Assembly: GCA_035250975.1 (NCBI GenBank)
Contig: DATFEP010000061.1
Location: 1 to 64,000 of the forward strand
DNA length: 64,000 nucleotides
Origin: Nitrososphaeraceae archaeon
GTDB lineage: Archaea; Thermoproteota; Nitrososphaeria; Nitrososphaerales; Nitrososphaeraceae
Reading direction: 5' to 3'
Shown here in pieces: positions 1 through 64,000 of the stretch; the stretch's first letter is position 1; every line of letters begins with the position of its first letter. The position numbers and the translations under genes were made by a program. Below the pieces are notes generated by a model. The model saw nothing but the letters and a program-made list of their open reading frames with translations. It had not been told where the DNA came from and searched no databases.

Positions 1-397
1 TCCCTTTATGCCTCTACACGCTAAAGTGTATGCAGATATGCTTGGTCGAAAAATTGAGCAACATCATACGAAAGTGTACTTGGTAAACACAGGCTGGTCA
101 GGGGGTCCTTATGGTGTAGGTAAAAGAATAAATCTTAATCAAACAAGGGCAATGGTAAGAGCTGCTTTAACCGGTGGTTTAGATAGGGTCGAATTTGTCA
201 ATGACGGTATATTTAACCTGGAAATTCCATTGATTTGCCCCGAGGTTCCATCAGAAATCCTCGACCCCCGTAGAACGTGGCCAGATAAGAAGAAATACGA
301 TTCTTCTGCAAAGAAGCTAGCAAGGCTTTTTGGAAAGAACTTTGAAAAATTTGGCAGAGTGCCCAGGGAAATTCAAAAAGCGGGTCCAATAATTTAA
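1..397 (+). CDS. pckA: PEP carboxykinase (ATP), C-terminal part; gene begins before window
   Basis: YLVNTGWSGGPYGVGKRI and LDPRRTW motifs of ATP-dependent PEPCK. Confidence 0.93.
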   Translation, partial: PFMPLHAKVYADMLGRKIEQHHTKVYLVNTGWSGGPYGVGKRINLNQTRAMVRAALTGGLDRVEFVNDGIFNLEIPLICPEVPSEILDPRRTWPDKKKYDSSAKKLARLFGKNFEKFGRVPREIQKAGPII

Positions 398-510
398 AGA
401 AGAAAAAGTACCTTACAACGGGACTAATCTAGAAGTTAGATAAATCGAAAATATAGTCCAGTATTGTGTGCCAAACATGAATTTGAAAATAAGGAGAGAG
501 GGAACAAAAG

Positions 511-643
511 TAGCCCGGAGCAGATTCGAACTGCTGTCTCCAGGTTTCTTTTCTGAGATCCAGAGCCTGAAATCCTTAGCCCTACCATGGAGTTTAGCCG
601 CTAGATTCGGCATCAGTCATGAAACAACTGATTCGACCGGGCT
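511..643 (-). tRNA. tRNA-Gln(CTG) with three introns (10/11: 633-606; 21/22: 593-576; 37/38: 559-546)
   Basis: Removing 28, 18 and 14 nt gives a 73-nt cloverleaf: AGCCCGG/CCGGGCT acceptor, GTCT/GGAT D-stem, TCAGG-CTCTGGA-CCTGG anticodon arm, AGCAG-TTCGAAT-CTGCT T-arm; each intron has a BHB-like junction. Confidence 0.9.
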
Positions 644-918
644 CCTCGAGCTACATTTTTACTTGTTTTATACAGATATTTATTTTATCTGACGAGTCTT
701 TTGTACAACTTTTCTAAAATATCTTATATTGCTACTTTTGTTATAAAATGAGATAAATAATCCATGTTAACTTGAAATATATGCTAATCATTTAATATCT
801 AAATTTTGACGAATGTACAATGTGTTTTCTTAATTTTGAAACAAAATTTCAATTGAAGAGAAATTAATTCAATCAGTACGGCTTCATATATCGAATAACG
901 ATTATTAAATTTCGACTT

Positions 919-2817
919 TTACCCATATCTGAAGAAAATTCCCTTTTCACCTTTTGGATGTTTCCATTCAGTCTCTTTTGAGCAAGTTCCGCATTCAATA
1001 CATCCTTCATGTTGAAGGACGACTTTGTTATCCTCCATACTATAACATTTTGTTGGGCACAGGATTGTCATTTTTTTCATGAATTCAATTTGCGGTTTTG
1101 TTACTAAGATATGAGGCGAACTATCTTCATAATATTTCAACTTAGAAATACGTTCGTCGATTTCAGGAATATTTAATTCATATTCAGAGGAGATGATTTT
1201 GCCAAGTTTTTCTGCTAGCAATATAGGTACATCAGTATAAGTATTTTTTGACTCCAAAAAGGATAAAAATCTATTGTAGCCAAGTCTGTTAATCAAAGTT
1301 ATTCCTAAATTTCGCAGATATTCATTGGACATGCACTCGAGAATAAAATTATTTTTAAAACCCAAATTGTGTAAAGGCGTTTGACTGATTGTATTAACAA
1401 GTGTTTTGACATAGTCCTTATCGATTTTTTTCATATCTCTTGTATAAGGACTTTCACCCAAAGAGTCGGTATAAGTTTTTCCCATATAGTCAGATTCAAA
1501 ATTATTTCTGTCAATAGATCTCGCAACAGCTTGTGCTGCCCTCGCAGCATCATCTATACCGACATTTAAACCTTCAATTCTTGGACCTATAAAAACTCCT
1601 CTCCCAGCGGCATCTCCTATAAACAAAATGTTCTTGTAATACGGTTTTGTCATCATACATCTCTTTCCATCTGGTACCAACTTTGCACCATATTCTAATT
1701 CTACGTAATTAGTAACAAATTTGGTATTATATTCATCGATCAATTTGTTTTTAGTTAAAGTCATCTTTTCTTCTATATCTTCAAGAGACTTGAATTTCCC
1801 GTCTGTTATATATTTTTGTCTATTTTTTGGTGAATAATAAATATACTTTAACTCATTCCAAGTGTGTATTAGTTTACTTATTGCAAACGATCTCTTGGTT
1901 TGTTCTTCTTTGGGTAAATCCCTAGCTATATTTTTTATTGGAACCTCATCTTTTATGAGTTCCTTTATCATTGGATTATTAAGTAAAGCGTTAATAAGAC
2001 CATAAGGTTCTACAGGATTTTTTAGCAAAGAATCAAGATGATATACCCCTCCAATTGACAGAGATTCTCTGTTAGTATAAAGAAAACCTCCTCCAATTTG
2101 GTTTAACGAAATATCTCCGCTAAAAAGATGGGCTATGCCTTCTTCTGGGCTTATATTAAACCTCTTTTCGATTATTTCTTCTGGTAATTTTATGACTACT
2201 TTTACTCCCTGATAAAGCTGTTCCGTGGAAAATTTGTCTCTTGCACCTACCATTGATGCAACTTCTGAATTAACTCCATCTGCAGCTATTATTGCATCAG
2301 TCTCAAATTCCTCAAGTTCGTCAGTTTCGACAATCATGGAAGGAGCAGAATTTGAAGAATTTGTTACCTCTTTATCTTTCCATGAAATACCGTTGACGTG
2401 GACACCTGATATTATACCGCCGCCCTGTTTTTCCGCCTCTTCGCTAGCCTCTTTTGCAAACCAGGAATTTAATTTGTTTAAAAGAACAGAATAACCAAAA
2501 TTAGATTTATAATCATGAACAGGAGTAAGATCAATAGAAAAAACCTTATTTTTTGAGGTTGCATTTAATATATATTTAGTTATGCGACGCTCAAAGGGCG
2601 TTTCTTTCAGAAAGCTTTCTCCATAGAGATCCTCCACATTATACACTTTACCATATGCAGAATTTTTAGAATACAAAATTCCACCAGATATATTTTTTGA
2701 TCCTATCTGCTTTCCTGATTCTATCAAGATAGCCTGCTTTCCCAAAGTCGAAATATGTTTAAGTGCAGATAACCCTGCAGAGCCTCCGCCAATAATTATA
2801 ACATCAAAACTATCCAT
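919..2817 (-). CDS. fixCX: FixC-like FAD oxidoreductase fused to C-terminal FixX ferredoxin
   Basis: GGGSAG FAD motif, GSKNISGG, IGDAAG; C-terminal CPTKCY...CIECGTC...WKHPKGEKGIFFRYG; downstream of ETF genes. Confidence 0.85.
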   Translation of the reverse strand: MDSFDVIIIGGGSAGLSALKHISTLGKQAILIESGKQIGSKNISGGILYSKNSAYGKVYNVEDLYGESFLKETPFERRITKYILNATSKNKVFSIDLTPVHDYKSNFGYSVLLNKLNSWFAKEASEEAEKQGGGIISGVHVNGISWKDKEVTNSSNSAPSMIVETDELEEFETDAIIAADGVNSEVASMVGARDKFSTEQLYQGVKVVIKLPEEIIEKRFNISPEEGIAHLFSGDISLNQIGGGFLYTNRESLSIGGVYHLDSLLKNPVEPYGLINALLNNPMIKELIKDEVPIKNIARDLPKEEQTKRSFAISKLIHTWNELKYIYYSPKNRQKYITDGKFKSLEDIEEKMTLTKNKLIDEYNTKFVTNYVELEYGAKLVPDGKRCMMTKPYYKNILFIGDAAGRGVFIGPRIEGLNVGIDDAARAAQAVARSIDRNNFESDYMGKTYTDSLGESPYTRDMKKIDKDYVKTLVNTISQTPLHNLGFKNNFILECMSNEYLRNLGITLINRLGYNRFLSFLESKNTYTDVPILLAEKLGKIISSEYELNIPEIDERISKLKYYEDSSPHILVTKPQIEFMKKMTILCPTKCYSMEDNKVVLQHEGCIECGTCSKETEWKHPKGEKGIFFRYG

Positions 2818-2859
2818 CTATATAAACCTACCAAAAAATGGTAACAAATGCATCCGTTG

Positions 2860-4158
2860 TCATTTTTTTGAAGCCTGAACTTCTAGTGGAGAAACTATTC
2901 TTTTGATTTCATCGATAAGAACTGGAATAACGTCTTCCATTTTACCTCTGATTAACACATCGCATTCATTTATAATAGGAGCGTTTTCATCAGGATTTAT
3001 TGCTATAACAAATTCTGATTCTTTCATTCCTTCAAGATGTTGTATTGCACCACTTATTCCAATTGATATGTAAATTTTAGGTGTTATTTTCCTTCCACTT
3101 GTGCCTATAACCCTACTAGGGATAATATATGTTGAGTTTATTCTTTCATCGAGGGGAAAAATTTTCTTAGATATTGGTAAGGATATACCGATTTCTGCTT
3201 TGAGGAGTTTAGCTAACGATTCAATTAATTTTATATTTTCTTCTGGATTCTCCTTTATTCCTCTTCCGAAACTAATTACTATTTTATGAGAATCAAAATC
3301 AATTTTGTCTTTGATTATCGTTCTGTTCAAAATCTTTATCCTAAGATCTTGTTCGTCAAATTTAGGAGTATATTCAACAATTATTCCTCTTCTATTCGCT
3401 TCGCGCTTGATTGGAATAAAAGCCCCTGGAATTATACTACAAGCTTGTGGGTGATAATCTTTTTTAATTTCTGAACTTTTATTATCAAGACACAAAATAG
3501 TAGTCCATAAAAAACCCGAGAAATCTGGTCTATACATTTCTAAAATCTTCTCATATCTAACTGTTTGACCGTTTGTTTTGTATTGGTGTTTAATATCCAG
3601 ATCATCAATAGAGAGCTTGTTTACATCTGAGGCTAGACCCGAGTCAAGTTCAGCGAGGACTGTTGCAGATAAGTGTCTACCAATACTATCTGCAGCGAAA
3701 AACATGTATCGTGGTTTTTCAAATTCAGAAGCATATTCTGGTGAGATAACTGCAATCATTTTCTTATCAACCACCATCTGTGAAATAACTTTTGTACAAG
3801 TCTGGTTCAATAGATATTTCAAGTTAGTATTATCTGCATATATAACCGCATCAGCACCATGATAAATAAATTCATTGCACATTTCTTTTACATTTTCTCC
3901 CAGCACCAAGGCTATGACTTTTTCATTAGAATTGTATCTTGTGTTAAAACTATCCATCAAACGTCTAGCTTCTCCTAACATTTCATAATTCACAGGAATC
4001 GTCACTCCATCAACTATTTCTATAACAACATACAAGTTACGGTACTTGTTTGTATTAATATAATGACTTGACTTTTGGGTGGAACCGATATTATCCAAAC
4101 CATGGGTGTTCTTTAAGCCATTATCAACAGTCATATCTATCAACCGTTTAAGAGACAT
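2860..4158 (-). CDS. fixB: Electron transfer flavoprotein alpha subunit (FixB)
   Basis: PKIYISIGISGAIQHLEGMKESEFVIAINPDENAPI signature. Confidence 0.92.
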   Translation of the reverse strand: MSLKRLIDMTVDNGLKNTHGLDNIGSTQKSSHYINTNKYRNLYVVIEIVDGVTIPVNYEMLGEARRLMDSFNTRYNSNEKVIALVLGENVKEMCNEFIYHGADAVIYADNTNLKYLLNQTCTKVISQMVVDKKMIAVISPEYASEFEKPRYMFFAADSIGRHLSATVLAELDSGLASDVNKLSIDDLDIKHQYKTNGQTVRYEKILEMYRPDFSGFLWTTILCLDNKSSEIKKDYHPQACSIIPGAFIPIKREANRRGIIVEYTPKFDEQDLRIKILNRTIIKDKIDFDSHKIVISFGRGIKENPEENIKLIESLAKLLKAEIGISLPISKKIFPLDERINSTYIIPSRVIGTSGRKITPKIYISIGISGAIQHLEGMKESEFVIAINPDENAPIINECDVLIRGKMEDVIPVLIDEIKRIVSPLEVQASKK

Positions 4159-5041
4159 AATGATTTCCGGTCATTAATAATATTTTCTTCGCGACATTTT
4201 TAATTTGTTCCTGATTATCTCCATCAATAATATCTGCTTTTCTATTCGATTGACCCTTAGGAATCCTCTCAACTTTATATACAATAGTTGGAGAACCAGA
4301 TAAACCGACTGTTTTTGGATCCAATCCTAAATCATCGTGATTAAAGATTTTAAGATAAGACTTATAATTGTCCCCCCTAGCTTTAGCTTCCTTTTGATAC
4401 CTTGTAGAAATCAATCTTGATGATAAAGTATTAAAGGATGGTTTGTAAGAGGGATCGACGGAAATAAACACGGGAAGAGGTGCTTCAATTTCTTCAACAA
4501 TATTATACATTCCATACAAAGATATAAGACGTTGAAGAATTATTAGTCTTTCCTTTAGATTTATACTATAATTTATTACATTTCCAAAAAACGGATAATT
4601 AAGCTTCCACGCTGTTTGAGGTCCAGTTTGACCAGTTTCACCATCTGAGGCGCGATGACCTGAAAAAATTATGTCAATTCCGCGATTATTATCATCATTC
4701 ATACCCATTTTTTTTATTCCTGCCCTTAATACCTCGGCCGTAGCTAAAGTATCTGCACTAGCGAATATTCTATCAGTATAAAGATGAAGCGAGTCCGCAT
4801 CACATAACATTTGTGCTTCTTTTAGCGCTATGTCCGACATTGGGGGTCCCATGGTAGCAACTGAGATGTGTGCCCCATAATTAACCTTGGCATAAAAGGC
4901 TGCTAACGATGCTATTACACTATGAGCACCTAATTTGCTCTTGGTCTCAGCTCGATTAAGAGTACCGTCCGGATTATAGCTAATACTACCTTCAGAAAAA
5001 TCTGGTTCAAGTTTTATAATTACCGCAATATTGAGAGTCAA
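4148..5041 (-). CDS. fixA: Electron transfer flavoprotein beta subunit (FixA)
   Basis: TMGPP, ADTLATA, SGHRASDGETGQTGP, GLSGSPT motifs. Confidence 0.92.
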   Translation of the reverse strand: MTLNIAVIIKLEPDFSEGSISYNPDGTLNRAETKSKLGAHSVIASLAAFYAKVNYGAHISVATMGPPMSDIALKEAQMLCDADSLHLYTDRIFASADTLATAEVLRAGIKKMGMNDDNNRGIDIIFSGHRASDGETGQTGPQTAWKLNYPFFGNVINYSINLKERLIILQRLISLYGMYNIVEEIEAPLPVFISVDPSYKPSFNTLSSRLISTRYQKEAKARGDNYKSYLKIFNHDDLGLDPKTVGLSGSPTIVYKVERIPKGQSNRKADIIDGDNQEQIKNVAKKILLMTGNHYVS

Positions 5042-5817
5042 GAGTTTATATCTTATTTTTAAGGTTTAAAATAATTTGTCAAGCTAGATGAGTATATTTA
5101 ATATTAGCTATTACTAGTTTCGAGTTTATGTAGATTTGATTGTATTTGCACGAAGTCTTAAACACCAAGAAGATGAAAGATATAACTAAAAAGAATATGA
5201 AATGAAGAGCTTCTAGCATTAACTAGCGGTTCCTAACAATATTGTGCTAATTATCTTTAATCAAACAATTACCAGCATAAATCTATTTTCAAAAATATAT
5301 TCTCAAGTATAAAATATTAATGAAGTGAATATATTGGTGATCCTGAATCAATTGGCATTATCTTTTTTATATCTCCATTTGTCAAGGATATCTTTATATA
5401 TATGGAACTTTTGTCCTAAAAACACGATTTAAATTTCACAATAAATCTGTTTTTTCAGAATTGTTAATTCTTTACACTTAAACCGTCAATCCTATTGAAA
5501 TCAATATGCTGTCGATACTAAAAAAATTATGTGATTACGAAATTTATTTACTTATTTGGCAGTATTTTTTTTTATGATGCAGATTTTTATTGAGAATTTA
5601 TTTAAAAAGTATAGCACATAGAGATTCAAAAAATTCTTTTCTTTTCTTATTTTAATTAAGCAATTTATCATAAATAAACCAAATCATATTAACCTATATT
5701 TTAAATAGGAAAAAAAGTACTTTAATTTCAGAACAAGTGTAAAAATGTGATCATTTTGTTTTAAAATAGAGAAATTGTCACTATATTAAACAAAAAATTT
5801 TGATTATCAGGTCATAT

Positions 5818-6234
5818 TTATTGTTCGCGATCAGAAAATCTTAATTGTATATCTTTATGGGGACATACATGAATTATTTCTTTCGCTAATTTATAACTCC
5901 CTTCATTCAGATTTTCCTCTTGTGAAAATTCAAATACCGTTTTTGTATCGGGTAAATATACTTTTTTGATATTTAGATCACCCTCTCCTTCTTCTCCCTT
6001 TTTAAAAACATATCTTTCTCCTCTTTTGGTTATTGGATTCCAACTCCTTAGTAATATTCCTTGATTTTCGATGTTTTGATTTGTTTTTTTATCATAGATT
6101 TTAGTATTTATGAAAAGATGGAAGAAGATGTCGCTTGAATTATAGAGGTACTTCAATGTATATTTGTTATAATCTAAAGATCTTTCTGCTTCATCATTTT
6201 GTTTTAATCCATTTTCCAATTTATTAAAAAACAT
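5818..6234 (-). CDS. hypothetical protein
   Basis: 138-aa ATG ORF in AT-rich background; no recognised motif. Confidence 0.6.
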   Translation of the reverse strand: MFFNKLENGLKQNDEAERSLDYNKYTLKYLYNSSDIFFHLFINTKIYDKKTNQNIENQGILLRSWNPITKRGERYVFKKGEEGEGDLNIKKVYLPDTKTVFEFSQEENLNEGSYKLAKEIIHVCPHKDIQLRFSDREQ

Positions 6235-6390
6235 TCTTTACTAGTGTTATTCTCCTTTAATATATTATTACATACATTTTATTTAGATTTTACTAAAACG
6301 TCAAAAAAATTGAAGTCATTACAAGTATGTTAGAAATGAATGACATAGATATGATTTCTTCATCATGAGATGTGCTATATCTTTAAATCA

Positions 6391-6855
6391 CTATTTTATT
6401 ACTAAAACTGGACAATGAGAATGTGTAATCACCCCAGAAGCAACACTTCCCAATAGTAGCTTTTTGAGACCAGATCTTCCACGCGTTCCCATCACTATCA
6501 AATCAATTTTTTCCTTCTCCGAAAAATTAATGATTGCAGGTACTATTGACGAAGCGACAATTACTTGGGACTTAAATTTAATAATTTTTGTTTGATCTAC
6601 ATAACTTGACTCTTGTTTAACTTTTTCAAACCATCCTTCAGCCTTTTTTTTTTCCATTTCAAGTAGTTTATTGATGGAATCATCAGGAACTAACCCAAGA
6701 GATGAATAGCTAAATCCAGTTTCTGAAACCACCACATATAGAGCGATTACTTGACTATCGAACTTGATAGATAAAGAGATAGCATATCCCGCTGCTTCAA
6801 ATGATTTTTCTGACCCATCGATAGCTACTAAGATTCTTGACATTTTTTTCTCCAT
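6391..6855 (-). CDS. Universal stress protein (UspA family); start at ATG 6855 or 6843
   Basis: ILVAIDGSEKS and DLIVMGTRGRSGLKKLLLGSVASGV...CPVLVIK. Confidence 0.93.
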   Translation of the reverse strand: MEKKMSRILVAIDGSEKSFEAAGYAISLSIKFDSQVIALYVVVSETGFSYSSLGLVPDDSINKLLEMEKKKAEGWFEKVKQESSYVDQTKIIKFKSQVIVASSIVPAIINFSEKEKIDLIVMGTRGRSGLKKLLLGSVASGVITHSHCPVLVIK

Positions 6856-7124
6856 ATAATAGATAAGATATAAAATATAAAATATAAAAAACGTATCGAA
6901 CATATAAGAGGATCATTTCCATCAGATTTAACACCAAACGATAGGAATATGATAACCCGCATACAAAATGGGTGTATTTAGAATGTCAAAAGAAAGTAAA
7001 ATATCAACGATTAGTTCGCCAATTGCTGCTTGTGTTTGCTCTGTTTCGGAACTCGTTTATACAATCTTTTTATACATCCAATCAACAAATACGTTACAAT
7101 TATACCATTAAACCAGTTATACAA

Positions 7125-7625
7125 TGATACTTTTAGCATCATCTCTCTTACCAAGTTCTCAAATCATCTTCCTAATCATATTCTCTGATATGATAGCAGT
7201 AACATATTCTCCATACATTCACTTGATAATGGAAAAAATACTTTCTGCAATCATCTCCTACCACCATAATATTTGCTATCTTTCCATTTATCACCGTCAG
7301 TTTTCTGCTTCTTTACAGTCTTATTTCTTAGATAGTGATTGTTACTTTTAAATCTGGAATCCTTCTTTACCTTATAATTGCTGGTTGGATGTCTTTAAAT
7401 GATTGAAAGTGAAAAATCTTATCACTGTCATTAGGAATAATCGCCAATTGTAATATTTACTCTTTTATTCCGCTTTATTGTTATATCATCTACCAGGTCA
7501 GGAAGCATTCCCATTATGTACTTCTTTATTAGTTACTTTTAATGATAAAAGTCTCTTTCGTTTGGTCTATCAACTGTTAAATGTATTTAGATAACCCTCT
7601 TTTGACAGTGCATATTTTTTTGACA
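7125..7625 (-). mobile_element. Decayed IS5-family transposase fragment (boundaries approximate)
   Basis: Frameshifted minus-strand pieces KRGYL, LLSLKVTNKEVH, NHYLRNKTVKKQKTD, KWKDS, MYGEYV resemble an IS5 DDE C-terminal half; many stops. Confidence 0.7.
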
Positions 7626-7681
7626 TTTTAATACTGTTATTAGGTTTCTAAATGTAGTAACAATACAGTCTATATTAAATT

Positions 7682-8302
7682 CTATTCTATTGTTTTTATC
7701 AGATCTGTTAGTGACCTTTTTGGTTTTGGATGTAAAATCTTCCTAGGATATCCAATACACAAAATAGAGGATGGAACCAGATCTGTATTTATTGCCTCCC
7801 TCACCTTCGTCTCATCTATCATGCCTATCCAAACTGAACTTAGTCCCAACGAATGTGCAGCTAATTGAGCATATGATGCTGCTAAGGTTGCATCTTGAAG
7901 AGAAAATTTTTTAATAATTTCTACCGGGAATTTCATTTTTACTCTTTCTGGGTTCATACAAAATACTAAAACAACGGGAGAATTGACGTATGGCTGATTA
8001 TTTGAGGCTTCAACCAATTTTTCCTTAGTGTTTCTGTTCTTCACATAAAAGATTTCAAAGCCCTGGAAACCTCCGGCGGTTGGAGCTGTATCTGCGGCTG
8101 CAAATATTATATCCATCTTCCAATCTTCTACTTGTTTGTCTTCAAATTTTCTCTGTGACCTTCTATTTAACATTACATTGTATATGTTGGTTTGCAAAAT
8201 ATCCTCAAAATTAACTTCACTTACTTCCGGTTTTGGAAAAACCTTTCCTGTACTTCCTGATTCATCGTACATCCTTTTTAAAATTTCTTGTGGGTCTGAC
8301 AA
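7682..8302 (-). CDS. Nitroreductase family protein
   Basis: RRSQRKF, APTAGGFQ, LAAHSLGLSSVWIG, LCIGYP. Confidence 0.9.
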   Translation of the reverse strand: MSDPQEILKRMYDESGSTGKVFPKPEVSEVNFEDILQTNIYNVMLNRRSQRKFEDKQVEDWKMDIIFAAADTAPTAGGFQGFEIFYVKNRNTKEKLVEASNNQPYVNSPVVLVFCMNPERVKMKFPVEIIKKFSLQDATLAASYAQLAAHSLGLSSVWIGMIDETKVREAINTDLVPSSILCIGYPRKILHPKPKRSLTDLIKTIE

Positions 8303-8390
8303 TACTTTGTAAATGAATCACTAATAAAAAAATATTATTGAATAAATTGTAATAAGATTTTATTTTATACTTAAATAAAATTTATGATTA

Positions 8391-9959
8391 TCAATTAATC
8401 ATGAAAATCTTCAGAATTTTTTTTCCATCTTCAAAATTGTTCAATTGTCCCTTTATGTCTTCAGTCTTTAATACATATTCTTTTCTTGGTTGATCATCCA
8501 TTTCATACCTTAATATCAATTCGCCAACTACAGGACTTTTTTCTTTTATTTTTTCTATCTGGGGTATTAGGTACTCTGCGATTATTTCTAGAAACCGTGA
8601 TATCAAAGTTTTATCATAATAAATCCTTTCATTGTTTCCATCTTTATCTAAATAATGATCGATTGCTTTTTTACCATATAATTCAATATATTCTAGTTTA
8701 AACCCATTTTGGAGGTTCAGAGGATCTATTGTTTTTTCGATATTTTTTATAATATATTTACACAGGTTAAAAATCTGTTTAAAATCCACAGTCTCAAAAA
8801 AATCTATTATCATAGGTATAATGTTCTTTTTTTCGTTGTTTACAATATAATCAATAGTTAATAGATCGCTTTTCTTAATCCATGTTTTTAATTCTTCGTT
8901 ATCAAATGTATCATTAAAACATTTTTCAATTTCGTTACTCATTAAATTAATAGTAATTTCAATGATTTTATCAGTTTTGGAATTTGAATTTTCATTTGCT
9001 ATTCGTAAAATAATATTTTTATTCTTTTCTAGTTTAATATGTGACAAGAAATAATTATCCAGAAATATCTTTTCTGGTTCTTTATTTGAATTTTCTTTAT
9101 CATCTTCAATAGTAGAAACCAATTTGAAAGATCTTTTTAGTTTTTTAGATATTGAGACTTTATATCCTATCGGGAAAACCAAGTTATGTGTATTGAAATC
9201 TAACAGTTTTTGTTTCTGATAAAAAAAATTACTCGGTGATTCATCCATCGAGAAAGAATATGTTAAAACCTTAGAACCATCTTCATGCCCGTCTCTGTTA
9301 TCAATAATAATTGAATTTGTGTTTGTTATTTTATAGTAAATCTTTCCATCATCATTTATTAAATTCATTTCAAAACTGTTTTTTAAGTTCACCAAAAATG
9401 AATAAGGAAAGGTTACCAATCCTTTTGCTAACCAAGTTTGAATTAATTTAATTGAGTTTCTATAATAGTCATTTGTTTTTATTTTGATATTTTCTTGATA
9501 GTTCTTTAGATTTCTGGAATATTCCTTTTCCATTACTTGAAATGAATTCATCAGATAATCTTTTGTGTCGAAAAAAATTTTACCTTCATTAGATTTCTCA
9601 TTTAATGTTTGTAAGACTTTCAAATGATGCGTGGAATAGAAATTATAAATAGATGATTCCATGGCCTTAGTAAAATCTGTAAATCTATTGTGTAAATCCT
9701 TCTGAAAGTTATATGTTTCTTCAATATGCTGATCTAATTTTATAATTTTATCATGAATAACAAATATGTTATTAGAGATGGATATATAATCATTTAAAAT
9801 GTTAATAAAATTTCTGTTTTCTTCAAATTCAGAATAATCACCATACAAATATCTACCCGTTGAGGATTCGGTCAAATCTGCATTAATGTTATTAATATTA
9901 GTTTCTAGAATATTAGTATTTCCTTCTTTTTCAGAAAGGTTTTCTTGATCAATATTCAT
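8391..9959 (-). CDS. hypothetical protein, 522 aa, helical/coiled-coil N-terminal third
   Basis: Long uninterrupted ORF; no catalytic motif recognised. Confidence 0.8.
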   Translation of the reverse strand: MNIDQENLSEKEGNTNILETNINNINADLTESSTGRYLYGDYSEFEENRNFINILNDYISISNNIFVIHDKIIKLDQHIEETYNFQKDLHNRFTDFTKAMESSIYNFYSTHHLKVLQTLNEKSNEGKIFFDTKDYLMNSFQVMEKEYSRNLKNYQENIKIKTNDYYRNSIKLIQTWLAKGLVTFPYSFLVNLKNSFEMNLINDDGKIYYKITNTNSIIIDNRDGHEDGSKVLTYSFSMDESPSNFFYQKQKLLDFNTHNLVFPIGYKVSISKKLKRSFKLVSTIEDDKENSNKEPEKIFLDNYFLSHIKLEKNKNIILRIANENSNSKTDKIIEITINLMSNEIEKCFNDTFDNEELKTWIKKSDLLTIDYIVNNEKKNIIPMIIDFFETVDFKQIFNLCKYIIKNIEKTIDPLNLQNGFKLEYIELYGKKAIDHYLDKDGNNERIYYDKTLISRFLEIIAEYLIPQIEKIKEKSPVVGELILRYEMDDQPRKEYVLKTEDIKGQLNNFEDGKKILKIFMIN

Positions 9960-10174
9960 GTTGTGTATTAGTTATATGAGGTTTAAATTGCTTATTAGTA
10001 AATTTATTTCAACAAAGAATTAATGCAAATTAATACTTTTATATTAATTAATTTCTTTTTTAATAGGTGTCATTAGGTTTACCCTTTTTTGCAAATCGAT
10101 TTATTGAATTTTATGAGTATTAGATTGTGTTCCTACAATAAATTCAAATTGAGATATATTGATTTTTAATCCAA

Positions 10175-10265
10175 GGGCTCGTAGCGCAGACTTTCATAGG
10201 CGCAAAATGGATAGCGCGGACGCCTCCTAAGCGTCAGGTCGAGGGTTCAAATCCCTCCGGGCCCG
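10175..10265 (+). tRNA. tRNA-Arg(CCT) with 16-nt D-loop intron at 15/16 (10190-10205)
   Basis: GGGCTCG/CGGGCCC acceptor, GACGC-CTCCTAA-GCGTC anticodon arm, GAGGG-TTCAAAT-CCCTC T-arm; BHB GCGC-AGA...GCGC-AAA. Confidence 0.92.
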
Positions 10266-10473
10266 AGTCATAAATGAATCAGTTTAATAATTCTTGTATA
10301 AGACCATAAATTGAACTTGAACATATGATGGTCATTACATAATAAAGCAAGATTACAGAAGTAGATCCTATTCCAAATACCATAAACTTGCAAGCTATGA
10401 GAGAGAATAGAAACAAACTACTTTAACTCGTCTTTTCGTCTTGCTTTAGCAAAATGATCATAACCTTCTATCA

Positions 10474-10733
10474 TCAAGTTAAACAATCAAACTCTGAAAC
10501 TTCTAAACCCAATTCCCTTTGTAACTCTTCTCTATCATATTCAAATTTGTCTATGGCTATCCAATATCCTACCCATGCTTTATGTAAAGCACCCCAAGTC
10601 TGGTTTTCATAATATCCTGATGAAGGGATATTGTAATATCTGTATCCCTACTTGAAGTCTTTATACGAATCCCACTTTTTTTAGCTTTAAGAATTTGTCG
10701 AAACTGTAACGATATTTATGAAATCTCATCCAT
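10474..10733 (-). pseudogene. Remnant of a small hypothetical-protein gene
   Basis: Protein-like frame KKWDSYKDFK*GYRYYNIPSSGYYENQTWGALHKAWVGYWIAIDKFEYDREELQRELGLEVSEF with internal TAG and broken 5' end. Confidence 0.55.
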
Positions 10734-11484
10734 TAATCTATGTTCAGGAAATTATTTAAAACAATTCATTTGTTTCAACAAATCATGTTTCTATTGATTT
10801 AATTTTTTATCATCATGTAATTTGCTATATCTGAAAATAATCATTTCAAAAAAATTTTTCTAAAAGAAATTTTTGTTGTTAGTTCCTCATGGGATTTTTT
10901 ATTTTTATATTTTTCCCAACAAATAATATTATGAAAAATGTGTTCTCAATTAGGTTCCTATGAAAAAAACGCGAAAACAATAGAATGTCTATTTATAATA
11001 TCATTTTTCAAGATATGAGGCGTGATCAACCATATTCTCAATTAAAATGCTTTTCTAAATTTTGTATTCAGTGGCTTTTTTAAAATTATGAAGGTATGAA
11101 TATTCACCTTAATAATATTTGTAAGAAATGATTCAAATAATAATTCACTATTGCTGGAGTCAAAAACACTAGCTAATTTCTTTTAAACTATAATTGAAAA
11201 ATTTTATTAGGTAGATCTATAACTTTACTGACATAGTAAGATTAAATAAATTAAAACTGAAGTGAGCGCAAATCCGAAATCTGAAATATGTCGTTTTGAT
11301 TTGATTCCTGAGATATTATGATCTAATCTATTTCCAGACTGATAATTACAAAAATTTCTTTACGATATAATCAGTTTTTTTATTTGTAATGAAAAAATAT
11401 TTGATGGTAAATCATTTTTTTGAGAGCTCTATCAAACCTTAAAAGAAACATGAAACTATTACAAATATCTACTATAATGTGATT

Positions 11485-11755
11485 TAGTTATCGATTACAG
11501 TCAAATATAACTAGGTTACCTCCAAGTCCGATTGTATCGCTCTTCAAATAAAAGTTATTTAATAGGAAAGATGTCTATTACTCTAGCGATATTGCTAGTC
11601 TCACGTCTTGCTGCCAACCCAATAGTGACGAAGAAAGCGAAACATTATTTTCCCACCTATCCTCTGTTCAGCATGCTTTACATGAAGACCAGACTATTGA
11701 TAAATTGCAATGCCTAGCAGAATTGTGATTAGTCTCATTCCCACTAATAGACTAA
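11485..11755 (-). ncRNA. Candidate structured non-coding RNA (unidentified; strand tentative)
   Basis: GC-enriched intergenic patch with nested complementary blocks; G-U pairs in the outer stems favour the minus strand. Confidence 0.4.
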
Positions 11756-11897
11756 AATTTTTTTTATTTTCAAGACATTTAGATTAATTAATATTCTTAT
11801 AGTCTTATTATATGGCAGATTGTGCAGATTTTTATCTCTCTCAAATTAATGATGAATCTAGTGATAAAGATTGATAGAACTAGAAAATAATAAATAT

Positions 11898-12335
11898 TTA
11901 TTCAGGACAAAGCCAACCGATAACATTTAATATATTTTCACTTTTAATTGATATTTTAATTGGTCCCAATGGTGATTCTTCCTCGTTATCAACTAAGACT
12001 ATTATCCCTTTGGTGGCTGCCTGTTTATTAATATAAAACCAAGTCACGTTTTCTTGTAGATGAGATAATAATAGTCTTCGAAGTACAGATATAACCGATC
12101 TATTTCTAACTTGTTCATATATGGAATTTAGAACTTTATAGTTATTGGATTTTCCTATTACCAAATTGTTTCCATATTTCCTATACTCAATGCCAACTTC
12201 ACCAATTATTAAATTAATGACATCCAATACCTTAGAAGGATCTTCTGATGCATTTATTGAAGATGAAACCTGTATTTCTAATTTGAGATCAGATGGAAAT
12301 TTGCTTATCTTTTCAGATGATGACATTTTTAACAT
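11898..12335 (-). CDS. UPF0201 RNA-binding domain protein
   Basis: INASEDPSKV, FYINKQAA, EESPLGPI; typical partner of the upstream P-loop gene. Confidence 0.85.
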   Translation of the reverse strand: MLKMSSSEKISKFPSDLKLEIQVSSSINASEDPSKVLDVINLIIGEVGIEYRKYGNNLVIGKSNNYKVLNSIYEQVRNRSVISVLRRLLLSHLQENVTWFYINKQAATKGIIVLVDNEEESPLGPIKISIKSENILNVIGWLCPE

Positions 12336-12904
12336 CTAATTGATAGTAACCAATTTCGTGATATTTGTTTTGCTTGTTCTTTTAATTGATGTAAGGAAAT
12401 TTCATTATTTGAGATAATTTCATCTGCAAACGCTATTGCTTCACTCACTCCAACAGATAGCTCCCTTTTGTCTCTTAGTAAACATTCTTTTAGAGTAGAG
12501 GGAGCATCACTTCTAGAACGATCTTTTAAGTGTCTAAATCTCGTGTCAATAGACCCATGAATTGATAAGATCTTCACTACACCTATTGTCTTTAACAAAT
12601 CTATTTCATGAATGCTTCTTATACCATCTATTACAAATTTACAATGCAATTCATCATTGTATTTTTCGGATATCTGACTAATAATTAAAGTAGCAATAGC
12701 TCCCGGACCTAAATCCTTTCTTAATTTTAGCATAAGGTAGCCCAAATTTTCATCGGTAGGTTCCAATTTTCTTTTTTTTGCTTCCATTCTAACACAATCA
12801 CCCATATTTAGGAGAGTAAAACCTTCTTCCTCCAATGCTTTTGCTACTGTAGTTTTGCCAGCTCCTGGCATTCCAGTTAAGCAAATGATAAATTTCGTTT
12901 TAAT
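12329..12904 (-). CDS. Dephospho-CoA kinase-like P-loop protein (UPF0200); start uncertain, possibly ATT 12904
   Basis: IICLTGMPGAGKTT, MGDCVR, IDGIRS, RDKRELSVG. Confidence 0.85.
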   Translation of the reverse strand: MKTKFIICLTGMPGAGKTTVAKALEEEGFTLLNMGDCVRMEAKKRKLEPTDENLGYLMLKLRKDLGPGAIATLIISQISEKYNDELHCKFVIDGIRSIHEIDLLKTIGVVKILSIHGSIDTRFRHLKDRSRSDAPSTLKECLLRDKRELSVGVSEAIAFADEIISNNEISLHQLKEQAKQISRNWLLSIRC

Positions 12905-13357
12905 TTGATAGTCACCACAATTGATTAGAATAAAACCAGATCTGTTATCAACCTTATGCTATAAATGGAAAAAAGTTTTTCGAAAATCAATCGTCCAAAT
13001 CATTTGTAGACGTATTAAATACGGATAACATCGAGTTCTGGATAAGAAGATTAAAGAAGAGATAGACATTCTAGAATCCTATTTATTTTTATGAAATCAG
13101 TTATGTCATATTTGGTTATGCCGTGTTAGATATAAATGGTGTGGATATTCAATTAGTCCTTAAATAATATTGATTCCAAAAATTTTTGGTAAAAATTCAC
13201 TACTAAATGTCATGAGATAGTAGTATTCTAATTTAATGCCTGATAGTGATACAAGAAAACTGAAAACATAGAATGACTGAATTTATATTATTCACCATTT
13301 GATTAACTAGAAATAAAAGAAAAATACAAATACGCAAACCTTTAATGTGTTTACATC

Positions 13358-13525
13358 ATGCCAATAACCGATGCCATAAAAAAGCAAATAGCCCAACAAA
13401 GGAGATTATTTTATAAAATATGTTTTAAATGCGGTGGTAGAAATCCTATTTCATCCGGCAGATGTCGAAAATGCCACAGCCAACATATGAGATTAAAGAA
13501 TAGAAATGTAGGTGCTAAAAAATAA
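13358..13525 (+). CDS. rpl40e: 50S ribosomal protein L40e (missed by ORF track)
   Basis: MPITDAIKKQIAQQRRLFYKICFKCGGRNPISSGRCRKCHSQHMRLKNRNVGAKK zinc ribbon. Confidence 0.95.
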   Translation: MPITDAIKKQIAQQRRLFYKICFKCGGRNPISSGRCRKCHSQHMRLKNRNVGAKK

Positions 13526-13614
13526 GATTTCCTAGTGACATTACTATTGAATACTAGATCGAATTATTAAACTATAGTTATACAGTTCGAATGTAAATAG
13601 TAAAAAAGAAAAAA

Positions 13615-15339
13615 CTACCAGTAATTCGCTTTTATTTTTTCTATTGCTCTTTCGTGTTCGGGACCTTTTTTTCTTGCGAACTTTTCCATAGATGACAAGG
13701 GAATACCTCCTAATGTTTTAGCTAATCCCGAGAAGAAGGTGTTTTTAATTGGATTCTCACGCCCTACCTTTGACATGAACTTTTGAATTCCATGACTGAA
13801 ATTATGTTGCCATGTTTTATACATAACCCCGAGTTTACCTGCATCCATTGTATTTCCAATATCAAAAAAATCTGATTTTTCAAGTAACCCAATAGGAACA
13901 AAAGTTAATGGTGTAACAGTAAACTTTGAGTCGGGCTGCTCTTGCTCTAGTTCGTGAATTAATCGAATGGTCTCCCAACTGTCATCAATAGTTTCATTAT
14001 TATCTAGTCCCATTATGAGGGTAAAAGCAGGAACCCAATAATGCTCATTCAGAGTTTTTACCCCTTCTTTAACTACCCAATGCCATTCTGATGGTTTGAA
14101 AGGAGCTAATTTTCTATCGGCATATTTTCCAATTAACCTAATACTGCCAGTTTCGAATCCACATTGGATTCCGATGAAGTTATCTGGCCCAGACTTTATT
14201 ATTCTTGAAATATTTGGGATCAGTCTCTCATCTGCAATCGCACCTGCCAAAGTTCCATGAGTCGGATTCGTGTGTTCAATTCCTGTATCCATAATTCCTT
14301 TGAATAATTCCTCTATAGCTTCTCTATTTGGTTGCATGTTCTTTGTGGTTCTTGGATTTAATCCATAGACGAAAATATCATCGCTTTGTATCCAAGCATT
14401 CTTCAAACCTCCATATTTCATATTAATTTCGATTTCTTGTTGTACTTTTTCTACAGGATAATATCGAAGAGGACGTAAAGTAACATCACAAAATTTGCAT
14501 CCCCTACCACAGCCTCTCATCACTTCAATCATCCCATGCATACTAGGATGAACAATGTTAGGAATTTCATCAACAGAAGGTTCATCAGAATAATGAATAA
14601 ATCTACCATGATATTTCCTATCATTTTTTGAAAATTCTTTTATTTCAACCTTAAACTTGTTCTTTTTAAATGGGTTTGCTGTTTCTAGGTCTCCATTTAT
14701 CAAAGCATCAAAAAAACTGCCACCTGCCCCATCTATTTCAGGGCCAATACCACCCAAATCGCCCTCTACTATTCCATATATACCATATTCTTCGATCTTC
14801 GCTGGATCATAATTATATTGCCAGGTTCCAGAAGCACCGACAACCACCTTGGCTTTACTTCCATTCTTAGCCTTGGCAGAATTTATTTTCATATGTAACT
14901 CTCTATTATAAAATTCGTCATAAGACATTGTTTTTCTGCCATATGTAAACGTCATCGTTACAGGTCCCATTCCAAGAGGATCCATTTCATAAGTCCCTAC
15001 TACTTCTGTTTCTGGTCCAATAAATTTATCAATATGATCTGGATGTGCAACTACTACATCTTCAGGTTTGTATCCATCTCGAAGAAGAGAGGCTTCAACT
15101 TTACGTAACCCATAAGGAGCATAGTTTGCGATTCCATCATTATGTCCTATTGGATTACAGATGAAATCAAATAACACTCTTGGAGTCACCTGATTTTTAA
15201 GAATATAATACCAGAAAGAATCCTTCGTTCTACTATTATCTATAGCTGGGGCACAACCAAAAAATGATGCTAAAGAGATTCCTCTATAAGGGGACATTAG
15301 CGTACGGTCCGCAGATAAAACTACTTTCGGATATTTCAT
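13615..15339 (-). CDS. Radical SAM protein, GDGT ring synthase (GrsA/GrsB)-like
   Basis: CGRGCKFC cluster motif; N-terminal VVLSADR, APYGLRKVEA, DPLGMGPV motifs recalled from the Grs family. Confidence 0.75.
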   Translation of the reverse strand: MKYPKVVLSADRTLMSPYRGISLASFFGCAPAIDNSRTKDSFWYYILKNQVTPRVLFDFICNPIGHNDGIANYAPYGLRKVEASLLRDGYKPEDVVVAHPDHIDKFIGPETEVVGTYEMDPLGMGPVTMTFTYGRKTMSYDEFYNRELHMKINSAKAKNGSKAKVVVGASGTWQYNYDPAKIEEYGIYGIVEGDLGGIGPEIDGAGGSFFDALINGDLETANPFKKNKFKVEIKEFSKNDRKYHGRFIHYSDEPSVDEIPNIVHPSMHGMIEVMRGCGRGCKFCDVTLRPLRYYPVEKVQQEIEINMKYGGLKNAWIQSDDIFVYGLNPRTTKNMQPNREAIEELFKGIMDTGIEHTNPTHGTLAGAIADERLIPNISRIIKSGPDNFIGIQCGFETGSIRLIGKYADRKLAPFKPSEWHWVVKEGVKTLNEHYWVPAFTLIMGLDNNETIDDSWETIRLIHELEQEQPDSKFTVTPLTFVPIGLLEKSDFFDIGNTMDAGKLGVMYKTWQHNFSHGIQKFMSKVGRENPIKNTFFSGLAKTLGGIPLSSMEKFARKKGPEHERAIEKIKANYW

Positions 15340-15495
15340 TCTAAATCTTGATCCTAATTATAAAAGGTGAAAATTGGGTAGATTTTAACTTTTCCCAACG
15401 TTCCCGGTGATTTCTTAATGGAATTTTTATTTTGAGCAATTAATATTGTAAAAAGTGGAAGTAGGTATTAAATATGATTCTAATAAGTCTAGTTT

Positions 15496-15672
15496 ATGGA
15501 AAATAAAGTTAATTGTAATATTTGCAATAAATTAATTATAGAAAACAATTTAGAACAACATGTTTCTTCTAAGCAACACATTAATAATAAAAATACCCTA
15601 ATAAAAGAACTAGATTTTAACAAAGATAATCAAGATTTTCTAGAATCAGTAGTATCCAAATGGCAAAATTAA
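15496..15672 (+). CDS. 58-aa C2H2 zinc-finger microprotein (missed by ORF track)
   Basis: MENKVNCNICNKLIIENNLEQHVSSKQH: C-x2-C-x11-H-x5-H. Confidence 0.7.
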   Translation: MENKVNCNICNKLIIENNLEQHVSSKQHINNKNTLIKELDFNKDNQDFLESVVSKWQN

Positions 15673-15682
15673 GTATCTAAAT

Positions 15683-16447
15683 TTATACAAGCGATAACAA
15701 TAAACTACAAGCGACAACTATCAATGCTACTGAGAAAATTTTTCTCAGCAGGTTCTCTTTGAAGGAATGAAGGTACTTTGACCCCAACTGTGCTCCCAAA
15801 AAAGATCCGGATGCCAATGCAATGCCCAAAAAATATTCGGGGTGCTCCAAGATAATATGAGTTCCCAGTCCGGTAGCCGAGCTTAACAATAATGTAAATT
15901 GAGAAGTAGGACTAGCATTTATCATTTTCATCTCAAAAATAATTACCAAAATTGGTACAAAAATTATACCACCTCCTACACCAAAAAAACTTGAAATAAT
16001 GCCAGCCGTAAATGTTCCGATTACGAATAGTGGGTAAAACATGTATTTAGGAATATGAAAATTAGCAGTATAGATCATTCTATCTTTAAATAATATATAT
16101 ATTCCAACCGTTATCAGTAGAACTGCAAAATAAATCTTGAATGAATCTAATGACGCATCTTTTGATAAGAAGCTGCCAACTATTGATCCAGGGATGGCCG
16201 GTAGAGCTAATTTCAATCCCAAAGAATAGTTAATATATTTTTTTTTAATGTAGGTTATGGTTGATGATAAACTGGTTGCTGTCACCGCTAAAAGACTGGA
16301 ACTAGCAATAACATAAGGAGGAAATCCTAGAAACGCAAGAGCAGGAGTCATAATAATACCTCCTCCTACACCTATTAGCGCTCCTAAAAGACCAGCCCCA
16401 AATCCAATGGTAATTAATAGAATAAAAATAAACTCGAACAAATTCAT
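15683..16447 (-). CDS. TauE/SafE sulfite exporter family membrane protein
   Basis: Duplicated GVGGGII(M/F)xP motif, highly hydrophobic. Confidence 0.9.
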   Translation of the reverse strand: MNLFEFIFILLITIGFGAGLLGALIGVGGGIIMTPALAFLGFPPYVIASSSLLAVTATSLSSTITYIKKKYINYSLGLKLALPAIPGSIVGSFLSKDASLDSFKIYFAVLLITVGIYILFKDRMIYTANFHIPKYMFYPLFVIGTFTAGIISSFFGVGGGIIFVPILVIIFEMKMINASPTSQFTLLLSSATGLGTHIILEHPEYFLGIALASGSFLGAQLGSKYLHSFKENLLRKIFSVALIVVACSLLLSLV

Positions 16448-16678
16448 ACACTAATCCATAATATTTTTCAGTCTGGAAAGCACTGGTAATAAAATATTCA
16501 TCAATTCCAAATTATTAAAATCATGTATGTTATTTAATTTTGTTGAAGGAAAAAATATAGCTTTCATTAACTAAACTCATGAGATCGCTTAATGGTTAAT
16601 ATCATTTAGAATATTGTTAGATGATCGGATTATTATAAAATATAAGTATATTATAATTTAGGATAATACTAGTCAGCA

Positions 16679-17692
16679 ATGAGAATTATATTAATTGGAT
16701 TTGGAGTTATAGGTCAAAGTTTTACAAAACTCCTTCTTTCTAAATCAGTCGATTTATACAATCTATATGGAATGAAACCTAGGATAGTTGCTTGCGTGGA
16801 CAGTAAAGGATCCGCAGTAGACCAATCTGGTCTCGACCTTCAGAGATTGTTAGAAGTTAAGAAAAATACTGGTACTGTAGGAGGATTTGATAACAACTTA
16901 AAGGTCATCGATCCTTTGCAAATTATAGAATCTGTTGATGCAGAAGTAGTATTAGAATTGACTCCTACAAATTTAAAGAATGGTGAACCAGGCTTATCTC
17001 ACATAATATCGGCAATGAAATGTGGAAAAAATGTAATAACAGTAAATAAAGGTCCATTATCTGTGGCTTTCCCTTCTTTAATAGAATTGGCTAATTTTAA
17101 TGGAATATTGTTCAGATTTAGCGGAACTGTCGGAGGAGGAACACCAATACTAGAATTTGCAAAAAGGTGTCTAAAAGGAGATAGAATTGTATCTTTCAAG
17201 GGCATATTAAATGGAACAACAAATTATATTTTAACCAAAATGGAAGATAAGTTGACATTTACTGAAGCCTTAAATGATGCACAAATAAAAGGATATGCAG
17301 AAACTGTGCCCTCGTTAGATGTCGATGGTTTTGATGCTGCTGCAAAATTGGTAATTATGTCGAATTGGTTGATGGATATGAAAGTAACCTTAAATGATGT
17401 AGAGAGAACCGGTATTACTAAAGTGCAAACAGATGAAGTAATAGAAGCAGAAAAAAGGGGGAATTCGATAAAATTGATAGCTAGTTGCGAGAAAAAAAGA
17501 TTATCCGTAAAACCATTGGAAGTATCAAAATTAGATCCCATCTGTGTAAGTGGAACATTAAATGCTGTTACGTTTACACTAGAATATGCTGGCGATCAAA
17601 CGATAATTGGGAGAGGGGCTGGAGGAATAGAGACCGCCAGTGCAGTATTAAGAGACATTATAGATATAAGAGATAATATAATAAATGTATAA
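16679..17692 (+). CDS. hom: Homoserine dehydrogenase
   Basis: GFGVIG, TVNKGP, GILNGTTNYIL, DAAAK, GRGAGGIETA. Confidence 0.95.
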   Translation: MRIILIGFGVIGQSFTKLLLSKSVDLYNLYGMKPRIVACVDSKGSAVDQSGLDLQRLLEVKKNTGTVGGFDNNLKVIDPLQIIESVDAEVVLELTPTNLKNGEPGLSHIISAMKCGKNVITVNKGPLSVAFPSLIELANFNGILFRFSGTVGGGTPILEFAKRCLKGDRIVSFKGILNGTTNYILTKMEDKLTFTEALNDAQIKGYAETVPSLDVDGFDAAAKLVIMSNWLMDMKVTLNDVERTGITKVQTDEVIEAEKRGNSIKLIASCEKKRLSVKPLEVSKLDPICVSGTLNAVTFTLEYAGDQTIIGRGAGGIETASAVLRDIIDIRDNIINV

Positions 17693-17784
17693 AACTTAAA
17701 ATTAAATACCTTAAATGTAGACAAAATTGTTTCTTGGTGTCAATGTCAAAAGGATTATTAGCCAGAATTAGACTTCTTAAATAA

Positions 17785-18435
17785 ATGTACAGCGAAGAAA
17801 TGGAAGTTCAAGCTAAGAGAAAAGCACTGGCAGTTTTACTTGATGAAATTAACAAAATAATAAATTCTGCTAGCGAGTTATCGAATTTGACTGTATCATT
17901 AATTAACGAAGAAAATGATGATATCAAGACAAGTTTAGAGAGAATTAGAGCTACAGAGGATGAAGTAGAAAATATAAGAAGAAAAATTATCCGAGAAGTA
18001 GCTGAAATTGGTAGATTGATGGGATACAGAGAAGACGTCCTTAGATCAGCCTACATAATAGATGATATCGTGGACTATATTAGTGGAATTGCTTTTAGAT
18101 TGTCTAATATGAACATCTCTCTTCTTAAAAAATCAAACTATGATAAAGATATTAAAACATTAATAGATAAAGTAGTCGAGTCTATTTTTAAACTGAATGA
18201 AATGGCGCGTGCATTGAGCATCAATCCTGTAAATACTATTGAATTAGCTCAAGTACAAAAATTAGAGAGAGAAGTAAATGCAAAATATAGAAATATGATC
18301 ATAAAAGCATTTAAGGAAACAGAACATACAGAAGAATTATTACTTTTGAAAGACACCGTAGAGGGAATAGAAGGAATGGCTGATAAATGTCAGGAAGCCT
18401 CTGATTCCTTTACAATACTAGCATTAAGCCTATAA
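17785..18435 (+). CDS. DUF47 / PhoU-like protein
   Basis: EDEVENIRR, REDVL, DDIVD, EGMADKCQEASD helical repeats. Confidence 0.8.
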   Translation: MYSEEMEVQAKRKALAVLLDEINKIINSASELSNLTVSLINEENDDIKTSLERIRATEDEVENIRRKIIREVAEIGRLMGYREDVLRSAYIIDDIVDYISGIAFRLSNMNISLLKKSNYDKDIKTLIDKVVESIFKLNEMARALSINPVNTIELAQVQKLEREVNAKYRNMIIKAFKETEHTEELLLLKDTVEGIEGMADKCQEASDSFTILALSL

Positions 18436-18439
18436 AGTA

Positions 18440-18994
18440 ATGAAAGATAAAAAAATTATAGGCGAATTAATCGAAAACAGAGTTATAGTTTGGAACATTT
18501 TAGAATCAAGGGATCTGTTTGGTAATGGGTATTTTGGAAAACCTCTGGGAGTTCCCAAACCAAAAGGAATTAATTTTGACTCTCCATTGATACTTGATTT
18601 AGTAGAAAGTTACTATCTGATCCAGAAAGGAAAACTTAAAGTTATTTCAAGAGACAAGTTATTATCTTTACGCGATATGAAGGAAATTTGTAGAAAACAA
18701 TATGATAAATTCGATTTAAAATATACAGTATTTCAGAATTTGAGGGACAGAGGATATGTGGTATCACCTGGAATAAAATTTGGATGTGATTTTGCAGTAT
18801 ATGAACATGGTCCGGGAATAGACCATGCACCATTTTTAGTGCAGGTATTAAATGCCGACGAGTTAATTACGGCTACAAATATTATTTTATCAGGAAGACT
18901 TGCTACTACAGTTAAAAAACAATTCATAATTGCAATTCCTAAAATGAAGGATAAGAGTGTACAGTTTATAGCGTTTGATTGGTGGAGGGCCTAG
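18440..18994 (+). CDS. endA: tRNA intron endonuclease, catalytic subunit
   Basis: GIKFGCDFAVYEHGPGIDHAPF and GRLATTVKK (Y/H/K triad); GYFGKPLGVPKPK loop. Confidence 0.95.
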   Translation: MKDKKIIGELIENRVIVWNILESRDLFGNGYFGKPLGVPKPKGINFDSPLILDLVESYYLIQKGKLKVISRDKLLSLRDMKEICRKQYDKFDLKYTVFQNLRDRGYVVSPGIKFGCDFAVYEHGPGIDHAPFLVQVLNADELITATNIILSGRLATTVKKQFIIAIPKMKDKSVQFIAFDWWRA

Positions 18995-19517
18995 AATATC
19001 ACTATAATGAAATCAGTATAATAACATCCCCAATGTTGGTTTATTCTATAAAAAAATTTTCTTCCAATAAAATTTAATAAAATTCTGACCATTTTTTTGA
19101 AATAATTTTCACCAAGGAAAGAGATTGGAATTCTGTCATTTGCCAAATAAAGAATAACTAATCTAATTGATAAATAACAATTGTTATTTGGTTATGTTAT
19201 TTTAACTGTATTATTATTCAAGTTTAAACCAGCCGTTTACGGTTGTATCATTATTGTGCAAGTAATAATAAATTGATATAGCGTGGAACCTAACTAGATT
19301 CATCCACGGAAATTTTTTTTCTAAAATACTAGGTTGTGTACTAATAATCGCTGATTGTTTTTTTATAAATATTATTAATGATAAAAATTCATAACACAAT
19401 TAAAAAGAGGAAAATATCAGAGTAATAAGATTGTATAGAGTGTAATTTTCACTGAAGAAACCTTATCGTATTAATCACAAAGATAAAATAAGTCAAATTT
19501 TGCATAATACTAAATAC

Positions 19518-19736
19518 ATGGACAGGATAAAGAGATTATCTAATGAACTTTTAGAGAGATATCATGACAAATTTACTATTAACTTTGATGAAAATAAAAA
19601 AAGTATTTCTGATTTAGCTACAATTCCATCCAAGCTTTTGAGGAACAAGATAGCTGGATACATTACGTCAAAATTAAAAAGGGATGCGGATCAGGAAAAG
19701 ACTGAATATGCTGAAGATCAAACAGAAGGGAACTAA
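19518..19736 (+). CDS. rps17e: 30S ribosomal protein S17e
   Basis: MDRIKRLS...FDENK...SKLLRNKIAGYIT. Confidence 0.95.
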   Translation: MDRIKRLSNELLERYHDKFTINFDENKKSISDLATIPSKLLRNKIAGYITSKLKRDADQEKTEYAEDQTEGN

Positions 19737-19744
19737 ATCAAAGC

Positions 19745-19996
19745 TTGATCACCTTGAATCTTATGGGAGGGTTGATATATGCTATTGGTCAGAATAAATT
19801 AACTATAGATAAATCGCAATCATCTATAAAGGAGATTTTAGACATTTTAAAAATCAAATCAAAAGATAAAAAAATCGTTGATAATAATATCATGATATCT
19901 ATTAATGGTATAGATTCTAATGTGTTGGGTGGTCGGAATGCCTCAGTTACTGAGCAAGATAAAATTGTGGCAGTAACAATTGTACATGGGGGTTAA
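19745..19996 (+). CDS. Ubiquitin-like sulfur carrier (MoaD/ThiS/Urm1/SAMP)
   Basis: Beta-grasp size, ISINGID, C-terminal VHGG. Confidence 0.88.
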   Translation: MITLNLMGGLIYAIGQNKLTIDKSQSSIKEILDILKIKSKDKKIVDNNIMISINGIDSNVLGGRNASVTEQDKIVAVTIVHGG

Positions 19997-20543
19997 AAAT
20001 AGCCTTCACACGGATTTGATCTTAAAAAAAATTAATGAGAAATATATTTATTGTCATACTTCTTTTGTAAAAAAAAATAGCGATTATCTAAAAATAATAG
20101 AACGATTAAAAGAAGAATGTCCTAAATCAAATATCCAAATCATTAACACAAAATTGATTTATAATTTCGAACACATATCTGAGGTTTTAAAAATCTCTCT
20201 TTCTGCCAAAGAGAGAGACATTTTGGTTGCTAGAAAAATTGAGATGGATTTTTTAATGCGGATTATTGGAACCAGTCAAATTTCTTATGCAATAAAAATT
20301 GGAGGAATAAAATATGATCAATACAATACACTTGTTGCTTTAAGTGATGATAAATTGGAAGCAAAAAAAATAAGAGAAAAATTATATTTATGGTTTGGTC
20401 ATTCATTTGATAAATTATTGTTAGACAGCAAAGAACAGGCAATAAAATTAAATTATTTTAAAAAAGAATTTCAGAATCATCTTCTTAATGAAAGAATAAT
20501 AATAGATGTCTTAAGAGAAAAAGCTATTTTGGTCACTTTATAA
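19980..20543 (+). CDS. cgi121: KEOPS complex subunit Cgi121 (start uncertain)
   Basis: ARKIEMDFLMRIIGTSQISYAIKIGGIK. Confidence 0.8.
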   Translation: MYMGVKNSLHTDLILKKINEKYIYCHTSFVKKNSDYLKIIERLKEECPKSNIQIINTKLIYNFEHISEVLKISLSAKERDILVARKIEMDFLMRIIGTSQISYAIKIGGIKYDQYNTLVALSDDKLEAKKIREKLYLWFGHSFDKLLLDSKEQAIKLNYFKKEFQNHLLNERIIIDVLREKAILVTL

Positions 20544-20575
20544 TAATTGCAATATTTATTTTTGGATGAATAAAT

Positions 20576-21880
20576 TCAACACTGCTCTTTCGGATCCTCC
20601 ATTATTTTATCAATAATAATTGAAGGATTTTTAGAAATAGCTTTATTAAAAGTATACTGATATGCAAAACCCCCAAATGGAGATTTTAATTTTTCTGTAT
20701 GAATGATTTTATTTTCATCAGTTATTACAAAATCAAAACTAGAATGCCTTAACAGATCTCCATTAGTAGGATCTTGCAGATTCATTACGAAGTTAATTGG
20801 AGTCAGAGGAGTGATTATTGGAGGATTCCAAGAAATTTGAAACAAATATTTTTCATTACTAGTCAAAATGTCCAAAGGAAATTTTGGCTTTTCCATAGCA
20901 AAAATTTTGAATGGCGTGAGTGTTTGATTATTATCATTATTAATAATGTCCTTTAAGTATATTTGCCTTGATAATTGATCTAATTGGTCTTTATTGAGAA
21001 CCATATGAACAATACGTGAATTTGGATCAGTGAAATCATCCACAACCATCGACCTTGTTGGAAGATTCTTATCGAAAATTAAACCGTTATAACTATTAGT
21101 TCTTGAAAGATCTAATTTTTTGGGTATTACGAATTCTAGATGTAAGAAAGGGATTTGTTGAATGTATATTGGGTCCCAATTAAACGGCATAAAAAATGAT
21201 AATGTTTTATTTTCTACATGATAATCAATATTTTTTATAGAATCATAATAACTCTTTATTATTAATTTTTCCTTTTCTCTATCGTAGTTTATTACATCGA
21301 AAAAATAATTCTTTCCAATGCTTATGAATAAGTCCATTTTTATGTCGTTATCGAGTTGTAATCCTTTACTAGTTTTTTTCAAAGTAACACTAATGTGAAA
21401 TAAACCGCCGTCTGAAAGAACTTTACTTCTTATTTTAAAAATATCACCTGGTTTTATATCTAGGAGACAACTTCCAGGATTTAATATGTCCCCAGTTGGT
21501 GTATTTATAATAGGTTGTAGAAGTTCTTTTTCTGGTACGAGGTCAGAGACAAATAACCCATTACTTGAATTAATACACAAGTTCAAAAGAGATTCTGGGC
21601 CAGAATAAATCTTGATATCGTAATCAATATTGGAGATAGTTTGATTAATTAGTTTATCGAAAATTCTAAGTAAAAACTTAGTATTTGAAAAATCCACAGG
21701 ATCTTCAATAAATGCCGGAGTTAATGTTGTCTCAACAACTATACTTTTACCAGAAATGTCAACAGGAACAGAGCTGTCAGTACTTAGGCCATGTCCATAA
21801 ATAGATATCAAAGAGTTTTGTAAAAGTAAAACCGTAAAAGTGGAGATACAGAAAATTATAAAAAAATTTTTATTTTTCAC
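20576..21880 (-). CDS. Secreted beta-rich protein, mature N-terminus probably His; C-terminus possibly frameshifted
   Basis: Signal peptide ending IYG-HG; SYYD...FFMPFNW segment typical of thaumarchaeal exported proteins. Confidence 0.7.
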   Translation of the reverse strand: MKNKNFFIIFCISTFTVLLLQNSLISIYGHGLSTDSSVPVDISGKSIVVETTLTPAFIEDPVDFSNTKFLLRIFDKLINQTISNIDYDIKIYSGPESLLNLCINSSNGLFVSDLVPEKELLQPIINTPTGDILNPGSCLLDIKPGDIFKIRSKVLSDGGLFHISVTLKKTSKGLQLDNDIKMDLFISIGKNYFFDVINYDREKEKLIIKSYYDSIKNIDYHVENKTLSFFMPFNWDPIYIQQIPFLHLEFVIPKKLDLSRTNSYNGLIFDKNLPTRSMVVDDFTDPNSRIVHMVLNKDQLDQLSRQIYLKDIINNDNNQTLTPFKIFAMEKPKFPLDILTSNEKYLFQISWNPPIITPLTPINFVMNLQDPTNGDLLRHSSFDFVITDENKIIHTEKLKSPFGGFAYQYTFNKAISKNPSIIIDKIMEDPKEQC

Positions 21881-21946
21881 CTGATATTTTTAGGTTAATA
21901 AAAGATATTAATAACTTTCTAAAATTTTATTTCTTTCTACAATTTA

Positions 21947-22860
21947 GAGTCTATCCCAAAAATATCTTCCTCTAAACAATATGGTATTAGTTAGTTACAC
22001 AATACCAACATAGTTCTCTTTTTTCTTTTCATACTTTAAATAATTTCCTTAATCTATTATGTCATGAATTTTTTTTTTCTGAAACCCATCCTGTTGCTGG
22101 ATTTTGCTTACCAATTATCTTTTCCTCTCTTCTATGTCTTATGTGTAGTATGTATCCTTACTTAATGATTTCTTGTTCTGCTTCTTAGGAATGATATGCT
22201 TTATCAGCACATAAATTCTGCTTTTTCTTTTGTGTATTCTTGTCTTTAGATTTTATCTTTGGTGGTGGTTGTCTTTAATAACCACACTATCAACTTTATC
22301 TATTACAACAGTAAAATCATGAGTACTGGCAGATGCTATAACAGCTGACAGCTGAATTCCTTTTTTATCCGTTAAAATATGTTTTTGTTCCTAATTGGTG
22401 TCTATCACTACTATTTTGACATGTCTTCGTCTTCCCAAAGAATATTTTATAGATATACTGGCAAGTGACTGCCATTTCCATTTAACTCCTCTCTAGTCAT
22501 CGTATATTTTTAGTAATCTTGTCCATAATTTGACAAATATACCTAATTGTAGATACTCTTGAAATCTTCTATCCCATGTAGAACCTGAACCATGTTTTCT
22601 TGGTAACATTTTCCACTGACATCAAGTTCTCAAGACAAACATTATTCAATATAGTACCTTTCTATAGGGAACAATGTAACGACTGATTTTGTTCTCTGGC
22701 TTTTCATCTGGTATAATATTTTTAATTCCATTCCACAGATATTCTAGATTACGTACAATTGTTCTAACCTAGCATTTTGTCTTATTGTTGTTATTCAATT
22801 ATTGCTATTATGATAATGAAACCAAAGTATCTATATTGCGATCTATTTTTGGGATAACTC
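21947..22860 (-). mobile_element. Decayed IS5-family element (~914 bp) with terminal inverted repeats
   Basis: TIRs GAGTCTATCCCAAAAATA (21947-21964) and TATTTTTGGGATAACTC (22844-22860); frameshifted WNGIKNIIPDEKPE, CQWKMLPRKHGSGSTW, LWTRLLKIYDD, KWKWQSL. Confidence 0.85.
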
Positions 22861-22905
22861 GAGTTTAAAACTTTAAGAATATAACGGGGAGAATAGAGAG
22901 GAATA

Positions 22906-23571
22906 GTGATAATGAAAAGCTTGTTTATTATTTTAGTAATTCTATGTTTTTGTTATTTTAATTTGCAATCTATTTTTGCTCATGAAGAAATTAAATTGGG
23001 AAATATTACTGTGGGAGCAGGATGGACGAAGGAACCTCCGCTATTAAACACGTTGAATCAAATTGTAATATCAATTTCTGAGAACGATAATCCGGTGAGA
23101 AATGCTTTGAAGGACATGACGGTATCTATTCAATATGGAGGAATTTCAAAGCAAGTGAGTTTCGTTCCTTCTGAAGAATCCCCAGGAATTTACACGGCAG
23201 AAATAATCCCTTCAAAAACCGGTACCTATTATATCCATATGGACGGTCAATTAAAAGATCAAAAAATTAAAACAGAATTACAAATTGAGGATGTGGAGGA
23301 TACAAAACAAATTTCTTTTCCTCCAGCTATCCAAGATACTTCTGAATCTACAGAAATCATTGGCAAGCAAATCAAACCAATAATAAGTGATGTGATTAAT
23401 CAAATAGATAATTCAAAGAAGGAATTAAATTTTACAAATTCATTGTTGCAGGAAGCTTTGAATAAATACGAATCAATTCAGCAAAACATGGATAAAATTA
23501 ATTTCATTAGCTATATAGCAGTTGGTTTAGGAACAGTTGGAATTTTGCTGTTTATTTTAAGGAAGAAATAA
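22906..23571 (+). CDS. Exported Ig-like protein with coiled-coil stalk and C-terminal membrane anchor
   Basis: Signal peptide ending IFA-HE; GWTKEPP, PGIYTAEIIPSKTGTY; C-terminal TM plus RKK. Confidence 0.8.
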   Translation: MIMKSLFIILVILCFCYFNLQSIFAHEEIKLGNITVGAGWTKEPPLLNTLNQIVISISENDNPVRNALKDMTVSIQYGGISKQVSFVPSEESPGIYTAEIIPSKTGTYYIHMDGQLKDQKIKTELQIEDVEDTKQISFPPAIQDTSESTEIIGKQIKPIISDVINQIDNSKKELNFTNSLLQEALNKYESIQQNMDKINFISYIAVGLGTVGILLFILRKK

Positions 23572-23591
23572 TTTATACCGTATAGTTAATA

Positions 23592-24467
23592 TCATTTTTC
23601 TTTGTTGTTTAATATATTCATAAATTCATACATTTTCTCATATGAATCTTTGATATCATGATATTTTCGGAGAGAAGATTTAATATTTATTAGATTTTCT
23701 AATAATTTCAATTCATTTTTGTCATTGATTAATTCGTTATATTTTTGGTTCATTTTGAAATAATTCAATAATTCTTTTTTAAAGAAATGGTTATCAAAAA
23801 AAAGTGAATTAATTAAGTCAGGTTCATCATTCAAAATACTCTCAGAAAGAATACACTGAATTTTAAAGGTAGTTCCTCCAAAAGTCAATAAATCATAATA
23901 ATTCTTCTCGTGTAAAATATCAGCAAATAAAATATTTACATAATGAGTAAGCCCCAATACAACTGCCATCATCTGATCATGCAGATTTACATTTTTAACC
24001 TCCAAAATATTTGATTTAGGAAACATAGTCTTAACTACTTTAATTTCATTTTCCCGATTTCTTATCGGAATAAATAAAACCTTTAAATCCTTTTCTCTAG
24101 ATGCTCCGGGACCAAACATTGGATGTATACAAATGGGAACAATAAAATCTGAAATACTTCTTAACTCTATAAAGGATTTATTTTTTATAGATGAAATCTC
24201 GACAAGTTTAGACGAAGGTTTCATTAATTTAGAACATGTTTTTATCATTTTGGGGATGACTCTCAAAGGAACGCAAAGAATCACAACATCAGAAGTTTCA
24301 ACACATTGTTGAAGATTATTTTCAATTATAATGTTTGGAAAACATCGTAACGAATTAGTTCTTATATCATATGCTTTTAGTATTACATCTTTTCTATGAA
24401 GAAAATATTTTATGAACCAAGATCCCATCTTTCCACTAGCGCCAATTATTGATATCTCTGTGTTCAT
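23592..24467 (-). CDS. tyrA: Prephenate dehydrogenase
   Basis: GASGKMG, EISSIK, HPMFGP, HDQMMAVVLGLTH. Confidence 0.93.
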   Translation of the reverse strand: MNTEISIIGASGKMGSWFIKYFLHRKDVILKAYDIRTNSLRCFPNIIIENNLQQCVETSDVVILCVPLRVIPKMIKTCSKLMKPSSKLVEISSIKNKSFIELRSISDFIVPICIHPMFGPGASREKDLKVLFIPIRNRENEIKVVKTMFPKSNILEVKNVNLHDQMMAVVLGLTHYVNILFADILHEKNYYDLLTFGGTTFKIQCILSESILNDEPDLINSLFFDNHFFKKELLNYFKMNQKYNELINDKNELKLLENLINIKSSLRKYHDIKDSYEKMYEFMNILNNKEK

Positions 24468-24473
24468 TAAATG

Positions 24474-25856
24474 TTAACCCTGAGTAAGAATTCTTTCCAT
24501 TATATCTAATCCCTGATTTAATACAGTTTCTGGTTGACATGCGGATATTCGTATAAAGTGCTTATAAAAGCTACCAAATCCACTTCCGGGAGCAATAGCA
24601 ACTCCGTTTTCTAATAATTTTTCTACCAAAGCCATATCTGATTTATAGACATCTGAGAGAATTTTGGGATATACGTACATTGCACCATCAGGATAAACAA
24701 ATTCTGTTCTCATTTTTCTTATTCGTTTGGTGATCAAATCTATACGGGATTTAACTAAATCCACATTATCATGGATACTACTTTCTAAAGCCATCAATGC
24801 GCAATATTGCATTGGTTCTGCCACCGAAGTAATGGAAGTTGCCTGTACTGAACTCATCTTTCTAATTATTTCTTTATCAGATATCGCATATCCCACCCTG
24901 AATCCAGTCATACCAAAAGTTTTGGAAAAAGATGAGATCGTTATTTTTTTGCTACATTCATACTCTAACAGACTAGTAAAATCTACGAATGAATAAGCCG
25001 AATATACTTCATCACTAAGTAAAAATAAGTTATAATCTTTTGAAATAGATACAATCTTGTCAAGAATGTTTTTGGGAAGTATTTTTCCTGTGGGATTGTT
25101 CGGATAATTTAATATTATCATTTTTGTGTTAGCATTGACTAGATTTTCAAGTTTTGAAACATTTGGAATCCATTTATCTTCTAATGATGTTTTTAATGAT
25201 CTAATTTTTACCCCAATAAAGTCTGCACATTCTTTATACGCAGGCCAAGATGGTTCAATATTTATCAATTCGTCGCCTGGTTTTAAAAGAGAAGTAATAG
25301 CGCAAAATACTGCAAATCTACCCCCAGGAGTAACCAATACTTGTTCAGAATTGGTACCATATCCTGTTCTTTCTGCTATTGCATTTCGAAGTCTTGGTAT
25401 TCCAGAAATTTCTGTATAATGATATTTTTTATCATCATATATTTTTAATAGTTCGTTTCTCACAGATAATGGAGGAGCATAATCAGGTTCGCCTACTTCC
25501 AAATGAAAAATATTCTGACCAAGTTTTTCCATTTCCTTAGCTTTCATGAAAACGGCCATATGTGGAGATATTTTGTGACTATCAGATTTTAGATTTTGAA
25601 CTTTCACTGACTCTAATAATAGAATATTTAATAATTTACCCGAAAATTCTAAATCCATCCCAAGTTCTTTAGCAAGTTTAATTATTGATTCCTTTATATC
25701 ATTCTCTACTTGTTCATCTTCCACATCAATAGAGAGCTCTTGTTTTATATTGCCAATTCTTTTGGCAATCTCCATTCTATTATGAACTGATCTAATTATT
25801 TCGATAGTAACTTCCTTAATTTGATTGCGCAAACCAATTAGTTCTGAATTACCCAT
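24474..25856 (-). CDS. Chorismate mutase (AroQ-like) fused to class I/II aminotransferase
   Basis: N-terminal LRNQI...RMEIAKRIGNIK; then GEPD, NYPNNPTG, SDEVY, SFSKTFGMTGFRVG. Confidence 0.9.
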   Translation of the reverse strand: MGNSELIGLRNQIKEVTIEIIRSVHNRMEIAKRIGNIKQELSIDVEDEQVENDIKESIIKLAKELGMDLEFSGKLLNILLLESVKVQNLKSDSHKISPHMAVFMKAKEMEKLGQNIFHLEVGEPDYAPPLSVRNELLKIYDDKKYHYTEISGIPRLRNAIAERTGYGTNSEQVLVTPGGRFAVFCAITSLLKPGDELINIEPSWPAYKECADFIGVKIRSLKTSLEDKWIPNVSKLENLVNANTKMIILNYPNNPTGKILPKNILDKIVSISKDYNLFLLSDEVYSAYSFVDFTSLLEYECSKKITISSFSKTFGMTGFRVGYAISDKEIIRKMSSVQATSITSVAEPMQYCALMALESSIHDNVDLVKSRIDLITKRIRKMRTEFVYPDGAMYVYPKILSDVYKSDMALVEKLLENGVAIAPGSGFGSFYKHFIRISACQPETVLNQGLDIMERILTQG

Positions 25857-26960
25857 TTAAACACCTCGTAATACGTTTGGAATAAATCCACATTTAATAG
25901 CATGATCTCCCAATGTAAGTGATACTATACCCTCAACAACAGGAGGAGCTCTCGGAACAACACAAGGATCGTGTCTTCCCGGTACCTGCAAATCCACAAG
26001 AGTTTTTGTAGCAAAATCAAATGTTTTCTGTGTCTTTGCTATAGAAGCTGCAGGCTTAAATCCTATCCTCATAATTAATGGCATTCCAGTAGATAAACCT
26101 CCCAAAATACCTCCCGAATTGTTAGTTAGGGTGATTATTTTACCTTTCTCGCTAACGAATAAATCATTATTTTCTGACCCTAATTTTCTAGTTGCTCCGA
26201 AACCTGAGCCAAATTCGACTGCCTTAACAGCAGGTATACTAAATAACGCTTTACTTAAATCAGATTCTAACGAAGAAAAGACCGGTTCTCCCAGACCTAC
26301 AGGGATGCCCGTGCTAACGCATTCTATAATACCGCCAATTGAATTTCCTGATTGTCTTGAAGTAAGAATAGCTTGTCTCATGTTTTCGGCTGTTTTCAGA
26401 TCTGGGCAACGAACTTCATTTGTGTATCTATTTTTTTTAGCTAATTCAAAGGAAATGTCAGGGGATCTTATACCACCTATTTCAATGGTATAAGCTATGG
26501 TTTCTATTCCTAAAGTTTCTTTTAACAATTTTTTAGCTATCGCCCCCGCCATAACATAACTAGCGGTAAGTCTTCCAGAAAATCTTCCACTCCCCCTATA
26601 GTCACCATACCCACCGTATTTTACCATAGCAGGAAAATCCGAATGACCTGGTCTTGGTGTATTTTTTATTATATCATAAGGACGAGAATCTGAATCCTTA
26701 TTCCAAATAATCATACAGACAGGAGCACCGGTAGTATATCCATTAAAAGTTCCTGAAAGAATCTCGACTTTGTCATCTTCTTTTCTCTGAGTTGTGATTG
26801 CTGATTGTCCAGGTTTTCTCAGTTCAAGATCCGGCTGGATATCAGATTCAGATAATATTAGTCCTGCAGGACATCCATCAAGTATCGCTCCCACACATTT
26901 TCCATGACTCTCACCAAAACTAGTAACAACAAGTCTTTCTCCTAGACTATTTCCCACCAT
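25857..26960 (-). CDS. aroC: Chorismate synthase
   Basis: FGESHG, RPGHSD, RFSGR, GRHDPCVVPRA. Confidence 0.97.
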   Translation of the reverse strand: MVGNSLGERLVVTSFGESHGKCVGAILDGCPAGLILSESDIQPDLELRKPGQSAITTQRKEDDKVEILSGTFNGYTTGAPVCMIIWNKDSDSRPYDIIKNTPRPGHSDFPAMVKYGGYGDYRGSGRFSGRLTASYVMAGAIAKKLLKETLGIETIAYTIEIGGIRSPDISFELAKKNRYTNEVRCPDLKTAENMRQAILTSRQSGNSIGGIIECVSTGIPVGLGEPVFSSLESDLSKALFSIPAVKAVEFGSGFGATRKLGSENNDLFVSEKGKIITLTNNSGGILGGLSTGMPLIMRIGFKPAASIAKTQKTFDFATKTLVDLQVPGRHDPCVVPRAPPVVEGIVSLTLGDHAIKCGFIPNVLRGV

Positions 26961-26980
26961 GATATCAAATCATAAATTAT

Positions 26981-27016
26981 TAAACACCTTATATATTACT
27001 AAACACCTTATATATT
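26981..27016 (-). promoter_or_regulatory. Tandem 17-bp repeat containing a TATA-like box upstream of aroC
   Basis: TAAACACCTTATATATT at 26981-26997 and 27000-27016; minus strand reads AATATATAAG about 30 bp before the ATG. Confidence 0.6.
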
Positions 27017-27070
27017 GACTTTTAATAGATTGAAATCCAGATTTGATCGTGACTGGATAATTATGAATAA

Positions 27071-28369
27071 TCAATCAATGATATTCACATTGGCTCCTAG
27101 CTTTTTTAACTCGCTAATAAAATCAGGATATGACACATCAACAGATTCAGCGTCCGTTACGATAGATTTTTCGGTAAGAAAGGAGGCGATGGTAAACGCC
27201 ATGAATAACCTATGATCATTATGAGAATCGAGTTTTGCATTTTTTATTTTTTTTGTGGGTTGAATTGTTATTTCAGTCTGTTTTTCAGAAACATTTACTC
27301 CCAACTTTCTTAATTCAGAAACAATGTTAGATACTCTATCTGTCTCTTTTAATCTAGCGTGAGATATACCATATATCCTCATACGTGATTTTGCTTTTAG
27401 AGAAAGGATAGAAACAACCGGCAAGAGATCTGGTGTGTTTGTTAAGTCACATTCGATTCCATCCAATTCATTTGAACCACATACCACTAAGTTTCCCTTT
27501 TCTTTATCTACTATTATATTTCCACCCATTTTATAAACTACATCAATAATTTTTTCATCACCCTGAGTCATTCCAAAATTTAAACCCTGAATGATAATTT
27601 TTTTTCCACACAATATACCTGCCGCGATTAGAAGAGATGCTGAAGAAAAATCTCCAGGTACTGTAAAATTAGTACTTTTGTAATTAGTTTTGGGTATTAT
27701 ATATTTTGAATAGCTAGAATCATATTCTATTTTAACTCCAAAATTTCTCATTGTTTCTATAGTTGAGTCAATATAAGGGGCAGAGACTTGCTTGCCGTCA
27801 ATTTTTAACGTTACTTCGGATTGAGCATAAATACATGAAATTAATAATGAGGAGATAAATTGACTAGAAATTTTACCATTGACAATGACAGTCCCACCCT
27901 TTATACCTCCACCTTTGATGACTAGAGGAGGAGTCCCGAGATTATTAGTTGCAAAACATTCAACTCCAAGTTGATTCAAGGCAGAAATTAATGGACTCAT
28001 AGGTCTTTTTCTTAGGCTCTCATCTCCCGTTAATACTGTATAGCCATTTTTTACTAGCGCACACATAGAAGATAATATTCTAATAGTTGTTCCTGAATTT
28101 TCTGTATTGATTACATCCTCTGGTACTTCAAATTCATGTCGTCCACGAATAGATATTGAATTAATTTTGTCGGACTGTTCAATTTCCACTCCAAGCATTT
28201 TGCAACCACGAATAGTTGCTAATGTATCTCTACTCACTAAAGGATTTTTTATAATAGATTTGTTATCTGCTAATGAAGCTATTGCAATGGCTCTATGAGT
28301 ATAACTTTTACTAGATGGGCATTTTATTTTACCATCAAGAATTGATCTTTCTATTTTAATATTAACCAA
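27071..28369 (-). CDS. aroA: EPSP synthase
   Basis: PSSKSYTHR, ENSGTT, SSQFISS, KETDR, DHR. Confidence 0.97.
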   Translation of the reverse strand: MVNIKIERSILDGKIKCPSSKSYTHRAIAIASLADNKSIIKNPLVSRDTLATIRGCKMLGVEIEQSDKINSISIRGRHEFEVPEDVINTENSGTTIRILSSMCALVKNGYTVLTGDESLRKRPMSPLISALNQLGVECFATNNLGTPPLVIKGGGIKGGTVIVNGKISSQFISSLLISCIYAQSEVTLKIDGKQVSAPYIDSTIETMRNFGVKIEYDSSYSKYIIPKTNYKSTNFTVPGDFSSASLLIAAGILCGKKIIIQGLNFGMTQGDEKIIDVVYKMGGNIIVDKEKGNLVVCGSNELDGIECDLTNTPDLLPVVSILSLKAKSRMRIYGISHARLKETDRVSNIVSELRKLGVNVSEKQTEITIQPTKKIKNAKLDSHNDHRLFMAFTIASFLTEKSIVTDAESVDVSYPDFISELKKLGANVNIID

Positions 28370-29216
28370 ATATTTTTTCTACCGTTGCTTTTCTATTATT
28401 AACTTTACAAATGAAGGTTCTTCCATATCTTTCTAGATTGACTTTCACATTATCAATATTTTTTTCTTTAACTATGGCTGCGACAGATGGACCATTGCCA
28501 GAAACAGAAGCAGATAAAGCCCCACTTTCAATAGATGCAATTATCGGTTCATAATCATATGACATGATTGAGGATACTAATGCTCCATTTAACTTCATTG
28601 CTGTCCAATAGTCAAGTTGCTCTGCTAACTCATATGCTTTGTTAAAAAGATCTGGAAAAGATTTTAATTTTAAAATATTTTTTCTGTGTACGTTATTTGG
28701 AATCAATATAATAACTGAAAGTTCCTCCGGACCATTTTCCCTACGTATTAAAGTATTAGAATAATTATCAGTCAAAACAAACCCTCCAAAGTAACAAGCA
28801 GTAGAATCATCGAAAGCTCCGGTCGTTGTTACCTTCGCTAAACGACATGACTCAACAGCAGTATTTAGTATTTTAAAGTCATTTAACTCATCATTTAAAA
28901 GCCCATAACAAGCTAAGGATACTGCGGAAGAAACAGCACTAGAACTTTTAAGACCGAATCCTATAGGTATTTCAGAATAAATTGACAAGTGTATATCATT
29001 GTCTTCTCTAATTTGTTTTGGTATTACTTTATCAATAATGTAAGTAAAAAGATCGTTATTTCTTCTCTGGAATATTATTTTTCCTCCTCCTTTCATTAAA
29101 CTAATTTTAGCAGTAGTTTTGAGGGAAATCCCTAAAGCAGAACCTTTTCCCGTTGCGATCGCATTTACGATGGAAATTGCGCCGTGAACTGTGGCCTGAC
29201 AAGATAATGGAATCAT
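28362..29216 (-). CDS. aroK: Archaeal (GHMP) shikimate kinase; start at ATG 29216
   Basis: GAISIVNAIATGKG, PIGFGLKSSSA, TGAFDD, SGNGPS. Confidence 0.93.
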   Translation of the reverse strand: MIPLSCQATVHGAISIVNAIATGKGSALGISLKTTAKISLMKGGGKIIFQRRNNDLFTYIIDKVIPKQIREDNDIHLSIYSEIPIGFGLKSSSAVSSAVSLACYGLLNDELNDFKILNTAVESCRLAKVTTTGAFDDSTACYFGGFVLTDNYSNTLIRRENGPEELSVIILIPNNVHRKNILKLKSFPDLFNKAYELAEQLDYWTAMKLNGALVSSIMSYDYEPIIASIESGALSASVSGNGPSVAAIVKEKNIDNVKVNLERYGRTFICKVNNRKATVEKIFG

Positions 29217-30088
29217 AGCGGTTCTCCAAAAATTCCTAGTAAGGATTTTTTCATGACATCCAGGGGAGCATCTAAACCAGTCCATATCTTAAATGCTTGG
29301 GCACCTTGTTCTAACAGCATTTCATAGCCATATATCACAGTTGCACCGACTTTTCTTGCATTTTTTATTAAATTAGTGTAAATAGGGCTGTAAACGATGT
29401 CATAAACAATGGTATTTTTATCAATATATTTTGAAGAGATAGGACTTTGCTCATTATTTAATCCCAAAGACGTAGCATTAATTATGAGATTGGAACGAAA
29501 TGCTACATTTTGTAAGCTATCAAGTTCTTGAAAATCACAATTCAACCCTAATTGAGAAGCATGTTTTAATAGTTTTAAGGCATTTATTTTTGAACGGTTG
29601 AAAACAGTTACCCTCGATATCCCGCTTTCTCGCGATAATGCTGTAACGATGGCATAGGCTGCCCCACCTGCTCCCAAAATTAACACTTTCATACCATTAA
29701 ATTTGATATTACGGTTATGAAGAGGTGTTACAAAACCGTATACATCTGTGTTATATCCTATGAATTTTCCATGTGAATTTTTAACTGTGTTTACAGCGCT
29801 AGAGTGAGAGGAGGATTCATCCAATTCATCTAAGTATTTTACTATATCAATTTTATGTGGAATTGTGACATTAAATCCAGAGATATCGATAGATCTTAAA
29901 GATTGGACAGCGCTTTTTAATTCAGATTTGGTAACTCGACAAGAGATATAGGAACTATTGATCCCAAGCGCTTTAAAGGCTGAATTATGCATAATAGGAG
30001 ATAGAGAGTGATCAATTGGATCACCTATTACACAATACATTTTAAATTTAGATGACATCACGTGAGAAATGTCTTTCGATCCTTTCAT
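29213..30088 (-). CDS. aroE: Shikimate dehydrogenase (start may be ATG 30058)
   Basis: HSLSP, NVTIPHK, NTD, GAGGAA, MLLEQG. Confidence 0.95.
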   Translation of the reverse strand: MKGSKDISHVMSSKFKMYCVIGDPIDHSLSPIMHNSAFKALGINSSYISCRVTKSELKSAVQSLRSIDISGFNVTIPHKIDIVKYLDELDESSSHSSAVNTVKNSHGKFIGYNTDVYGFVTPLHNRNIKFNGMKVLILGAGGAAYAIVTALSRESGISRVTVFNRSKINALKLLKHASQLGLNCDFQELDSLQNVAFRSNLIINATSLGLNNEQSPISSKYIDKNTIVYDIVYSPIYTNLIKNARKVGATVIYGYEMLLEQGAQAFKIWTGLDAPLDVMKKSLLGIFGEPL

Positions 30089-30743
30089 AAATTTGTCGCA
30101 TTTCTTTTACAGATAGTTGACCAGGAGCTATGGGTTTTTGCAATGAAGCATAAGAAAAAGGAGAATTTCCTACCAATGTGCATAAAATTCGAGATATTAT
30201 TCCTAAATCACCCATTGCAAAGGAAATTAGTTTGATATCAGGATATTTATTATAAAGTTCCAATAAACGAAGTGCATCACGCGCGCTCTTGGCCATTGTG
30301 ACTATCTTTAGAATGTTACTATACGATTTCATTTTTTCCATCTTTTCTTCAAGTTCAGAGTTCGGAGGGGTGTATTCAAAATTGTGCCATGACACCAATA
30401 AACTACTTGAATTATTATGTAAATATTCATAAAGAGATGGATTACTATCCAACGTAGAAATCTCAACATCCATAAATAGGGGATGAGAATCAGAAAGAAA
30501 CTTAATTAGATCAACTCTTTGCTTTTCGTTGCCAGAAAATTTTCCTTGTTCTGCATTTGAACGAATGGTAAATACCGATTTGGATTTAAAAGGATAAACA
30601 ATTTTCATAGCATTCGCAATTTCTGATGTATCTAAAAAATCAAAACGGATTTCAACAAAATCAGCCAAGTATAATGCTTTTTCAAGAAGATGTTTTAATT
30701 GTTGAAGTGAAGTTGGTGCTAGAGAAACACATATTTTTGTCAA
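30048..30743 (-). CDS. aroD: Type I 3-dehydroquinate dehydratase
   Basis: EIRFD, SWHNF, FAMG...SR, APGQ. Confidence 0.93.
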   Translation of the reverse strand: MTKICVSLAPTSLQQLKHLLEKALYLADFVEIRFDFLDTSEIANAMKIVYPFKSKSVFTIRSNAEQGKFSGNEKQRVDLIKFLSDSHPLFMDVEISTLDSNPSLYEYLHNNSSSLLVSWHNFEYTPPNSELEEKMEKMKSYSNILKIVTMAKSARDALRLLELYNKYPDIKLISFAMGDLGIISRILCTLVGNSPFSYASLQKPIAPGQLSVKEMRQIYERIERHFSRDVI

Positions 30744-30930
30744 TGATGATTTTCAATCATATTTCTTATTTAGATATTTACAAGTTTTTGAAAATATTTC
30801 AGTTTATCTAAAAAAGACCATTGCTAGAAACACAGTAAAACCAATAATTTCGTTCAAATATATATTGGATTAATAGAATCTGAAACTAAAAAATTTGGTA
30901 TTTTGGGATTAACAAATAATATAAATAAAA

Positions 30931-31797
30931 CTATATGTTATGGTGTGAACGAACCTTTTTCCAATTGGCTATCAATGCTTCTGATCTAATATGTATAGGT
31001 TCACTCAAGCGTGAGCGAGCTAACTTTACATAGTCATTTATAATATCTACTCCAACAAAGTGACGTTGTAAATGAAAGGCTACTTTTGTGGTCTGACCGC
31101 TTCCATTAAATGGATCCAAAATTAGATCCCCTTCATAAGAATATAATTTCATGAGCCTATATGGAATTTCTTCTGGAAAAGGACATGGGTGGTCTATATA
31201 TCCTGGGGGGATAGGTGCTATATGCCATACAGAATTAGCTATCTCCTTAGTCCATTCTTCATGAGTTGCAGGTAGAGTTTCCTTCCTTTCTGTTCTTCCA
31301 CTGTTGACGTTACCCTTACGAAGGACTAAAATAAATTCATGCATTATGTTTGCCCTATAATATTTTGGATAAGGATTGATTACAAACGATCCATAACGGT
31401 TAGTACCTCCAGTAACTTTATGCCAAATAATTTCTTCATGGAGATTCCACTTACCAAATGGCTCAACTAGCTGGGACAAAACCATATGAGGAAGGGCCAA
31501 CAGAGTGCCATTTACTACTTCATTAGCTATAACTATACAACAATAACCACCTTCTTTAGTGGCGTTAAAAATTTTATCATTAAAAAGATATATCATTTCA
31601 TTTAGATATTCTTGAGTATCTGTGTTGCTTTTTCCTCTATAGTATGAACCATTTTTTGAAACGTGTGCGTTATAATCTATGGCATTCCTATACGGTGGCG
31701 AAGTAATAGTTAATTGTACTGAATTAGAAGGAAGTTTAGATATAATTTCCTTACAATCTCCTGATAAAATTTTATCGACATAATTCTTAATACGCAT
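30931..31797 (-). CDS. Orphan beta-class amino DNA methyltransferase (N4-C likely)
   Basis: TSPPY catalytic motif before HPCPFP and LDPFNGSGQT SAM motif; no adjacent nuclease. Confidence 0.88.
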   Translation of the reverse strand: MRIKNYVDKILSGDCKEIISKLPSNSVQLTITSPPYRNAIDYNAHVSKNGSYYRGKSNTDTQEYLNEMIYLFNDKIFNATKEGGYCCIVIANEVVNGTLLALPHMVLSQLVEPFGKWNLHEEIIWHKVTGGTNRYGSFVINPYPKYYRANIMHEFILVLRKGNVNSGRTERKETLPATHEEWTKEIANSVWHIAPIPPGYIDHPCPFPEEIPYRLMKLYSYEGDLILDPFNGSGQTTKVAFHLQRHFVGVDIINDYVKLARSRLSEPIHIRSEALIANWKKVRSHHNI

Positions 31798-31961
31798 AAT
31801 AAAAAATGTAATTACCCTCAATATTCAGAATACTTTAAAATTATCGACCAGAAGATAAAAAATTTTAACTTTAAATCCAGTTGTACTTTTATTATAATTC
31901 GAATGATTACCAATATTATCACTATCCAATAAAAAGATAATTTTGTTAAACAATAAACAAA

Positions 31962-33032
31962 CTATTTTTCTAAAATGAATTCATCCACTTCCATGCCAAA
32001 ATGTCTACCGGTTGCTTGCTTTAAGAAACCCAATACTTTGTCACCTTTCTTAATAGAAGTCACTGGAAGCAGATCTCCATTTTCACGTATAAATTGAATA
32101 GTTTCCGCATTTTGTACAATAACAGTACCTTCTATACCATCAGCAATAGCTTTAATTAGTTTTAATGGTCTTGTTTCTATTTTACATCTACCTACAGATA
32201 CTACCCTCGAATTACCTTCTCTATTAACTATAAGAATTTCCGTGCCCGATTCTAATTCAGACAGATATTTGGTTGTGCCGTTTGGAAGAACTGTATAACA
32301 ATAGATTGCGCCAGCATTTACTCTGAAAGGTCGTGGTGATGTAAATGAGGATCCTGATGATTCATTATGTAATAGGAACATAAAGTTTGACTTACTACCA
32401 ACTAACATTCCTTCTCCCTTTTCTAGTATAGAAACAGTATCGACACAAACCCTCTCTCCGACTCCAACATCCTTAACTTCGATGATTTGACATGACTGTA
32501 TAGCGACGTTCTTCTTTTCCAGGTATCTTTTAGATTCCTTTATTTCCTCCAGATTTCCAGTTGAGAGTATAACCCCATCGACCCCCAATTCTAATACAGA
32601 AAACATTGTCCTTACTTCATCAGAATTTTTTGCCATAGTGATTATCTTGGTGTTTGTGTTTTGAAGATTTGCTATAATATTTTCTAATGGAATTATCTTC
32701 CAATCAGCTGTGTCAATGATAACATAATTCGCACCCAATGATTCTGCAGTCTGAATATCTACAATATCACTATTGGAGAGAACTTTCTTATAGTATGCTA
32801 GAAATTTACCTGAATCTTTATTCTTTTGCAAGAGAGCATGTGTTTGACATATTATAATATCAGCAGCATTAGATTCATAAATCGTCTTAAAATTTTGACT
32901 CTGATTTAATAATGGATCGATATAGAACAAGTTTATACCATTCATACAAATTATAGCGTCTAGGAAGTTCTTAAGATCTGAATCATTTACTGTAGGTTTG
33001 ATAATCAGTTCTTTACCTTTTGTTTTTTCCAA
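31962..33032 (-). CDS. aroB': 3-dehydroquinate synthase II
   Basis: WKIIPLENIIA, GERVCVD, RPFRVNAGA, QNAET, GRHFG. Confidence 0.95.
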   Translation of the reverse strand: MEKTKGKELIIKPTVNDSDLKNFLDAIICMNGINLFYIDPLLNQSQNFKTIYESNAADIIICQTHALLQKNKDSGKFLAYYKKVLSNSDIVDIQTAESLGANYVIIDTADWKIIPLENIIANLQNTNTKIITMAKNSDEVRTMFSVLELGVDGVILSTGNLEEIKESKRYLEKKNVAIQSCQIIEVKDVGVGERVCVDTVSILEKGEGMLVGSKSNFMFLLHNESSGSSFTSPRPFRVNAGAIYCYTVLPNGTTKYLSELESGTEILIVNREGNSRVVSVGRCKIETRPLKLIKAIADGIEGTVIVQNAETIQFIRENGDLLPVTSIKKGDKVLGFLKQATGRHFGMEVDEFILEK

Positions 33033-33822
33033 GATTTCTTAATACCTCTCTGGGATTTTTCTCTTTAATAATAATTTCATGTAATGCTCTAACTAGTGAT
33101 GGGGGATCTCTGTGCTGAAAAATATTTCTGCCAAAAGTTACACCCATTGCACCTGCTTTAATTGCACTTGAACACATTTCAAGAATGTCTAAATCAGTTT
33201 TTGCTTTTGGACCACCAGCAATCACCACAGGTACTGGACAACTTTTTATGACAGATTTAAATGAATCAATGTCTCCCGTGTATACGGACTTTACTATATC
33301 AGCGCCTGCTTCTGCTCCTATTCTAGTAACGTGAGCAACGACGTTTGGATCATAGGGGTTTTTTATGTTTTCACCTCTTGGGTACATCATAGCTAACAAT
33401 GGAACATTCCACAATTGGCACTCATCTGAAATCATTCCAAGGATTTCCAGCATTTCTGGTTCCTCCTTTGCACCTATGTTTACATGAACAGAGACCGCAT
33501 CAGAACCTAAACGTATTGCCTCTTCAACACTTCCCATCAAGACTTTCTTATTTGGATAGGGACCTAATGAAGTACTAGCAGAAAGATGAGTAATTAAACC
33601 GATATTTACAGGTCTTGCCATGGATTTGAGGATTCCTTTATTAATAATTACTGAAGTTAATCCTGAATTCTCACATTGGTAAATCATACCATGAGCATCT
33701 TCCAAACCCTTTATGGGGCCATCAGTTATTCCATGATCCATAGGAATACATAACATTTTTCCATCTTTTGTAATTCGGTTTGTGCGAATGTCTCTTCCAG
33801 AGACCATAGGATTGAAGGACAT
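33013..33822 (-). CDS. aroA': 2-amino-3,7-dideoxy-D-threo-hept-6-ulosonate synthase
   Basis: PMDHG, MMYPRG, GADIVK, AGGPK, GRNIFQ; adjacent to DHQ synthase II. Confidence 0.9.
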   Translation of the reverse strand: MSFNPMVSGRDIRTNRITKDGKMLCIPMDHGITDGPIKGLEDAHGMIYQCENSGLTSVIINKGILKSMARPVNIGLITHLSASTSLGPYPNKKVLMGSVEEAIRLGSDAVSVHVNIGAKEEPEMLEILGMISDECQLWNVPLLAMMYPRGENIKNPYDPNVVAHVTRIGAEAGADIVKSVYTGDIDSFKSVIKSCPVPVVIAGGPKAKTDLDILEMCSSAIKAGAMGVTFGRNIFQHRDPPSLVRALHEIIIKEKNPREVLRNLGKNKR

Positions 33823-33917
33823 AATTGAGCTACTTAAAGTAATCTACTAATTTCTTAAATTAGAAAATCATCAACATAAGTACCTTTCAACATATTATAA
33901 AATAATCTAATCAACCA

Positions 33918-34700
33918 TTATTTTAAGAAACAGATTTTTGGTAGATTTCTCTTATGATGTGTTTTTGAAATTAAATTCTGAATAAATAACAAATCTTTAA
34001 TATCGAATCCTATTCCTGGTGGAAGATCATGATTATACTTGTTTCTTAATATGTCCATCATGTTTTCTTTTTCAAGGAATTTCAAAATCTTATCGATTTT
34101 AGAATATTTCATTCCAATCTCTTCCTCTGCTGACTGACCTTTCCACAAAGATGGACTACTTTTTTTATTTAGGATAGAAGAAGGAATGTTTAAATATTTT
34201 CCCAATTCACGTACTTGAGTTTTATAAAGATCGCCTAATGGAAATATATCAGCTGCACCGTCACCAAACTTAGTAAAATATCCTATCCGTAGCTCACTTT
34301 TATCAGATGGACCAATTACTAGTAAGTTATTCAGATTTGCATAATAATAAATTATATTCATACGAATTCGTGCGGTTAGATTTCCAATCGATAGTTGATT
34401 TTCTGGTAAAAGTTTAGTATAATTTTGTTTGAGATCATTTATATCTATTAAACGGTAACGTACATTTAGTATTCTTGATATAGATAAAGCATCCTCAATA
34501 TCTTTTTGAGATGTAATATCTGTATCCGGAATAATTAAACCAATAATATCTTTAGTGTCTATAGCTTTAGTCGCTAAATAAACAGCAACACTGGAATCAA
34601 TTCCACCACTTAATCCTAAAACAACGCCCTTAGTATTGGAGCTTTTTACTTCTTCTTTAATAAATTTAGAAATTCTAATAACAATCTCTTCAAAGTCCAA
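33918..34700 (-). CDS. nadE: NH3-dependent NAD+ synthetase
   Basis: GLSGGIDS, NLTARIRM, GYFTKFGDG, YKTQV. Confidence 0.95.
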   Translation of the reverse strand: MDFEEIVIRISKFIKEEVKSSNTKGVVLGLSGGIDSSVAVYLATKAIDTKDIIGLIIPDTDITSQKDIEDALSISRILNVRYRLIDINDLKQNYTKLLPENQLSIGNLTARIRMNIIYYYANLNNLLVIGPSDKSELRIGYFTKFGDGAADIFPLGDLYKTQVRELGKYLNIPSSILNKKSSPSLWKGQSAEEEIGMKYSKIDKILKFLEKENMMDILRNKYNHDLPPGIGFDIKDLLFIQNLISKTHHKRNLPKICFLK

Positions 34701-34901
34701 CGTTATTGAAATAGGAATAATGACATGATTATTAAATAGATCTAATTTTAGATAAATCTGTTTAAATGTAATAAAGAGAATTCTCTAACAAGAAATAAAG
34801 TATAATCAAACTCTCAATAAGGTGATATTAATAATTGAACTAATGAACCGAAGGTAAAAATAAAGAATTTTAATTAGTGATAGAAAATAAGTATAATATC
34901 T

Positions 34902-35966
34902 TTGGCCAAGGCATTTATTAATTCGTATACTAAGGCAGGTGTGAACGTAAAAAAAATACGTTCGGTACAAGAAAACATAGGAAAAATGATTGCAGAATCA
35001 AATTCTTACCAAAATATTGGGAAAATATTAAGTGGATTTGGTCATTATTCTGGATTAATTAAACTTGGAAATAATGTAATAGCGCTCCATACTGATGGAG
35101 TAGGTACCAAAGTACTCATATGCCAAAAAATGAATTGTTTTGACACAATAGGAATAGATTGTATTGCAATGAATGTTAATGATATTATTTGTACAGGAGC
35201 TGAACCATTTGCATTTGTTGACTATATTGCACTAAAATCTGCCAACGAAAAATTAGTCAAAAAACTACTAAAAGGATTAGTTAGCGGAGCTAAGGTTTCA
35301 AGAGTTGCGATCGTGGGGGGTGAAACAGCAGTAGTTCCAGAGATATTATCTGGAGAATCAGATGACGCATTTGACCTTGCTGGAACTGCTATAGGATTAA
35401 CCGCTCCTGATAGATTAATTTTAGGCAATAATATACGAACTGGAGATGTGATATTAGGGATAGAAAGCAATGGATTACATTCAAATGGTTTTACATTGGC
35501 AAGGAAAGTATTATCAAAATATTCGATAGATGATATTCCAAGATTCTTAACAAAACCAATTGGAGAAGAATTACTTTCTCCAACTAGAATTTATGTTAGA
35601 CCTATAATGGAATTGATAAAAGATAAAAACATATCTGTCCATGGACTTGCACACATAACAGGAGGATCCTTTACAAAATTAAAAAGATTAAATAGCAAAG
35701 TAAGATTCAACCTTTCAAAACTTCCGAAGATTGAGGGAATTTTTAAACAGATTCAAAGTGATGGAAAAATTGATGTGAAAGAAATGTATAGAACTTTCAA
35801 TATGGGGATAGGATTCTGTTTGATTATGCCCAAGAATTCTGTAGATAAGACGACAAGCATAGTTGAAAAACACAAAATGAGGGTATTTGATATCGGAGAA
35901 ATCGATTCAAGTGGAACAGGTAATGTAGTTGGAAAGATAAATGGAAAGAAACATATATTTGCATAG
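34902..35966 (+). CDS. purM: Phosphoribosylformylglycinamidine cyclo-ligase
   Basis: TDGVGTK, AMNVND, GGETA, SNGLHSNG, TFNMGIG. Confidence 0.96.
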   Translation: MAKAFINSYTKAGVNVKKIRSVQENIGKMIAESNSYQNIGKILSGFGHYSGLIKLGNNVIALHTDGVGTKVLICQKMNCFDTIGIDCIAMNVNDIICTGAEPFAFVDYIALKSANEKLVKKLLKGLVSGAKVSRVAIVGGETAVVPEILSGESDDAFDLAGTAIGLTAPDRLILGNNIRTGDVILGIESNGLHSNGFTLARKVLSKYSIDDIPRFLTKPIGEELLSPTRIYVRPIMELIKDKNISVHGLAHITGGSFTKLKRLNSKVRFNLSKLPKIEGIFKQIQSDGKIDVKEMYRTFNMGIGFCLIMPKNSVDKTTSIVEKHKMRVFDIGEIDSSGTGNVVGKINGKKHIFA

Positions 35967-36081
35967 ATTTATGTTCCTAATAATTAAACACATTGCATTA
36001 ACTATTCAAACCAATTTATTCTTAAAAATCATTAAGATATAGCTAAAAATATAGAGATGTTATAACGGGTATTTGACAATA

Positions 36082-37689
36082 TCAAATATATTTTTCCATA
36101 ATTTCACACGTCCTATCCAATCCTAAATCAACAAGATAATTTCCTAGTTTGGGACCTCGATCGCAATTTATCAACATCCGATAGAGTAACTTGAAGAAAA
36201 CACGTGGTTCAATCTCATATTTTTTTGTTATCTCAAAAATGATGGTTTGTATGTCGTTTGACAGATTTTCGCTTTCTTTTCCAATTAGATCCTTAAATTT
36301 GTTCACTAATTCCATTATAGCATTCTTTTCTTTTTGTTCGATGGAAATTTCGAAAGCTTTTTCTGAAATCAAGTCATCAGCCCAATTCGAGGCAAGACTT
36401 ATTTTATTTATTAAATCTTCTGTTTTTTCTTCTACCAGTCCATATTTTTTAAGCCTTGACAAGATATTATCAGATCGTCCCTCACCAGTAAAAAGCGAGG
36501 CTTGTTGTACTAATATCCTGTACGGTATATGTTTAAGACTATTATAAGGAGGATTAAGCTTATTAACATATTCATAGATTCCTTTTAATTTAATCTTTTT
36601 AGAATTATTATTTTCCTTAATTTTGTCAAAATAAATATCCTCATAATAATCATATTCGTCCATTAGTGTTGGAATGTCATCTAATCCAATGTGTCTAGTT
36701 CCTGAAATCCTCTTAAATAATAATAATAGAATAGACGCCGGCGTACCATATTTCAACCACATTTGAGGAGTTAAAACATTACCAGCTGATTTACTAATTT
36801 TTTTACCTTCCTTATCCAGAAACATCTCATATTTTACGTGCAATGGATGTGGAAAATTCAATAGAGAAGTAGATACCCAGTCATTTACCCGTACCGAATC
36901 CATAATATCCTTACCGTACGCCTCAAATCGTATATCTAATGCTTTCCATCTTGCTGCAAATTCAACTTTCCAAGCTAGTTTTCCTTCACCTTTAGAAATA
37001 TCAGATTCTCCTTTATGCCCACACCCCGATAATTCTTTTGTTCCTATTTTACTACCAGAACAAGAATAAAGTACTTTGCGTTCATTGGACAAATATTTTT
37101 CAGCACGTGCAACATACAATCTCCCACAATTATTACATACTGGAAAATAAGGTAACACGTCAATATATTTATCTTGACCTACAAGATTGGATATTTTTTT
37201 TCCCAGTAGTTCATTGTTACTGAGAATACAATCAATTTCTCTCCCAAGAATACCACTTTTATACACATCTGAGGCGCTTTTATAATTAAATTTGATACCC
37301 ACTTTATCTAGACTTTCTAAAAGAAGACTACTCATGTGTTCACCATATGACTTGTGACAATTTCCAAACGGATCAGGAATTGTTGAAACAGGTTTTGCAA
37401 TATAGTCATCAAGCCAAGGTGGGAAACCGGTCGGAATCTTTCTTAATCCATCCATATCATCTGAATATGTTATTAATTCAGATTTAAAACCAAGATTGTT
37501 TAATGCCAAACCGATCCCGTAGGCACGTACTGCGTCACCCATGCTTCCGATATGAGGTATTCCGGATGCCCCAAGTCCACTTTCTACTTTTATTAGATTT
37601 ATACTTCTTCCCAATTTTTCTTCCCTAATAATTAGCGAATTTGCTACCTTGTCTAACCACGTTCCTTTTCCTATAATTTTATCTTTCAT
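36082..37689 (-). CDS. lysS: Class I lysyl-tRNA synthetase
   Basis: SGIPHIGS, KLAWKVEFAARW, KISKSAGN, GPKLG. Confidence 0.96.
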   Translation of the reverse strand: MKDKIIGKGTWLDKVANSLIIREEKLGRSINLIKVESGLGASGIPHIGSMGDAVRAYGIGLALNNLGFKSELITYSDDMDGLRKIPTGFPPWLDDYIAKPVSTIPDPFGNCHKSYGEHMSSLLLESLDKVGIKFNYKSASDVYKSGILGREIDCILSNNELLGKKISNLVGQDKYIDVLPYFPVCNNCGRLYVARAEKYLSNERKVLYSCSGSKIGTKELSGCGHKGESDISKGEGKLAWKVEFAARWKALDIRFEAYGKDIMDSVRVNDWVSTSLLNFPHPLHVKYEMFLDKEGKKISKSAGNVLTPQMWLKYGTPASILLLLFKRISGTRHIGLDDIPTLMDEYDYYEDIYFDKIKENNNSKKIKLKGIYEYVNKLNPPYNSLKHIPYRILVQQASLFTGEGRSDNILSRLKKYGLVEEKTEDLINKISLASNWADDLISEKAFEISIEQKEKNAIMELVNKFKDLIGKESENLSNDIQTIIFEITKKYEIEPRVFFKLLYRMLINCDRGPKLGNYLVDLGLDRTCEIMEKYI

Positions 37690-38096
37690 TTATGACGTCT
37701 CCATACAAAGTCTATACGATATAGAACATGCAAGTAATTTTTATATTAACACTATAGTAATGATTTGAATTCTGCATTAATTTCATAGTGTAGTAGAGAG
37801 TATAAAGTTGTTTTTCAAACGAAAAGCACACCGTTAAGTTAAATTAAGAAGTAAGGTCTATTGCTATGTATGTTATATTCTAATTCATAGAAATAATTAC
37901 ATTTAAAAGAAACAGAAGCTTCCCCCCATCGTCTAAATGTATTCTACATGTTTATATTTTATCAGATTTATACCAAATACAATTTAAGGAGTACGTAACA
38001 ATACATTCTTTAATTAACAAGTACGATAAAAAATGCGATTATTTCTTTATTAGAATCTGTTTATTAAATTCTGTTACTATAACAAATAGAAATAGT

Positions 38097-39695
38097 TTAC
38101 ACTAAAATTTTGGTAACATATGGACCATTTTGAATATAGCCTATTTTCTTATAATATTCTCTTGTTCCTACGGCACTTATAACTGAGATTTTATTTACGC
38201 AAAATTCTTCTTTTGATATTTTTTCAGCTTCTTGCATTAATCTCAAACCTAAACCCTTGTGTTGATAATATCCATTATCATTTTTCTGACCAATATCTAT
38301 CAACTTCCCATAAACATGTAATTCTCTTACTATAGCAGTGGCATTCAATGGAATAGAATTATCCTGCAATTCTTTCCTTCTGGGATTAAGTATATTTCTT
38401 AGTCGCAAAAAACCAAAAATTATTTTATTATCTTTACTTTCCATAGATAAGAATACTTCTTTTCCTCCTGAAGCAAGAAAGTCTATTCTACTTAATTTAA
38501 TATCTTGATAAGATTCGAACATATTTCTTCTCATCATTGGTTCTCTACATCTTATACATTTACAAAATATACCATCGTCTTTTAATTTTTTAAGAACAAT
38601 TTGACGAATATTTCCCCTTCTAGTACCATTTACAATATCTACAGGTTCTATTTCTCTTTGAATTCTCATAATTCGAACCCATGGAGGAATAATCTTCTTG
38701 ACTTCCATCAAGATATTTACAATATCATCTTCAGAATAAGGAGAATATTGTCCCTTTTTATATAACTTATATAATCCGGTTCCTTGAAGAACAAGGGTGG
38801 GATAAATTTTTAACATGTCGGGTTTAAAATCAGGATTCTCAAATAGCATCTTAATATTATCTATATCTTTTTCAGGCGTTGAACCAGGTAATCCTGGCAT
38901 CATATGACCTACGATTTTGTATCCAGCGTCTCTCGATAATTTAAAAGATTCCCTAACATCTAAAAGAGTATGGCCTCTATTTACTAATCGATAGACATTA
39001 TCATCTAAAGCTTGAATTCCTATTTCAACTCTAGTTACTCCCATTTCTAACATTAAATCTATTTGTTTCTCTTTGCAATAATCAGGTTTAGTTTCAACAG
39101 TAAAGCCTACACAGCGATTTTTGGCTTGTTCATTAGTCTTTAATGCATTTTCTAATGTAGATGACTGACAATCGTTTAGAGCATCGTAACATGATTTAAC
39201 AAAATCCTTTTGATATGTTTCTGGCATAAATGGAAATGTTCCACCAACTATAACCAATTCAATTTTGCTAATATTGTGACCACGTCTATGAAGTTGTTCT
39301 AATTTTGATTTGACCTGCAAATATGGATCAAAATATACGGATTGTGCTATTCGTGTTGCTGGTTCTGTCCCAACATAACTCATGGGAGTATTATATTCTA
39401 CTCCACCAGGACAATATATACATCTGCCATGTGGACAATCATACGGTTTAGGCATTACTGTAATTACTGCTATTCCTGATGCAGTTTTAGTAGGTTTAAC
39501 AAGAAGAATATCCCTATAACGATCGTTTGTAGTTAAATATGATAGTATATCTTCATTTTTTGGAACGATAGAAAGCTTAAATTTAGACGAAGCTGATTTG
39601 ATTATTTTAAAAATATCTTTTGTAGATAGATCTTTTCTAAGTTGCAATTCTCGTGCTATATGCTGACAAGCCTCAAAATAATTATCATAGTTCAA
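38097..39695 (-). CDS. elp3: Elp3 tRNA U34 carboxymethylation radical SAM/KAT
   Basis: CPHGRCIYCPGG, HMMPGLPG, VRELHVYG, QHKGLG. Confidence 0.95.
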   Translation of the reverse strand: MNYDNYFEACQHIARELQLRKDLSTKDIFKIIKSASSKFKLSIVPKNEDILSYLTTNDRYRDILLVKPTKTASGIAVITVMPKPYDCPHGRCIYCPGGVEYNTPMSYVGTEPATRIAQSVYFDPYLQVKSKLEQLHRRGHNISKIELVIVGGTFPFMPETYQKDFVKSCYDALNDCQSSTLENALKTNEQAKNRCVGFTVETKPDYCKEKQIDLMLEMGVTRVEIGIQALDDNVYRLVNRGHTLLDVRESFKLSRDAGYKIVGHMMPGLPGSTPEKDIDNIKMLFENPDFKPDMLKIYPTLVLQGTGLYKLYKKGQYSPYSEDDIVNILMEVKKIIPPWVRIMRIQREIEPVDIVNGTRRGNIRQIVLKKLKDDGIFCKCIRCREPMMRRNMFESYQDIKLSRIDFLASGGKEVFLSMESKDNKIIFGFLRLRNILNPRRKELQDNSIPLNATAIVRELHVYGKLIDIGQKNDNGYYQHKGLGLRLMQEAEKISKEEFCVNKISVISAVGTREYYKKIGYIQNGPYVTKILV

Positions 39696-39926
39696 TATTA
39701 ATATTCATCACATACTCCAAATCGATAATAAGATGTTTGTGTTCCTTCGATATAATAGACATTAGAAAACAAGTAATATAAAGAGGAACAATAGTTATTC
39801 TATTATTCATATCAGAATAAAAATAGAAATAACATATATTTTAAACGTAATAAAGTGTGTTTAGAGTATTAATAAAAAGATTCTTTGAAATGAATACTTA
39901 TAAGAAATACGATAGGAGAAAGTGTT

Positions 39927-40874
39927 ATGAAGGTTACCATATTTTCTCATGAATCCGATCTGGATGGAATAATCTCTGCATCAATTGGAATGATCCGCTA
40001 TCCACAGGCAAAAATTGTCTTTATGGATTATACCAGAGAAAGTTTCATGAAAATGATCAAGGTAATGGATTTTTCAAATAATTCAAGTGAAAACAATCTA
40101 TATATTATTTCGGATCTTGGTCTTAATGATAATTTAATCAATTCGTTAAGGGATATTTTTGAACGGGTTAGAACTAGAGAAAATAAAATAATATGGGTTG
40201 ATCATCATCCTTGGTCAACAAATGCCGTAAATGAACTGAAAGAAATCATTGAACTGGTTTTAAACAATTCAGGTAACAGATGTGCTGCTGAATTAATGTA
40301 TGAACGATTCTTACAAGGAAATGAGAATGCAGAGAAATTGGCAAGTATAGCACATTCCATGGATTTCTTTACGAAAGACCAATATCTTACTCCAATATCA
40401 GAACTAATTAAATATTATCTAAGTTTTAATGATTCACACACAAGATTAGGTGAATTGAGTACCAAAATCTCGAAGGGAATATTGTGGGATCTAGATATGG
40501 ATAAAGATTACAAAAAATACATACCTCTTTATGAGAAGGAAAAAGAATATGCATTAACAGAACTAATAAGAAAAGACGTGATGGATTTAGATGTAGTGTT
40601 TGTAAAATCATCACCTTACTTACAAACCAGCCTATTTGCTCAAGAAATTTTTGATATTACTAAAGCTGACCTGGCTATATTTTACGATAAAAATGGAAAA
40701 ATAAGTATTAGACGAAGTAATGAAAAAATTGCATGTAATGAAATAGCAGAAAATCTAATTGATGGTGGTGGACATAAATTTGCTGCAGGTGGAAATATTA
40801 AATCTGGACTATCAAATACGGAAGATCTGATTTCAGAGGTAGAAAAAGCTATAATAAAAACATTGGTTAAATAG
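39927..40874 (+). CDS. DHH/DHHA1 phosphoesterase
   Basis: HESDLDG, ISDLG, WVDHH, GGGHKFAAG. Confidence 0.9.
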   Translation: MKVTIFSHESDLDGIISASIGMIRYPQAKIVFMDYTRESFMKMIKVMDFSNNSSENNLYIISDLGLNDNLINSLRDIFERVRTRENKIIWVDHHPWSTNAVNELKEIIELVLNNSGNRCAAELMYERFLQGNENAEKLASIAHSMDFFTKDQYLTPISELIKYYLSFNDSHTRLGELSTKISKGILWDLDMDKDYKKYIPLYEKEKEYALTELIRKDVMDLDVVFVKSSPYLQTSLFAQEIFDITKADLAIFYDKNGKISIRRSNEKIACNEIAENLIDGGGHKFAAGGNIKSGLSNTEDLISEVEKAIIKTLVK

Positions 40875-40912
40875 TAATAACAATAACCGAAAAATGGTGT
40901 AAATTTTAAAAT

Positions 40913-41545
40913 TTGTTGACATTTGAGTGTAATAGTAAAGAAGATATAACTAGATGTATTTCAATCATCAAACAAGGCGGCGTAGTGGTTTTTCCCACCG
41001 ATACAGTTTATGGGATTGGATGTGATCCGTATAATGAAGAGGCAATTGAGAGGATATTTAGGATTAAGAAAAGAAGTAAAACCAAACCCCTTCCTATCTT
41101 GACTCATAATGTAGAATCAGTAAAAAAAATAATCAATCTAGATAAAATTGGAAGTAAGTTGGCTAAAGCATTCTGGCCAGGACAATTAACCATTATTGGA
41201 CATTTAATAGATGATAATATTCCAAAAATTGTTACTGGTGGAAAGGAATCTTTGGGAGTAAGAATTCCAAACAATTTATGTACACTTGAACTTCTCAAAG
41301 GTTGTAATTTTCTATTAGGAACTAGTGCAAATATATCTGACACAGATCCGAGCGTTTCTGCTCAACAAATCTTGGAATCCGACCTGAAAGGGTATGATGC
41401 GATTCTAATTGGAGAAAATAGTATATTGAAAAGGAATGTTTTAAGCTCTACAATAGTCGACATTACTCAAAATTCCCTTGAAATTTTAAGAGAAGGACCA
41501 ATTAAATCGGAAGATATTTACGAAATCATATCTAGACCAAAGTAG
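40913..41545 (+). CDS. tsaC: Threonylcarbamoyl-AMP synthase (TsaC/Sua5 YrdC domain)
   Basis: FPTDTVYG, KKR, FWPGQLT, TSANIS. Confidence 0.93.
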   Translation: MLTFECNSKEDITRCISIIKQGGVVVFPTDTVYGIGCDPYNEEAIERIFRIKKRSKTKPLPILTHNVESVKKIINLDKIGSKLAKAFWPGQLTIIGHLIDDNIPKIVTGGKESLGVRIPNNLCTLELLKGCNFLLGTSANISDTDPSVSAQQILESDLKGYDAILIGENSILKRNVLSSTIVDITQNSLEILREGPIKSEDIYEIISRPK

Positions 41546-42084
41546 TGGATTTCAACCTAATCATCACAACTTATAGACATAAAGAAGAAGAAGCTATTGA
41601 AGAAGCGATAATATTATTTGAAAGGGCTGGTGATAGGAATGTTGATTTTGTTATAAGTAAAGTTTCTGGGATTGTTTTAGGGTATACAAATCTTGATCAA
41701 TTTGAAATTATGTCTAAATTTAGGAAGATATTGATGGATGAGCCTTGGCAATTCAGATATATTCTAAGAATTATACCAATAGAGAGATCGACCACAACAG
41801 ATCTAAAAACAATTCAAAGAGAAGTTGAAAATTTAGTGCAGAAAAAAATATCATTTAATGATACGTACAGAATTACAGTGGAAAAAAGACACACGGAGTT
41901 AAGTACAAATCAAATAATAAATTATATTGCGAATAAATTGCAGTTTAAGGTTTCCCTGGATAATCCCGATTGGATTATTTTAATACAAGTGATTGGTAAT
42001 TTAACAGGTATTTCAATAATCAAAAAAAATCAAATTTTTAATTCCGTGATAGAAAAAAGGAATATAGGATTAGAATTTGAATAA
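41545..42084 (+). CDS. THUMP-domain protein
   Basis: LRIIPI, YRITVEKR, VSLDNPDWII. Confidence 0.85.
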   Translation: MDFNLIITTYRHKEEEAIEEAIILFERAGDRNVDFVISKVSGIVLGYTNLDQFEIMSKFRKILMDEPWQFRYILRIIPIERSTTTDLKTIQREVENLVQKKISFNDTYRITVEKRHTELSTNQIINYIANKLQFKVSLDNPDWIILIQVIGNLTGISIIKKNQIFNSVIEKRNIGLEFE

Positions 42085-42395
42085 TACAATTTTTCTTCTG
42101 TTTTTTAACGTTGATGAAGATTTTTAATAAAAGGCGAATAAAAACATAATTATAGATTTTTGATAATTTGTTTATCAATTCATTTATAATTTTATTTCAT
42201 CAATTTTATTCTTTATTATCTCGAAAGATATGCAAGTTGATTTTGCCAATCTTGTAGTTTTAAAAGTATATTCAATCTATTCCTTTTGAATTATTATATC
42301 TTCTAAATGCTGTCGACAACGTATATAAAAATTTGTTAATAAAGTAATGAAATACATATTTATTGAATTGTCTATTTATTTTGTATTGTCAATTT

Positions 42396-43334
42396 ATGAC
42401 TAGGAAAAATCATTTTTTTGGAAAAGATATAGTATCAATCAAAGATTTTTCTAGGGAAGATCTGGAATTTATTTTTCAAGCGACTGACATAATTAATAAA
42501 TCAGATCCTGATGAGAAAAGCGAATTAGGTAAAGGTAGAACTTTAGGTTACATTTTTTATGAACCTAGTACTAGAACAAGAATGAGTTTTGAAGCAGCGA
42601 TGGCATCCCTTGGAGGTAGCTCGATTGGGATTTTTGATTCTAAATTTTCATCTATTGAAAAAGGTGAAAGTCTAGCTGATACTGTAAGAATAATGGATTT
42701 ATATTCAGACATAATAATTTTAAGACATCCTAGAGACGGTTCAAGCAGATATGCAGCAGAGCTTTCTAATAATCCCATAATCAATGCCGGAAGTGGAAGC
42801 GAAGAACATCCAACACAGGCAATGCTTGATTTATACACCATAAAAAAAGAAAAAGGAAAGATAGATGATCTAACTATCGGAATAGTAGGTGACTTGAAAT
42901 ACGGAAGAACAGTATACTCGTTGTTATATGGATTGCAAAATTATAGAGTAAATATTTATCTGATCTCGCCTCCAACACTGAACATAAGAAAAGAATCAAT
43001 TTATGAAATTCAGAACAAGATAAAAATAAAACAAGAAAATTATTTAAATGACGTGATTACTAAACTGGATGTTTTATATGTTACTAGAATACAGAAAGAA
43101 AGATTTCCAGATGTTCAAGAATATGAAAAAGTTAAGGGCACTTATAGAATCGATGAAAAAATCTTGAATAACACAAAGGCAGATTTGTCCATAATGCATC
43201 CATTGCCAAGATTCGATGAAATATCTCATTCGATTGATGTGTCTCCAAAAGCAATCTATTTCAAACAGGCTGCATATGGTAAAGAGTTAAGAGCAGCTTT
43301 GTTAGCAGTCATATTAAATGAAAATCCTTTTTAG
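42396..43334 (+). CDS. pyrB: Aspartate carbamoyltransferase catalytic subunit
   Basis: FYEPSTRT, HPTQ, GDLKYGRTV, RIQKER, HPLPR. Confidence 0.96.
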   Translation: MTRKNHFFGKDIVSIKDFSREDLEFIFQATDIINKSDPDEKSELGKGRTLGYIFYEPSTRTRMSFEAAMASLGGSSIGIFDSKFSSIEKGESLADTVRIMDLYSDIIILRHPRDGSSRYAAELSNNPIINAGSGSEEHPTQAMLDLYTIKKEKGKIDDLTIGIVGDLKYGRTVYSLLYGLQNYRVNIYLISPPTLNIRKESIYEIQNKIKIKQENYLNDVITKLDVLYVTRIQKERFPDVQEYEKVKGTYRIDEKILNNTKADLSIMHPLPRFDEISHSIDVSPKAIYFKQAAYGKELRAALLAVILNENPF

Positions 43335-43479
43335 AATTCGATTATAAAAATTACGACAAGTATTCTGACATTATTTTACTGTCAAGTAATACATTTAGTC
43401 ACTAGCTGATATAATTAACATAAAGTAACACATTGACTATTACTTGCAAAATATTAAAAACAAAATTTGAAAAAATATA

Positions 43480-44400
43480 CAAATCTGAACACGATACTAA
43501 TGTAAAGCAAGGAACTCCACTTGTTATAGCATATGATAAACAGATTCCTGCAGAATTAGTAAGAGATCTTCACAAAAGTATAACAAGGTTCTAATTGTTT
43601 GAAAAGATACCATGAAGAACGTAAAGAAGAAGGATTAAATTTCGTGTAAAAGTGGCAGACTAGCAGAATTATGTAAAATGATTATACAAAATAAAAATTG
43701 AAAATCCTCTAGCCAAGATGTTACAGATCTAATTGTCAAAACTAGTGAAATTAGATATCCTCACATATACTGTTTGTTTCACAGTTTGGGATTCGAACAG
43801 AAGTGCCAAGAAAAGTACATATAAACACTGCATCTAAAAAAAGATAATGAATGTTTTATAAAATAACATAAAGATACACACCATAATATCCAAAACTGAT
43901 TCACATTAGTATCTACTGATGAATCGTTCAACATCTTATTAGATTATCTAAAACAGGTTCAGAGGAAATTTCCAAAATGTTATTCCTTCTTGGATAATGC
44001 AAAACAACATAGTTACAGATCAAAAAAAGTACTGAAATATTTTGATAAACATTCAAAGATTCTGATTCATATAAGTCAGGTGTCGTCATGAATATCATCA
44101 CACCATCTTTCCAAATTTTATGTCTAGATATTCAAAAATGTAGTTATTTTAGTTGAAAGATACGACATCAACAAAACATCTGACTTATTTGCCAACAGCA
44201 TCTCTGGAATTCATAATGCCTGATGAAACGCGAAACAAATACAAAAAGATCTTCCCGTTTTATATTATTACTGGCTCTACAGATTTTAGAAGTAAAATAT
44301 CCAAATATTTTAGAACAAAAAGATTTCACCTGGATATGAGAAACTACCTGTTTCAAGGTCAAGATAAAATATACTAATCGGTATAGTTTATAGAATGAAA
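43480..44400 (+). mobile_element. Decayed IS630-family transposase (boundaries approximate)
   Basis: Frameshifted pieces VPRKVHINTAS, VSTDESF, LDYLKQVQRKFPKCYSFLDNAKQH, YLPTASLEF, DFRSKISKYFRTKRFHLDMRNYL. Confidence 0.78.
44074..44185. mobile_element. 112-bp MITE-like insertion inside the IS630 remnant
   Basis: AGTCAGGTGT ... ACATCTGACT inverted ends flanked by TA on both sides; splits the transposase just before YLPTAS. Confidence 0.7.
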
Positions 44401-44458
44401 CAATTTTATGATTTTTAAATTATAATACATAAAAATTTGGAAAATGGTTAATTGTGCG

Positions 44459-47158
44459 TTATCCAGATACACAACTGCTAAATCCGCATTCTATGCACAC
44501 ATTACATCCCTCAGTGATAACGAGTTTTGATTTACAAGATGGACACAGTTCACTTTCGTCTATTTCCATTACTGTCTTTTGAATTAATTCCATATTCTTG
44601 TTAAAATTTGAAGTTATCAAAACTTCTTGTTCTTCTTTTTTCACGTTATCAAATATTTTACTTAGATATTGAACTATATATGGCTCTTTTATATGGGTAT
44701 GAATATAATTAGTAACATAATCACTTGGTTTTACAATGAAAGATTTTTCGAATGTATTTGTTCCTGGAATATGTAAAACCTGTTCATTTCTTGAGCCATC
44801 TCTATATACAGTAACACCCTTTAATCCCAATTCATGAGAAAGTAGATATGAAGATTTTACATCTTCCACTGTGACGTCTCCAGGCATATTTATTGTCTTT
44901 GCAATAGCATTACTTATCCATTTTTGCCATATTGACTGCGCCATGATATGATCTGTCCAATGAATATCTATTGCTGTTGTAAATATGGATTGTATCCATT
45001 TAGGAATTTCATCAAGACCTCTAACAGATCCATAATTATTTGCTATTTTTGTTAATATTTCATCATTATAAAGACCATTTTCTTTTAATATATTTTCAAA
45101 TATTTTATTAGTATAGAAAAATCTTCCAACAGTAACACGTTTTTCAAAAACCAGTGCAAAAACAGGCTCAACACCGTTAGAACAGTCTGCTATCATGGAT
45201 AATGTACCGGTTGGAGCGATTGTAGTAGTCCAAGAATTACGTATTCCAAATTTTCGGATTTTCTCGGTTAAAGATTCCCAATCATAAGCGTGCTGTTCTT
45301 TTGGTATTTCATAACATCCAGATATAGGTATTTTTCCATTCACATAATCAGTTTCTTTGAACAATGGAAAAGGTCCTCTAGATTTAGCAACAGCAACACT
45401 TTCTTCCATGCTATAATAGGTTAATGTTTCAGCTAGTTTATTCATAAATTCATAACCTTCTGTCGATGTGTAGGGAATGCGTAACAAAAACAATAGGTCT
45501 GCTATTCCCATTATTCCCAATCCTATCCTTCTCGTAAGTTTAGTATTGTAATCGATTTCTTCTATTGGATATTTGTTCACATCTATAACATTATCAAGAA
45601 ATCGCGATGACAAACGTATCGCCTGCTCATATCTATGCCAATCAAATTCATACATACCATCTGCCTTTCTTTTAACAAAATTTGCGAGATTTATAGATCC
45701 TAAATTACAGGATTCGTAAGGATATAATGATTGTTCGCCACACGGATTGGTAGCCCTCAATGGACCATTTTTAGCTTTGAGGCATGGATTGTATTTATTA
45801 ATATTGTCAAAAAATATCACACCGGGTTCGGCACTTTTCCATGCACTTAAAGATATAAGATCTATCAATTGATGCGAATCTATCTGTTTTACGGGTTCGT
45901 GGGTTCTTGGATTTTTGAGTGTAAATTTATTGCTGTTTTTATTTATCAAAGATGTCCAGAAATCATCCCACAGTCCTACACTTACATTAAAGTTTTCAAA
46001 TACACCTGATTTCGTCTTTGCAGTAATGAATTTTTCAATATCAGGATGCCAAGCTTCCAATATCCCCATGTTTGCACCCCGTCTTTTACCTCCCTGCTTT
46101 ACAACATCAGTAATGGTATCAATGATTCTCATAAAGGATGCAGGTCCTGATGCAACTCCAGATGTAGATGCAACTATGTCACCTTCAGGTCTGAGATCCG
46201 AATAATTTATTCCCACCCCACCTCCAGATTTAAAAATCATGGCCGCATCAGAAGATGTTTTCATGATCAGACCCATATCATCAGGCATATCTAGGACAAA
46301 GCATGCTGAAAGTTGACCTAATCTTGCTCCAGCATTCATTAATGTAGGTGTGTTGGGAAGAAAATCTTTTGAGACCATTAATTCATAATATTCTTTGATT
46401 TTGTCTTCAAAACATGTAAATTTCCCTTGTACAATTAATTTTAATATTTCCTTAAATGATAATTTCATTTGTCCTCTGGAGCATAATTGAACAAATAATC
46501 GTATCAGAGATTCAAAGTGATATTTATTAAGATAATATTCACCTATTTTCAATTTCAGATCGAACTCGTTTATTTTATCATAGTAATTGGTTGCTTCTTC
46601 AATATCCTGATTGTATCCTCCAGCCAAATTGAAAATAAGAGGGTCATGTAATATATCAGCAATAGACACAAGAATCGCAACTCTTTCGAACATCTCCTTG
46701 GGTCCTTCAATAATCTCATTATTATCATCACGCAAGAGATAACGGGATGATAAAACGCGTAAAGAATTGATATCAAAAGACTTGTCAACTTCATCCAAAT
46801 CTTTTTTATTGAGAATTTTCATTTTATCTTCTCTTAGTTTTCTTCTTTCATGTCTATAGAGAATATAAGACTTCGCAGTATCTGCAAGACCATCTTCTAT
46901 TAAAATTGATTCAACTATATCCTGAACATCTTCAACACTTGGAATTAAGCCCTTTTCAAATGAATTCCTAGTGATCTTTTCTAGTACCTTATGACTCAAT
47001 GTTTCAGCTAGTTTAAAATCTGGTTTACCAGTTGCAACCAATGCCTTGTAAATGGCATGTGATATTTTTGCTTCATCAAAATTAACAACTCTACCATCTC
47101 GTTTTTTTATTTGAAAAATAGAATTATTTTTTGATTTGTTTACTTCAGATACTCCCAT
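44459..47158 (-). CDS. nrdJ: Class II (AdoCbl) ribonucleotide reductase with N-terminal ATP-cone; start probably ATG 47158
   Basis: IKKRDG ATP-cone, PNTPTLMNAG, LSACF, TNPCGEQ, IAPTGT, YRDGSR, C-terminal Cys-rich tail. Confidence 0.96.
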   Translation of the reverse strand: MGVSEVNKSKNNSIFQIKKRDGRVVNFDEAKISHAIYKALVATGKPDFKLAETLSHKVLEKITRNSFEKGLIPSVEDVQDIVESILIEDGLADTAKSYILYRHERRKLREDKMKILNKKDLDEVDKSFDINSLRVLSSRYLLRDDNNEIIEGPKEMFERVAILVSIADILHDPLIFNLAGGYNQDIEEATNYYDKINEFDLKLKIGEYYLNKYHFESLIRLFVQLCSRGQMKLSFKEILKLIVQGKFTCFEDKIKEYYELMVSKDFLPNTPTLMNAGARLGQLSACFVLDMPDDMGLIMKTSSDAAMIFKSGGGVGINYSDLRPEGDIVASTSGVASGPASFMRIIDTITDVVKQGGKRRGANMGILEAWHPDIEKFITAKTKSGVFENFNVSVGLWDDFWTSLINKNSNKFTLKNPRTHEPVKQIDSHQLIDLISLSAWKSAEPGVIFFDNINKYNPCLKAKNGPLRATNPCGEQSLYPYESCNLGSINLANFVKRKADGMYEFDWHRYEQAIRLSSRFLDNVIDVNKYPIEEIDYNTKLTRRIGLGIMGIADLLFLLRIPYTSTEGYEFMNKLAETLTYYSMEESVAVAKSRGPFPLFKETDYVNGKIPISGCYEIPKEQHAYDWESLTEKIRKFGIRNSWTTTIAPTGTLSMIADCSNGVEPVFALVFEKRVTVGRFFYTNKIFENILKENGLYNDEILTKIANNYGSVRGLDEIPKWIQSIFTTAIDIHWTDHIMAQSIWQKWISNAIAKTINMPGDVTVEDVKSSYLLSHELGLKGVTVYRDGSRNEQVLHIPGTNTFEKSFIVKPSDYVTNYIHTHIKEPYIVQYLSKIFDNVKKEEQEVLITSNFNKNMELIQKTVMEIDESELCPSCKSKLVITEGCNVCIECGFSSCVSG

Positions 47159-47229
47159 ACAGCTCGCCTTCCAATTTTTTAACAATCATCATTATTTATA
47201 AGAATTGTGAATTGAAAATACCAATAAAA

Positions 47230-47309
47230 ATATTATATCAGGGGGTTAGATACAATCTTTAAACCATAGATTTTGGGTTATTTATCGATGTAAACCATAC
47301 ATGTCAATA
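47230..47309. promoter_or_regulatory. Phased candidate operator repeats upstream of nrdJ
   Basis: TAAACCATAGAT (47260) / TAAACCATACAT (47291) 31 bp apart; GGGTTA at 47243 and 47275, 32 bp apart. Confidence 0.45.
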
Positions 47310-47333
47310 GCTAGATTCTATAGTCATTTGTTA

Positions 47334-49475
47334 TTATATAGATATTAATGAAATCTTATGGGAACCACAGTATTCACAAATTCTATTATTAGCACGTTGG
47401 GATCGTTTTCCACAAATATTGCATAGGGTCAACCCATAGGTCATCCGAACAAAAGGGAGATCGAGTGATGATTCAATTAAAGTTCTAACATCTTTATCGG
47501 TAGAAATATTTTCAATATCGATATCAATAGAAAGATTTCCTTTCAGAATATTTTCTACAGCACAGTAATGATCACATATTGATTTCAAAGAAAGATTATT
47601 TGATAGCACATCTGTGCCCTTAATTTGAAAACCTTGTGAATAAAGCTCGTCTTTATCGTTAGATGAATTGTCAGAAATTGCGGTAGATTTACCGTATTTC
47701 TCGTTGTCTAGACTCTTGAATCGATTTGAACTTTCATCTTTTAATATGGCTATTCCTAGACTTGAATTTGATAATTCTTTAGTTTGTTCACTTATTATAT
47801 CTACAGCCGTCTGTATCACTTTACAAACAATATTTTCACCGTCGTTTCCAAACTTGTAACCTAAAATATTATAAATTGATTCATTAATTCCAACTAAATT
47901 TATCATAGCATCTATCTTGCCAAGTTGTAGATTAGAAGTAATTTTTGCTAGTAGTGGTGTTGTTCCCTTTTGTATATGCTCGGATATATTACTGACACGC
48001 TGGTAGATGACAGATATTAGCGGTTTAAGCAATAACGCAAGTCTTGCTCTAAAATATGTCTCATCTCTATTTGATTGATATGCTATTCGTGGGAGATTTA
48101 TTGACAAAGATTGAAGTGTTACTACCGTGGTTTTTACGGAAGGATGAACTGCTTTGCAAAGGCCGTACCTTCCCCGTATCTTTTGTTGAGAAAATGACAT
48201 AATTCCACCAAGTCTAGAAATCTTTGCAATTTTATCAGTATATTTGTAAATGCTGTTTCGGTCTTCGCAGACGAGAGACAAACCAATATTGGGAATAGGA
48301 GTATTTACTATGTACCTGTAGTATCCATCAATTACAATATCTATCAGGGAAGAATTAGAGCCATCTAGATTGATAGGCAACGTGATGTAGGGGGAAAATG
48401 ACGAAACAGATGATATTGAAGATGAAAGAAAAAGGATTTTAGAAACTTTATTAACAAGGTTTTCGTCGCTCTGAGCATATTTCGCAAGAAACTCAATGAA
48501 TCCCTCTAAAACTACTTCACGAGAAACCTCTCTAGTTAAAAGGGAGAGTAACAAAGGAATAATTGAATCATAATCATGTGCGTTACATAAGGAACTTATC
48601 CTTGAAATCCCTAGATACTTCCCTTTAATATCAGAAAGACTATCTACTACAGAATTTAGATTTATGAAAATTGTATCAGGAAGTAAATTCCAGAACCCGC
48701 TCTTACCAATATTAATTTCACCCATCAAATGCATATCTACAATATCTTTTGGGAGAGAATTATTAAGCAGATATTCAGTAAAAATTGAAGAGGCTGTCTT
48801 TATGAAAAGATCGGAAATTTCTACATTCGAACCCGTATCATTAATAATATTTATCAAATCTATTGGGGGTATTCCTAATCGTGCAAGTTTATTTCTATAT
48901 TCATCATATCCATGATCTACTAGGACTGAGTTGGTAGTTTCCCTTATTAGTGATGATGTTAGATAAGATGTTTGAATTTTGTAGATCTTATTCTCCACTT
49001 CCTCCGTAATCTTATTTGCAAGTTCCAAAGGCATATTGGCTTCACGTACTAAAGACTGAATAATTTTATTAGAATCAAATTCTTCTATCGAAGGTTTCGT
49101 AGTCCTAACATACAACTTCCCGCTTTCTATTATCGATCTTTCCTCTATTTGACGAGCGAGACTTAAAACTAATTTACCGAGATTAGTTATAGTATATCTT
49201 CTTTCTGCCTTATTAAGAGACACTAAAGATTGTCTAAGTAATTTTCTTAGATGATAAGCAAATTTGCCAGATTCTTTCTTTGATTTAAATCCTGCTAATG
49301 ATTTTAATTCAGAATAAGTTAATGGCCCCTTAGAATTTAAAATTCTGAGAATATCTATACGATTAGGACTCGCCATGACTGAAAAAATCATTCTTACACG
49401 TCTTGAAGCTGATTCTAAAATTCCACCACGTTTCAAACTTGTCCTATTCGTGGTTTGGTATTGTACTCGCTCCAT
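47334..49475 (-). CDS. ArsR-like HTH + ATP-cone + degenerate class III RNR (NrdD-like) fusion; start ATG 49475 or TTG 49496
   Basis: SPNRIDILRIL...FAYHLRKL wHTH; VRTTKPSIEEFDSNKI...SSLIRE ATP-cone; HLMGEINI, SINLPRIA, INLVGINE, terminal CxxC..CxxC; no RxxGY. Confidence 0.85.
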   Translation of the reverse strand: MERVQYQTTNRTSLKRGGILESASRRVRMIFSVMASPNRIDILRILNSKGPLTYSELKSLAGFKSKKESGKFAYHLRKLLRQSLVSLNKAERRYTITNLGKLVLSLARQIEERSIIESGKLYVRTTKPSIEEFDSNKIIQSLVREANMPLELANKITEEVENKIYKIQTSYLTSSLIRETTNSVLVDHGYDEYRNKLARLGIPPIDLINIINDTGSNVEISDLFIKTASSIFTEYLLNNSLPKDIVDMHLMGEINIGKSGFWNLLPDTIFINLNSVVDSLSDIKGKYLGISRISSLCNAHDYDSIIPLLLSLLTREVSREVVLEGFIEFLAKYAQSDENLVNKVSKILFLSSSISSVSSFSPYITLPINLDGSNSSLIDIVIDGYYRYIVNTPIPNIGLSLVCEDRNSIYKYTDKIAKISRLGGIMSFSQQKIRGRYGLCKAVHPSVKTTVVTLQSLSINLPRIAYQSNRDETYFRARLALLLKPLISVIYQRVSNISEHIQKGTTPLLAKITSNLQLGKIDAMINLVGINESIYNILGYKFGNDGENIVCKVIQTAVDIISEQTKELSNSSLGIAILKDESSNRFKSLDNEKYGKSTAISDNSSNDKDELYSQGFQIKGTDVLSNNLSLKSICDHYCAVENILKGNLSIDIDIENISTDKDVRTLIESSLDLPFVRMTYGLTLCNICGKRSQRANNRICEYCGSHKISLISI

Positions 49476-49582
49476 TGCACCCGTTATAATTAACAAGTAA
49501 TTAAAACTACCTTGTAAAGTTTTTTTTACAAATAATATAATGTATTGTAATTAACCAATTGAACAAATAAAATTAATAACTG

Positions 49583-50191
49583 TTATATCAAAACTGGCTG
49601 ACTTTCATGAAACTCGTTATCTTGTTCCTTGTGAATTCGTTTTTTATGTATACGCGTCGGTACTTCCGGCAGTTTGTTTTTGGTATCCTCTTCCATTACA
49701 GATTGTACTTCATTAAGAATGTCCAATGCCTCAGTGTTTACAGGAAAGTGAATAGTATCTGACTGTAGGTTTAGGCTGGTATTTATCAAAACATTATCAG
49801 TTAAAGATGACATCTCTGAGAAAAGTTGTTTTGCATGTGGAACTGTATTATCTATATCTATCTGAACTTCTTTTATTGTATTAATCATTGGATTTATTGT
49901 ATCTAAAATTCCAGCAAATTCGGAAATAGTAGAAAATCTAATAACTATTACCTCCAGTGCTATTGACAATTTTTGTGTTATATTTTTTATTTTCCTAATA
50001 TTTACCAATTCGCGAGCAATGACTTTAGCGTTACTAGTATCACCGTTCTTTATGTTAATTGCAACCTTACCTGATAATTCCCTATCAAGTGAGACGAATC
50101 TTTTATCAAGTATCCTCATTTTGGCAAGTTGTGTATTAACAACCACGGTTGCATGAGCAAGTCTGTTTTGAAGCTGGGGATACTTTTCCAC
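49583..50191 (-). CDS. ESCRT-III / Snf7 family protein (CdvB paralog)
   Basis: AKVIARELVNIRK, ALEVIVIRFSTI, EALDILNE...KLPEVP. Confidence 0.8.
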   Translation of the reverse strand: MEKYPQLQNRLAHATVVVNTQLAKMRILDKRFVSLDRELSGKVAINIKNGDTSNAKVIARELVNIRKIKNITQKLSIALEVIVIRFSTISEFAGILDTINPMINTIKEVQIDIDNTVPHAKQLFSEMSSLTDNVLINTSLNLQSDTIHFPVNTEALDILNEVQSVMEEDTKNKLPEVPTRIHKKRIHKEQDNEFHESQPVLI

Positions 50192-50288
50192 AACATCGTA
50201 TTAATTTTCAGGATGTTAACTTTGATGTTAACCAATGTAGACAATTTGATAAAGCATTATAAATTACCAAAACACGACATAGTTAAAT

Positions 50289-50675
50289 TCAGATTTTTTT
50301 AATTACTAGACCATGTTTTTCATCGAATCCAGCTACTTTTACTTTTGAACCGATAGGCAAATCTGATGGTGACTTGATCCCAGGAAGAAAACCAGACACT
50401 CTAATAGCGGCACCTTCAATGGAAAATACTACCCAAGCATAACTTTCTACGTCATCAAATCCTTCGGGAGGGACTGCATGGATCGTGAAAGTAATTACTT
50501 TACCAATACCATCCAATTCTATTACATCAAACTTATTATTTTGACATTTAGTACAATAGACCATCGTTTCTAAAATAAGTGTATGACAATTTCTACAACT
50601 TCTAACTAAAATCTTGGAATTCTTTGCAGAAGAAATGAATTTCTCTCTTAATCCAGAATTCAGTACATCTTTCAC
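50289..50675 (-). CDS. DUF35 Zn-ribbon/OB-fold thiolase partner
   Basis: CRNC...CTKC, GKVITFTIHAVPPEGF; follows thiolase. Confidence 0.9.
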   Translation of the reverse strand: MKDVLNSGLREKFISSAKNSKILVRSCRNCHTLILETMVYCTKCQNNKFDVIELDGIGKVITFTIHAVPPEGFDDVESYAWVVFSIEGAAIRVSGFLPGIKSPSDLPIGSKVKVAGFDEKHGLVIKKI

Positions 50676-50684
50676 CTTACTCGG

Positions 50685-51839
50685 TTACACCTTTTTAAAA
50701 ATATGAACTGCTGCACTAGCACCTGTAGCTCCAAAATTATGAGTAAGAGCTATTTTGGCATTCTTAATCGTTCTCTCTCCTGCTTTGCCACTAAATTGTT
50801 CATATACTTCAACTATTTGTCCTATACCAGTTGCTCCAATTGGATGACCTTTGGACTTCAAACCCCCAGATGGGTTAATTGGAATTCTTCCTTGTCTTGA
50901 TGTAGCACCATCCCTGATTTCTTTTACAGCTTTTCCCTTTTGAAAAAATCCTAAATCTTCAACATCAATTATTTCCGCTATAGTGAAACAGTCATGAACT
51001 TCAGCAAAATCCACATCTGTGGGCGAAATATTTGCCATCTTGTATGCCTGATTTGCGGCAGCAACAGTGCTTGGAATAGTGGCTATTTCTGCTCGTCCTT
51101 GGACCGCTGCGGGTGAACCTCCGCGACCAGATCCAATCACTTCTATATATTCTCTGCCACTTCTTTTTGCGAAATCTTCACTACAAACAATAACTGCTGA
51201 TGCACCATCAGAAAAAGGACAGCAATCATAAAGTTTCAAGGGAGAAGCTACAACTGGAGAATTTAATACATCATCCACCGTTATTCGCTTACGCATATGT
51301 GCCTTTGGATTCAATAGTCCATTTTCATGATTTTTAACCGCTACAAGTGCAAGATCCTCTTCATTTGCTTTAAATTTAGTCATATAGGCTCTAGCAATGG
51401 ACGCGAAAAGTCCAGGAAAGGAAGCACCATTACCACCTTCATAAAAGAAATCAGAACAGTAAGAAAAGAGAGTGGTACTCTCTGTCGTTCCGGTGTGAGT
51501 AACTTTTTCCACTCCCAGAGCTAAAACACAATCATAAAAGCCAGCGGCAACATTGGCATAAGCTTCTCTAAACATCACAGAACCAGAACCACATGCAGAT
51601 TCTATAGTAAGACCAGGAACGTGAGATATACCAAGATTACTCATTATGACAGGAGCCATATGTACTTGTTTATCAACAACACCGAAAACGTTGGAGATAT
51701 ACCCAGCCTCGATATCTTTTGGAGTAATTCCTGCTGACTCAATTGCATCTACAGAGGCATTTAATGCAATTTCAATAATACTTTCATTTAATTTACCATA
51801 TTTTGTACTACCTGCTCCTAAAATGCAGACCTTGTTCAC
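50685..51839 (-). CDS. Archaeal thiolase (acetyl-CoA C-acetyltransferase)
   Basis: ESACGSG, NPKAH, EVHDCF, GHPIGATG. Confidence 0.93.
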   Translation of the reverse strand: MNKVCILGAGSTKYGKLNESIIEIALNASVDAIESAGITPKDIEAGYISNVFGVVDKQVHMAPVIMSNLGISHVPGLTIESACGSGSVMFREAYANVAAGFYDCVLALGVEKVTHTGTTESTTLFSYCSDFFYEGGNGASFPGLFASIARAYMTKFKANEEDLALVAVKNHENGLLNPKAHMRKRITVDDVLNSPVVASPLKLYDCCPFSDGASAVIVCSEDFAKRSGREYIEVIGSGRGGSPAAVQGRAEIATIPSTVAAANQAYKMANISPTDVDFAEVHDCFTIAEIIDVEDLGFFQKGKAVKEIRDGATSRQGRIPINPSGGLKSKGHPIGATGIGQIVEVYEQFSGKAGERTIKNAKIALTHNFGATGASAAVHIFKKV

Positions 51840-51991
51840 TTCAGTGATTTATTGTGTGTATTATAAAAATGTTAGACACTATCTATATTGAAAAATAATA
51901 TTTGTATATAATTTTATCAATCAATAATAAAAGCAAAAAATAACTTTTTTTATTTTCTACATTTTTATGGATCTATTACTTTATTAAAATT

Positions 51992-52096
51992 ATGTCAAAA
52001 GATAACCGTAAAACATATGCATACAGTGAAAAGAGATCTAGAAGTAAAAAGATTGGAAAATTAGAACGGAGAATTAGAAAAAAACCAAAAGCGTAA
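51992..52096 (+). CDS. 34-aa highly basic microprotein
   Basis: MSKDNRKTYAYSEKRSRSKKIGKLERRIRKKPKA; clean ATG-TAA ORF. Confidence 0.6.
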   Translation: MSKDNRKTYAYSEKRSRSKKIGKLERRIRKKPKA

Positions 52097-52158
52097 TTTC
52101 TGGCAAAAAATATATTTCCAACCTAAAATTTATAACTATTTTTTTCTATTGAAAATTA

Positions 52159-52272
52159 TTGAAAAAAAGTAATTCAAATGCAAGGAAAACTACAAAAAAA
52201 GGGATAGCAATAACAGCAATAATAGTTGTTACAATAATCGCTGCTAGTTTTTTAGTTTATTTTATTCCTTAA
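52159..52272 (+). CDS. 37-aa single-pass membrane peptide
   Basis: TTG start; basic N-terminus then GIAITAIIVVTIIAASFLVYFIP. Confidence 0.55.
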   Translation: MKKSNSNARKTTKKGIAITAIIVVTIIAASFLVYFIP

Positions 52273-52487
52273 ATCAAAATGACAGGACAGTCAGTGATAT
52301 AATGGGAGATCAATCTTGAATTTTCTGGATTTCCTCCGCAAGTTCCTAAATACGGCCCTAATGTCAGGACTTTGCAATCCGGTCAAAGATTCGATTCTTT
52401 GCTATATTGTCATCTTATCTATTACTTGCAATTACCTTTGAAAAACTAATCTTATCTTACTAAAACTATCGTATGAAATGCTAGGTA

Positions 52488-52586
52488 TGGCGCCGGGAGA
52501 GGGATTTGAACCCTCGGGACCATGCGGTCACAGGCTTTCTTGATGTCTTTCCAGGCTTGCGCCCTTCCAGGCTAGGCGACCCCGGC
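52488..52586 (-). tRNA. tRNA-Ser(GGA) with 12-nt intron at 37/38 (52548-52537), CCA encoded
   Basis: GCCGGGG/TCCCGGC acceptor, long variable arm GACC-GCAT-GGTC, GAGGG-TTCAAAT-CCCTC. Confidence 0.93.
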
Positions 52587-52763
52587 ACTAAAATATGCAA
52601 TAACCTTGAACCATTTTATTTATCCTTCGAAAATATAATCTATTGGATGATTTACTGATTCTATTTTTCCAAAAGTAAAATTTTGAACTAAACTCAACGA
52701 CCATTTGTATGAATTTTCTCGAGATAAAATAAAAATATGGCACAAGATGAAAAATAACGGAGA

Positions 52764-52922
52764 ATGACAGGTTTAGAAATATCAGAAAACTGTAAGAAGA
52801 ATAAACATGTTGAATGTAATGAATGTATGTGTAATTGTCACATACCAGGAACAATGGAAAATTTAGCAAAAAAAATCGCTAAATTAGATAAAACTATCCC
52901 TGGGATAGGCGAGACCATATAA
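52764..52922 (+). CDS. 52-aa Cys/His-rich metal-binding microprotein
   Basis: MTGLEISENCKKNKHVECNECMCNCHIPGTMENLAKKIAKLDKTIPGIGETI. Confidence 0.65.
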   Translation: MTGLEISENCKKNKHVECNECMCNCHIPGTMENLAKKIAKLDKTIPGIGETI

Positions 52923-52999
52923 AATCAATTTGTTTTTACGGGATAGGAAATCGGTATCTTATAGGTCACTATTAAAGGTAATGATTAAAAGAGCAAAGA

Positions 53000-53998
53000 T
53001 CACGAATTCCAACCTTTAGGATATGTATTGGGTTTCATTATTATCCTTTTCATCTTTAATGCAATTCCATTTTTACTTACGGCTATTTGGCGGACAGACA
53101 TCAGAGATTCAGCTAAACCTACTATTTCCCCTTTCAAAGTGTACACACCAACCAACTCTCCAGTATCAAGTTTTTTTGATATTTGTGATATTCCCGGAAT
53201 TGCCAGTTGTGCACCATGACATAATGCATCTACTGCGGTATCTCTAATAACCACGCAAGGAATTTCAGTTAGACATACCTCTATTGGACTTATCATAATT
53301 CGTAGTTTTTCTTCGTCCTTCTTCTCCTTGTAAGATAAATATGCAGAATTCAAATCATGTAGTTTGATCAATCCATCTTTCTCAAAAAAATTACTTACTC
53401 TGGTACGTCGAAGCTCCACCATTGTGGCTCCTGAACCTAATACTTCACCGATATCATAAATCAATTTTCTTATGTAAGTTCCAGCTTGACACAAGATTCT
53501 CAAGAGGATAATTCTGTCACCAGATTCCACAAATTCCAGTTCATAGATTTTTCTTATTCTAGTCATTCTCTTAACGGAGGAACGTTGCGGAGGTCGTTGG
53601 TAAATATCGTCATGAAATTCTTTTAGAACAGACTCTATCCTTTCTTTTTGTAAGTCAGAATGAATTCTTGCTATTGAATAATATTCTTTCGGACCCAGTA
53701 ATAACACCGATAGTGCTTTAGTACCTTCTCCTAGCCCCATTGGTAACAATCCAGTTGCAGCTGGATCTAATGTTCCGCTATGTCCAGTTTTTTGGATATT
53801 CAACATTCTTTTTACCCATGAGGCTACCTCATGACTTGTTGGTCCAGAAGGTTTATCAATTAATATAATCCCATAATCTAGTAATTTATCAAGTGGTCTT
53901 TCAAAAGGACTATAACCATATCTGTCATCGGTAACGTTATCACTTAATGTAATCAAATCATGAAATTGATATAAATTGCCGAATTTCTTTTCAGTCAT
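53000..53998 (-). CDS. cbf5: H/ACA pseudouridine synthase Cbf5
   Basis: DKPSGPTSHEV, GHSGTLDP, GTYIRKL, PUA domain. Confidence 0.96.
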   Translation of the reverse strand: MTEKKFGNLYQFHDLITLSDNVTDDRYGYSPFERPLDKLLDYGIILIDKPSGPTSHEVASWVKRMLNIQKTGHSGTLDPAATGLLPMGLGEGTKALSVLLLGPKEYYSIARIHSDLQKERIESVLKEFHDDIYQRPPQRSSVKRMTRIRKIYELEFVESGDRIILLRILCQAGTYIRKLIYDIGEVLGSGATMVELRRTRVSNFFEKDGLIKLHDLNSAYLSYKEKKDEEKLRIMISPIEVCLTEIPCVVIRDTAVDALCHGAQLAIPGISQISKKLDTGELVGVYTLKGEIVGLAESLMSVRQIAVSKNGIALKMKRIIMKPNTYPKGWNS

Positions 53999-54073
53999 TT
54001 TCAGTAGTATTTTAAACCTCCCATAATTAATTATTTATTTAGTATTGAGACTATTCAAAATAGTAAATGAAAA

Positions 54074-54667
54074 TTAAATTCTCAGATTTTTAACGATATG
54101 TTTTGATATAGAAATTAGAGAGTTGAGATCTAAGAGGTCCGTATCCAATACAAAATCAAAAACTGTCAAATCTTTTCCGAATTCATAACCATAGAGATTA
54201 TGATATATTCTTACATTATTTTCATCCCGCTGTAATATTATTTCTTTTGCTTGTTTAACATTCAGATTGTCTCTTTTAGCCATTCTTCTAATTCTATTAC
54301 TTCGAGATCCCTTTAACCATATTTTTATCGATTCCGGGACAAGCCATGGAAGTGTATAACTTGTAACTATTACATCTCCATGTCTAACTATTTCAACGAG
54401 TTTCCTATCAACCTCTATATCAAAATATGGATTCGACTCTCTTTCTTCCATGAAGTTTTTTGCTTCATCTGTATCCCACCAATCATCCCCAGATACGGAA
54501 TATCCTTTTTCTGATGCAAGCAACTTGAGAACATCTCCTCCATTATATTGTCTATATCCAAGTTCTTTTGCCAAAGCAGTAGCAAGGGTTGTTTTCCCTA
54601 CAGCAGGCCAACCTGAAATTACTATACTATTTAGTTTTTTGTTTTCATAGGAGATATAATCATGCAT
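54074..54667 (-). CDS. cmk: Cytidylate kinase
   Basis: SGWPAVGKTT P-loop; conserved position in secY operon. Confidence 0.88.
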   Translation of the reverse strand: MHDYISYENKKLNSIVISGWPAVGKTTLATALAKELGYRQYNGGDVLKLLASEKGYSVSGDDWWDTDEAKNFMEERESNPYFDIEVDRKLVEIVRHGDVIVTSYTLPWLVPESIKIWLKGSRSNRIRRMAKRDNLNVKQAKEIILQRDENNVRIYHNLYGYEFGKDLTVFDFVLDTDLLDLNSLISISKHIVKNLRI

Positions 54668-54668
54668 T

Positions 54669-55277
54669 TCACGTCATACTTGGAAGAGAAGTTTTAGTAA
54701 GTTTGGCCACAACACCACTAGTTCCCAGTGAAGTAATCAGAAACCATCCCCATAAAAAAACTTCTCCTGGAATAGTACAAGCACCTTTTGGTTGTCCCTT
54801 ATCATCTAGGACAGTATCTATAGCAACATTCTCAGACGTGCACATTATCCATGGAAGATGAAGTGGCGAAAGAGCAACAGTTGATCCAAAAACTGAAGGG
54901 AACACCAAGATCCATAACATGAATGATGGAATCATGTATAATAGCATAGGACGCATCTGTTGCTGTTGCATTTCCATCCCCATTTTTGTCATATATGCCT
55001 GCTTTTTCTTCAGTTCACTGATTCTTTGTTTATCTTGTTTTTTAATCGCATCTCTATACTCTTTATTGAAGCTTTTTTGTTCCTGCATAACTTTCGTCAA
55101 TCTATCGATATCCGTTGTTTTTTTTCGCAAAAGAGCAAATGCAAAATTCAAACCTACAGCAATAAGAGTCGCCATAATCATAGAAGATACCAAATCTGGA
55201 AAAATTGGATGTTTTGTATAGGCTGGTGTTAACCCAGGCAATTGTAAAATTAGATCGCTAATATCCATATCAATCAC
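54669..55277 (-). CDS. DUF106 (EMC3/TMCO1, Oxa1-superfamily) membrane protein
   Basis: TM-coiled coil-TM layout, MRPML, WFL; position after adk. Confidence 0.85.
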   Translation of the reverse strand: MIDMDISDLILQLPGLTPAYTKHPIFPDLVSSMIMATLIAVGLNFAFALLRKKTTDIDRLTKVMQEQKSFNKEYRDAIKKQDKQRISELKKKQAYMTKMGMEMQQQQMRPMLLYMIPSFMLWILVFPSVFGSTVALSPLHLPWIMCTSENVAIDTVLDDKGQPKGACTIPGEVFLWGWFLITSLGTSGVVAKLTKTSLPSMT

Positions 55278-55867
55278 TCTGACGAATTACTAATTATTAA
55301 ATTAAGTAATTTCTTAGTACAATGTTCCAAGTGATTCTCATTATTGTGAACAATTTTAAAAGGAGCGCCAGAGATTACTGAACAACTTGAAATAAGCATC
55401 TTCGAAACATCTATTTCGTTTTGAATTGACTCGATTGAAATTATATCCCTATCCCTTGAAGAATCATTTTGTCGCCTATGATATATTTCTTCAGGCTTTG
55501 CGATAATCAAAACCAAGTTTGAAGGTTTAAGTAGATTTAGCAGGTGAAGAGGTAAACCTGGGTAATATCCTTCAAATGTGGTGATAAACAAATGCGTATC
55601 AATTATTACAATCTCAGATATTATTTCAGAGATTCTAGTTGCAGCTAATCTTTGAAGATTTTTTTGATCCTCAATCTGAAGCCTTCGAATTTCGTCTCTA
55701 TTTTTTATATTAACTCTTTTGGCTTCCTCAAGCATTATCTTTCCGAATTCTGCCAATGTTGTTTTTATCCCGAGTTGTTCCAAGGCCTTTTTTACTTCTG
55801 ATACAACAGTTGTTTTTCCCACGCCGGGAATTCCAACTACAATAATTCGTTTAATCCTTTCTACCAA
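55274..55867 (-). CDS. adkA: Archaeal adenylate kinase
   Basis: GIPGVGKTT, DTH, GYYPGLP. Confidence 0.93.
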   Translation of the reverse strand: MVERIKRIIVVGIPGVGKTTVVSEVKKALEQLGIKTTLAEFGKIMLEEAKRVNIKNRDEIRRLQIEDQKNLQRLAATRISEIISEIVIIDTHLFITTFEGYYPGLPLHLLNLLKPSNLVLIIAKPEEIYHRRQNDSSRDRDIISIESIQNEIDVSKMLISSCSVISGAPFKIVHNNENHLEHCTKKLLNLIISNSSE

Positions 55868-57284
55868 TTAAAGCCGCCAGTTTGGGCATATTAGTGTCTA
55901 CTTTTTCTCTTATGAGGAGATTATAGTAATTTACAAGAATATCTACCATTAACAACAATCCAATACCCCCGCCAAATAAGCCCAATACGTCTGACACGGA
56001 GGCTAATAGACCTATCGCTACTCCACCAATAATAGTTACTGACGGAATATACTTATCTAAGACATTCTGAACAGAATTTTGTGACCTTCTAAACCCTGGT
56101 ATTTGTACATCAGCATCAAGGAGGTTTTTAGCAGCAGATTTTGCAGAGAGTCCGCCCAATTCTACCCATAACCTACCAAAAACAGTAACAATTGCAGTGA
56201 TAAATATGATATTAACTACAGCTCTAATTGGATCCTGAGCAGCAACATCAAGGCCTCTAGGGGTAGTGATATAATACAATAACCCACCAATAGGAGATTG
56301 TTGTTGTGCCGGATCAAACTGCGCTATCCAATTAAAAAAAGGATTGTCGTTTTCTGGATTGTAATTTGCCCAAAGCATCTGACCCATAAATATTGCATTA
56401 GCTACCAAGGCAGTGGACAAAATTACAGGGATATTAGATACGTATAACAGTTTTATTGGATAAACTGCCGTAAAACCCCTATACTTTGTTGATACGATGG
56501 GAATATCAATGTGAATTCCCTGAGTATACACCAGAATAGCAAGTACGCCACCGGTTAGGATGAATGTGAAAAGACTTGGTAATTGACCACTTCTAAAGAA
56601 AACATCAGAAAGATCCCCTTGTGCTGCAGAGTCAATTATGAATGGTATTATACCAACTGGTCCATCTGGACCTGCAACAGGGGTAAATACACTCCACAAG
56701 ATGGTTTGCGCGACTCCCGCCATAATAAAAAGACTAATACCAGAACCCAATCCCCAGCCTTTTTGTATTAATTCGTCTAGCAACATTACAATTAGACTAG
56801 TAAATATCAACTGAGCAATGAGAATATAGGTATAATCAGGAGACTCTACTAGTGGACCGTAAACACTAGCACCATATAAACCTCCCTCTGCGATTATCAC
56901 AATAATAGTAACTAGCTTAGTTGCGGAAGTGAAAAGTGCTCTATCATCGGGATTTTTGAAATTTAATTTTAGAATATCTGATCCCTTAAGTAATTGCATT
57001 AAAAGCCCTGCCGTAACTATAGGTCCAATACCAAGTTCCAGAATAGTTCCTTGCTGTGCAGCAAATATAACTCGAGCAAATGCTAGGAAGTCAAATTGAG
57101 GTTCATCAGTGACACCATAAAGGGGTACTTGACCCATAACAAGATAGGCAAATACTGCTATACCACACCAAACAAATTTCTCCGTAAGAGTTATCTTTTT
57201 CTTTGGCTTTTCTACCTGAGGAATATAACGGGATATAGTTTTAATAGACTTACGTATAAATCCCTCATTCTGAACTGTACTCAT
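55851..57284 (-). CDS. secY: Preprotein translocase SecY
   Basis: LGIGPIVTAG, GLGSGISLFI, YPIKLLYVSNIP, IPGFR. Confidence 0.97.
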   Translation of the reverse strand: MSTVQNEGFIRKSIKTISRYIPQVEKPKKKITLTEKFVWCGIAVFAYLVMGQVPLYGVTDEPQFDFLAFARVIFAAQQGTILELGIGPIVTAGLLMQLLKGSDILKLNFKNPDDRALFTSATKLVTIIVIIAEGGLYGASVYGPLVESPDYTYILIAQLIFTSLIVMLLDELIQKGWGLGSGISLFIMAGVAQTILWSVFTPVAGPDGPVGIIPFIIDSAAQGDLSDVFFRSGQLPSLFTFILTGGVLAILVYTQGIHIDIPIVSTKYRGFTAVYPIKLLYVSNIPVILSTALVANAIFMGQMLWANYNPENDNPFFNWIAQFDPAQQQSPIGGLLYYITTPRGLDVAAQDPIRAVVNIIFITAIVTVFGRLWVELGGLSAKSAAKNLLDADVQIPGFRRSQNSVQNVLDKYIPSVTIIGGVAIGLLASVSDVLGLFGGGIGLLLMVDILVNYYNLLIREKVDTNMPKLAALIGRKD

Positions 57285-57699
57285 TATAAATTATGTTCCC
57301 CCCAACTGCCTGAATTTTCTCCAAGGCTTTTTTTGAAATTCTGCCAATTTTGATAGTTAATTTTGCATTTATTTTTCCTGCACCCAATAATTTGTCATAT
57401 CCAAGAGATGTTAAATCAAAAAAATTCTGATGCTTTGCATTATCTTTATTTTTATTATATAAAGAATCAAGATCCCTTAAATTTACCCATTTTTTCACAT
57501 AATTTTTATGATGAGAATTACTTTGACTGTGACCAAAGTGATCTGGTTCCTCGATAACAGTTCTTATCCAGAAATGTTTATGCTTTCCAGCCTGTCCAAC
57601 ACCACCTCTAGATCCAGATTGACGGTGTTGTCCTATCTGACCCCAGCCGCAATACCTAGTTCCTCTTTGTTTCCTGCTTTTTCTTAATCTAGTGGCCAT
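57265..57699 (-). CDS. rpl15: 50S ribosomal protein uL15
   Basis: RKSRKQRGTRYCGWG, KLLGAG. Confidence 0.95.
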   Translation of the reverse strand: MATRLRKSRKQRGTRYCGWGQIGQHRQSGSRGGVGQAGKHKHFWIRTVIEEPDHFGHSQSNSHHKNYVKKWVNLRDLDSLYNKNKDNAKHQNFFDLTSLGYDKLLGAGKINAKLTIKIGRISKKALEKIQAVGGNIIYNEYSSE

Positions 57700-57783
57700 A
57701 ACTTATATCCTCAAACATATTGAATTATTAAAAACAGTTAGCATAATCATTCTTATTCTTTGATAAATAAAATTTTGCTGTAT

Positions 57784-58251
57784 TTATATCATTCTCCTAA
57801 TAAGATCAATAAGTTCATCATTTTCGCCAAGTATTCCCTTTTGTGAGTACTGAGTCTTTGTTTTTCTTTTAAAACCACCTTTTGGAGAATTTAGTGAGAA
57901 CCAAGGTTTAACTTCTTTAATATCGGATAAACTAAGATTATTTTCGTATATAGATTTTGCTAATTCATCTAATGACTTGAATGATGAAGGGAGATTACCA
58001 ATAGTGAGGCTTCTTAATCCACTAACTTTTCCTCTTCGCTCTAATAATTCTTTGATTATAGAACCATCTACAGATTTCCAGGCCACGATGTCTTTAACCT
58101 TCCTTAACATCCCCAAGGCCTGTGAATCCTCTTTAATAATAGTAGCGTTAAATTTTCTCCTGAGATTAAGATTCTCTAATGTTTTTTCAGCCCAAATTGG
58201 CACATTTACCAAACCACGTATTCTTATTACTAAATAAACCATCTTAATCAT
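57784..58251 (-). CDS. rpl30: 50S ribosomal protein uL30
   Basis: VIRIRGLVN, GMLRKVKD, PKGGFK. Confidence 0.95.
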   Translation of the reverse strand: MIKMVYLVIRIRGLVNVPIWAEKTLENLNLRRKFNATIIKEDSQALGMLRKVKDIVAWKSVDGSIIKELLERRGKVSGLRSLTIGNLPSSFKSLDELAKSIYENNLSLSDIKEVKPWFSLNSPKGGFKRKTKTQYSQKGILGENDELIDLIRRMI

Positions 58252-58895
58252 TACCCCGCTGCATACGTACTTCTTAAAGCATCAAAAATAGCCTTTGTAG
58301 TAGACGCCATTGTATTTGTCGATCCGAAGGATTTTGTCCAAGCATCCTTCAATCCAGCTAACTTGAGTAATGATCTAATGTTTTCACCAGCAACCAGACC
58401 GAGACCTCTAGGCCCTGGCAATATTTCAATTGTGACACTGCCACCTCTGCCTGATACCTTAAATGGTATTGAATGAAGTTGATTACATCTACACTCCCAA
58501 CTTCCACATCCAAGTTTAATTGGAATAACATTTAGATATGCAGAATTAATTGCCTTATCAATTGCATTTCGCATTTGGGCTGCTTTCCCATTTCCAATTC
58601 CAAACCATCCATTTTCATTACCCACAGCCACTAATGCAGCGAACCTTGTCATTTCACCTGCGTCAGTTTGTTTTTGCACTATTCCTACATGCACTACCTG
58701 GCTTTTGATATCTGGAAGAAGATGTTTAACTATTTCTGATTCTTGAATCCTCATTCCATTTTCAAAGACTTGTTCCATTGAAGTGATCTTGCCGCCAGCA
58801 ACCATTATCCCTAAGGTTGTCCTTGGTTTCCATTCCACTTGTTTTTCGTCCCTACTTCTTGTATATTGTGAATTTCTCGTAAATTGTTGACTCAT
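58251..58895 (-). CDS. rps5: 30S ribosomal protein uS5
   Basis: WKPRTTLG, QKQTDAG, GCGSWEC, PRGLGLVAG. Confidence 0.97.
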   Translation of the reverse strand: MSQQFTRNSQYTRSRDEKQVEWKPRTTLGIMVAGGKITSMEQVFENGMRIQESEIVKHLLPDIKSQVVHVGIVQKQTDAGEMTRFAALVAVGNENGWFGIGNGKAAQMRNAIDKAINSAYLNVIPIKLGCGSWECRCNQLHSIPFKVSGRGGSVTIEILPGPRGLGLVAGENIRSLLKLAGLKDAWTKSFGSTNTMASTTKAIFDALRSTYAAG

Positions 58896-58940
58896 CTGTT
58901 AGATATCTCCATTCTTAATACAAGTTTCATCTTCTTTCCC

Positions 58941-59564
58941 TTACGAGTTATTATCCGCTATTTTATCTTTATTGTTAGAGGACATTTCAAAATCTGTCGT
59001 ACTTAAATTAGATATTTTGTTTTTAATTTCCTCAAAATGTGTTTTATAATCTTCAGGCTCTAATCCTTTTTTTATTATATTGGAAAACCTTATCATGTAC
59101 TGATCTTTATTTCCCTTCAAAGAAAAAGCGTAAGTTGATATATGTTCCCCGCTAAGTCTATCTTCTGCTGGAAATGACTTTTCGGATGAAGGTACCTTGA
59201 TGCCACCATCGATAATTCCTTTGAGACAGGCAGCGGTTCTTGGAGTAAATCTATCTCTTCCAGTATACAGTACTGCATTTTCAACGCCTTTAAAAGAGGC
59301 TTTTTTGCCTAATAGCAAGCCAGTAAGATAACAAGCTGGAAGAGAATTATTGGAACCCTTCCATCCATAACCTACCAAGTTTGTAGAATGAGCAAAGGCA
59401 ATCACCTTATCTCCGGCGATATTAGGTTCAAGCAACTGTGTCAGAATATTTTGATTACTTAATTTTACCGTTATAAATTGTTGTTTACTTTGCAATAACG
59501 AAGAACGCTTATGATAATTAGTTTTTTTCTCCCTTATTCGCTTTAAAGTGTGAACATACGTCAA
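58941..59564 (-). CDS. rpl18: 50S ribosomal protein uL18
   Basis: KTNYHKR, YGWKG, PACYLTG, GEHI. Confidence 0.95.
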   Translation of the reverse strand: MTYVHTLKRIREKKTNYHKRSSLLQSKQQFITVKLSNQNILTQLLEPNIAGDKVIAFAHSTNLVGYGWKGSNNSLPACYLTGLLLGKKASFKGVENAVLYTGRDRFTPRTAACLKGIIDGGIKVPSSEKSFPAEDRLSGEHISTYAFSLKGNKDQYMIRFSNIIKKGLEPEDYKTHFEEIKNKISNLSTTDFEMSSNNKDKIADNNS

Positions 59565-59642
59565 TACATATCATCTCCAATTTGTTGAATATTAGATGCT
59601 GAGTATCAAAATCACTTATAAACGTTTTATTAAAACAATTTT

Positions 59643-60428
59643 CTAAACAGTCTTAGAACATATTCTATTGGCGATTAAAGATGCAAATGCTCCTGCACCA
59701 ATTCCATTATCTATATTTACCACAGCGAGTCCCAATGCACAGCTTTGAAGCATAGTGGAAAGTGCTGCAACACCATTGGAGCCAAAACCATATCCTATAG
59801 AAGTAGGTACTCCTATGACAGGTATGTCTACACATGATGACACTATTGAAGCTAAAGCTCCTTCCATTCCTGCGACTACAACAATTGCATGCACGTTATC
59901 AGATATCATTTTTTTGAGAGACGGAAAAATTCGATGAATACCTGCTATACCTACATCATATGAAACAATTGCATTACATCCCATTGCTTTTGATACTAAT
60001 CTTGCTTCTTCGGCAATGCCCACATCTGAAGTACCAGCAGAAATAATACCGATTTTGCAATTCGGATTAGTTTTCATTACTCGATCTTTCGATATCAGAA
60101 TAGTAGAACTATTTTTACCAATTTCAAAATATAGATTATTTTTTCTAGAAAATTCTCGTATCTTCTTGATGTATTCCTTTGGTGTTCTACTGATAATTAC
60201 CTTTTCATTTTTTTTTATAATCCTCTTTAGAATAACAAGAATGTCTAAATATGATTTTCTTTCCCCATAAATAATCTCTGGAATACCTCTTCTTATTTCT
60301 CTATGTATATCCAAGTTTGCGATGTTATTTCCGATATTTTCTACATAGGTATATGTAATTATTTTTTTGAAGTCCTCGAGAGAAATCTTTCCAGTATTGT
60401 ATTCTTTTAGAAGAACATCTAAATCCAT
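59643..60428 (-). CDS. larB: Nickel-pincer cofactor biosynthesis carboxylase LarB
   Basis: REIRRGIPEIIY, AGTSD, DVGIAGIHR, AGMEGAL, PTSIGYG, VNIDNG. Confidence 0.93.
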   Translation of the reverse strand: MDLDVLLKEYNTGKISLEDFKKIITYTYVENIGNNIANLDIHREIRRGIPEIIYGERKSYLDILVILKRIIKKNEKVIISRTPKEYIKKIREFSRKNNLYFEIGKNSSTILISKDRVMKTNPNCKIGIISAGTSDVGIAEEARLVSKAMGCNAIVSYDVGIAGIHRIFPSLKKMISDNVHAIVVVAGMEGALASIVSSCVDIPVIGVPTSIGYGFGSNGVAALSTMLQSCALGLAVVNIDNGIGAGAFASLIANRICSKTV

Positions 60429-60436
60429 CGTTATAT

Positions 60437-61351
60437 TTAAAGTCCTAATGATTTTATCGCTTCTTTAACACTTTTTACTCCTAGATCAAATATTGACCTT
60501 TCAGATTTGTCTAGCTCAAGTTCGATTATTTTTTCTATTCCTTGAGATCCTAACACCGCTGGAACTCCAATACACAATTCTGATAAACCATATTCTCCTT
60601 CCATATATGCCGAGATGGGAATAACCATCTTTTTGTCCTTTACAATACTCTCAATCATAGTTGCAACAGCATTCCCGGGAGCATATACAGTTGCACCCTT
60701 TAGAGAAATTACTTCAGCTGCCACACTCTTAGTTTTTTCAAATATTTTGCTTGATTCTTCATCAGATAAAAGGTCTTTTAGAGGTATTCCACCGATAGAA
60801 GAAAATCTTATTAAAGGTAACATATTTTCTCCGTGCTCACCTATTACCATAGCCTGAATTGATTCCCTGGAATAGCCTTTAACGTCATGAATAAAACTTT
60901 TGAATCTCGATAAATCAAGCATACCACCCATTCCCATTACTTTGCTTTTAGGAAAATTGGTAGTTTTTAAAGCTAAATAGGTCATGGGATCCAATGGATT
61001 TGTTACTACGATCAGATTACTATTTTTCGCATACAATGATATTTTGTTAGAAACATCTTTGACAACAGTAGCATTTCTATTCAAAAGATCCATTCGAGTC
61101 ATTCCTGGTTTTCTTCCTATGCCAGCAACCAAGACTACAAAATTCGAATTCCTCATATCTTCATAATCATTCGAACCTTTGATTCTTGGATCAAAACCTC
61201 TTTCAGATAATTGATGATTAATATCCATAGCTTCTCCTTGGGGAAGTCCTTCGATTACATCTAACAATAAAACATCATCTAATTCTCTTAATCCACAATT
61301 CAATGCCACAGAAGCACCAACTCTTCCGGATCCTATTATTGTAATTGTCAT
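60437..61351 (-). CDS. mdh: Malate dehydrogenase (LDH-like); start ATG 61351
   Basis: [16 protein letters not shown] (Arg specificity), TNPLD, GEHG. Confidence 0.93.
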
Positions 61352-61506
61352 TTTGATCGATTGTTCATTTAGACAAATTATAATCTTACTAAAATAGTTC
61401 CTAATTGAAATAGTCACTTTGAGATAATAACTTCTTTATAGTATCTTAATAACTATATATAAGCATGATAATGTACTTTCGAAAATAATATTAAAAGGAG
61501 TACAGA

Positions 61507-62748
61507 ATGTCAAATATTACAATAATTGACCCTCAGATCTCAGGGATTTCAGGCGACATGTTAATGTCTGCACTAGTGGATGCAGGCGCTGATAAAAAGA
61601 AAATTATCGATTCTATATACAAATGTGAAAAATATATTACTGGAAGTAAAATAGTTGATGCTAAATTTGAAAAGATAACTGTTCATGGTTTTAAGGCAAC
61701 GAGATTTTTTTTTAAATATCAGGATAAAACTTTGAAAAGAAAAGCAATTGACATGTACAAGATTCTATCGAAGTGCGCTGAAAATTTAAATCTAGACCCA
61801 CGAGCAAATAGTTTTTTACTGAACTCTTTAAAAACTTTAATAAATGCGGAAACTAGAATTCATGGCAAACCTGTTGAAAAGATTCATTTGCATGAAGCAT
61901 CTAGCATAGACACATTTGTGGATTTAATTGGTTGTTCTATTGCACTGGAAAACTTGAAAATTTTTGACTCAAGAATAGTTACGACTCATATCTCAGTTGG
62001 TAGCGGACTAACAGATTTTTCTCATGGAACGGTTGCTAATCCTACTAACGCAGTTTTAGAAATATTTCGAGGCAGATCATTTGTTTTATCTGGCAACAAT
62101 CTTGGAGAGATTACAACACCAACTGGGGCATCTATGCTAGTAAATCTTGCATCAGAGTGTGTAGATTATTACCCTAAATTTGTTCCGATTAGGATTGGAC
62201 TAGGTAATGGTCAGAAGGAATTTCATACCTATCCGAATATTCTCCGAGTAATAATAGCGAAGGATCCTATTAATTCTAAAACAAATTACGAAGATGTAGT
62301 ACTATTAGAAACTAATATTGATGATTTATCTGGGGAAATATTAGGCAATTTGATTGAGGTAATTATGAAGGAAGGAGCAAAAGATGTCACAGTAATTCCT
62401 GGGATAACAAAGAAAAATAGACCTGTTCACATATTAAGAATAATTACTGATAGATTGAAAATAAATGACATTGCTGAGAAAATATATATTGAATCCGGCA
62501 CTTCAGGCATTAGAATTCAAGACTTGAATAGAATAGCATTGTTTAGAAATATTATAACTATGCCGATATCCGTAAAAAATAAAACTTACAATGTAAGAGT
62601 AAAAATTGTAAAAGATCCATATAATAAAATAATAAACGTAAAACCTGAATATGACGATCTGAAAAAGATAGCTGAGGCTAGTGGTATGTCATTAAGAAAA
62701 GTTATGAATTACGCTACATGTCAGACAATGTCAAAATTTGATGAGTGA
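61507..62748 (+). CDS. larC: Nickel insertase LarC
   Basis: SGISGDM, IHG...HLHE, EITTPTG, ETNIDD, KKNRP, KPEYDD. Confidence 0.93.
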   Translation: MSNITIIDPQISGISGDMLMSALVDAGADKKKIIDSIYKCEKYITGSKIVDAKFEKITVHGFKATRFFFKYQDKTLKRKAIDMYKILSKCAENLNLDPRANSFLLNSLKTLINAETRIHGKPVEKIHLHEASSIDTFVDLIGCSIALENLKIFDSRIVTTHISVGSGLTDFSHGTVANPTNAVLEIFRGRSFVLSGNNLGEITTPTGASMLVNLASECVDYYPKFVPIRIGLGNGQKEFHTYPNILRVIIAKDPINSKTNYEDVVLLETNIDDLSGEILGNLIEVIMKEGAKDVTVIPGITKKNRPVHILRIITDRLKINDIAEKIYIESGTSGIRIQDLNRIALFRNIITMPISVKNKTYNVRVKIVKDPYNKIINVKPEYDDLKKIAEASGMSLRKVMNYATCQTMSKFDE

Positions 62749-63572
62749 TTGTTGACATGCGCGATTATGAAATGAGTTTCATTAGATTAAAAGAATGGTT
62801 TAATGAAAATACAGATGGCAGAGTTGTGGTAGCGTTATCTGGAGGGGTAGACAGTGCAGTCGTTGCTCTGGCTGCAAAACATACACTACACGATAATGCA
62901 TTAGCCATCACAGCAAATTATAAGACCTTAGCTGAATCAGAAATGAATACTGCAATAAATATAGCTAAGGAAATAGGTATCAGACATATAATAATAGAAT
63001 ATAGTGAACTCGATGATCCGAAATTCATAAGAAACGATAATTTGAGATGTTACTATTGTAGAAAATCCCTTTCAGAATATCTTTTATCTTATTCAAAATT
63101 ATTCAATATTTCGTGTATAGTTGACGGTACTAATGTGGATGACCTGATGGATTATAGACCAGGAATAAAAGCCCTAAGAGAATACGGAATAAAAAGTCCG
63201 CTATTAGACATCAAAATAGGGAAACATATGATAAGAAAAATTGCTAAAAATTTTGGTCTATCCATTTCCAATAAGCCATCAAATTCATGTCTTGCATCAA
63301 GGATACCACATGGCAAAAAGATTACACAAGAAAAGTTAACAAATATAGAGAACGCAGAGAAGATAGTAAAAGAATTATTCAAGGTTGAACAAGTACGGGT
63401 AAGAGATCATGAGAAGATTGCACGAATTGAGATAGGAACTGATGAATTTGGAAAAATGTTTGATTCCAATAAATTAAAAATATTGAATTCCAAATTAACA
63501 GAGATTGGATTCCAATATGTTACTTTAGACTTAGCAGGATATAAATCTGGCAATTTGGTTGTGATAGAATAA
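62745..63572 (+). CDS. larE: Sulfur transferase LarE, [4Fe-4S]-type
   Basis: SGGVDS PP-loop, RCYYC, DYRPG, SCLASRIP. Confidence 0.93.
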   Translation: MIVDMRDYEMSFIRLKEWFNENTDGRVVVALSGGVDSAVVALAAKHTLHDNALAITANYKTLAESEMNTAINIAKEIGIRHIIIEYSELDDPKFIRNDNLRCYYCRKSLSEYLLSYSKLFNISCIVDGTNVDDLMDYRPGIKALREYGIKSPLLDIKIGKHMIRKIAKNFGLSISNKPSNSCLASRIPHGKKITQEKLTNIENAEKIVKELFKVEQVRVRDHEKIARIEIGTDEFGKMFDSNKLKILNSKLTEIGFQYVTLDLAGYKSGNLVVIE

Positions 63573-63584
63573 TTTTTGAACGAA

Positions 63585-64000
63585 ATGATGACCGATAAAC
63601 AAATTATTTATTTGGATAATGCAGCTTCTACACCTGTTATCCAAGAAGTAATTGACGAAATGATTCCATATCTTGGTAATTTATTTGGAAATCCTTCTTC
63701 AATTCATCAATTTGGTAGGAAATCAAAACTGGCTATTCAGAGGTCTCGAAAAAAAGTTGCTGATTTAATAGGAGCAAAACCCAATGAGATCTTTTTTACT
63801 TCTGGTGGAACGGAATCTGACAATCTTGCGCTAAAGGGTTTGAGCAAATTTTACAGAGATAACGATAAAGATAAAAATCACATTATCACCAGCGTTATGG
63901 AACACGATGCAGTTTTAGAAACTTGTGGAGAGCTAGAAAGTGATGGTTTTGAAGTTACGTATATAGAAGTTGGTAGAGAAGGTGTAGTCAATCCCGAAAC
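63585..64000 (+). CDS. iscS: Cysteine desulfurase (IscS/NifS), truncated by window end
   Basis: IYLDNAASTP, FGNPSSIH, FTSGGTESDN, EHDAV. Confidence 0.93.
   Translation, partial: MMTDKQIIYLDNAASTPVIQEVIDEMIPYLGNLFGNPSSIHQFGRKSKLAIQRSRKKVADLIGAKPNEIFFTSGGTESDNLALKGLSKFYRDNDKDKNHIITSVMEHDAVLETCGELESDGFEVTYIEVGREGVVNPE

Follow-up and report, generated by a model that had tools for sequence, protein, structure and literature searches.

In a 64,000-nt stretch of DNA from a Nitrososphaeraceae archaeon (the window), we found a gene whose product joins an ArsR-like winged helix to an ATP-cone-type domain and the body of a class III ribonucleotide reductase (RNR, NrdD). Judged from its sequence, the protein is catalytically dead: it has lost the glycyl-radical loop, the universal RNR cysteine and the HxHD motif, and a search of the genome gave no activase. 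The protein is nevertheless under purifying selection and not decaying, and its gene order is tied to whichever RNR gene the organism uses, across two RNR classes. Because it lies just upstream of a working reductase gene, the gene probably controls the supply of DNA precursors, and our favored reading, held with moderate confidence, is that it encodes a transcription factor that derives from an enzyme, acts on RNR genes and plays a part like that of NrdR.

By setting dNTP pools, the control of RNR affects replication fidelity, a task that falls to NrdR in bacteria. Ammonia-oxidizing archaea are globally important nitrifiers, for which we found no counterpart of NrdR described in the literature; the gene is a conserved single-copy candidate for an RNR regulator and would provide a clear case of a radical enzyme turned into a sensor pseudoenzyme. 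The sequence-only reading of this DNA knew of no characterization of such a protein as a regulator, and our literature search likewise found no such role described for the dead-NrdD family, although RNRdb or phylogeny supplements might list the clade.

Domain architecture and loss of catalytic features

The minus-strand open reading frame at 47334..49496 is real and counts 720 aa from a TTG codon. Database homologues (711–719 aa in the 120 listed) begin at Met8, MERVQ..., so that the gene probably starts at 49475 and encodes 713 aa (47334..49475). Pfam matches were recovered for all three parts that the sequence-only reading had recognized in one ORF of ~715 aa, namely a winged HTH (wHTH), an ATP-cone and an NrdD-like body, and the motifs it had picked out (SINLPRIA, INLVGINE, CNIC...CEYC and the end GSHKISLISI) were each found in the translation. 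The ArsR/SmtB-like wHTH occupies residues 26–124 (49125..49421, minus strand) with recognition helix SGKFAYHLRKL. Pfam DUF7347 (40.2 bits, cut-off 27.6) and HTH_20 (32.1 bits, cut-off 27) match at residues 37–111 (E 4e-10), and the N-terminal model resembles CzrA, SmtB, CadC and Rv0081 at TM(target) 0.69–0.76 and an rmsd of about 2.6; by both measures the fold is present, with recognition helix and wing. An ATP-cone-fold domain follows at residues 129–204 (48885..49112, minus strand), identified by Pfam (PF03477; residues 129–200, 36.8 bits, cut-off 25.8), by a model that shows the four helices and β-hairpin of the fold and matches the cones of NrdR, PaNrdA, LbNrdB and StNrdD, and by alignment, in which VRTTK, with R131 and K134 as its basic residues, replaces the canonical xKRDG.

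The rest of the protein, residues 232–716 (47349..48803, minus strand), is a diverged form of the ten-stranded NrdD barrel without a glycyl-radical domain. Pfam NRDD matches it at 59.2 bits (cut-off 26.2) over profile positions 14–534 of 562, leaving unmatched the C-terminal profile end that holds the RxxGY site in radical-bearing relatives. Since PDB searches with single sequences (the whole protein, or the cone alone) gave chance-level matches only, a family profile was used, and it retrieved NrdD chains at 1e-36 to 2e-26 (best 1.3e-36). Structure prediction agreed: the AlphaFold model is confident (pLDDT 88.7), its top Foldseek matches are class III RNRs throughout, and its similarity to NrdD structures reaches TM(target) 0.56–0.63. 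As anticipated, homologues are labeled 'anaerobic ribonucleoside-triphosphate reductase' in databases, a label that might mislead readers into assuming that aerobic nitrifiers make dNTPs anaerobically; the NCBIfam NrdD score of the window protein is 57.5 bits, far under the equivalog cut-off of 326.

The Zn-ribbon cysteines C692, C695, C707 and C710 are retained (47367..47423, minus strand), and the protein stops only 10 residues past them, so that no glycyl-radical loop is present. This tail is 7 or 10 residues long in 120/120 listed close homologues, and neither the frames downstream of the stop nor the six frames of the whole window hold an RxxGY-like motif, which extends the earlier observation of a missing loop to the close homologues. 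A frameshift restoring the Gly-radical tail was considered and ruled out, there being no rescuing frame in the whole window. The cysteine that, according to PMC4493059, every known RNR shares (T4 C79, E. coli C175, T. maritima C125) falls on Thr275 (48672..48674, minus strand) in three independent PDB alignments, and cysteine occupies that column in 0/93 family members. [quoted passage not shown] This absence alone is not decisive, as crystals of active tmNrdD have Ile at the loop tip (PMC4493059). The HxHD motif, which according to PMC11226230 holds the substrate triphosphate in PcNrdD (residues 157–160), reads N-I-G-K in the window protein (P0001); in the family its first His is kept in 58/93 and its Asp in 14/93 members, and at the second His position His is outside the six commonest residues. 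One nearly invariant residue of the active-site region is still kept, Asn467 of NLPR (48096..48098, minus strand; N in 92/93).

Within the window's own genome, which is 94.6% complete, the window gene is the one NRDD match, with no second NrdD. Where the sequence-only reading had noted no nrdG nearby, a profile search of this whole genome (94.6% complete) gave no radical-SAM activase NrdG above cut-off, the best NrdG-type scores being 29.8 bits for TIGR02491 (cut-off 126) and 48.8 bits for TIGR02495 (cut-off 131). The gene adjoining the best activase-profile match has a QueC-looking product, judged by eye.

These features bear on whether the protein could still be a radical enzyme, either an unusual RNR or another glycyl- or aminoacyl-radical enzyme. 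In some PFL-type enzymes the radical can sit on Ala, Ser or Thr (PMC11528403), and these residues predominate at the Gly column of long Bathyarchaeia forms (A 92, S 14, T 7, G 3, E 2, N 1; n = 119), the real NrdDs adjoining those forms having Gly in 9/9. However, only the long relatives carry A, S or T, the window protein is without any radical loop, and NrdD served merely as the outgroup in the account in PMC11528403. Together with the universal cysteine missing throughout the family, the lack of a detected activase in the genome and the low NCBIfam score, this makes a surviving radical enzyme highly improbable.

Selection, distribution and linkage to RNR genes

Compared with the nearest relative, L015, dN/dS rises from 0.000 in the HTH through 0.046 in the cone to 0.154 in the body, and across comparisons it ranges from 0.000 to 0.04 for the HTH and from 0.11 to 0.17 for the whole protein. 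The HTH is 100% identical to that of L015 at 74% overall identity, and against L016 identity is 100% for the HTH, 92% for the cone and 64% for the body, which bears out the impression of a preserved HTH and cone on a diverged body. A family match was present in 59/59 same-order genomes searched; the phylum tally of 302/401 genomes was set aside as a family distribution because real NrdDs are counted in it too. Lost catalytic residues and a strongly diverged barrel are what a decaying pseudogene from an anaerobic ancestor would show, but this explanation is contradicted by frames that stay open at full length in the 120 listed homologues, by the gene's presence in all 59 genomes and by the low overall dN/dS, and the confident AlphaFold model also stands against it; we give it almost no credence.

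Bathyarchaeia relatives are longer and less diverged forms. The NrdDs encoded beside these long forms, about 35% identical to P0165, are the nearest sequence relatives, and they fall on one side of a 99% branch in a FastTree tree that was midpoint-rooted with no outgroup and in which long branches were flagged.

In the window, the gene sits directly upstream of, and co-oriented with, an intact nrdJ (44459..47185, minus strand), as originally noted. nrdJ encodes a class II RNR that depends on adenosylcobalamin and has a canonical ATP-cone (TIGR02504 749.6 bits, cut-off 400) and is the sole class I/II barrel found in the genome. The proposed link with nrdJ proved to be conserved: a co-oriented nrdJ lies directly downstream in 59/80 ammonia-oxidizer loci, equivalent to 59/67 assessable loci given that 13 end within 547 nt. 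The order is broken in the other 8/67, one of them by a transposase insertion. In loci fetched from other Thermoproteota, the HTH form has an RNR gene after it in 11/20, the neighbors comprising nine real NrdDs (with RITGY, RVTGY or RVVGY), one NrdJ and one NrdD-like protein; of 13 such loci picked blind to adjacency, 12 could be assessed, and an RNR gene was downstream in only 4 of them. In several Bathyarchaeia loci, a real nrdD is directly downstream and co-oriented. The persistence of RNR adjacency across the change from nrdD to nrdJ, and in two archaeal classes, would be difficult to account for if the gene had no functional link with RNR.

The proposed regulator and its possible targets

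We propose that a class III RNR was duplicated and that one copy became a transcription factor. This copy would have kept the NrdD fold, the N-terminal cone-type domain and the Zn ribbon, shed its catalytic cysteines along with the glycyl-radical domain, and received an ArsR-like winged helix at its N-terminus. The regulator is probably a dimer like NrdD. Its predicted binding site is close to the promoter of the RNR gene that comes next, here nrdJ, the transcription of which would rise or fall when a presumed nucleotide ligand is bound. The parts of the earlier NrdR-analogue reading that our results support are the dead enzyme, the strongly conserved wHTH fused to it and the gene order with RNR. 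More tentatively, and with somewhat less than even expectation, Bathyarchaeia and ammonia oxidizers may control dNTP synthesis with a fossil NrdD whose inherited sites read nucleotides and whose winged helix acts at the RNR promoter, and which stayed in place through the swap from nrdD to nrdJ. Candidate sensing sites would be the cone, the dimer-interface specificity site and the emptied active site, and the replacement of oxygen-sensitive nrdD by B12-dependent nrdJ may have accompanied a move to aerobic life.

The cone itself is a variant. In the hairpin, T-T or T-S takes the place of the canonical K-R of KRDG (window protein VRTTK, family VRTS[KR]); the cone encoded by the neighboring nrdJ reads KKRDG. 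The corresponding Lys7 and Arg8 of the PcNrdD cone are described as contacting triphosphates (PMC11226230), and with this pair replaced, NrdR-like reading of ATP/dATP cannot be assumed. Nor is the variant an adaptation specific to the regulator, since catalytically intact neighboring NrdDs of Bathyarchaeia carry the same VRTS[KR] cone.

The intergenic region before nrdJ (47159..47333, minus strand; probable nrdJ ATG at 47158) contains a T-rich stretch and could hold the promoter and operator. A TATA-like TTATAAATAA at about 47192–47201 is a putative promoter element, and an imperfect palindrome, ATGTATGGTTTACAT (47288–47302), is a putative operator, with TATGGTTTA occurring a second time (47260–47268) 31 nt downstream (all minus strand). 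As an operator for the family, the palindrome was rejected, as it is not kept in L015. Despite the nearly invariant recognition helix, no family-wide operator motif was found, only lineage-specific dyads. The 8–10-mers common to 58 intergenic regions were just A/T runs and nrdJ coding starts. Relative to other intergenic DNA, 5/6-mers were only weakly enriched (about 2–4 fold at most); the exceptions were GC-rich words such as AGCTGC (7-fold), which in Nitrososphaera loci immediately follow the regulator gene. A TATG-N1-7-CATA dyad occurred in 16/58 regions versus 3.4 in shuffles; 12 of these 16 belong to related Nitrosopumilaceae, and the window is without it. Regions upstream of the regulator gene and of nrdJ had 10-mers in common in 13/55 loci, versus 9/55 mismatched controls. 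In Nitrosopumilaceae, TATGAAnTTCATA and the GATC boxes are candidate dyads, as is AAGCTA-N5-TAGCT in part of the Nitrososphaeraceae. Metatranscriptome contigs from four runs of four studies cover parts of the gene in pieces of up to 1143 nt, with DNA possible in the libraries. Their cover is low over the intergenic region and no listed piece bridges 47150–47200, contigs of this kind being unable to show absence, transcript ends or operon structure.

Two other functions have to be weighed here. The protein may be a DNA-binding regulator without being an RNR-specific nucleotide sensor, serving a wider replication or cell-cycle regulon or answering another ligand or signal through its remodeled barrel. 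In keeping with this, the protein has neither the canonical cone pair nor the HxHD substrate motif, no operator common to nrdJ promoters was found, several Thermoproteota loci have no following RNR gene, and a Snf7/ESCRT-III-like gene lies directly upstream of the regulator gene both here and in L034. Set against adjacency to RNR that survives a change of RNR class in two archaeal classes, we judge this unlikely, though it deserves more weight than the second alternative, in which the protein binds nucleotides as a partner of NrdJ or NrdD, or modulates either of them allosterically, and uses its wHTH for protein contacts. The ancestor of the protein was a dimeric enzyme, adjacent genes often encode interacting proteins, and the lack of an operator would fit as well. 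However, the wHTH is the most conserved part, with a typical ArsR/SmtB fold and recognition helix, and the N-terminus is nearly unchanged where the partner would have switched from NrdD to the sequence-unrelated NrdJ; action at the protein level is accordingly quite improbable. A transcription factor for RNR genes remains our preferred reading.

Comparison with known systems

NrdR, the bacterial RNR-specific repressor of about 150 aa with an N-terminal Zn ribbon and an ATP-cone, is rare in archaea as described in PMC9110341. As no TIGR00244 match was found in the window's genome (94.6% complete), the niche of NrdR appears to be open in this host. Like NrdR, the window protein joins a DNA-binding module to an ATP-cone-fold domain, its cone model matches structures 7p37, 9fxk and 9a6n, and its gene is tied to RNR genes. 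Unlike NrdR, it has an ArsR-like wHTH in place of a Zn ribbon, includes an entire dead NrdD barrel, reaches five times the size of NrdR and has a cone without the canonical K-R pair. NrdR recognizes box pairs in RNR promoters, and its oligomeric state changes as ATP or dATP occupies the cone. For the window protein no conserved NrdR-box-like operator was found, and the protein has neither whole-protein homology to NrdR nor a TIGR00244 match. With NrdD, as known from the T4, T. maritima, P. copri and S. thermophilus structures, it has in common the fold, the NLPR Asn, the Zn ribbon and the N-terminal cone, but it differs in its added wHTH and in lacking the glycyl-radical domain, the universal cysteine, HxHD, a detected activase and, seemingly, a conserved thiyl cysteine. 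The aminoacyl-radical enzymes described in PMC11528403 differ again, as the window protein has no radical loop and its genome no detected activase. Residues 26–124 have the fold of ArsR/SmtB regulators such as CzrA, SmtB and CadC, and match HTH_20; however, those regulators are short proteins (about 100 aa) that sense metals or redox state, whereas the wHTH described here forms just the head of a chain of 713 aa. An enzyme-derived repressor is known in Bacillus subtilis PurR, in which a wHTH is joined to an inactive phosphoribosyltransferase-like domain. By analogy, the window protein may resemble PurR in concept, as a dead copy of a pathway enzyme that, with a winged helix, senses a metabolite of the pathway and controls the pathway's genes, albeit from another enzyme family, in another pathway and in another domain of life.

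Domain architecture and loss of catalytic features

The regulator gene is the sole long ORF at its place in an ORF scan (47334..49496, minus strand), and all motifs quoted in the sequence-only reading were found in its translation, P0001. Its true start is probably Met8 (position 49475), since homologues that are 711-719 aa long have MERVQ as their first residues. The domains that exceed their Pfam gathering scores are DUF7347/HTH_20 (residues 37-111), an ATP-cone (129-200; 36.8 bits versus 25.8), and NRDD (232-716; 59.2 bits versus 26.2). The last match ends at profile position 534/562. The NCBIfam NrdD equivalog model scores 57.5 bits, below its cut-off of 326. When the profile of 25 diverse aligned relatives (alignment A1) was run against the PDB, all significant matches were class III RNRs (9d3x, 1.3e-36; 8p23; 4coi/4u3e; 1h78). 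The best PDB matches of a confident AlphaFold2 model built from a 93-sequence alignment (pLDDT 88.7, pTM 0.84), were also all class III RNRs (target-normalised TM 0.56-0.63, identity 12-16%). A second model, covering residues 22-231 (pLDDT 83.6), resembled the ArsR/SmtB regulators CzrA, SmtB, CadC, and Rv0081 (TM(target) 0.69-0.76), as well as ATP-cones from NrdR and from RNRs of classes I and III; as the query spans two domains, most of these E-values are weak.

In P0001, Thr275 occupies the column of the Cys conserved in all RNRs, where no member of alignment A2 (93 sequences) has Cys. L446 pairs with the thiyl Cys of MGCR (9d3x, 8p23); judging from the alignment, the adjoining C447 might be a remnant of it, but 120 close homologues divide there into Cys (56), Ser (56), and Ala (8), and a Cys is therefore not required. 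The HxHD motif, which holds the substrate triphosphate in P. copri NrdD (PcNrdD; PMC11226230), reads N-I-G-K in P0001. The protein ends 10 residues past its last CxxC (7 or 10 in 120/120 close homologues), and the frameshift-restored RxxGY tail that had been named as contrary evidence was not found: no R-x-x-G-Y-type motif occurs in frames downstream of the ORF, nor in the six frames of the whole window. Asn467 of NLPR and four Zn-ribbon cysteines are kept (A1). An nrdG gene had been noted as missing nearby, and a profile search found no NrdG above cut-off anywhere in the source genome (94.6% complete), whose single NRDD match is the regulator gene. The best radical-SAM candidate has only generic radical-SAM domains by Pfam, and the gene beside it, judged by eye from its sequence, looks like one for QueC.

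That the head is preserved and the body diverged had been proposed, and codon-by-codon comparison of the gene with four relatives bears this out. Against the nearest, L015 (dS 0.19), dN/dS rises from 0.000 in the HTH through 0.046 in cone plus linker to 0.154 in the body; with L016, identity is 100% in the HTH and 64% in the body. The body is under purifying selection, and the gene is not decaying. Contigs of four metatranscriptome runs from four studies overlap both the regulator gene and nrdJ at 95-99% identity, the longest piece on the regulator measuring 1143 nt, hinting that both are expressed; this support is weak because the libraries have no control for DNA carry-over.

Family and association with RNR genes

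A word-indexed search returned more than 4000 relatives, the best 120 of which have the same four Pfam domains as P0001; those named among them are Nitrososphaeraceae/Nitrososphaerales. Labels among these 120 include "helix-turn-helix domain-containing protein," "ArsR family regulator," and, as anticipated, "anaerobic ribonucleoside-triphosphate reductase." Among 50%-identity representatives, an exhaustive search yielded 884 matches of two types: short forms of ~700 aa, like P0001, and long forms of 740-800 aa, which match the entire NRDD profile strongly (P0165, 307 bits) and, where named, are Bathyarchaeia. Long forms retain a vestigial radical loop, its Gly column in 119 of them reading A 92, S 14, T 7, G 3, E 2, and N 1, versus Gly in 9/9 real NrdDs adjoining long forms. 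In a FastTree of 46 sequences, 10 real NrdDs all fall to one side of a 99% branch, and short forms make a 100% clade together with one long-branch 637-aa sequence, P0239, counted with long forms before the tree. This topology, from a tree with no outgroup and flagged long branches, is consistent with a single origin of the HTH-bearing family. One or two in-frame stops (TAA, TAG, or TGA) interrupt some long-form genes (G294, G176, G021, G228, G366, G336, G109); pseudogenes, assembly errors, or recoding could account for them.

The intact, co-oriented class II RNR described directly downstream is confirmed: nrdJ (44459..47185, minus strand; TIGR02504 749.6 bits, cut-off 400) is the next ORF, its product has NPCGEQ and a canonical KKRDG cone, and no other class I/II barrel was found in the source genome. 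Conservation of this order, suggested as a check, held in part. A co-oriented nrdJ follows directly at 59 of 80 named genome loci in Nitrososphaeraceae and Nitrosopumilaceae; 13 contigs ending within 547 nt were left out as not assessable, and 8 loci have no nrdJ despite at least 1509 nt downstream. In one of the 8, an RNase H gene follows the regulator. In another of the 8, L035, a DDE transposase (L035:9235-10158) occupies the exact place of nrdJ, followed by an ERCC4-type nuclease gene on the other strand; an insertion probably disrupted the order there. Searching 401 genomes of the phylum with P0165 gave a match in 59/59 same-order genomes, and 113 of the 150 best matches listed begin within the first 20 query residues, thus including the HTH; the overall tally of 302/401 also includes ordinary NrdDs.

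Of 20 loci from other Thermoproteota, 11 have an RNR gene immediately after the HTH form (9 NrdDs with RITGY, RVTGY, or RVVGY, 1 NrdD-like gene whose Gly position holds Ala, and 1 nrdJ), although 7 of the 20 were picked since adjacency was already visible; of the 13 picked blind to adjacency, 12 could be assessed, 4 of them with an RNR gene downstream. Ammonia oxidisers thus show a strong link; in other groups it is frequent without being universal, and it holds through a switch of RNR class. The ORF downstream of the HTH form at L132 (G004:C5, 2680-4602, minus strand) is NrdD-like with SRSIAFYG versus NrdD's SRITGYY, so this genome seems to have two NrdD relatives that lack the radical glycine.

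Intergenic DNA and upstream neighbours

The window's regulator-nrdJ intergenic region contains a T-rich stretch, a TATA-like element, and an imperfect palindrome, all candidate elements. No operator common to nrdJ upstream regions was found, only lineage-specific dyads. The perfect palindrome TATGAAnTTCATA, a candidate operator for Nitrosopumilaceae, is kept in 12/16 of their intergenic regions (L073, L078-L080, L082-L086, L089-L091), ~115-130 nt before nrdJ, and is absent from the window. GATC boxes in Nitrosopumilaceae (L073-L092) are enriched in intergenic DNA, at 11.8 per kb versus 4.2 per kb in whole loci, are often ~20 nt apart, and number up to 15 within 300 nt before the regulator (L083); the window's own intergenic region has none. 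In one Nitrososphaeraceae subgroup, the dyad AAGCTA-N5-TAGCTG lies between two TATA-like runs of the nrdJ promoter region, ~30-40 nt before nrdJ (L047, L054, L056, L061, L063, L074), and the half-site AAGCTAA is present in several further loci.

Directly upstream of the regulator is a Snf7/ESCRT-III-like gene (49583-50191, minus strand; 23.5 bits, below the cut-off of 27.3), with a counterpart in L034 (6291-6917, 36.9 bits); at least two Nitrososphaeraceae thus have a cell-division-type gene beside the putative RNR regulator. A thiolase gene and then a small OB-fold (ChsH2_C-like) gene occupy 50289-51839 (minus strand), a pairing common in archaea and known from acetoacetyl-CoA thiolase/HMG-CoA synthase complexes.

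Possible ligand sensing and proposed regulatory role

The ATP-cone fold itself is present in P0001, with VRTTK (VRTS[KR] in the family) where a canonical cone has the K-R of KRDG; Lys7 and Arg8 are among the residues neutralising triphosphates in PcNrdD (PMC11226230). The variant cone (VRTS[KR], LSxPLIRE) also occurs in intact RITGY NrdDs of Bathyarchaeia adjoining long forms (L125, L127-L131) and was therefore inherited, not invented for regulation. Elsewhere in the source genome, ATP-cone matches outside RNR genes lie in a 296-aa open frame (C2:12677-12886, minus strand, 35.8 bits) and a 221-aa frame (C23:61477-61629, minus strand, 21.1 bits, below cut-off).

The observation made from the sequence alone is thus confirmed, and of its interpretation as an enzyme repurposed into an NrdR analogue, a dead enzyme with a predicted DNA-binding head and a tie to RNR genes is supported. 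The proposed ATP/dATP sensor is tempered by the variant cone, and by the failure to find a common operator despite a recognition helix near-invariant in the alignments from Bathyarchaeia through ammonia oxidisers. No characterisation as a regulator had been known, and we found no published description of the protein or DUF7347 in the full-text literature, supplements aside. An RNR phylogeny preprint does not mention helix-turn-helix, DNA-binding, or Thaumarchaeota, and an aminoacyl-radical enzyme paper covers PFL-type enzymes with NrdD only as outgroup (PMC11528403).

NrdR was not found in the source genome by profile search, and is described as rare in archaea (PMC9110341). The simplest reading is that the regulator would act as a transcription factor on the RNR gene, and it merits experiment. 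Such a protein would belong to the known kind of enzyme-derived, pathway-linked regulators, as a functional analogue of NrdR.
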